A stretch of 32,166 nucleotides of DNA. Origin: a virus. Its lineage: Duplodnaviria > Caudoviricetes. The stretch covers positions 1 to 32,166 of IMG/VR virus record IMGVR_UViG_3300020570_000022; one strand, 5' to 3'. A program made the position numbers and the translations under genes. The notes below the pieces were generated by a model. It was not told where the DNA came from. It was given only the letters and a program-made list of their open reading frames with translations, and searched no databases. Positions within the stretch are counted from its first letter, which is position 1. Each line of letters begins with the position of its first letter. Positions 1-32,166 of this stretch are shown here, piece after piece.

Positions 1-385
1 AAACCATCTTTTCGCGCTTTTCCTTAATATTACGGCGCATCATAATAAATTCGTTGTAGCCCTCCTTGCCTAGCCACCACAGTTCACCCAGAGTGAACAT
101 ATGCCGGATTTCTTCCTCCATCTGCTGGATCTTGATCTTGGCAGCATAGGTGTCGAATGCTTCAGCAGTCGCTGACTTCTTCCACACCAGTTTCTTGAAG
201 ATCGGAGGAGGCTTGTTGGCATTCTCCTCCTCTGTCCTGATCCACTCTTGCAGATCAGCAACAGCACCAGCCCATTTTCCTAACTGACCAAATACATCTT
301 CAGCTTCCCTGCCAATCTCAACTGCTTTTTTAAGACCGTTGAAAACCGCAGTTGCTGTGGCCAGCAGGGTAACTGGATCAAGCAT
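1..385 (-). CDS. Phage hypothetical protein, 3'-truncated by window edge (MLDPVTLLATATAVFNGLKKAVEIGREAEDVFGQLGKW...)
   Basis: Not in ORF track; ATG at 385 overlaps the upstream TAA (TAATG); open for 128 codons to the edge; amphipathic N-terminus and charged helical body. Confidence 0.85.
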   Translation of the reverse strand, partial: MLDPVTLLATATAVFNGLKKAVEIGREAEDVFGQLGKWAGAVADLQEWIRTEEENANKPPPIFKKLVWKKSATAEAFDTYAAKIKIQQMEEEIRHMFTLGELWWLGKEGYNEFIMMRRNIKEKREKMV

Positions 386-579
386 TACCTCACCCAATTA
401 TCCCAGGCTGTTTTCATAACCAGCAGAGCAGCGCCGATACCTGCAAGCCACTTCATAAACGCTACAAGCGTTTGAGCGGTTCTCCAGGCTTCTGCAAGGT
501 CTTTGATACTGTCGTTGAGACTGTCAACCTTCTGCTCAAGTTTCTCAACGTGAGCGCGGAGTTGCTCGACTTCGCTCAT
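385..579 (-). CDS. Small coiled-coil protein with C-terminal transmembrane helix (holin-like candidate), 64 aa
   Basis: Start at 579 gives ATGA overlap with fibre stop; heptad region then hydrophobic LVAFMKWLAGIGAALLVM; position after tail fibre. Confidence 0.6.
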   Translation of the reverse strand: MSEVEQLRAHVEKLEQKVDSLNDSIKDLAEAWRTAQTLVAFMKWLAGIGAALLVMKTAWDNWVR

Positions 580-1571
580 GCTGTCCTCTTCCACATATAA
601 ACCGTAATGTACGGCTGATAGTTGGCATTAGTACCGGACGAACCAGTGCTACCGGTCGTACCAGACACCGAGTGCGTATGATCGCCTGAAGCGTTACCAG
701 TTGCAAAGGTATGCGTATGAGCGCCAGCAGAGTTAATGCCATCAGTAATCGTACCAGTCGAGCCAGGGATTCGACCTTCAAAGAAATACTGGTTGCCGCC
801 AGTTGAAGTGGCGAAAGTGGCAGAGTGTGTATGCGTACCAGCAGAATCAGTCGTTCCTGAATGCGTATGCGTTGCGCTCTGGCCGCTAGATGTCGCGCTA
901 AACGAATGCGTGTGACTGACAACGATTGCATCAGCACTACCACCCGTTTCTTCCGCTGAGTCAAATAGCGGATTAGACGCATTAAATCCAACAGGAACAC
1001 GGCCAGCACCAAACGCAGTCCATGTGCCAAAACCAAGCAAAGAAGCAGGATTTGTGCTGTTTGTGGCGTTGATGTAGATCGACCCAACGGGGTAAATATT
1101 TGCCAGCAATGCAGCAGAAATTGCAGCAGTAACAAACGCAGTCGTTGCGACCGTAGTGTTGTTGGTTCCAGCAACTTGAGTCGCAGCAGTTGGTGACGCA
1201 GCAGTCAGATTCCCATCAACGTTTCCAGTGACATTTCCAGTGACATTGCCAGTGACATTGCCAACAAATCCAGCACTGGTAAACCGACCGACAGCAGATC
1301 CACCAGCAGCAACACCCAACTCGTTTGCAGTGACTCGATACAAACCAGTGTCTGTATCACCGTTGAACGTCCAAGATGGCGCAGCAGCGGTTCCTGCTGG
1401 AGCAATGTAGATGTCTTGAGCGCCAGACTGCCATTCCTTCAGGTCTGACATCAGCGTCCGAATAGCATTGTTGATCCCAGACGGAGCGCAGCCTTCAGCA
1501 ATGTTAATGCTGTTGATGTCTGTGTTGAGGTCTGGATTAGTGTCGAACTCGCTGATCTTAGTCTTTGCCAT
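576..1571 (-). CDS. Tail fibre protein with HxH metal-binding tip
   Basis: N-terminal anchor motif INIAEGCAPSGINNAIR; YPVGSIYIN...NP...GFGTW...GRVPVG and QPYITVYMWKRTA collar/gp10-C-like motifs; five HTH(S/T) motifs. Confidence 0.85.
   Translation of the reverse strand: MAKTKISEFDTNPDLNTDINSINIAEGCAPSGINNAIRTLMSDLKEWQSGAQDIYIAPAGTAAAPSWTFNGDTDTGLYRVTANELGVAAGGSAVGRFTSAGFVGNVTGNVTGNVTGNVDGNLTAASPTAATQVAGTNNTTVATTAFVTAAISAALLANIYPVGSIYINATNSTNPASLLGFGTWTAFGAGRVPVGFNASNPLFDSAEETGGSADAIVVSHTHSFSATSSGQSATHTHSGTTDSAGTHTHSATFATSTGGNQYFFEGRIPGSTGTITDGINSAGAHTHTFATGNASGDHTHSVSGTTGSTGSSGTNANYQPYITVYMWKRTA
1207..1262 (-). repeat. 12-bp tandem repeat encoding GNVT-GNVT-GNVT-GNVD-GNLT
   Basis: ccagtgacatt(t/g) x3 at 1225-1260 plus degenerate copies. 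Confidence 0.9.
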
Positions 1572-1573
1572 GA

Positions 1574-3493
1574 TTACTCCATCTCATCCATGAGACGCTG
1601 GAAACTCTGTACGCCAATTGCAATTTTCCGCTTGTCTTTGCCAGCAAGAGCCATTCGCTCAAGCTGCTTAACACCATCAGGACTGGTAATTGCAAGCGCA
1701 AGTTTTTCCATGTCCCTGCGATTTAAGATCGAATCAGTAAGACTTGAGATTGATTCAAGAGGCTTGCCAAGTCGTTTGGTAATGCTTTGAGTCGACTCAA
1801 ACAACTGTTGACGCTCAGCAGTCGGTGAACCGGCTGGAACGCGCTCTGCCTGAGTACGCAATGCACGAATCAGGTTGTCCATCCCATCTCGTGCGTTAGT
1901 ACCGTATGCAGTCCCAATTGCAGCAAGCAAGTTTTGACGCTGTGTTTCGTTGCCAAACACAGATTCTGCATATCTTGCACCACCACGCAAGTCTCTGCGA
2001 GCAGTAGCAGGAATGAGATCAAGCTGACTCTTGAGATAGTTAGCAACAAACTCTTGCGCCAGCATTGGATCTGAAACCTTTAGAGCATTGACGGTATCAG
2101 ATACTTTTGCAGGAATGATGTTCAATTCTATTGCATTGTTTGCAAAGACTTGACCATACTGCTGTGCTGTATTGCTTGTCTCAGCCAATCTTGCGATTGG
2201 GCTTGCTTGAATTGGCTCTTCAATAGCAGTACGAAGATTCCTGTACTGCGTCAAGGCTTGTTGGTATTGACCTCCAAGCGAAGCATCAACAGCGTTTTTA
2301 AGATCATCGTATGCTTTATTAAGCACACTTGCCTTTTCACGCTCTCCGCTGATGTTGTACTTATTTGCGCGCTCTCTTAGTTCTTTACGAACAACCTCCA
2401 AGAAACCAACAGAAGTCTCTGGCAATCCTTTAGTCTGCTCTTTCCAAACATCAAGACCTTTTACTCGATTGTAAGCAGACCTAACAACCTCGTTTTGCAT
2501 CAAAGCACTGAAATCTGCTCGTGGAATTGTAAGGCTTTCAATCTGTTGAAATGCTGGGCCACCAATCCTTGAAACTTGACTGCCAGCAGCGCGTTCAGCA
2601 GCCTCCGCTGCTCTCTGTACTTCAATGCCCATTGTTTCACGCGCTTGCTGCGGAAACATCTGCTCAATCTGCCTAGCGGTTTGTGCTTCTCGACCAGCAA
2701 GAAACTCACCCATGACTGGAGCACCAGTCGGAGATGTTTCAATCTGCCGCTGAATCTGCGGGAGTTTGGTAATACCGCCAGTAATTAAACCGCGAGTCTC
2801 TCCAGTTGCTCTCTGCAAAGCCTCAAGCGCAGTAACAGGCGTTGGAGCCTGTTGCATAATCTCTTCAGCAATGGCTTTCTCGGCAGGTGTAACTTGGGCC
2901 ATCTGTTCAGAGATACGGGCTTGAATTGGGCTTCTGATGGCCATAGGCGCTGCTGCCAAAGGAGCAGCAATACCACCTACTGCGCGAGCCGTAGGCTCTT
3001 GTGCAGTGCCTCTAAACGGGATTGCAGCAACTTCCTCACCAACAGCAGAGAGCGCAGCAGGAATGGTTGCGCCAGGAACAGGTGCTGATACAAGGTTTCT
3101 AATGAAATTCTGCAAGGTTTGGCCAGGGATGGTTTCTGCCTTGGCCATCGGAACTCCAGCGCGTCTGACGCTTTGCTGGATCTGTTCTGGAGTTGGCGCA
3201 TAAGACAGGAGATCAAGCCTTTTTGCTTCTTCTGGAACCGTTGGAACAGGAACACCAAGGATTCGCGCAATAAGCGGATCAAGTTTGCTCTCAACAGCAC
3301 TAACTCCTGCCTTGAACAAACCAGGAAGACCAAGGATTGACGAAACACCCGCGACAATAGGCTCGTTGACCTTTGAAACGATACCTGCGCGCTCTAATCC
3401 TTCGCTTTTTAGAACCTGATCAATGTAAGAATCTGTAGCATCTTCATTGAACAATGCAGTCGTTCCATCAGTTAACCTGACTTGCTTTGCCAT
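1574..3493 (-). CDS. Large internal virion (ejection) protein
   Basis: About 640 aa, Ala/Gln-rich, helical; last of four genes between nozzle and fibre as in podoviruses; AGGTG RBS favours ATG 3493 over GTG 3502. Confidence 0.7.
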   Translation of the reverse strand: MAKQVRLTDGTTALFNEDATDSYIDQVLKSEGLERAGIVSKVNEPIVAGVSSILGLPGLFKAGVSAVESKLDPLIARILGVPVPTVPEEAKRLDLLSYAPTPEQIQQSVRRAGVPMAKAETIPGQTLQNFIRNLVSAPVPGATIPAALSAVGEEVAAIPFRGTAQEPTARAVGGIAAPLAAAPMAIRSPIQARISEQMAQVTPAEKAIAEEIMQQAPTPVTALEALQRATGETRGLITGGITKLPQIQRQIETSPTGAPVMGEFLAGREAQTARQIEQMFPQQARETMGIEVQRAAEAAERAAGSQVSRIGGPAFQQIESLTIPRADFSALMQNEVVRSAYNRVKGLDVWKEQTKGLPETSVGFLEVVRKELRERANKYNISGEREKASVLNKAYDDLKNAVDASLGGQYQQALTQYRNLRTAIEEPIQASPIARLAETSNTAQQYGQVFANNAIELNIIPAKVSDTVNALKVSDPMLAQEFVANYLKSQLDLIPATARRDLRGGARYAESVFGNETQRQNLLAAIGTAYGTNARDGMDNLIRALRTQAERVPAGSPTAERQQLFESTQSITKRLGKPLESISSLTDSILNRRDMEKLALAITSPDGVKQLERMALAGKDKRKIAIGVQSFQRLMDEME

Positions 3494-3498
3494 GACTG

Positions 3499-4917
3499 TC
3501 ACCTGTTACGGAAATCGCGCACACCAGGAGTCGTCGTCGTCGCCGGTTGGTTTCTAACAGCAACGGCTTGACGAATTTTGTCCCTAAAATCATCAGTCAT
3601 CAGTGGCCCAAGCGACTCATCGTACCTAGCCATCTCTTCTTCTGAGTACTTCTGTTGAGCAGCAAGTTTTCTTGCGTAATCAGACAGTTTTGCAGATCTT
3701 TGGGCAGAAAGTTTGGCAAATTCTGCCATCATCTCTCGACCTTGTTCTGTCACAGACAGGCTTGGGACAGCTTGCAAGAACGCACTAAATTCAATGTTAG
3801 ATGTTGCCCCAGATCCTGGGGCACGAACACCAACAGCAGCCCTAGTTGCTAGTGATTGTGCAAGCGCATTCGCATCAGCAAGCTCAGACGAAATACCAAG
3901 ACGCTGTTGAATATCAGCGGCAAGTTTTACAGTTCCACCGCCACCCATGCCTTTAAGCAGTGTGTTGACTGTGTTAGCCGTGGTTGCAAATTCTCGCGCA
4001 GCTTTTGCGGCATCAGAGAAGTCAGCAACACGCTTTAGATCAACTTCTTTGAACAAGGATTCTTGTACTTGTTGCGGAAGATTGACTTGTACTGCCTTCA
4101 GTCTTGCTTGATTGGCTGCGTATTGCTCAAACGGAACAGGAGTACCTCCTTGGCTAAGCGTCTCCTGTTTGTAATACTCATAATTTCTGATGTCTGAACT
4201 GCTTCTGCCAGATAGCGTCTCTTCCATCTTTGCAAGAGACTCAATGCGTTTGTTGACAGTATCCTCGTCCATCATCCCAGTTCTATAAGACTGGGCAAAT
4301 TGATTGGCAGCAGCTTTAATTGCAGGGCTTTCAGACTGAGCAAAGAATGCAAACGGATTGTCTTGGCGACCACCACCAAGCATCATCTGCGTTCTACGCA
4401 ATCCAGGAACTAATTCTGTCACAGCCTTAATAGTTGATAGTGGGTCTTGTGACAGCGATGCAACCCGCTGCAAGGTTTGCATATTCAACAAAGGCTGATC
4501 CAGCGTTCCTGCCTCGGCAGATCGAATCAACCCTGCCAACGGATCTTGACCTTGCGCTCCAGTTGTAAGAGCTTGCTGGCGTTCAGTGGTAAACAATTGA
4601 GGCACAAGTTCTCGGAATGCTCGCTGCTGCTGTTGCTGGCGCTGCATTTCCTGCATTTTAAGAGCCATTTGCTGGCCCTGGATCTGCTCCGACAGCGCAC
4701 CCCTGTACGCCTGTTGGCCAGCCTGGAGTCCAGCACCGATAGCCTGACCGATGTTGGTTCGCTGTCGGCTAGGCCCACCGGCTTGCAACAGACCAGCAGC
4801 AAGACCTAGCAGACCCTGCTGTCGAGCCTGTTGAAGTGCAATCTGCGACTCATCTCCGAGCAACCCAGAGACATACTGAGGTTGCGGAAACAGTCGATCA
4901 AGGATTCCATCCATCAT
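3499..4917 (-). CDS. Internal virion (ejection) protein, 472 aa
   Basis: QGLLGLAAGLLQAGGPS...IGQAIGAGLQAG N-terminus, Gln-rich helices, GSGATSNIEF motif; GAGGTG RBS. Confidence 0.7.
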   Translation of the reverse strand: MMDGILDRLFPQPQYVSGLLGDESQIALQQARQQGLLGLAAGLLQAGGPSRQRTNIGQAIGAGLQAGQQAYRGALSEQIQGQQMALKMQEMQRQQQQQRAFRELVPQLFTTERQQALTTGAQGQDPLAGLIRSAEAGTLDQPLLNMQTLQRVASLSQDPLSTIKAVTELVPGLRRTQMMLGGGRQDNPFAFFAQSESPAIKAAANQFAQSYRTGMMDEDTVNKRIESLAKMEETLSGRSSSDIRNYEYYKQETLSQGGTPVPFEQYAANQARLKAVQVNLPQQVQESLFKEVDLKRVADFSDAAKAAREFATTANTVNTLLKGMGGGGTVKLAADIQQRLGISSELADANALAQSLATRAAVGVRAPGSGATSNIEFSAFLQAVPSLSVTEQGREMMAEFAKLSAQRSAKLSDYARKLAAQQKYSEEEMARYDESLGPLMTDDFRDKIRQAVAVRNQPATTTTPGVRDFRNR

Positions 4918-4922
4918 TCACC

Positions 4923-5465
4923 TCACAGCAGAGACAGTCTGCGCGATTCAATCGGCTCAAGGTCTTGCAGGAATGGCACAGGTGGCAATCCAAACCTGCT
5001 TTGCATGGTCATCATCCTGCGATCCATCGGGATAGTGTCGAACATTCCAGCATCGATAGCGCGGATCTGATCGAGTGTGATCGGAACCTGCTGACCAGGA
5101 CGCAGCGGCATAGCCTGTGCAACCGGAGGTTTAGGTTGCAACGCTCCAGCCAACTGAGCGCCAGCCATGAGGCTTTGCGGAGTCGTTGCTTTGGACATAA
5201 ATCCAGCCAGAGGTGACGCAGGAGCAGCAGCCAGTTGAGTCTCTAGCGCCATGCCAGGGATGAAAGTTCCTCCAGCAGCAGCACCAGTACCTGCGGCAGT
5301 TCCGGCAGCAGTACCAGCAGCACCACCGCCCATGAGAGCAGGAGCAACAGCACCACCACCGAAACCAAGAGTCGCTCCAATGAGCGCGCCTTTGACCGGA
5401 TCTTTCTTATTAGTGGCAGCACCAGCGACAGCCCCGATAGCGGCAAGAGTTACGGGATCAGCCAT
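4923..5465 (-). CDS. Small Gly/Ala-rich internal virion protein (membrane-interacting candidate)
   Basis: Glycine-zipper-like GAVAGAA...GALIGATLGFGGG; GAGGT RBS; position in ejection cluster. Confidence 0.65.
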   Translation of the reverse strand: MADPVTLAAIGAVAGAATNKKDPVKGALIGATLGFGGGAVAPALMGGGAAGTAAGTAAGTGAAAGGTFIPGMALETQLAAAPASPLAGFMSKATTPQSLMAGAQLAGALQPKPPVAQAMPLRPGQQVPITLDQIRAIDAGMFDTIPMDRRMMTMQSRFGLPPVPFLQDLEPIESRRLSLL

Positions 5466-5467
5466 GA

Positions 5468-6598
5468 TTACCTCGCAGGAGCCTGTTGCGGTTGATTGAA
5501 TGCAGACACCAGCGCAGCACCACCAAGCAAACTGGCAGCAGGGTTAGTGTAGGACGGTGCGGCTTGTTGAGCACCTTGCGGAAACCCTGACAAAAATGCG
5601 CTGTATTGCGACAGAGCACGATAAGGAGCTTCCTGCTGGAAGTTGTATCGATTGATAGCGTCTTGCAGAACCTGACGCTGATACTGCTCTTGGAGTTGAC
5701 CGGCTTGCAAAAGCTTCTGAGCACCAGCGTAATCCTGTTCAGCAAGTGCCGGAGCGATATTAGCTGCCTGAAGCTGAATGCCAGCAGCACCCTGAGCAGC
5801 ACCAGTCAGACCCTGTGCAGCTTGGAGTTGCGTGGACAGACCTTGATACTGGCCCTGGCCGATGCCAGCAGCAGCAGCAAGTTGGTTAATGAGAGCTTGC
5901 TGTTGAGCCTGTTGCTGACGGTTAAGAGCTTGCTCTTGGAACTGCCGTTCAGCTTGGTATCCCTGGAAAGCAAGACGCTCACCAAGACCAGACAGGTTGG
6001 AAGCAAGAGACTCAGCAGCGCCAGCCTGAAGTTGACCCATCGCAGACGATCCAAACCTGCCAGCGCGAGAGGCTTGCGATGCAATATCTTGGATCTGTGA
6101 TTGGAATCGCTGCTCAATCGGCCTAGCCGCAGCAGCGAAAGTACCCTGGAGAAATGGATTCATCCCAAGGTATGCGCCACCAGCAGTCTGATCAGCAGCA
6201 ACTTCACCGGCTCGACCGTAGATGTCCTGATACATACCTGCGGCTTGCGGTTGTGCAGCACCGTAGATGTTCTGGAACATACCAGCACCGGGTGACTGGA
6301 AACCAGTCAACCCACCGACAGCCTGTTGAGCCTGGGAAACTAGCGGAGATCCTGCCTGTGCGCGTTCAGCAGCAGACTGAATCGCTTGAGTCGTAAAGTC
6401 TGAAGGCCCGACATAGGTTTGACCAGAAAAAAACTGCGGGACAAAACCCGCTCTCATCTCGCCAGTCGTCGGGTCTTTGAACTGCAATTGCCCTGTCTGG
6501 AACAGACTCTGAGCGCCACTCAGACCCTGCTCGACAAACGGAACAAGTCTAGGATCAATCCTAGTTTCGGTTACTTCCGGTCTGCTTCTGGAACCCAT
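5468..6598 (-). CDS. Gln/Ala/Gly-rich internal virion protein, 376 aa
   Basis: NPFLQG...AGRFGSS motif, very Gln-rich, hydrophobic C-terminus; GAGGTG RBS. Confidence 0.7.
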   Translation of the reverse strand: MGSRSRPEVTETRIDPRLVPFVEQGLSGAQSLFQTGQLQFKDPTTGEMRAGFVPQFFSGQTYVGPSDFTTQAIQSAAERAQAGSPLVSQAQQAVGGLTGFQSPGAGMFQNIYGAAQPQAAGMYQDIYGRAGEVAADQTAGGAYLGMNPFLQGTFAAAARPIEQRFQSQIQDIASQASRAGRFGSSAMGQLQAGAAESLASNLSGLGERLAFQGYQAERQFQEQALNRQQQAQQQALINQLAAAAGIGQGQYQGLSTQLQAAQGLTGAAQGAAGIQLQAANIAPALAEQDYAGAQKLLQAGQLQEQYQRQVLQDAINRYNFQQEAPYRALSQYSAFLSGFPQGAQQAAPSYTNPAASLLGGAALVSAFNQPQQAPAR

Positions 6599-6995
6599 GT
6601 TTCACCTCTGCAATCCATTTGACAGGCTGAAATCCGTATCTGCCTGCTATCTTCGCCCACCCAGGACGATTGCTGTCGAATGAGATTTTACGCGCTCCAC
6701 CCGCTAGCGCAATCTCATGGGCATGACGGAAACCATCTCCCATCAGAAACTTGCCCCAACCAGCCCAAATGTGCAGAGTGTCACCCATCGGCTGCAAAAC
6801 TCCAAACCCGACAGGATTTCCGTCCTCTACCATCAACCAGAGCATCGACCGACCCTCGAAACAGTCAGCATAGATGTCTTCCGGTATCCACTGATCCCTG
6901 CTTGCCCTCTTGACCTCCAGCAGTCCTGGCCGTACAAATTCCCACACTTCCCGCAACTTCTGCGGCTCTACAAACACTCTAACCGAGAACGACAT
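6561..6995 (-). CDS. Degenerate GNAT-fold-like protein (positional equivalent of T7 gp13)
   Basis: W-x-P-E-D-I-Y, LWLMVEDGNPVGFGVL, LHIWAGW, SNRPGW...YGF motifs; position just before ejection genes; start uncertain. Confidence 0.6.
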   Translation of the reverse strand: MSFSVRVFVEPQKLREVWEFVRPGLLEVKRASRDQWIPEDIYADCFEGRSMLWLMVEDGNPVGFGVLQPMGDTLHIWAGWGKFLMGDGFRHAHEIALAGGARKISFDSNRPGWAKIAGRYGFQPVKWIAEVKHGFQKQTGSNRN

Positions 6996-7758
6996 ATCGA
7001 TACGTCTTATCCGCAGTCGAGTTGGCAAAGTGATTAACTGTGCATTCGCCTTGCAACTGATTGGATGCGTAAATGTCAGATGAGGACGATTCGTCTACCT
7101 TGTTGATCGTGACGATTGCGCTTGGTGTTGTCGGTCGAGTCGGATTCGTTTGCGCTGCAAGCTGTTCTAGACTTACATCCGTCGAAGTAGTAGACCACAT
7201 CAACTGAACATAATCACCTGCTGCCATTTCCAAGTAAAAATTTAGAGCAGCAATCAAATGCCCATCCGTACCACCATGAGAATTAGGCACTGAAAACTTA
7301 CTGTTTGATCCAGCAATATCCGTACCGTTTTTCCTGAACCAAACGTCTACATCTTGGATCGCCACATTAGTGTTGGCAAACTGGAACGAAAACTGAATGT
7401 TGTACACACCAGCAGATCGGACAGTAATCTGAGAACTGCTGACAATAGCAACACCAACAGCGTAATCCGTCGTGTTGAGCGTAACGGCATAAGCAGCAGT
7501 GGTGCTGGCAGCGGTCTGATCTGTGGTGTCCTGAAATGCCCCGTAGGGGACTGCATCTGCTATGGCAGCAGCAGAGGATGGGACAAACAAAATAATGCTG
7601 TCAGGGCTGATCCTAGCGTCGTACAGGGTCGTTGTCGTAGCGTTCCCAGTTGCCAGAGTCACCAACCCAACAGAGTTGACTTTGCCATCCAGAACTCGAT
7701 TGACAACTTCAGCAACCTCTCGCTGACTACCACCCTGCTGCGGCAACCTGCGAAACAT
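6979..7758 (-). CDS. Tail-associated protein with internal C1q/BclA-like beta-sandwich domain
   Basis: PYGAF...ITVRSAGVYNIQFSFQF...VWFRKNG...LEMAAGDYVQL pattern typical of C1q/TNF-like jelly rolls; directly after nozzle. Confidence 0.7.
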   Translation of the reverse strand: MFRRLPQQGGSQREVAEVVNRVLDGKVNSVGLVTLATGNATTTTLYDARISPDSIILFVPSSAAAIADAVPYGAFQDTTDQTAASTTAAYAVTLNTTDYAVGVAIVSSSQITVRSAGVYNIQFSFQFANTNVAIQDVDVWFRKNGTDIAGSNSKFSVPNSHGGTDGHLIAALNFYLEMAAGDYVQLMWSTTSTDVSLEQLAAQTNPTRPTTPSAIVTINKVDESSSSDIYASNQLQGECTVNHFANSTADKTYRYVVLG

Positions 7759-9179
7759 CAGCGCCCACCAACAGGAACGATGTCCACATCAACACCAACC
7801 GCAGTGTCGTAGTTCCCGGTCGGAGTGATCGACAGACGATGATAGTTTCCACGCGATCTCAGGCTCACCCTGTTCTCGCTGTCAGCAGCAACCGCAGCAG
7901 AGTAGCTGATAGCCCCGTCAAGCCGTTTTCTGGATGAGACTGATACGGTGGCACTACCGTTGTCAATCTGTGGCCTAGCAAGCCTTATAAGCGTTTCCTG
8001 GCCTTCTACGGTGATGTCGCCTGTGTTGATCGTTCCGGTGAGATCAGTTCCAGCAAAGGTCACAATCCTAGCCCCGGATACACCACCCAAGATCAGTTTG
8101 CCACCAGTCCACAAACGCGAGTCCAGAGAGGCTGGCAACGCATCTAAACTAGCTGAGATGTTGTCCAACTGTTCCAGAGTTGTGGACGCAGTCGCAATGC
8201 TGGAAATGTAGTCAGCACCAGAGTCACCGTGTGACCAACGATCTGTTGACCAGTTGTAGATCAGGAGCTTCTGGACGTTGAAAATGTCCCGGAAGCACCA
8301 CAGAACCAGTTTGTTGACCGGATCTACAGCAGCACTCATCTTGCTGAACTGAGATGGATCTGCGTTAGCGTAAAACCACCTATCAACCCTCTCTGCTCCG
8401 ATAGGCTTGACCTGCTGACCATCGGTCATAAAGAACCCGTCATCGCTCAGGAAGAACGTCATCGGGCCATATTGAGCAATCGACCGAGACTCGTAACAGC
8501 CTACGTTTCGAGCAATGTTGTCGAACTGGAAGAACAACGGTGCGCCGATGTAGGTCATGCGATACAGACCACGTTCCATCAGCACGACACCAAACTCACC
8601 TCCGGTGATACCGCGAATCTCACCACCGTCAGGAATGTCCTGCGTGTCGGATTGGCTGGCAGCACCAGGAGTCCAGTCGGTTTCATCATTTATGTCCGAC
8701 CAGAGTACACGGTTAGGATAAGTTGCGGTTTTGCCAGCGACAACAAAGTCCCGCACAACGGTCACAAACGATGCAGTAGGAGCAGCAGCAGCAAGGTCAG
8801 CAAACCTTGTGCTGGATGCCATGTTCCATGCTTGGAGTTTGTCAACACCGTTGGACGCAATCACCTGAGATCCAAACTGAGTGAACTGCCAAAAGTCAGT
8901 TGTGGAGTAAGCAGTCGGAGTCCTGGAAACATCATCCAGATCAGCGTCAGCAGGATCGAACTTGAACAGTTTGCCAGCACCAGCAGCAAACAGCGTGGTA
9001 GCGCCAGCCCATCGGCCAGGAAACACCGTCAGCAGATTCTCACTAGCAGCATCAGACAGGTTAGCTGTTCCATTCAGCGATCCATACCCTGATGCTGTAG
9101 GAAGCACATTCTTGGCCTCTGTCAGGTTTCCTGCAACACCAGGACGGTCAGGCGTCCATTGACCAAACACCACTCTCAT
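7758..9179 (-). CDS. Tail nozzle / DNA stabilisation protein (T7 gp12 / P22 gp10-like)
   Basis: Beta-propeller-like repeats (WQFTQFG, NRVLWSDINDETDW, FFLSDDGFF, LLIYNW); ATG 9179 gives ATGA overlap. Confidence 0.8.
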   Translation of the reverse strand: MRVVFGQWTPDRPGVAGNLTEAKNVLPTASGYGSLNGTANLSDAASENLLTVFPGRWAGATTLFAAGAGKLFKFDPADADLDDVSRTPTAYSTTDFWQFTQFGSQVIASNGVDKLQAWNMASSTRFADLAAAAPTASFVTVVRDFVVAGKTATYPNRVLWSDINDETDWTPGAASQSDTQDIPDGGEIRGITGGEFGVVLMERGLYRMTYIGAPLFFQFDNIARNVGCYESRSIAQYGPMTFFLSDDGFFMTDGQQVKPIGAERVDRWFYANADPSQFSKMSAAVDPVNKLVLWCFRDIFNVQKLLIYNWSTDRWSHGDSGADYISSIATASTTLEQLDNISASLDALPASLDSRLWTGGKLILGGVSGARIVTFAGTDLTGTINTGDITVEGQETLIRLARPQIDNGSATVSVSSRKRLDGAISYSAAVAADSENRVSLRSRGNYHRLSITPTGNYDTAVGVDVDIVPVGGR

Positions 9180-9874
9180 TGTGTCGTCCAAGTATTCGAT
9201 CCGGTTGCCTTTGGCGTCCAGACATCAGAGCCAGGAACAACATCCGTCCACACATTAGCCTCATCATCAGGGTTGCTCCACACACCAGTGAGTGTAACAG
9301 TCCCGACAGAAGTTGTCGCTTGCAAACCAGTGACATATAGATAATTGTTGCTCTCTAAAGTGATCGTCCCTAGAACAGTCGTCCCTTGAACACCAGTAAC
9401 AGGAACAACAACTAGAACAGTAACCGTACCAATTTGACCTATTGCCGATACACCAGTCAGAGCAACAACCGCATCAGCAGTTACAACTACAGAACCAACA
9501 AGTCCAGATGCTGATACACCTGTTAAATCAACAAAAACGTTGATCGCAACAACAACAGAACCGACATCACCGTTAGCAGACACCCCAGTAACTGACGCTA
9601 CTGCTTCAGCGGCGACGGTCACGGACCCAACTTGACCAGTAGCCTCTAGCCCCGTGACAAGAACATCGGCTCCTGCTACGGTAGCAACAACACCGACTTG
9701 TCCGGTGGCTTCTAGGCCTGTGACGGATACATCCGCACCTGCGGCAACCGCTACCGTTCCAACAGATCCGGTGGCAGACACGCCCGTGACATTGACAGTA
9801 ACACCGCCCGGAGCCTCAAACAGCCAACCGAGACTGCCGTTGTTAGTGGAATTAGTGCCAGCGTACCAAGTCAT
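9176..9874 (-). CDS. Val/Gly/Thr-rich repeat virion protein; possibly the frameshifted C-terminal part of the 1630-aa protein
   Basis: Eight ~22-aa repeats VxVTG(V/L)xAxGxVGxV, then four Trp at 10-aa spacing; first ~20 aa look like the end of the upstream protein's last module. Confidence 0.75.
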   Translation of the reverse strand: MTWYAGTNSTNNGSLGWLFEAPGGVTVNVTGVSATGSVGTVAVAAGADVSVTGLEATGQVGVVATVAGADVLVTGLEATGQVGSVTVAAEAVASVTGVSANGDVGSVVVAINVFVDLTGVSASGLVGSVVVTADAVVALTGVSAIGQIGTVTVLVVVPVTGVQGTTVLGTITLESNNYLYVTGLQATTSVGTVTLTGVWSNPDDEANVWTDVVPGSDVWTPKATGSNTWTTQ

Positions 9875-12800
9875 AGCGGGTAGGCTCTCACACCTGTGAT
9901 GGCAAGGTAGTCTACGTTAGCCGCAGTCCCCGATCCAGTAAAAACAAGCGTCCCAGGCGAAGCAGCAGATGTACCTTGTACAGTCAGGATGTTTCCTGCC
10001 GTACCAGCAGCAGTCCACGATGTAGTGATCCGCTGGGTAGTCGTGCCGATGTTGATTGTGTTTGCACCAGCAGCGGTGCTGCTAATCGTTTTGAACGTGT
10101 TGTTGCTAAAGAGTGTCAAAGTACCAGCACCGCCTTGGTTTAACGTGATGTTGGTGTAGGCAACACCACCGCCAACGAAGATCTTAGCCGAAGCAGAGGT
10201 CAGAGAGATTGTGCCGGTGCCGGTGACGGTGAGGTTGGTGGAGGTGGCGGTGTTCCATCCTCCTGTTCCTGCTAAAACCCATGTTCCAGAACCTATGGCA
10301 ATGGTTCTAGTGTTAGAGTTAGTAGATGAAAAACCGCTTGACGCGCCAGATAAAGTTACGTTAAACCCATCAGCATCAAAAGTTCCTGCGGTTACTGTAA
10401 AAGCAAAGCCTGCGCTTCTGTCGCAAACAAAAGCATCTTGCAATGTCACTGAACCACCGGGCGTATCGATCGTAAAACCTTGCGTAAAAGTCTTGCCAGC
10501 ACTCGTAATCGTCTGACTGCCTCGGCCAGAAAACGTCAAGGCTCCGGTACCCGTCAGCGTCGTGCCAGTCCCGTTGACCCAGTTGCCGTAGATTTGAGGA
10601 GTGGTCGATCCCGTTGCCAGCGTCACCGTGTTACCAGTCCTCAACGACATATCAATTGTGCCGATGTTATAGGACTGATCAACTGTAATCGTGCTGCCGG
10701 ATGCTGGATACGTTGCAGCAGGGAAAATCACCGTATCTTGAGCCAGAGGGAATTGCGTAACATCCGCTGCGCCACCTTCCGTAGCAGACCAGCCAGTAGA
10801 CGATGACCAGTTGGCTGATCCAGTCGAGCGGACATAAACGGTTTTCCCAGCAACAAACGTAATCCCGCTGTTGCCCTTGCAGTCGCCCAGTCGAGTACCC
10901 GACACAGGAGCAGCAGCTCCAGCTATGGTGATGTCTCGAAAGTCTACGTCTGTGCCGGAGAACGCAGCGGTAGTGATCGTGCGTATGGTTCCAATCGTGT
11001 CAGAGCGGACGAAGTGACGCATCGTGGCATTGGTGCCAGCGGAGAGAGTTAGCGTACCGGTGACGGTTTGGTCTGCGGTGAGAGAGATGTTCTTTAGACC
11101 AGCAGACGTGATGCCGGTAAATGACAGGTTGTTAAAACTGTTTGCGCCGTTGATTGTGACGGTTCCGGCACTGGTGCTGGTGAAGCTGACGTTGTAGAAG
11201 GTTTGGTTGTTGCCAGATAAAGTTGGCGAGGTAGCAGAACAATTGATCTGAGATGTGCTTGCGGTAACGGTCAAGTCTGCCCGAACAGCTTCAGTAGTTC
11301 CAAAATTAATAACGCTGGATAGGGTTGTAGTGCCAGAACCAAAATTTATAGATCTAGCGTTTGTGCTTGAATTAGATGCAATCAGTCCAGCAGTAACATT
11401 GTATGAATTAAAATTTAGACTGCCACTTGTAAGTGTAATTGATTCTGTTCCAATGTTTAAGGCGCTCCCCAAACTCCAGCCGCAATCAACACCATTAACA
11501 TTAATAGCACTCGCCAGCGTCACCCCGTTCGTTGTAAACGTCAGCCCAGTCGAGTTGCTTGATAGCGTCATCGCTCCGGTATACGTCCTCGTCAGCCCCG
11601 TAGCAGGCAGCGTCACGTTGCCATGTATCCCGACCATCGCAGTCGTTCCGGCGAGCGTCACGTTACCCACAAGCGGCCCAGCAATAGTCAGGGACTTCAT
11701 CCTGATGCCGCCGGTCACAGCGTTCACCGTAGCGGTGTAGGCAGTCGCGTTAGAAGCGGAATCGAAGACTACGTCGTCATGGCTACGGGGCACAGAAGCA
11801 CCAGATCCGCCACCAGATCCGGTAGACCATCTCGCAGTATCCGACCAGTTGCCCGTTCCACCGACCCAATAGCGAGTGGAATCTGCTGGTTTAGCAGTAC
11901 GGTAGACAGGTGCTCCGGCAGATCCAGTGGAGTTAGCCCCAGCGTAGAACTCACCGGGGCTTGTGGCTGCAAACCCAATGCTACCCATCGCAAGGTAGTC
12001 AATGCCCGAGGTACATGCGCCAGCGAGAACGTGAGAAGTTCCCGTACCCGTCAGCGTGACCACGTTGCCTACAGTGCCAGTAACAGTCCACTTGCCAAAA
12101 GTCTGGGTAGTGGAGCCTAGAGCGATGGTATGCGCTACGGTTTTGGTTGAGGCAAGTTCGGTGAATTGGTTGTTGCCGGTGATTGTGAGGGTTGATGTGC
12201 CTGTTGTTCCACCGATGGTGAGTTTGTTGTAGGAAAGACCACCACCTGCAAAGGTACGAGCAGATGTGCTGGTGTCAGACAGGACGATGTTGGCGGTGCC
12301 TTTGTAGAAGTTTAGGTTTGTTGTGTTTGCAAAACTCCAAATTCCAGTGCCTATATCTGTCAATGTCCAAGTTCCTGACCCCATTTTTAACGTTCTAACT
12401 GACGTCGAAGAATCTGCTGTCCAGCCTAACGGTGTTACGTTATAAGTAACGGCATCAAAAGTGCCGCTATTTAGTGTTATAATTCTCGCGGCAGATAAGG
12501 CATCTGCAAGTTGTGTTATTCCTGAAACAGAATCAATTATCACCGGGCATCCAAACTGAACGCCGTTGCTGGTAATGGTTTGTGTACCGCGCTTGGAAAA
12601 AGTAATCGTACCGGTCGTGCTGCTCGATGTAACTCCAGTACCAAACAGCCAATTACCGTAAACCGTTGGCGTATTCGTGCTGGTTGTCAGCGTCATTGCA
12701 CTCGTTCTAGCCGAGGCATCAAACGTGCCGATGTTCCACGCAGTGTCAATTGTGATCGTGCCAGTCACGCTGCCTGTGTTATCAAACACCGCCGTGTCTT

Positions 12801-14763
12801 GGGCTAGCGGAAACTGATTGATGTCCGGTGTACCACCAGATCCTGTACACCACGCCGTAGCACTCCAGTTCTGAGCGCCTGCAAGGTTCCAGTAGACGGT
12901 CTTAGCAGCAGGAAACGTGATCCCAGAGTTCCCGCCGCAGTCACCTGCTCGGGTCGGAGATGATCCCGCTGCTGTGCCAGCGATGGTGATGTCTCGGAAG
13001 TCGCAGTCTGTTGCGGAGAGAGTGCCTACGGTAAGAGTGCGGGTAGTTCCGAGGGTATCTGAGCGGACAAAGATGCGACGGATTGGCGATGCTCCGGCGA
13101 CGGTGAGGGTGCCGGTGATGGTTTGATTATCACTAATATTTACAAATCTAAACCCAGCGCTTGCTGGGGCGGTAATTGTTAAATTATTAAAAGTGTTAGC
13201 CCTGTTAAATGAAGATGCGCCGCTTGCTGCGCTGCTAGTTATTGCAACATCGTAAAAAGTTTGCCCACCACCTGAAAACGCCTGGCCTATTGTCCCCGTA
13301 CAAGATATTGTCGATGTTCCGGCATTAAAAGTAAGGTTTGTGCTAATAGTGAATATTAGGTTAGTACTTAACGTCACCGTACTCGACCCAAGCGTAATCG
13401 TCCTGATGTTTGAGTTACTAGACGATAGCGATCCAGCCGTGACATTAAAGTTCTTGGTGTCAAACGTGCCGTTGGTAACGGTGAGGGTTTGTGACCCAAT
13501 GTTCAGAGCATCAGCAAGCTCGACGGAGCCACCGTAGGAATCAATGGTGATTGGTTGGCTAAATGTCTTTCCGGCACTGGTGATAGTTTGTGTGTTGCGC
13601 CCTGAGAATGTCAGAGAATTCGTGCCAGAAAGCGTAGTTCCAGAACCGTTTAACCAATTACCATAAACAATTTGACCAGCAAAAACATTTATTGTCATCG
13701 CACTTGTGCGACCCGCCATATCCACCGTGCCTGTATAAGGCACAGCAGAATCCATCGTAATCTGACCAGTCACTGAACCTGCGTTTGTAAACGTAGCGGT
13801 ATCCTGAGCGAGCGGGAAGTTGTCGGTTGAGGGTGTCCCGGTAGACGTTGTTGCCCAACCATTAGCCGACCAGTTTTGTGCGCCAGCAAGGTTCCAATAC
13901 ACCGTCTTAGGCGTATCAAACGTAATCCCTCGGCATCCACGCAAGTCACCGATGCGAGTACCAGAGATCGGCGCAGCAGTGCCAACAACGTAGATGTCCC
14001 GGAAGTCTGCGTCTGTCAGACTCGGTGCGCTGTTGATGGTGAGAGTTTGGGCTAGACCGTAGGTGGCCCCACGGAACCAGACGCGACGGTTGCCTGCGGT
14101 GCCGGTGGTGGAGAGAGTGCCGTTGATGGTTTGACGAGCATCAAAGGTAAGTTGCGCAACTCCAGCGGCTGCGGGGGCAGAAACGGTTATGTTATTAAAT
14201 GTGTTTGCGCCAGATATAACTCGTGTTCCAGCGCCTGTACTAGTAAAACTAACATTATAAAATGTATTTCCAGAAAAAGGCGTTAAATTGCTTCCGGAAT
14301 ACAATCCAGCGGCTGCGGCAGATAAAATTATGGTAGAAGTACCTGCATTTAAAGTTAAATTTGTATTACTAGCAGAATTCCAAGAAAGTGATGAACCACT
14401 TAACGTAACCGTACTGCTACCCAGATTGATCGTCCGTGTGTTGCTGTTGCTGGACGACAGGGATGTAGCAGTGACATCGTTGTTGTTGGTGGTGAAGGTG
14501 CCTGCGGTTAAGGTGATGGCACCAGAACAAGTCAACGTGCCGCCAAGGCTCAGTGTCGCAGCAGCAGCGTTGATCGTGACTGAAATGACCGATGCGTTGT
14601 AGTTTGTGGTGATCGTTGGCGAACCAGAGTTGCCATCAATCGTTACATCATCCGCAGCACCGGGAACAGACGCACCACCAGCCCCGCCCGAGGTGGCAGA
14701 CCAGTTGGCAGTGTTGGTTGTACTCCAAGTGCCGGAACCACCGACCCAAAATCGAGCGGCCAT
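9871..14763 (-). CDS. Giant Thr/Gly/Ser-rich beta-solenoid-like virion protein (adhesin/fibre), 1630 aa, five modules
   Basis: Five ~290-345-aa modules each opening with (Y/F)W....NWS...W...P...D and closing with DFRDI...GD..GITF or DYL...YAGxNST. Confidence 0.8.
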   Translation of the reverse strand: MAARFWVGGSGTWSTTNTANWSATSGGAGGASVPGAADDVTIDGNSGSPTITTNYNASVISVTINAAAATLSLGGTLTCSGAITLTAGTFTTNNNDVTATSLSSSNSNTRTINLGSSTVTLSGSSLSWNSASNTNLTLNAGTSTIILSAAAAGLYSGSNLTPFSGNTFYNVSFTSTGAGTRVISGANTFNNITVSAPAAAGVAQLTFDARQTINGTLSTTGTAGNRRVWFRGATYGLAQTLTINSAPSLTDADFRDIYVVGTAAPISGTRIGDLRGCRGITFDTPKTVYWNLAGAQNWSANGWATTSTGTPSTDNFPLAQDTATFTNAGSVTGQITMDSAVPYTGTVDMAGRTSAMTINVFAGQIVYGNWLNGSGTTLSGTNSLTFSGRNTQTITSAGKTFSQPITIDSYGGSVELADALNIGSQTLTVTNGTFDTKNFNVTAGSLSSSNSNIRTITLGSSTVTLSTNLIFTISTNLTFNAGTSTISCTGTIGQAFSGGGQTFYDVAITSSAASGASSFNRANTFNNLTITAPASAGFRFVNISDNQTITGTLTVAGASPIRRIFVRSDTLGTTRTLTVGTLSATDCDFRDITIAGTAAGSSPTRAGDCGGNSGITFPAAKTVYWNLAGAQNWSATAWCTGSGGTPDINQFPLAQDTAVFDNTGSVTGTITIDTAWNIGTFDASARTSAMTLTTSTNTPTVYGNWLFGTGVTSSSTTGTITFSKRGTQTITSNGVQFGCPVIIDSVSGITQLADALSAARIITLNSGTFDAVTYNVTPLGWTADSSTSVRTLKMGSGTWTLTDIGTGIWSFANTTNLNFYKGTANIVLSDTSTSARTFAGGGLSYNKLTIGGTTGTSTLTITGNNQFTELASTKTVAHTIALGSTTQTFGKWTVTGTVGNVVTLTGTGTSHVLAGACTSGIDYLAMGSIGFAATSPGEFYAGANSTGSAGAPVYRTAKPADSTRYWVGGTGNWSDTARWSTGSGGGSGASVPRSHDDVVFDSASNATAYTATVNAVTGGIRMKSLTIAGPLVGNVTLAGTTAMVGIHGNVTLPATGLTRTYTGAMTLSSNSTGLTFTTNGVTLASAINVNGVDCGWSLGSALNIGTESITLTSGSLNFNSYNVTAGLIASNSSTNARSINFGSGTTTLSSVINFGTTEAVRADLTVTASTSQINCSATSPTLSGNNQTFYNVSFTSTSAGTVTINGANSFNNLSFTGITSAGLKNISLTADQTVTGTLTLSAGTNATMRHFVRSDTIGTIRTITTAAFSGTDVDFRDITIAGAAAPVSGTRLGDCKGNSGITFVAGKTVYVRSTGSANWSSSTGWSATEGGAADVTQFPLAQDTVIFPAATYPASGSTITVDQSYNIGTIDMSLRTGNTVTLATGSTTPQIYGNWVNGTGTTLTGTGALTFSGRGSQTITSAGKTFTQGFTIDTPGGSVTLQDAFVCDRSAGFAFTVTAGTFDADGFNVTLSGASSGFSSTNSNTRTIAIGSGTWVLAGTGGWNTATSTNLTVTGTGTISLTSASAKIFVGGGVAYTNITLNQGGAGTLTLFSNNTFKTISSTAAGANTINIGTTTQRITTSWTAAGTAGNILTVQGTSAASPGTLVFTGSGTAANVDYLAITGVRAYPL

Positions 14764-14764
14764 G

Positions 14765-14974
14765 TCAAGCCTTCACATAACGAACGCCATCAATCTCGAT
14801 GTACTCAGGCTCTTGCTCCACAGGAGGAGCAGTGACAATCGCAATCCAGTTGTCCCGGCGCTGTTCTTTCATCGCTTGGATTTCAGCGTCACTTAGACCG
14901 TGATCATCCGGCAGGTGAAGTGCGTCAGCAAACTTGCCATGTGGTGTTTCAAATGAGAAGTCAATCTTGATCAT
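14765..14974 (-). CDS. Small acidic hypothetical protein (possible chaperone of the giant protein), 69 aa
   Basis: GAGGT RBS; FADALHLPDDH...MKEQRRDNW motif; stop 1 nt before the giant gene start. Confidence 0.7.
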   Translation of the reverse strand: MIKIDFSFETPHGKFADALHLPDDHGLSDAEIQAMKEQRRDNWIAIVTAPPVEQEPEYIEIDGVRYVKA

Positions 14975-14983
14975 GCCAACCTC

Positions 14984-15406
14984 TTACGCAATGCGAATGA
15001 TTGCATTAGACGCATCAGCAGTCGGGAATTGCACAACAAAATCACCATTTGTGCTGGTCTTGTCAGATCCAAAGTCAAGCACAGCAATCGCTCGATTGGA
15101 CTTGCTGCTGTTGTAGATCAATGCACCGCGAGCAGTGAATGATGCACTTGACCAAGTGCTATCTGAGAAGTCTACAAACGCAGTTGTGCCACTGGACGAG
15201 ATTGTAGCTCCTGAGAGCGTGTTTCCTCCGGTGGTGTACCCGTTACCATTAGCAACCTCATCCGTGCTGCTGTAGGCTGTTGTAGAGGCTCCAAGTGTGG
15301 CCGATGATGTGAACAACGCGATTTTGATCGTATCTGTATCAAGATCGTGTGTGCCACCAAGAAGCTCCGTCTTGAAGCTGGTACACATTGCTTGGGTGAT
15401 AGCCAT
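14984..15406 (-). CDS. Virion structural protein, 140 aa
   Basis: MAITQAMCTSFKTELL...KIALF...GYTTGG...TARGALIYN...AVLDFG family common in phage structural regions; GAGGT RBS. Confidence 0.75.
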   Translation of the reverse strand: MAITQAMCTSFKTELLGGTHDLDTDTIKIALFTSSATLGASTTAYSSTDEVANGNGYTTGGNTLSGATISSSGTTAFVDFSDSTWSSASFTARGALIYNSSKSNRAIAVLDFGSDKTSTNGDFVVQFPTADASNAIIRIA

Positions 15407-15409
15407 GAT

Positions 15410-16030
15410 TTACCTCTTCTGAACTGTCATAACCATAGGATTGCCAGAATACTCTGCCTGCTCATCCGATACAGTGAGATCCTGCAAAGACCGCTGAAAC
15501 AATGCCGCCCATGTCTGAATCCTGGCATCATTCATCAGATATGGCTCTGCTTCTGTCAGCGCACCATAAAGCAGAAGATCAGGACAAACACTCGTAAATG
15601 TGTTCGTGCTTGTGCTGTCACTCAAAAACGTCGGCGCAGCGTAATACAACATCCACAGCGTGTAGTTGCTGTCTGCCACAGGAGCAAACTGCATTTCCTC
15701 TGACAGGATGGTGTAGGCGACAGGCTTGCCGCTCTCAGTCACCCGCGCATTCCTGGTGAACGAAGCAGGAGACAGGTATCCGATGGGGATCTCTGGATTG
15801 CCATCCAGATACAGGTTACGCATCTGGAGGAAGTCGCTTGGCAGACCGACAGTGCTATCACCACCAGTCATCGTCGTGCTAGACAGCTTTAGCATCTCGC
15901 GGATGCGAAGCTGCCTACGCAGACGGATCTCAGCCAGCCGGATAAAGTCAGGAATCTGGCTACTTAGATCGCTTCTTGCGAGATAGTTTGCGACCGTTGT
16001 TTTGAGGTCGCTGTAAGTTGCTAGGGCCAT
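15410..16030 (-). CDS. Head-tail adaptor (T7 gp11 / P22 gp4 / SU10 adaptor-like)
   Basis: TYSDLKTTVANYLARSDL..QIPDFIRLAE and PDLLLYGALTEAEPYLMND motifs; position after capsid. Confidence 0.8.
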   Translation of the reverse strand: MALATYSDLKTTVANYLARSDLSSQIPDFIRLAEIRLRRQLRIREMLKLSSTTMTGGDSTVGLPSDFLQMRNLYLDGNPEIPIGYLSPASFTRNARVTESGKPVAYTILSEEMQFAPVADSNYTLWMLYYAAPTFLSDSTSTNTFTSVCPDLLLYGALTEAEPYLMNDARIQTWAALFQRSLQDLTVSDEQAEYSGNPMVMTVQKR

Positions 16031-16676
16031 GCTTTACGTCATCCCATCCAAAGGTCTTGACGCCAATGTGTCCGATGTGCATTGACAGTTCATGGTCAAC
16101 AAACACCGGAATGTCATTCTCCATGCACCGGACGCAGAACGTAACATCCTCACCGATGACATTGCCGTGATCAGTCCAGATGACATCAAACCACGGTCTA
16201 GGGATCTTCTCAAACACTTCCCTGTTGACAAGTGTAACCGCAAAACCCACTGCGGTCACCTGTTCAACACCCTTCTTCCCCCTGCTTTCAACCTTATGCC
16301 AGACCTGTTTCGGCTCTCCTGGCTTGCCGTTGAGCATCTCCCGCTCAATCTTAAGGTTCAACGCAGTCGGCAGAATCGGCTCTCTACGCGTTGTAGCGTT
16401 AACACCGCAGATCGGTACTTGCCTCGCCTGAAGGATCTCCAACGTGTCAGCAGGGAACCGCTGATCAGAGTCAATCCACAGAACTTGGTCTGCCCCCCAT
16501 TCCAGAGCTTCCTGCGCCAGTTTCTCACGCTGAGTGAAGATCAGCGTTCCTGGCATCTGCAACAGTTGTATTTCGTTCTGACCCCGTTTTGCCTCGTATC
16601 CGACCAATCTTGCTAGGTCAAAACAGAATCCGCTCATCACCTCGTCCCGACATGGGACACAGATTGCAACCTTCAT
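15960..16676 (-). CDS. GT-A fold (GT2-like) glycosyltransferase
   Basis: KVAICVP start strand, VLWIDSD (DxD), GEDVTFC catalytic motif, C-terminal HIG; AAGGAGGAG RBS. Confidence 0.85.
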   Translation of the reverse strand: MKVAICVPCRDEVMSGFCFDLARLVGYEAKRGQNEIQLLQMPGTLIFTQREKLAQEALEWGADQVLWIDSDQRFPADTLEILQARQVPICGVNATTRREPILPTALNLKIEREMLNGKPGEPKQVWHKVESRGKKGVEQVTAVGFAVTLVNREVFEKIPRPWFDVIWTDHGNVIGEDVTFCVRCMENDIPVFVDHELSMHIGHIGVKTFGWDDVKHGPSNLQRPQNNGRKLSRKKRSK

Positions 16677-16684
16677 GCTCCTCC

Positions 16685-16993
16685 TTAAACGCTTCCTGGG
16701 TAAGTCCTCCAGACTCGGTTATCAGGGTCATTCAACCAAGCCTTAAATCGTTTTTCGTCTGTCACCATGAATCCACGCATGATGCCCATCTTGTTGAGGA
16801 CATCAATCACCGTGTTTGGAATCCTGGCAACATGGGTCAACACATCGTCAACCTTCTTGGTTGCAGCGTTGACCTGTTGTTTGTTTGCTTCAACGATGTC
16901 AGACACATCCTGCTTTGTTGTCAGGATGATCTGATCATCTTGCAGTGTCGCTACGGTGTAGCGAGTCTCGCTAATGCTGAATAAGTCTTTCAT
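16685..16993 (-). CDS. Conserved phage protein downstream of capsid, 102 aa
   Basis: QDVSDIVEANK...HVARIP...WLNDPDNRVWRT motif; ATG 16993 (GTG 17020 alternative). Confidence 0.75.
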   Translation of the reverse strand: MKDLFSISETRYTVATLQDDQIILTTKQDVSDIVEANKQQVNAATKKVDDVLTHVARIPNTVIDVLNKMGIMRGFMVTDEKRFKAWLNDPDNRVWRTYPGSV

Positions 16994-16995
16994 GC

Positions 16996-17026
16996 AAAAA
17001 GAGGGAGCAGGTTTCCCCACTCCCTC
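16996..17026 (-). terminator. Intrinsic terminator after major capsid gene
   Basis: Minus strand GAGGGAGTGGG-GAAA-CCTGCTCCCTC-TTTTT: 11-bp stem (2 G-U), GNRA loop, U5. Confidence 0.85.
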
Positions 17027-17043
17027 CCATCAGTCATTACTGA

Positions 17044-17988
17044 TTACAGAGCCGGATTCAAATCGGCTACGATGCCATGCGCTGCCTCGTTCCGCATCTC
17101 CAGCGTGAACTCAGCGAGCAACTGGGTCTTCTCAGCATCGCCGGTCTTAGCCAGATCATTCGTTGCAAACGGACGCAGATACGCAATCGCAGCGTATTCC
17201 GGATCAAGCAGCAGTGCATCCCGAGTACGCATGAAGCGATCCGGGGTGACCGACAGCGTACCAAAGTCGCTCATGTAGACATCAGCAGCACCGATGATGG
17301 TCGTCGGCTGGTCGCCAGGAGCCATATAACGCTGTGCAGCAATACCAGCGAAACTCGACACCTTCTGCTTCAACCCGCTGTTGACCACCAGCAGTTTTGG
17401 ATTGCCACCCGAAACAAACACCTCGGCAACAACATCCTTCAGCAGCGTCTCGGTGAAGGTACGGGTAGCACCATCCGATCGAGTCGAGACACCAATCGTC
17501 GTCGGATCAGTGCCAGACGTACCAGCGGAAGTGTTGGTCTTCAGCCAGGACAGAATCGCACCGAGTTTCCGAGCGGTGGTGGACGAACCAGCAGTCTGCC
17601 CTTGGTTGGCAGTGATGATGGTTTCCATGTCGCGCTTCAGCTCAGACGCAGCCTTGGAAAGCTGATATGCCTTCTCCGACTTCCGGCCAGCCTTGTTAAC
17701 GGCTTCCAGCGTGTTGGAGATGCTGATCGTCTTTTGAACGATCTGCGTATAGTTTCCAAGACGAACAGTCGGGCTGATCGTGGTAGCAACAGCATCAGCG
17801 CCCTCAACCGCAGCGTTTGCAGTCGTAGCAGCAGCCAGCGAATCGCTTTGCCATTCGTGATAAACAGCAGTCGCTTTGGTGCGAGCCAGGGTCGACAGGA
17901 TCGGGGTTTCGGTCGGACTGATGTCGTAGATAACATCAATCAGGTCTTCGCGCATACCGATTGCGCTGTGTGCGGTAAAAGTGCTCAT
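17044..17988 (-). CDS. Major capsid protein (DUF5309 / SU10-type), 314 aa
   Basis: REDLIDVIYDISPTETP, HEWQSDSL, NYTQI, ELKRDME, YMSDFG, LAKTGDAEK motifs; TAAGGA RBS before ATG 17988; after scaffold, before terminator. Confidence 0.92.
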   Translation of the reverse strand: MSTFTAHSAIGMREDLIDVIYDISPTETPILSTLARTKATAVYHEWQSDSLAAATTANAAVEGADAVATTISPTVRLGNYTQIVQKTISISNTLEAVNKAGRKSEKAYQLSKAASELKRDMETIITANQGQTAGSSTTARKLGAILSWLKTNTSAGTSGTDPTTIGVSTRSDGATRTFTETLLKDVVAEVFVSGGNPKLLVVNSGLKQKVSSFAGIAAQRYMAPGDQPTTIIGAADVYMSDFGTLSVTPDRFMRTRDALLLDPEYAAIAYLRPFATNDLAKTGDAEKTQLLAEFTLEMRNEAAHGIVADLNPAL

Positions 17989-17998
17989 TTCAAAATCC

Positions 17999-18916
17999 TT
18001 ACAGGAATCGTTCAAAAATGGCAGCAGCGTCTCGCGCTTTGCCGGTCTTTTTCAGGACTTTGCGCTGATCCCTGATTGCCATCTCCTCTGTGTTCACCGG
18101 CCTACTGGTTCCCGGTTTCAACACTTTCGGAGCTTCTGCAACCTTCTTCTGGACACCCGGTTTCTGCGACAGAAGTTTGTCGTATTGCGCGGCTTTCCAG
18201 AGAGTCAATACAGCGCGTGAATCGTAGACCTGGGCAAGTTCCTGATCCGTGAAACCGAGTTGTTTGGCGTAAGTCCTGATCTCGCCTCTAACCGTTTCAC
18301 CCTTCTGTGGATCTGCAAACTCAGGGATCGCTTGAGCCAGCTTCTGCTGTTCCTCGGCAACGATGCTTGCAAGTCTCTGCTGATGCTCCGATTGTTGCTG
18401 GTAGGCAATTCGTTGCTGTTCTGCTTGGACTGCTGCTAGTTGCTCTCGACGCTGCTGTAACTCTGCGACCTTGACTGCGTATCCGATTGGATCAGATTCT
18501 TTCAGTGCCTCAAGGTTTTCTCCCTTCGACTGTTCTGCCAGAACCTGCTGAATAGCTTGCAGACGCTCGGCATACTGATCTCGGAGAGCTTTCGCTTGCT
18601 CGACAGCCTGTCTCTCTGCTTCCAGAGCTTTACGCTGTTCCGCTAGCGATTGGGTTTTCTGCGTGTAATCCGTGCCAAGCTGGTAAGACTTGATCAGTTC
18701 ATCCAGAGTAACCTCGCGTTCCTCACCTGCGGCTTTCACCCGGTAGCGCGGAGTTTCCTCAACCTGCTCAGTCTGTTCCTGCTCCTGCTCAACAACCTCT
18801 TCCTGCGGTTCCTGCTGGTCAGGCTTTTCACCTTCAGCATCGCCCATCAGTCCAAGAATTGCGGCAGCGCCACTGTTTACATCAAGCTGTCCACTTCCTT
18901 GCGGAGTAGTGTCCAT
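17999..18916 (-). CDS. Capsid scaffolding protein
   Basis: Acidic N-terminus, VKAAGEEREVTLDEL..SYQ...DYTQKTQ motif, long coiled coil, LKKTG...DAA C-terminus. Confidence 0.88.
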   Translation of the reverse strand: MDTTPQGSGQLDVNSGAAAILGLMGDAEGEKPDQQEPQEEVVEQEQEQTEQVEETPRYRVKAAGEEREVTLDELIKSYQLGTDYTQKTQSLAEQRKALEAERQAVEQAKALRDQYAERLQAIQQVLAEQSKGENLEALKESDPIGYAVKVAELQQRREQLAAVQAEQQRIAYQQQSEHQQRLASIVAEEQQKLAQAIPEFADPQKGETVRGEIRTYAKQLGFTDQELAQVYDSRAVLTLWKAAQYDKLLSQKPGVQKKVAEAPKVLKPGTSRPVNTEEMAIRDQRKVLKKTGKARDAAAIFERFL

Positions 18917-18924
18917 TCAAACCC

Positions 18925-19152
18925 TCACAAAATTTTCCATCGTTTAGACCTGATCTCAGTCGTATCGGCAATCGCTTGGAAATGACTTTTGATCAAATCT
19001 ATTGCGCGAATCATTCTATAGGAATTTTCTCTAGCGTCAACCTCGTGATCACTAGAGTTAACAATCCTGTCAACAAACCCTTGTTTCAGGCTTTCCAGTT
19101 CCCTGACAAACTCATCATCCCGGAGCAGATTGGCTGCGCGTTCTGGATTCAT
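18925..19152 (-). CDS. Small helical protein between portal and scaffold, 75 aa
   Basis: ATGA overlap with portal stop; usual podoviral position. Confidence 0.75.
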   Translation of the reverse strand: MNPERAANLLRDDEFVRELESLKQGFVDRIVNSSDHEVDARENSYRMIRAIDLIKSHFQAIADTTEIRSKRWKIL

Positions 19153-21155
19153 CCTGGGATTTCCACGTTCGCACTAATACCAGCACCGATCTTGGCAGCT
19201 TTCAACTGTGCCTCTGCCTCAAACTCTGCTCGTTTCAGTTCCAACTCAGCAGCAGCCTTTTCCCTGGCAAGCTGAATATCGGCTTGAGCCTTCATCCGTT
19301 GAGTCTCGATTGCTGCCATTGCTTTCTGCTGCTCGATCTGGATCTGCGCTTGAGCCTGAGCAATCATGGCATCGGTAGCAGGATTGGACTGCGGTTGCTG
19401 CGGAGGAGGATTGGACAGTTGCTGATCCTGTTCTGGAGTGATGTCCTTGAAGAACTCAGTTGAATCCTTGAATCCAGCAGCCTCAACAAACCGACCCAGA
19501 GTCGCTCGATACTGCCCGAGACTGACCAACGGGTTGGCCGGCCCTGCCAACTGTAGGATCTGCTCCTGTTTGGCCAAAACCATCTGTAGCATCGCCATCT
19601 GCTCTTGCTTCGTACCAGTCCCAAGACCAACCCGGATGCTGACATCGTACTGATTCGACCACTCTCGCGGATCCATCGGCACGAACTTGCCGCGCATCCT
19701 CAGCAGAACCTGCTTGTCTTGGTACTTGCAGAGTAAGTGCAGAATGCCCTTAAACAGCGACTTAACGCCTGTCTCAGCGAAGATCCTGGCGATCAGTTCA
19801 ATCTTGCCTTGAGCAGCATTGGTTACCGCAGCAACAGCCGCAGCAGTGACGTTTTGCAGGATGTTTGGATCTAGTCCCTGTTGAGCATCCGATACACCAG
19901 TCCGTTTCTGCTGAACCTGATCGAAATAGCCCATCATCGGGAAGATTTGATCACCGATGGATGGAACATTGATCGGAGTCATAGCGCCAGGACTTTTCAT
20001 CCTGACGACACCACCCGGAGTCACATTGAGCAAGTCATCGATGTTGACCTGACCCTCGACCACACCCATCCGAGCATTGTTCGACAGGTAAAGGTTATCC
20101 AGCGACTGACGCACCAGGGTGGACTTGATCAGTTGCAGATCAATCGTCCTGTCTGCCAGCGACTGACCAAAGAACTTGTGCGGGATCGGGATCGGGCAAA
20201 TAACGTGGAACGGAACATAGTCCGTTTTCTCGTTGCTCAGGATCTCGTTGTTGCTGTAGAAAATCTTCCGCAACTCAGCAAGACCGTCACCGTCATAGTC
20301 CACATAGATGTAGCACTCGAAAACCTCGACCTCCTGCATCGACTCATCCAGCGAGGTAACCTCGAAAGGTTCCTCTCCCGGCGTGTATCGAGCAAGACGC
20401 TCCTCGGTGAAGTCCAGGCTGTTGAATGCTGGCAACGCGTCAACAGTCTCCTTGTCGAATCCCATCTGGATCAGAATCGACCTGGGAACCAGAGTACGGT
20501 GAGCAAGGAATGGCGCATCCTGAACGGTTCTGGCCTTCTTTGAGACGATCAACTCTTCCGGAGGGACGTTCTCAACGACAACTCGACCGATCTTGTTGCG
20601 CTTCTGGACGACAACACTGCGAGTCTGCGTGACCTGACCGTCAACCTCGACTTCCTCGATCTGCTCTGCAACAACCTGCCGGGTTCCGTCTGCCAGCAAC
20701 AGTGCAAGTTCGATCTCTGAGAGGTTCTTGTAAACCTCCTCGATCACATCAAGTTTCTCATCCCAATACGCTTTGACTGTCCCGGTCTTCTGAAGCAGTG
20801 CATCCTTGAACCAGTGATGCAGGATAGTGAAACCTGGGTTTTGCTTGTAGAAAACCCAGTTTGCGTAATCAGTTGCTTGCTTCGCACCTTCCTCATCACC
20901 TGGGCCAACAGGCTCATACTGGATGATGTCGTCAGCGCGAGTGAACACCCGGATCAGATCTGGCAAAGCACCGTCTACAGCCTCTGCAACCTCTGCGGTG
21001 ATGATCTGTGATCGACCTTCTACCTCGTTTCCGTAAGGCTTGCGGAGGTAGTAATCCATCGCTTTAGCGCGTTCAGCGGAAGTCTCTGTGTCGAGATAGC
21101 CAATAGCGTCATCGATCTCAGACGACAGAATGCCTTTAAGTCTACCTTCATCCAT
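19149..21155 (-). CDS. Portal protein (P22/SU10-like), 668 aa
   Basis: R.KAMDYY...PYGNEVEGRS, VENVPPEE, PHKFFGQS, KRTGVS motifs; Gln/Ala-rich C-terminal barrel; GAGGTG RBS. Confidence 0.93.
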   Translation of the reverse strand: MDEGRLKGILSSEIDDAIGYLDTETSAERAKAMDYYLRKPYGNEVEGRSQIITAEVAEAVDGALPDLIRVFTRADDIIQYEPVGPGDEEGAKQATDYANWVFYKQNPGFTILHHWFKDALLQKTGTVKAYWDEKLDVIEEVYKNLSEIELALLLADGTRQVVAEQIEEVEVDGQVTQTRSVVVQKRNKIGRVVVENVPPEELIVSKKARTVQDAPFLAHRTLVPRSILIQMGFDKETVDALPAFNSLDFTEERLARYTPGEEPFEVTSLDESMQEVEVFECYIYVDYDGDGLAELRKIFYSNNEILSNEKTDYVPFHVICPIPIPHKFFGQSLADRTIDLQLIKSTLVRQSLDNLYLSNNARMGVVEGQVNIDDLLNVTPGGVVRMKSPGAMTPINVPSIGDQIFPMMGYFDQVQQKRTGVSDAQQGLDPNILQNVTAAAVAAVTNAAQGKIELIARIFAETGVKSLFKGILHLLCKYQDKQVLLRMRGKFVPMDPREWSNQYDVSIRVGLGTGTKQEQMAMLQMVLAKQEQILQLAGPANPLVSLGQYRATLGRFVEAAGFKDSTEFFKDITPEQDQQLSNPPPQQPQSNPATDAMIAQAQAQIQIEQQKAMAAIETQRMKAQADIQLAREKAAAELELKRAEFEAEAQLKAAKIGAGISANVEIPG

Positions 21156-21315
21156 TTTGCACCTCTGCCCTGCGAGTGTATTGCCGTTTCGGTGGAGGAT
21201 CTGCCTGTTTCAGCGCAGCAATCTCCTGCTCCAACTGGCGAATGCGCTCACGCAATTCGTGAATGGTTTGGTCAAAATCTCGACGTAGAACGATGTTTCC
21301 CTGCGGAACTAGCAT
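21148..21315 (-). CDS. 55-aa coiled-coil protein with basic tail (MLVPQGNIVLRRDF...PPPKRQYTRRAEVQNG)
   Basis: Not in ORF track; TGATG overlap with TerL stop; fills the TerL-portal gap exactly. Confidence 0.75.
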   Translation of the reverse strand: MLVPQGNIVLRRDFDQTIHELRERIRQLEQEIAALKQADPPPKRQYTRRAEVQNG

Positions 21316-22571
21316 CAAACCACCCATTTTGCACTATGTTTAATCGGTTTACCCCAATCGTCATTGGACATCATTTCCAGTGACTCTGCAAGATAACGCC
21401 ACGCATCAGCGGCATGAGAATGCTCATCATGCAATGGCGCACCAGCCTCCTGCGTGACCTGATTGATAGCCCTGCGATACCGTTTGAGATGGTTTACAAG
21501 TTCCATCGTCTTGTCAGCGTCGAAATAAGACCTTGGAAAGACCATCCTGGCGATTCTGATGCCTTCCTCTGGGTTGCCCCTTGGCAGCACGGTAACTCGC
21601 CTTCCAAGCGTTTCTAGCAGGTTCTGGGTGGACTTACCGGTCTGGAAGTTCTTGTTTGCTCCATCGTGCGGGATGAAGTCTGTTCCCCATCTCCATTTCC
21701 TCGACTCGATCTCCATGACATAGCTGTCAATGGTTCGATGAGAGTCCTCGATGAAGTCAATGATCCTGACTTCTGAGGCAACCTTCTGGACAAAGATGAT
21801 CGACATGGAATCGTTCCAACCCAGATCCCAGACGGTGTGAACTTTGAGCGTTGCATCGTATGGCACAGACCTGATCCGGCCTTCTCGCTGTAGAGCCTCA
21901 ATCTCATTAGCGTAGATGGCTCCATCGACAGCAGGTCTGCATCGACCTTCCCAGACAGTGAGATAACCCTGCGGATCTCGGTCTAGCCAGTCTCTGCGCT
22001 CCTTGTCCAGTTCTTCCGGGAACCAAGGATTGTCTGACCAGTTGACCTCGCACACCCATGAATCAGACGGTGGTTGCGCCACAAACCGGGTGAAGGTTTC
22101 ATCCGTATCAAGTTCAGGATTGAAGCTGATCCAGATTTCTGATCCAGGCTTGCGGATCGTTGGTATCAGTACATCCCAGGACTTGCGAGTGACAACCTGT
22201 GCTTCTTCCACCCAACAGATGTCAGTGCCTTCGTAAGATTTCATGTTTGCCACACCTTGCTGGCGAATACCTGCAAAGGTGAATTCTGTCCCGTTGGAAC
22301 CTATGATCCTGTTTTCTTGCACCTCGTACAGGCTATCCAGTCCGAGCAGACTGATCTGATCTCTCAACAGTCTATGCACAGACTCCTGGATGGATTTCTG
22401 CGTCTCCCTAGCACAGAGAACCCTGATCGGTTTGGATGCTCCGAGTGCTACCAATGCCCGAGCAATCGACCAGGACTTGCCTGAACCCCTGCCACCGTGA
22501 AGGATCTTGTATCGCTTAGGCTGGAAGAGCGGCAGTAGCTTCTGCGGGATCTCAACTCTGGTTCTGGACAC
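21315..22571 (-). CDS. terL: Terminase large subunit (PBSX / Terminase_3-like)
   Basis: Walker A GGRGSGKS, Walker B CWVEEA, LIPTIR, SFNP coupling motif, nuclease WDLG..D and SHAADA. Confidence 0.96.
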   Translation of the reverse strand: MSRTRVEIPQKLLPLFQPKRYKILHGGRGSGKSWSIARALVALGASKPIRVLCARETQKSIQESVHRLLRDQISLLGLDSLYEVQENRIIGSNGTEFTFAGIRQQGVANMKSYEGTDICWVEEAQVVTRKSWDVLIPTIRKPGSEIWISFNPELDTDETFTRFVAQPPSDSWVCEVNWSDNPWFPEELDKERRDWLDRDPQGYLTVWEGRCRPAVDGAIYANEIEALQREGRIRSVPYDATLKVHTVWDLGWNDSMSIIFVQKVASEVRIIDFIEDSHRTIDSYVMEIESRKWRWGTDFIPHDGANKNFQTGKSTQNLLETLGRRVTVLPRGNPEEGIRIARMVFPRSYFDADKTMELVNHLKRYRRAINQVTQEAGAPLHDEHSHAADAWRYLAESLEMMSNDDWGKPIKHSAKWVV

Positions 22572-22839
22572 CGACGATCTCTAGAACCGTTTGGATTGGC
22601 CCACCGTTTGCCCCGGAGACATTTGTCTCTACAGGGATCAGCCTTGCTGCGAGCTTGTAGAACTCAGTCAGGTGCTTTGGATCTTCCATTGCCCACTGCA
22701 CCATTCTGTCTGTACCGCCGAGCTTATCAAAGGCATCAGCGATAGCTTGCTTCATGCTCTGATGGACTTTGTTTGGACTACCTTTCGGTCTTCCTCGTCC
22801 TTGCCTAGTTAAATTCTCTTTCTGTATTTTATTTACCAC
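22552..22839 (-). CDS. terS: Terminase small subunit
   Basis: GRGRPKGSPNK, helical core, VSGANGGPIQ C-terminus; overlaps terL; AGGAG RBS with GTG start. Confidence 0.8.
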   Translation of the reverse strand: MVNKIQKENLTRQGRGRPKGSPNKVHQSMKQAIADAFDKLGGTDRMVQWAMEDPKHLTEFYKLAARLIPVETNVSGANGGPIQTVLEIVGVQNQS

Positions 22840-22842
22840 AGT

Positions 22843-22864
22843 CCGACTCCTAACGGGTCATCGG
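22843..22864 (-). promoter_or_regulatory. Hairpin covering the terS Shine-Dalgarno
   Basis: Minus strand CCGAT-GA-CC-CGTTA-GG-A-GTCGG; GGAG lies in the 3' arm. Confidence 0.45.
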
Positions 22865-23542
22865 TTTCACTCGATCCTTAATCAGCCTTTCGATCTCTGG
22901 ATCACCCATCTGCTCCGGTGTTGGTGCAAACAATGCTCTCTTACGATTGTCTGTGGTTGTTGCCGGTTCAGACAAATAGTATACAGCGATTGAGTTTCTG
23001 GTTACATCAGCAGGACATTTGATTGGATCAGGCAGTCCATGCCATGAGCCTCTAGTGTCGAAGATCACTGCCCTGTTGAACTTCGGCTCAATGACCTTTG
23101 CAAGAGTTCTGCTGTCCTGGTACAGGCCCAACCCACCACCCCATTCCGGTTGCCATGCAGGAGACAGGTAAACAATAAGGTTAAGGCGACGTTGCAAATG
23201 TAGCTTTGGATGGATGTTGTAATCCAGGTGAACATTGAGCTTCCCTCCTCTGCTGTGCTGATGCCAGCCACCACCGTGTAGTCCTTGGTCAGCGAACAGA
23301 TCCTCGTCTACCATTGCCTCCAGGGACTGTGTGAACTTGTCGCTGGTTAGCCAAGAAAAGGTTTTGTATGTCTCTGGTGGGAACTTGTGCCAGTCGTTGC
23401 AGGTTCGCTTGACCTCTAGTGGATTGTCATACCGAAACCAGCATGGATCATCTGGCTGCGGAAACTCTTCTGCTAACTGATCTGGATTGGTGAAGAAGTC
23501 ATCGATCACACAATGCCAATATGGATTGTGGTTTACGATCAT
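22850..23542 (-). CDS. 2OG-Fe(II) oxygenase (prolyl 4-hydroxylase-like)
   Basis: LHGGG, HLD (HxD), RRLNLIVYL, WGGGL, PKFNRAVIF, SWHG, RNSIAVYY. Confidence 0.92.
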   Translation of the reverse strand: MIVNHNPYWHCVIDDFFTNPDQLAEEFPQPDDPCWFRYDNPLEVKRTCNDWHKFPPETYKTFSWLTSDKFTQSLEAMVDEDLFADQGLHGGGWHQHSRGGKLNVHLDYNIHPKLHLQRRLNLIVYLSPAWQPEWGGGLGLYQDSRTLAKVIEPKFNRAVIFDTRGSWHGLPDPIKCPADVTRNSIAVYYLSEPATTTDNRKRALFAPTPEQMGDPEIERLIKDRVKPMTR

Positions 23543-24630
23543 TCGACGTTCAAGATACGCACTGCTTCTTCTTCTCCAGGGAATACAACAAAGTTGCGAG
23601 TCCCCTTTCCTTTCTGCCTAGATTGCTCATCAAAATACTTAACACCAGGAACACCAAACTGCCTGAGTGCAGCCTCACCAGACCCGGTTTTCCCAGTCAG
23701 TGATTCCCATGTATTCAAAAACTGATTTACAGTTACATTCGGCCCATACAATAGTGACAAATCACCACCAAGATCATCTATCGCACTTTGTGGAAGCATT
23801 GACTTAGTTTGTTGGATTGCTTCTTTTACCTGTTTTGACTGTCTGCCGATTGGCTTATCCCAGTCAATCATCTTGCCAATCATATCGTCTGGGATGTCTA
23901 CTGTGTAAACAACACCAGACGCCTTTACTGGATTTAGCTTTTCTACTGAGTCAGCCAACCCAGAATATGTCCTTGCGTATTTTGACTCCCTGATTGTCTT
24001 TGCAATTGACTCAGGGTTTTCGCCCATTATTAGGTCTCTAACAATCTCGTTTGCTTTTGCCATATAAGCTGATTGCAATTGAGGCTGAACATTACCTGCG
24101 TTTTCAACCAAAGCATCAACTAGATCGCTTGATCTTAAGGGGCCAGCAGATGTTTCGTATTTATCAACAGCAGTTGTCGTTTTGTAATAATTTGCAATAT
24201 CAGGGGATTCGGCAAAGTAAATCCCATGCCCATACATTTGAGCACCCTCGCCACTTCCGATCTTGCTTGCATCAAACTTACTGAATCTGTATGGACTGCC
24301 ATGATAGCCAGTCAACGCAAGCAGACCAGCTTCCGGGTTAGCCTTCATCATCTGCACAGCATCAGCCAGCAAGCTCGGAACCTGAGCAGCAGCCTTAGCA
24401 CCAACGGAAAAAGCTCCTGCTGGCGCTCCGATCCCAGGCATACTGCCCAGTGCCTGACCAGTTCTGTACATATCTTCTGCCAACAATCCACCGTACTGAG
24501 GTTTGTCAAGCCCTAGATAACCTCTACCGATACCACCAGCAATAGCAGCAAAAGGCTCACCAATATTGCGCTGGTAAGCCCCGTAAGCCTGTTCTAGTCC
24601 CAATGCGCGGAGTAGCTGGCTGACATCCAT
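23539..24630 (-). CDS. ADP-ribosyltransferase-like protein (polyvalent-protein ART type), about 363 aa
   Basis: YHGS...F..FD..KIGSGEGAQMYGHGIYFAE N-half and GVPGVKY.D..SR...NFVVF C-half; Gly/Ala-rich N-terminal leader; ATG 24630 just after upstream stop. Confidence 0.7.
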   Translation of the reverse strand: MDVSQLLRALGLEQAYGAYQRNIGEPFAAIAGGIGRGYLGLDKPQYGGLLAEDMYRTGQALGSMPGIGAPAGAFSVGAKAAAQVPSLLADAVQMMKANPEAGLLALTGYHGSPYRFSKFDASKIGSGEGAQMYGHGIYFAESPDIANYYKTTTAVDKYETSAGPLRSSDLVDALVENAGNVQPQLQSAYMAKANEIVRDLIMGENPESIAKTIRESKYARTYSGLADSVEKLNPVKASGVVYTVDIPDDMIGKMIDWDKPIGRQSKQVKEAIQQTKSMLPQSAIDDLGGDLSLLYGPNVTVNQFLNTWESLTGKTGSGEAALRQFGVPGVKYFDEQSRQKGKGTRNFVVFPGEEEAVRILNVE

Positions 24631-24631
24631 G

Positions 24632-24928
24632 TCACTTGCCCTTATTGCGTTCGCTGATAGCTTTAGCTTTAGCCTTAGCGTCTGCCTTGGATGACGCACC
24701 CCAGGCTCTCAGTGACAGCAGCAGACGGGTTGGTTTTCCGTCCTTGAACTCTGGCCCAGGCATACCACCCATCCGAGCGAGGAATGATGCCCTGCGCGGA
24801 TTGTCACCAGACTTAACAGGAGCCTTCAGGTCTGATCCTGGATTGGCTCTTTCGTAGGACTTCCTACCAGCCTCGTTCAGCCCACCTTTCGGATTCTTGC
24901 CAGCCTTGCGCGTCCATGCAGCAGTCAT
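24632..24928 (-). CDS. Small basic protein (DUF6321-like)
   Basis: AWTRKAGKNPKGGLN..GRKSY...NPRRASFLARM...SLRAW. Confidence 0.75.
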   Translation of the reverse strand: MTAAWTRKAGKNPKGGLNEAGRKSYERANPGSDLKAPVKSGDNPRRASFLARMGGMPGPEFKDGKPTRLLLSLRAWGASSKADAKAKAKAISERNKGK

Positions 24929-25158
24929 CTGAACCTCGCTGTTTTCTTGGCAATCTTGTCTGGCTGCGGCACAAACTGCTTGCCCTGAGCCTTTCCTGCT
25001 CTCTTAGCCCTGGTTGTGGCTGCGTATTCCGCAGAAGACAGTGACTTGATTGCCTTCTCTGGCAGATACCGTTCACCCGTTTCGGACGATGGTTTGCCAG
25101 ACTTAGTGCGCCATTTCTGCGCTGTCCATTCCTTGAGACTGCGCTGAGAGGCTTTCAT
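24925..25158 (-). CDS. Small basic protein (resembles C-terminal half of DUF5872)
   Basis: QRSLKEWTAQKWRTKSGK...ERYLPEKAI..LS..EYAAT; ATGA overlaps on both sides. Confidence 0.75.
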   Translation of the reverse strand: MKASQRSLKEWTAQKWRTKSGKPSSETGERYLPEKAIKSLSSAEYAATTRAKRAGKAQGKQFVPQPDKIAKKTARFR

Positions 25159-25328
25159 TTGTACCCACCACCCTTGGCCTTGTACTGTTTAGCCAGCAGT
25201 TGAGCTTTCCTAGCTGACCATTGCCCAGCAGCAGTTCCCTGCGTGTTTGAAGCCTTGATCTGCTCAAACAACTTCTTCCGCATCCCAGGCTTAGTGTAGT
25301 TGCCAGCTTTGTTGACGGTGGACTTCAT
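25155..25328 (-). CDS. 57-aa basic protein (resembles N-terminal half of DUF5872)
   Basis: Not in ORF track: MKSTVNKAGNYTKPGMRKKLFEQIKASNTQGTAAGQWSARKAQLLAKQYKAKGGGYK; ATGA overlaps on both sides. Confidence 0.8.
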   Translation of the reverse strand: MKSTVNKAGNYTKPGMRKKLFEQIKASNTQGTAAGQWSARKAQLLAKQYKAKGGGYK

Positions 25329-25405
25329 TTCTTCTTTGGCAGACTAGGCGCGTTGTTCTTGGCTGGCTTAGGCTTTTTGTACTTCGGTTGATTGGTCGTT
25401 CCCAT
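25325..25405 (-). CDS. 26-aa Lys/Pro-rich peptide
   Basis: MGTTNQPKYKKPKPAKNNAPSLPKKK; GGAGG RBS; TGATG overlap upstream and ATGA downstream. Confidence 0.7.
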   Translation of the reverse strand: MGTTNQPKYKKPKPAKNNAPSLPKKK

Positions 25406-25752
25406 CAATCTTCCTCCATCATCTTTGCCATTTTGAGCATGATCTTATGCTTCTCAGTCATGCCCTTGACAGGCCCACCAGACAGCCAGCGATCACAGAC
25501 ATAGTCCTCTGAACACCGGAAGTCCCATCTAGCGCAATAGCCGATGTCGTCCTCGTCAACGATCTCCTGCATTTCCTCTGGCAGACCAGAAACCATGCAC
25601 TCGATCATCTCCGGGGTTTGCAGGAACCGCGCACAGTTCCCACAACTCATCTCATCGTCTTCTGCCTCGGTATAACCGGCCTTTGACTCAGCCTCGGCCT
25701 TGTTCCGATCATTGACCTTCTGATCCTGAGTTGAGACTGGACAACCGTTCAT
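25405..25752 (-). CDS. Acidic Cys-rich protein with HiPIP-like motif
   Basis: Y...CGNCARF...GYCARWDFRC....VCDRW; 7 Cys in 115 aa. Confidence 0.6.
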   Translation of the reverse strand: MNGCPVSTQDQKVNDRNKAEAESKAGYTEAEDDEMSCGNCARFLQTPEMIECMVSGLPEEMQEIVDEDDIGYCARWDFRCSEDYVCDRWLSGGPVKGMTEKHKIMLKMAKMMEED

Positions 25753-25907
25753 TTCGCCCTCTTTGGCATCTTTTTGTACGCAGACTTAGGGGTTGCCTCA
25801 ATCATCTCTTTTGCAACCTTCTGCGGGACTCCGGTCTGCTTTGCAACCTTCTTTGACCCGGCTGCTGCATACATGAGACGCTGCTGCTGCTTGCTGGTGA
25901 TCGGCAT
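25749..25907 (-). CDS. 52-aa basic protein
   Basis: Not in ORF track: MPITSKQQQRLMYAAAGSKKVAKQTGVPQKVAKEMIEATPKSAYKKMPKRAK; GAGG RBS; ATGA overlap downstream. Confidence 0.8.
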   Translation of the reverse strand: MPITSKQQQRLMYAAAGSKKVAKQTGVPQKVAKEMIEATPKSAYKKMPKRAK

Positions 25908-25908
25908 T

Positions 25909-26565
25909 TCAGTCCTCGACGATGTGTTCTAAGTGCCCAATACGGCCAATAACCCCCATGGTATCAACTTCTTGCACACTTGTCTCCGGCAGGAATTTGA
26001 ACAATCCATGCTCAATGTCAAAGACTTTTTTGTCCTTCCACTGCGACCAATGGAATGCCAGTGAGCGTTTCAGCGCCAGTTCCAATGTCGGAATCTGTGT
26101 GCTTGGTATTCCGTAACACCGAGTCATATACATATGTGATGCTCCACATTCCTCCAGGCTGAATCCTGTCGGAATCCTGCGCTTGAACACCAGCTTCTCC
26201 GGATCGTGCAAGCCTGGATTGAAGTCATCCGTCAACTGATAGCGACCACTCACTTTATAGTTGTTCGCCTCAGTCAACCAATCCAATGACCGGATCATCA
26301 CCTGCATCTCAATTGAGTTCTGAACGAACCCTCTTGGCAATCCACTGTCATGCGCCTCATGGATGAAATCGCAATCCCAGAACGGAACCAGATGAACCCT
26401 TCTTGGAATAGCCTCTAGGAAGGCTTTATCGGGCCTATAACGCGATGATTCTGTCAGGACGATGGAGGACAGCGGGAATCGCTTCCAGATGCTCTCAAGC
26501 GTTCCTAGAAGCTCATAGCAACGTCTTTCGTCGTTGTTGATCGCTGATGTGACCAAAAATCTCAT
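25909..26565 (-). CDS. Hypothetical protein, possible divergent GT-A glycosyltransferase
   Basis: Rossmann-like start FLVTSAIN...TLESI...IVLTESS, YKVSGRY and DIEH motifs; ATGA-coupled to the GT32 gene. Confidence 0.55.
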   Translation of the reverse strand: MRFLVTSAINNDERRCYELLGTLESIWKRFPLSSIVLTESSRYRPDKAFLEAIPRRVHLVPFWDCDFIHEAHDSGLPRGFVQNSIEMQVMIRSLDWLTEANNYKVSGRYQLTDDFNPGLHDPEKLVFKRRIPTGFSLEECGASHMYMTRCYGIPSTQIPTLELALKRSLAFHWSQWKDKKVFDIEHGLFKFLPETSVQEVDTMGVIGRIGHLEHIVED

Positions 26566-27173
26566 TTCCAGCCACCTCTTGTGCTTTTCCATTCCTGCGT
26601 TGCAAAAACCTGTCCTTTGCCCGTATAGCGGGAGCCAGCAAAGTGTTCAGGCAGGAAGTAATGGCTCGGATAAACAGTGAGATCGCTGAACTCATGCTCG
26701 TGCATTGTCTGAGTGATTCGTGCTGGCCCTGAGAACTCCCAGGCCATCCTATCGCCTGGAGTGTCGTTTTCCAGGTCTTTGATGATCTGACCAATGAACG
26801 GATGGCGCGGGACTGATCCGACCACACCGTTTGCGATCAGCCCTGGACGCTTTGTCTCTGACTCCCAACAGGCAAAGACATCCGGCTCAAGCAGCCAGTC
26901 CTCTAGTGGTCTGACGCACAGGCTGTCAGCGTCTAGCGCGATCCCGCCATGGTTGTAGAGGATCTCCCACCTCATACAGTCAGCAACACCGCAAAGCTCT
27001 CGCTGACTGAAGTGCCTCATGTGCTTGGCAAGGAGCCAACCTTCTTTTAGGTCGCTGTTACCCCAAACTTTGACTTTGTAGTTTGGATTCTTGTCGATCC
27101 ATGACTGGATCTCTGCGTCTGGTCGTTTGGACTCATCACCAACCCAGACAAAATGTAGTCGTTTCGGTATCAA
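26562..27173 (-). CDS. Glycosyltransferase family 32-like (DXD sugar-binding region)
   Basis: IPKRLHFVW, W...NPNY, AD..RWEILYNHGGIALDAD, SGP motifs; TTG start at 27173 with GGAGG 8 nt upstream. Confidence 0.9.
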   Translation of the reverse strand: MIPKRLHFVWVGDESKRPDAEIQSWIDKNPNYKVKVWGNSDLKEGWLLAKHMRHFSQRELCGVADCMRWEILYNHGGIALDADSLCVRPLEDWLLEPDVFACWESETKRPGLIANGVVGSVPRHPFIGQIIKDLENDTPGDRMAWEFSGPARITQTMHEHEFSDLTVYPSHYFLPEHFAGSRYTGKGQVFATQEWKSTRGGWK

Positions 27174-27199
27174 AAAAAGTGCCTCCACGCAGGAGGCAC
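27172..27199 (-). terminator. Intrinsic terminator at the early/late boundary
   Basis: Minus strand GTGCCTCC-TGCGT-GGAGGCAC-TTTTTTT: perfect 8-bp stem and U7. Confidence 0.9.
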
Positions 27200-27226
27200 A
27201 ACGGGGAGACACCCATGAAGGAGCAC
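27172..27226 (-). ncRNA. Candidate ~53-nt small RNA with two anti-Shine-Dalgarno motifs
   Basis: Lies between a putative extended -10 and the terminator; carries GCUCCUUC and UGUCUCCCC; transcription not demonstrated. Confidence 0.45.
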
Positions 27227-27229
27227 CCC

Positions 27230-27259
27230 ATTGTGCCAGATTTATCGGGCTGACGGAAA
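27230..27259 (-). promoter_or_regulatory. Putative late promoter
   Basis: TG-G-CACAAT extended -10 at 27238-27230; weak -35 TTTCCG at 18-nt spacing. Confidence 0.4.
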
Positions 27260-27424
27260 CAGCAGTTCTGGTTGCTTTTGTGCGCCTTTCACCAGCAACT
27301 CTTGCGCTGTCATCTCGACCATGTGCTGCCGACCATAACCCGGTGAGACAAACTTTCCACGCTTCAGCCAGTGTGGAACCCAGGTGATGCCTCTCAAAAC
27401 ATAACAGTCTGTGGCAAGTTTCAT
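27242..27424 (-). CDS. Hypothetical protein, 60 aa
   Basis: AAGGAG RBS; ATGA overlap with MazG-like stop. Confidence 0.7.
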   Translation of the reverse strand: MKLATDCYVLRGITWVPHWLKRGKFVSPGYGRQHMVEMTAQELLVKGAQKQPELLFPSAR

Positions 27425-27741
27425 ACGATCGTCTCCTTGATGAACACCCCGTTAGGCATCAGAGTGCCTTTCCGGTCTTTGATCTCCTTATACGCACCTT
27501 CCAGGCAGTCAACCATATCCAGCCCTGCCAACTCACAGAAGTTGATCATGCAAACCAGAACATCACCCACAGCATCAGCAGTCAGAGCAACATCTTTCTT
27601 GGCAATCCCGTCTGCAAGCTCACCCATCTCACTGACCATTTTCAGGAACTGAGCGTTAGCTGTTGAGTTTGGGATGATCTGTCTGGCCCGACTCCAGCCT
27701 ACAACTCGGACATAAAGCTCATCGAAAGACATTGTTGGCAT
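27421..27741 (-). CDS. MazG-like nucleotide pyrophosphohydrolase
   Basis: QFLKMVSEMGELA...DAVGDVLV...CLEGAYKEIKDRKG; GAAGGAG RBS. Confidence 0.9.
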   Translation of the reverse strand: MPTMSFDELYVRVVGWSRARQIIPNSTANAQFLKMVSEMGELADGIAKKDVALTADAVGDVLVCMINFCELAGLDMVDCLEGAYKEIKDRKGTLMPNGVFIKETIV

Positions 27742-27919
27742 GATCAGACTCCTTCTGGATCTTGAGAAACTGCGACATCAGTCTGGCTTGTGTTGCCATG
27801 TTTGCTAACAAACTTTGAGCTTCGTTGTAGTTTTTGTTCAAAAGTTGGATCCACAGATTTCCAGTCATCTGATTCAGGGTCAGCCAGTGCGACGACCAGT
27901 CCACCGGGTTGTTGAGCAT
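27719..27919 (-). CDS. 66-aa helical hypothetical protein overlapping the upstream gene in another frame
   Basis: MLNNPVDWSSHWLTLNQM...LLNKNYNEAQ..L..MATQARLM; amphipathic; resembles a recurring small phage protein; weak RBS. Confidence 0.5.
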   Translation of the reverse strand: MLNNPVDWSSHWLTLNQMTGNLWIQLLNKNYNEAQSLLANMATQARLMSQFLKIQKESDHANNVFR

Positions 27920-28244
27920 CCCAAAGTCGCTTGTTGAACCTAAAGGCTCGTCTGTCTTTTGGGTTGAATGATCCAATCTTTTTCTCCGTGTCATCAGACA
28001 TTGTTTTGAGAAGTGCTTTTCGGAAGTAACTTACCTCGATGTCCAGGTAGTGCAGATAACTTTCCAGTGCATCTGTCCACAGAAAATCGTGAGCCGTTAA
28101 GCAGTCAAATGTCAGTTTGAAGTGTTTTTCTCCAAATGGTTTGAATGGTTTTATGCAAGCGTCTCGCATTGCAGTAACAACGACAGCTGCAACCAATCGC
28201 TGTTCTGGGATGCCTTTGTAGGTCTGTTCAATTTCTGCTTCCAT
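27744..28244 (-). CDS. Hypothetical protein, 166 aa (possible transcription regulator)
   Basis: AAGGAG RBS before ATG 28244; PEQRLVAAVV..AMRDA motif. Confidence 0.7.
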   Translation of the reverse strand: MEAEIEQTYKGIPEQRLVAAVVVTAMRDACIKPFKPFGEKHFKLTFDCLTAHDFLWTDALESYLHYLDIEVSYFRKALLKTMSDDTEKKIGSFNPKDRRAFRFNKRLWDAQQPGGLVVALADPESDDWKSVDPTFEQKLQRSSKFVSKHGNTSQTDVAVSQDPEGV

Positions 28245-28440
28245 GAAACAACTCCTTCTTGATTTGTTCTGGGATTTTTGGCAGAGGGAACCAACCGACA
28301 AACCATTGGTCTGTCCCGTTCCACCAATCGATTGTTGATATTCCAGCCCGATTCAGCAACTGCACCTTTTTGTTGATCGGACAGGTGTCCATTGTTCTGA
28401 AGAACAGTGTGGAATCAGTTTCTGGATTGTCCTGTTGCAT
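28228..28440 (-). CDS. Small Trp-rich hypothetical protein (DUF551-like)
   Basis: TCP..KKVQLL...G.....W...W..W.PLP pattern; TGATG overlap. Confidence 0.7.
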   Translation of the reverse strand: MQQDNPETDSTLFFRTMDTCPINKKVQLLNRAGISTIDWWNGTDQWFVGWFPLPKIPEQIKKELFHGSRN

Positions 28441-28637
28441 CAGTCCCTCAACAATGCGCCGATCTCTGTTTTCTTTTGCGACTCTGCCTGTGCTATTGCA
28501 GCGCGTTCAGCAGCAACAACAAGGCTGGCAAACCTATCAAATACATTTACATACTCCAGCCAGTCCATGTTTTCAGAATCAAACCATTCGATTGCTTTTG
28601 ACTCGTACATCATTTGTTTAATTTGTTGCTTAGTCAT
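28440..28637 (-). CDS. Hypothetical protein, 65 aa
   Basis: GGGAG RBS; RFASLVVAAER motif frequent in phage early genes. Confidence 0.7.
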   Translation of the reverse strand: MTKQQIKQMMYESKAIEWFDSENMDWLEYVNVFDRFASLVVAAERAAIAQAESQKKTEIGALLRD

Positions 28638-28878
28638 TCTGATACTCCCTAACGCGATCCATCTGAGCGTCGATGTTCATCCAGTCTTTGTCGGTAGCTT
28701 TACGCTCCAACCACGGTGCTGGCCTACCTCTGCGGTCACACACTTGATAAGTTGCATCGCTCCATCCGTAGTAGTCCAGATCAGATGCAGCGTTGCGAGA
28801 GAAAGATCCATTGACTCGCTCATAGCTGACCAGCTTGACGATGCAGGGGATGCCTTGAATCCTGGTTTCAATTTCCAT
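28630..28878 (-). CDS. Hypothetical protein, 82 aa
   Basis: ATG 28878 in TAATG overlap with GGAG RBS; GIPC...SDLDYYG...DRRGRPAPWLERK motif. Confidence 0.75.
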   Translation of the reverse strand: MEIETRIQGIPCIVKLVSYERVNGSFSRNAASDLDYYGWSDATYQVCDRRGRPAPWLERKATDKDWMNIDAQMDRVREYQND

Positions 28879-29069
28879 TATCTTCGCTCCAGTTTTCCAT
28901 CGGGGTTTGCCGTTTCTGCTGTCAGTGACTGCGCTGGAACCTCGTATGTGGCCCAGGTTGCTCCGCAGTCCTGACATTTCTTCCTTCTCCAGATCCACCA
29001 GTATCGAGTGTCTTTTCTTGTTTCTAATGTCTTGGATGACCAGGAACCACACTCAACGCAGGTACTCAT
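28878..29069 (-). CDS. NrdR-N-like zinc-ribbon protein, 63 aa
   Basis: CVECG...LETR...RRKKCQDCG..W.TYE; no ATP-cone. Confidence 0.85.
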   Translation of the reverse strand: MSTCVECGSWSSKTLETRKDTRYWWIWRRKKCQDCGATWATYEVPAQSLTAETANPDGKLERR

Positions 29070-29232
29070 CCTCGACCTCTACCTGCAAGGACTCCAGAAC
29101 CACCTTGATGTTGATTTTGGCATCCAGGGTTGCCAAGAACGACAGAGTATCTGGCCGATCCTTGGTCATCTGGTTGTTTGCCCACTCGATTGCTTCCAGA
29201 GCTTTGGCTAGGGTTGATGCTTTGATCTTCAT
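29053..29232 (-). CDS. Hypothetical protein, 59 aa
   Basis: Not in ORF track: MKIKASTLAKALEAIEWANNQMTKDRPDTLSFLATLDAKINIKVVLESLQVEVEDEYLR; AAGGAG RBS. Confidence 0.75.
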   Translation of the reverse strand: MKIKASTLAKALEAIEWANNQMTKDRPDTLSFLATLDAKINIKVVLESLQVEVEDEYLR

Positions 29233-29246
29233 TTCTGCTCCTTGTT

Positions 29247-29298
29247 GGTCTCATCAGTGCCAGCTTGACTGGCAGACCCGCTTGCGCGGGTTTCGACC
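29247..29298 (-). ncRNA. Hammerhead ribozyme, type II
   Basis: Minus strand GGUC-GAA-ACCCGC-GCAA-GCGGGU-C-UGCCAG-UCAAG-CUGGCA-CUGAUGA-GACC: full core (GAAA, GUC, CUGAUGA), three perfect stems, stem II open. Confidence 0.95.
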
Positions 29299-29300
29299 TG

Positions 29301-29528
29301 TTAGGCAACCTTCCTGGCGTCGAAAGCAACTTTGGCGTCAAGCACCGCGGTATCGACCCAGTCATTGATCTGGTGCGGCACCCAGCCGTTCTTCTGCTGC
29401 TTGCCGCGGCTTGTGTTTGCCAGATGGCAGAAGGTGTTGCCATCGCGCTGTGCGCCAACGCCGATTACGCGCCAGACTTCGCCCATGTAAACGATGATCA
29501 GGTCGGTGTACTTTTCACGAGGTGTCAT
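29301..29528 (-). CDS. Hypothetical early protein, 75 aa
   Basis: AGGAG RBS after an A/C-rich leader; beta-rich sequence MTPREKYTDLIIVYMGEVWRVIGVG... Confidence 0.75.
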   Translation of the reverse strand: MTPREKYTDLIIVYMGEVWRVIGVGAQRDGNTFCHLANTSRGKQQKNGWVPHQINDWVDTAVLDAKVAFDARKVA

Positions 29529-29562
29529 GTCTGCTGCTCCTGTTGTGTGTGTCGATGGAGTG

Positions 29563-29611
29563 ACTTTACATGAACCTTGCAGTCCTGTGTGAACTTTCTG
29601 CAAAATATTTT
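29563..29611 (-). promoter_or_regulatory. Putative sigma70-type early promoter
   Basis: -10 TAAAGT (29568-29563); CACACA at 17 nt or TTCACA at 19 nt; AT-rich upstream tract; sits in a non-coding gap. Confidence 0.45.
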
Positions 29612-30157
29612 TTAATCGACAGCGACAGGTCTATAGATTTCCTTTATACCCAGCAGTTGACCCCTAGCTTCCGGGGTGCAGTCCCGTCCGTCTGTGGCGA
29701 TATGGTGATCCCAGATGTCTCTGAGCCTAGTGTCTTGCTTGACACCTCTCCAGAGCAGCATGACAGCCTGTGCTGACTTTGGGTGCTTTGCCCAATGCAA
29801 CGGATCGTATGCTGGTGTCCTGATCTGTGCTACAGCAGACTGGATGAGTTTTTGACCTTCTGGAGTGATCTCCTTGGACGGTGGTGGCAATGCGGTCTTA
29901 TGCTCTGGTCGGTTGAACTGCTTGCACAGACGGATGAACTCTGCAAGCGCAGGTGGCCACTCAGGAGGGTTCTCAGCTAAAGACGCCAGCGCAGCACGAA
30001 TGGCATCAGGGTTAGCTGATCGCAGGAACTGCTCCCAGGCTGCTGACAGATCAGACCATGATTGATCTGACACATTGAACACAGCTTTGGTCTTGTTGCT
30101 TCCAAACAGCGTCTCAAAACGGAACAGAATCCTCTGGAAGTACGGGAACTTGTCCAT
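29612..30157 (-). CDS. Replication protein P-like (helicase loader candidate)
   Basis: PEWPPALAEFIRLCK motif; directly downstream of initiator; GGAG RBS before ATG 30157. Confidence 0.65.
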   Translation of the reverse strand: MDKFPYFQRILFRFETLFGSNKTKAVFNVSDQSWSDLSAAWEQFLRSANPDAIRAALASLAENPPEWPPALAEFIRLCKQFNRPEHKTALPPPSKEITPEGQKLIQSAVAQIRTPAYDPLHWAKHPKSAQAVMLLWRGVKQDTRLRDIWDHHIATDGRDCTPEARGQLLGIKEIYRPVAVD

Positions 30158-30872
30158 TGCTCGTCTCCATGTCGATGGTGTTGTCAAAACCTTGCATCCT
30201 GCGGCTCCAACCGTCCTTAGATCCTTTTGCTATCCAATCAGCAGAAAAGCCCTGCCAACCTCTTGCACAAGCCATCTCAAGCGCAGCATCCAGCGACATA
30301 CCAGCCTTGCTAGCCTCGTTCCTTACCGTCCTTACAACACGGTCAGTCACAATCGCCTTCTTCTGCCTTCTCAATGCAATCCAATCATTCCAGACTTCTT
30401 CTCTAACATCACTTGGACACACAAGCGCACTTGTGCGCTCTCTTTCTTTTACATTGGTTAATGGTTCTTGGTTATTGGTTACTGGTTTATGGTTATTGGT
30501 TAGTTGAACATCTGTTGAGCCTGTGTCTAACACTTGTTGAACAGGTGTTGAACTAGTGTTCTTCTTGCGTTCAGCGGATGCCTTGCCAGCGTTGCTTCTC
30601 TTGTTGACAATAGCCTTGTACTCAGCGATTTCCTTGTCGCATCTTGTATGCTTCCAAGCACCGTCTTCTAGCCTGAAGTAAGACTCCAAAATAAGCCTGA
30701 CCGTACCAGCGTCTATCCCGACCTGGAAGGCCAGAACATCAACTTTGTCTGGGAGTGGGCGCTCACTGTCGTAGTACATCCAAAGCAAACGCAGATAGGC
30801 CATTGACTGAGCATCTGTCAGCCTCGATGTGGCCTTTAGGAAGTCACCAATGTGGTGCTGGTAGTAATGCAA
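30114..30872 (-). CDS. DUF1376/YdaU-family replication initiator
   Basis: HYYQHHIGDF...T..L.....AY.RLL..YY..E.PLP N-domain; repeat-encoded linker; W.DW...R..KKA...GWQGF..DW C-domain; TTG start with AGGAG RBS. Confidence 0.88.
   Translation of the reverse strand: MHYYQHHIGDFLKATSRLTDAQSMAYLRLLWMYYDSERPLPDKVDVLAFQVGIDAGTVRLILESYFRLEDGAWKHTRCDKEIAEYKAIVNKRSNAGKASAERKKNTSSTPVQQVLDTGSTDVQLTNNHKPVTNNQEPLTNVKERERTSALVCPSDVREEVWNDWIALRRQKKAIVTDRVVRTVRNEASKAGMSLDAALEMACARGWQGFSADWIAKGSKDGWSRRMQGFDNTIDMETSNGQVPVLPEDSVPF
30424..30563. repeat. Probable replication origin (iterons) inside initiator gene
   Basis: Six 11-bp-period GTTGAAC-like units starting 30503, 30514, 30525, 30536, 30547, 30558; seven TGGTTnn heptamers 30455-30503; pyrimidine tract; AGCGCAC-TT-GTGCGCT palindrome 30424-30439. 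Confidence 0.8.
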
Positions 30873-31008
30873 AACAGTCTCCTCTGGAGGACAACCTCAG
30901 GGTGAGAATTCCGAGGTGGGCCACCCAGTGCAGGGCAGATGTACGGGCCTGAAGCCGTCCGCTAGAGGAGACTGTTCCAAGCCCACCTTATGCGCTTCTC
31001 ACGGCGCA
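30870..31008 (-). promoter_or_regulatory. Structured 5' leader of initiator gene with alternative pairings
   Basis: 13-bp perfect inverted repeat 30873-30885/30964-30976 covering the RBS; 8-bp 30914-30921/30981-30988; 7-bp 30902-30908/30996-31002; 5' hairpin 30991-31008. Confidence 0.8.
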
Positions 31009-31013
31009 GAACA

Positions 31014-31042
31014 ATCTTACAATGCTCATCGACACATTGCAA
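31014..31042 (-). promoter_or_regulatory. Sigma70-type promoter for the replication genes
   Basis: TTGCAA (31042-31037), 17 nt, TAAGAT (31019-31014); predicted start near 31007, at the leader's first hairpin. Confidence 0.75.
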
Positions 31043-31349
31043 AAAACGGGTCATACACACTCCGCGCTTTCTGCTTCTCCCTCCACCGACGCTTGACCAG
31101 CGTGTTTGGCTCTCGGGGTGGCCTGGGAAGGTCTTTACCCTGTCCAAACCGGTACATAGGCAGCTTTATCCTGCCGTTTAGGACAACTTCCCAATCAGCT
31201 ATGTAGAGCATCTTTCTCTGGTGCATACGCCTGAGAATCGACCGACAGAACTCCACAGACAGACCTGTCTGCCTTGCAAGCTCCTTGGCTGTCATCGGCT
31301 CCCGCTGCACCAACACAATCAGGTCAAGCAATGAGTCTGGCAGACTCAC
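31026..31349 (-). CDS. Winged helix-turn-helix DNA-binding protein
   Basis: PMTAKELARQTGLSVEFCRSILRRMHQRKMLYIADW; GTG 31349 gives GTGA overlap; start uncertain. Confidence 0.75.
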   Translation of the reverse strand: MSLPDSLLDLIVLVQREPMTAKELARQTGLSVEFCRSILRRMHQRKMLYIADWEVVLNGRIKLPMYRFGQGKDLPRPPREPNTLVKRRWREKQKARSVYDPFFAMCR

Positions 31350-31630
31350 TTTGTGCCTACCAAGTTTTGCTCGAACAACTCCCGAATCGTTTTTCTCCAT
31401 GCTGCTTCCCACGCTTCCTTCCTTTCAATGTGATCCAGTTTTGATCCCTGATCAATTTCATAGTGACAAGACACACACAGAGCAGCGACATAGCAGTCGT
31501 GAGCCTTGATAGCCATGCCTTTGCCGTACTCTGACCAGTTAGCATGAGCAGCTTGAGTCTCGTTCTCCTTGCCGCACAACTGACAAGGCAGACTGGCGAC
31601 TGCTCTAAGCAGTGGTTTGTTTCTGTACAC
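31346..31630 (-). CDS. Zinc-binding HNH-like protein (DUF968/DUF1364-like)
   Basis: LPCQLCG...QAAH.N...GKGM..KAHD...AALC..CH..ID. Confidence 0.8.
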   Translation of the reverse strand: MYRNKPLLRAVASLPCQLCGKENETQAAHANWSEYGKGMAIKAHDCYVAALCVSCHYEIDQGSKLDHIERKEAWEAAWRKTIRELFEQNLVGTK

Positions 31631-31892
31631 GATGCCACCTCATGATTTCAGCTTGCAACACTTCTCGACCACCCATCCCGCGAGCCTTCTCCACTAGCTC
31701 CAGGTAGGCTCTCCTGCGCTCTTTTTTCATCCGCAACACAAACTGAGCCTCGCAAAACAACACATATGCCCTGGAGTGCAGACCGACTATCGTTCCGTCT
31801 GGTAAATGCTTGGCAACTGCATGATCGTGTCTCTCTCCACACGCATCGCAGACAAGGATTCCGTCCAGGTCAAGCCTCGTTCCGTCGCCCAT
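31605..31892 (-). CDS. Hypothetical protein, about 95 aa
   Basis: CDACG..H then CEAQFVL...RRAYLELVEKARG motif; start uncertain, overlaps NinB-like 3' end. Confidence 0.6.
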   Translation of the reverse strand: MGDGTRLDLDGILVCDACGERHDHAVAKHLPDGTIVGLHSRAYVLFCEAQFVLRMKKERRRAYLELVEKARGMGGREVLQAEIMRWHRVQKQTTA

Positions 31893-32166
31893 GCAATCAC
31901 CTGCTCCACATACTCCGAGAATGCCGCGGTCGTCATCCCTGTCGTTGTCGGCTCCAGTTCGACCATCTGCCCACCTGGAAGCTCTTTCATCCGTCCAGGA
32001 AGCAACAGAGTCTTGAAGTAGGTGTGCCATGTATCAGGATGATAAGTTTGACCACCCGGCATGACCTGCTCACTGATCGCTTGCAAGACTGCCCAATAGA
32101 GCGAGTTCTGAGCGGTTGAACGGTTAGGTTTGGAGATCGACACCACCCAACCCGGTTTCGCGGCTT
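31787..32166 (-). CDS. ninB: NinB-like recombination protein, 5'-truncated by window edge
   Basis: RSTAQNSLYWAVLQAISEQ...W...FK...TTGMT..FSEYVEQV.AW..ERG; frame open to the edge. Confidence 0.85.
   Translation of the reverse strand, partial: AAKPGWVVSISKPNRSTAQNSLYWAVLQAISEQVMPGGQTYHPDTWHTYFKTLLLPGRMKELPGGQMVELEPTTTGMTTAAFSEYVEQVIAWATERGLTWTESLSAMRVERDTIMQLPSIYQTER

Follow-up and report, generated by a model that had tools for sequence, protein, structure and literature searches.

The late leaders of lambdoid phages (pR'-tR'; StxS, lambda 6S RNA, P22 P-late/t-late) lie at the boundary of early and late genes, where a sigma70-type promoter and a terminator yield a short RNA; Q lies upstream, and the initial transcribed region holds a -10-like pause element. 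The P22 late leader measures ~60 nt (record NC_002371). According to PMC7547250, StxS is an Hfq-bound trans regulator that stems from a terminated late leader, arises by processing of a longer leader and is dispensable for phage propagation; for lambda 6S RNA one early-operon partner is described in bioRxiv 10.1101/2024.10.31.621285. Bacterial hosts, in turn, encode small RNAs (sRNAs) with a CUCC seed that repress ribosome binding sites (RBSs). The kin of RF02278 comprise ncS03, ncS05, ncS27, ncS62 and bdhR1 of Burkholderia cenocepacia and S17S of Bordetella pertussis, and S17S represses translation at RBSs (PMC5688073 and PMC11722255; PMC12197685 is a further reference on the known kin). Overexpression of ncS27 slows growth (PMC5688073). 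The sRNAs alphaR8, MmgR and SisA-D (RF00519, suhB), an alphaproteobacterial family (PMC12559287), combine a weak 5' hairpin, an anti-Shine-Dalgarno (anti-SD) stretch and a terminator. Finally, OppZ and CarZ of Vibrio cholerae are operon 3'-end RNAs that use the common terminator and repress translation of their own transcript; they are released by RNase E and act at specific sites (PMC7398697).

In the main texts of non-subscription journals we found neither a late-leader RNA of a phage whose anti-SD seed goes together with an SD difference between early and late genes nor a phage copy of RF02278, of which the supplements of PMC4603805, PMC5688073 and PMC11722255 may list prophage examples. 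Late-leader sRNAs and CUCC-seed sRNAs are both known; what these searches did not turn up is their combination with a phase-linked SD bias. A preliminary description of this DNA had held that no switch of this form was described, which is too strong in view of StxS, lambda 6S RNA and the CUCC-seed sRNAs of Betaproteobacteria.

The locus lies in the virus record IMGVR_UViG_3300020570_000022, whose whole stretch of 32,166 bases is called the window below. Its genes are on the minus strand, with an early right arm (ninB, HNH, DUF1376 initiator, small ORFs, MazG) followed by glycosyltransferase, terminase, portal, scaffold, capsid and tail genes. In complete relatives, which are 35-37 kb long, a short leftward arm is added, and the window is therefore probably incomplete. 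Judged from sequence, the host is likely a betaproteobacterium, because the portal has 53% identity to that of Methylophilales phage Venkman and a Betaproteobacteria-1 RNA (RF02932, 96.8 bits) is present in a relative (L403:349-467), ~640 nt upstream of the element. An Rfam scan of the entire window returned zero families above cut-off and no match in the element region. The features at the early/late boundary are:

27744 to 28244, minus strand: candidate late regulator, a conserved helical protein encoded where Q would lie
27242 to 27424, minus strand: last early ORF, 60 aa, ending with its stop codon 4 nt short of the long stem, its RBS with 6-bp pairing to seed 2
27254 to 27259, minus strand: weak -35 candidate TTTCCG, separated from the -10 by an 18-nt spacer and lying in the final codons of the 60-aa ORF
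27230 to 27238, minus strand: extended -10, TG-g-CACAAT, letters confirmed
27195 to 27237, minus strand: predicted 12-bp stem of the -10 region (27237-27226) with 27206-27195 (z -6.7), in read-through transcripts only, competing with the terminator
27172 to 27224, minus strand: RNA of ~53 nt predicted from its fold, with an unpaired seed at the 5' end, a weak CU-loop hairpin and the terminator; start placed by spacing
27217 to 27224, minus strand: seed 1, GCUCCUUC, containing the family-invariant CUCCU, predicted unpaired 0.97
27203 to 27211, minus strand: seed 2, UGUCUCCCC, its first 7 nt aligning with the 5' end of the RF02278 consensus
27179 to 27199, minus strand: intrinsic terminator stem-loop, 8-bp GC-rich stem, U7 at 27178-27172
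26562 to 27173, minus strand: first late gene, DXD glycosyltransferase with TTG start (PF04488, E 1.7e-8)

The preliminary description was right about the letters and minus-strand placement of the extended -10, the two seeds and the terminator. In the window the -35 and -10 together outscore 96% of 300 shuffles (p=0.04), and the promoter stays below the 9-of-12 threshold in a promoter scan of 24000-32166; at the -35 position relatives read TAGACA, TCGACA, TTGCAA, TTGTCA or TAGACT. The terminator hairpin is the top match in a terminator scan of 24000-32166. A start at the G at 27224 gives a 53-nt RNA. For the 55-nt form the folding z score is -4.2, with 0 of 200 shuffles equally good, and the UGUCUC of seed 2 lies in the loop of the predicted weak hairpin. 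Three points had been missed before: the terminator 3' arm contains GGAGG (27186-27182) and is the SD of the next gene (start TTG 27173), the -10 forms an arm of a predicted antiterminator (21 of 56 copies, see below), and seed 2 is the seed of RF02278/S17S. Hammerhead-like words just 3' of the terminator were rejected as glycosyltransferase coding sequence.

With the RF02278 sRNAs (~55-67 nt) the unit shares an unpaired 5' CU seed, a CU-rich loop and an intrinsic terminator. The consensus start of that family, UGUCUCC, equals seed 2 and the 5' end of most relatives; it is internal in the window RNA, whereas GUCUCCU is mostly at the predicted 5' end in relatives. Two hairpins, the CU loop first and the terminator second, are predicted for the 55-nt window form as in RF02278, while the 5' part is too short for the first hairpin in most relatives and the RF02278 middle hairpin is absent from most phage copies. 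The RF02278 sRNAs differ further in being host chromosomal genes, and the phage terminator also masks the SD of a late gene. The RF02278 covariance model gave no match at E up to 10 in window 27130-27280 (cut-off 50 bits) and a single one among 16 family loci (L371, 22.3 bits, cut-off 50); host RF02278 copies score 54-69 bits in four of five genomes. Among local Rfam matches, RF00519 is the closest to the window RNA (18.4 bits, below the cut-off of 41), which lacks the family decamer UUUCCUCCCU (PMC12559287). The window RNA is a member of neither RF02278 nor RF00519. An MmgR/alphaR8-like sRNA with the decamer was seen in the control phage C72C1 (L803:28754-28822, minus strand, 31.4 bits).

The comparison with lambdoid leaders rests on the sigma70-type promoter and terminator at the early/late boundary and the short RNA. 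The leaders of lambda and P22 differ in having no CUCCU in their first 30 nt, and those phages are without an early/late SD bias; a Q homologue was not identified here, and no -10-like pause element is apparent by eye in the family leaders. Like OppZ and CarZ, the RNA comes from an operon 3' end, with the upstream stop close to the seed in 49/56 copies; unlike them, the unit has a promoter-like site of its own and a generic anti-SD seed. It would operate like RF02278/S17S and is placed like pR'-tR', and is a proven member of neither.

We estimate a probability of roughly 45% that the leader RNA is a trans-acting anti-SD sRNA whose selected targets include early phage mRNAs, late genes escaping; when action mainly on the host is included, a trans-acting anti-SD RNA overall is probable. 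The unit is likely the late promoter of the phage together with its early/late terminator. Judging from the layout, host sigma70 polymerase would fire this promoter and halt at the hairpin, as at pR'-tR', and the same hairpin would terminate the early operon and keep the SD of the first late gene hidden. Once released, the RNA of ~53 nt would present the seed at its 5' end, would probably load onto Hfq via hairpin and U-tail like the host S17S/RF02278 RNAs, and is predicted to mask GGAG-type RBSs of early phage genes and likely of host mRNAs too. Most late start regions are without GGAG, which would let those genes escape. A phage factor, with the 28244-27744 protein as candidate, would let polymerase through the terminator into the late genes, and in the window lineage the -10/antiterminator stem of read-through transcripts may likewise permit passage. 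Because a sigma70 promoter would already fire when infection begins, the timing needs accumulation or activation. If true, an element of ~70 bp would, without any protein, turn ribosomes away from early phage and host mRNAs and towards the late genes, phage timing being otherwise explained almost wholly by transcription factors. The sorting of mRNAs by the SD half used would leave a footprint that can be counted in genomes, phages would have borrowed the seed of a conserved regulator of Betaproteobacteria, and the short RNAs of antiterminated late promoters would gain a function, an open question since lambda 6S RNA (PMC7547250).

Searches with the glycosyltransferase and the terminase gave 193 matches with 91 distinct upstream regions, one of them from the window's own record; the element-bearing relatives are one family of uncultured freshwater phages. 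A terminator lies within 40 nt of the glycosyltransferase start in 56 of the 91 regions, and CUCCU is present within 35 nt before the stem in all 56, compared with 9 of 105 other terminators, 7 of these 9 being additional instances of the unit; of the 35 regions that lack a terminator, one contains CTCC. The conservation of the CUCC seed, named as a check in the preliminary description, is thereby borne out. CUCCU is the exact anti-SD word and its flanks vary among lineages, with GUCUCCU as the commonest seed form (29/56). Two seeds, proposed from the window, are not the general rule: most lineages have one, and CUCCU is doubled in the window clade and in L358. Since the -10 calling demanded A2 and T6, the promoter was tested against shuffles; the score is at least 8 in 51/56 and better than 95% of 300 shuffles in 42/56. 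The distance from the -10 to the seed is 6-9 nt in 48/56 copies, which puts the seed at the RNA 5' end, and 12-19 nt in 8/56. The seed is predicted to be at least 90% unpaired in 43/56, and the terminator base to be closed (at least 0.8) in 53/56 short forms. The start codon directly follows the U-tract in 52/56, the last early ORF stops at -27 to +6 nt relative to the seed in 49/56, and the unit sits at the early/late boundary in 10 of 10 element genomes. On a quick tree of 89 proteins the element label changes six times, with at least three losses within the main clade. We regard it as very likely that the unit is real and selected.

In more distant phages (L380, L388, L385, L386, L391 and L176, ~600-770 nt before the glycosyltransferase, and L205) the boundary-terminator leaders share CAGTTGCC, which stands instead of, or besides, CUCCU and possibly defines a second seed family. 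In six element-less lineages (L341, L290, L350, L390, L316, L367) the glycosyltransferase lacks its own start codon where one normally stands and is seemingly fused to an upstream small ORF.

For the SD classes, genes were taken from our own caller, which uses a generic anti-SD in start choice, and GGAG was counted at -18 to -4; the first late gene was excluded because its SD is the terminator arm. GGAG is present in 11/15 early and 5/33 late start regions of the window and in 106/210 early and 51/332 late regions of the ten element genomes, a pooled comparison that is not independent because the ten genomes are one family. For GGAGA the counts are 41/210 and 6/332. Early exceeds late in all ten genomes, with p<0.05 in seven, and with genes of at least 60 aa only, six of ten are still at p up to 0.05. 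Gene families that are mostly GGAG make up 8/13 of the early and 2/27 of the late ones. The RBS words that the preliminary description had quoted match the sequence, both at the presumed early targets (29232, 29528, 28244, 27741 and 28878; GGAGAC at 30872, 30157 and 27424) and at the late genes (portal, scaffold, MCP, 15406, 14974, 6598, 5465, 4917) and their exceptions (16676, 1571, terS, 25405, 27173). Its naming of 30157 as a P-like loader found no Pfam or PHROG match, the ORF at 25405 measures merely 26 aa, and the distinct late GAGG class it implied is rejected: GAGG is equally frequent early (64/210) and late (100/332), so that late genes are GGAG-poor rather than GAGG-rich. The early genes at 31630 and 29069 use GAGGT, and terS retains GGAG in 6 of 7 genomes.

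The expectation of an SD-class bias in relatives held, GGAG being early-rich and late-poor, and the bias is absent in 10 of 11 annotated control phages, namely lambda, P22, phiM5, MW202710, C72C1, MW202520 and the Betaproteobacteria phages BPP-1, P26218, KS9 and P26059B. As these last four are unbiased, avoidance of host sRNAs as the sole cause of the bias is weakened. The exception, Venkman, is weakly biased (17/36 vs 7/33) with no element detected; with our own caller Venkman (genes of at least 30 aa) and C72C1 (at least 60 aa) reach p<0.05. MW202481, taken as a twelfth control, turned out to carry the unit after a gene annotated Q and to be strongly biased (18/30 vs 5/32), and MW202462, with a variant leader, gives 11/25 vs 7/35 (p=0.085). 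Among four unrelated genomes with a GUCUCCU-terminator unit elsewhere, classed as early or late by strand blocks, two are biased (16/25 vs 4/36, 16/35 vs 4/28), one is not (8/24 vs 6/34) and one shows a reversed trend (14/44 vs 15/28). Against a necessity of the element stand the losses, at least three, and G008 (100% complete), which keeps the bias (10/25 vs 6/42) with no element in our scans. The anatomy of the unit, its position, the invariance of CUCCU and the early/late GGAG difference are established at the level of sequence.

The bias in G008 and Venkman without a detected element is also what would be expected if the unit acted in cis only, as a late promoter and terminator in which CUCCU slows promoter escape for antiterminator loading or shifts the hairpin register, the RNA being a by-product and the SD bias having another cause. 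The position of the seed 6-9 nt behind the -10 in 48/56 copies would suit such a role, as would the CAGTTGCC of other lineages at the same place and the G-rich 3' arms, with all of which CUCC could pair. However, the word is CUCCU in every case and never just some pyrimidine stretch, its distance from the -10 is 12-19 nt in 8/56 copies, the window clade and L358 have it twice, the late leaders of lambda and P22 lack it in their first 30 nt, and a seed paired with the 3' arm would leave the SD unfreed. We consider a purely cis-acting unit unlikely.

The pairing between seeds and targets bears on the choice of targets by a trans-acting RNA. In the window, contiguous pairing of at least 6 bp is found for 7/15 early and 2/33 late genes. 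Pairing with early sites is short (6-7 bp; 7 bp for seed 1 with the AAGGAG sites), and the strongest duplex in the window is with the late gene 16676. Measured by contiguous pairing, the gap between early and late genes is wider than with shuffled seeds in only 5 of 10 genomes, and plain duplex energies tell early and late apart at p<0.05 in just 2 of 10. Across the ten genomes a genome's own seeds are no better than foreign ones at separating the two classes. The target-specific pairing of the preliminary description is not supported by this comparison, and seed-target coevolution was not seen.

This missing specificity within phage genomes is in line with a mimic of the host UGUCUCCU sRNAs (S17S/RF02278) that hits transporter and catabolic mRNAs of the host or competes for Hfq; late GGAG avoidance would then be an escape from collateral repression and early shut-off incidental. 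GUCUCCU, the commonest form (29/56), matches the RF02278 5' end, the same seed plus terminator in cell genomes occurs mostly in Betaproteobacteria (first 80 of 122 loci), and overexpressed ncS27 slows growth (PMC5688073). Against a host-directed mimic, the early GGAG rate (106/210) is at the high end compared with controls, more than neutral, and seed 1 of the window deviates from the host seed and fits the phage AAGGAG sites with 7 bp. Action mainly on the host is in our judgement doubtful, and the preferred reading keeps early phage mRNAs among the selected targets.

The 12-bp stem may add a second layer in some lineages. In the read-through form of the window the predicted pairing of the terminator base falls from 0.99 to 0.21. 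A complement of the own -10 region is present in 21/56 copies, 7 in the window clade and 14 in a GATAAT clade that is not its sister on the quick tree, and in these 21 the predicted terminator base pairing falls from 0.5-1.0 to 0-0.21 upon read-through. Close relatives within the window clade show an inserted U-A pair and a U.G to C-G change in the stem; two-sided pair changes were not seen inside this clade, and two stem pairs differ on both sides between the two clades. The -10 stem is a lineage feature and not the core of the unit. Together with the upstream stop a few bases before the 5' arm, the fall in terminator pairing in two non-sister clades and the two pairs that differ two-sidedly between them are what a translation-coupled attenuator would predict: the stem would block the terminator and loosen the first late SD unless a ribosome finishing the 60-aa ORF covers the 5' arm, and an sRNA silencing the last early genes could trigger it. 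Yet the stem is missing in 35/56 copies, and attenuation is thus not the core function; no pair changes two-sidedly within the window clade, and in G004, of the second clade, the RBS of the last ORF lacks GGAG. We consider this account improbable.

The preferred reading of a trans-acting RNA can be extended to an SD-code switch from early to late genes. The leader would copy the seed of a host master sRNA and silence all GGAG mRNAs, whether early phage or host ones, and the late operon would have lost its GGAG sites so as to remain immune; in the window lineage, silencing of the last early ORFs would free the antiterminator built from the -10, and the RNA would time its own replacement by the late transcript. 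This full version is possible, on the unlikely side.

The candidate late regulator (28244-27744) has 306 relatives and a structure model with pLDDT 94, and a homologue lies upstream in 29 of the 32 element loci with more than 1.5 kb of upstream DNA (reverse-strand matches skipped). A Pfam family common to its members was not found (125 members), and Foldseek found no solved structure that matches at E up to 0.001. The ESM Atlas returned unnamed viral clusters only, a viral library two uncharacterized phage proteins, and VIA-align a best Z of 5.2 (shallower model). The gene annotated Q in MW202481 has a weak sigma region 4 match only and is unrelated to this protein. As the candidate is without a family or solved-fold match, we infer the passage of polymerase through the terminator.

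On the plus strand of the window an ATG follows GGAGAC and opens 12 codons, and in three of the four unrelated genomes the generic match runs antisense to the leader or RBS of a gene on the other strand, so that CUCC words might be RBSs of opposite-strand genes read backwards. An ORF of at least 40 aa behind AGGAG is found in only 4/50 element copies, which largely refutes this origin, and the flanking genes and the U-tract share the strand of the seed; we find it scarcely credible. The GUCUCCU-terminator units antisense to an early gene leader or RBS are at G017:24283-24329, G019:16868-16911 and G020:37019-37059; as the G017 unit has a promoter-like site, they may be cis-antisense RNAs.

Pattern scans over wider material were set aside. 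A first scan with the seed pair gave 118 stretches, of which 4 are true relatives and the remainder chance or repeat-coding DNA. A generic seed-plus-terminator scan gave ~260 stretches against ~130 with a scrambled seed and is not counted as evidence; the control was flawed because 41/80 of its matches continued with C and so contained CUCC. Promoter scores hardly separate the generic set from the control (15/91 vs 11/84), and its matches occur in many contexts beyond late boundaries and score weakly to RF02278 and suhB.

Several further elements were seen in the window, all on the minus strand. A likely internal early promoter (29560-29530) precedes gene 29528, and its first transcribed bases include CTCC. 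Directly before the AAGGAG site of gene 29232 lies a candidate type II hammerhead ribozyme (29240-29298; Rfam RF02276, 33.2 bits vs cut-off 37), found in nine distinct versions including that of the window, with changes in all three stems and two-sided ones in stem II. Self-cleavage would give an early mRNA that begins just before the site that the small RNA is predicted to mask. A hairpin with a U-run after the capsid gene (17026-17001) overlaps the start of the next gene, and in relatives a hairpin is present at this position. A late-region protein (23539-24630) with a weak ADP-ribosyltransferase match (PF18760, E 1.7e-5, below cut-off) adjoins a 2OG-Fe(II) oxygenase in a variable slot before terS.
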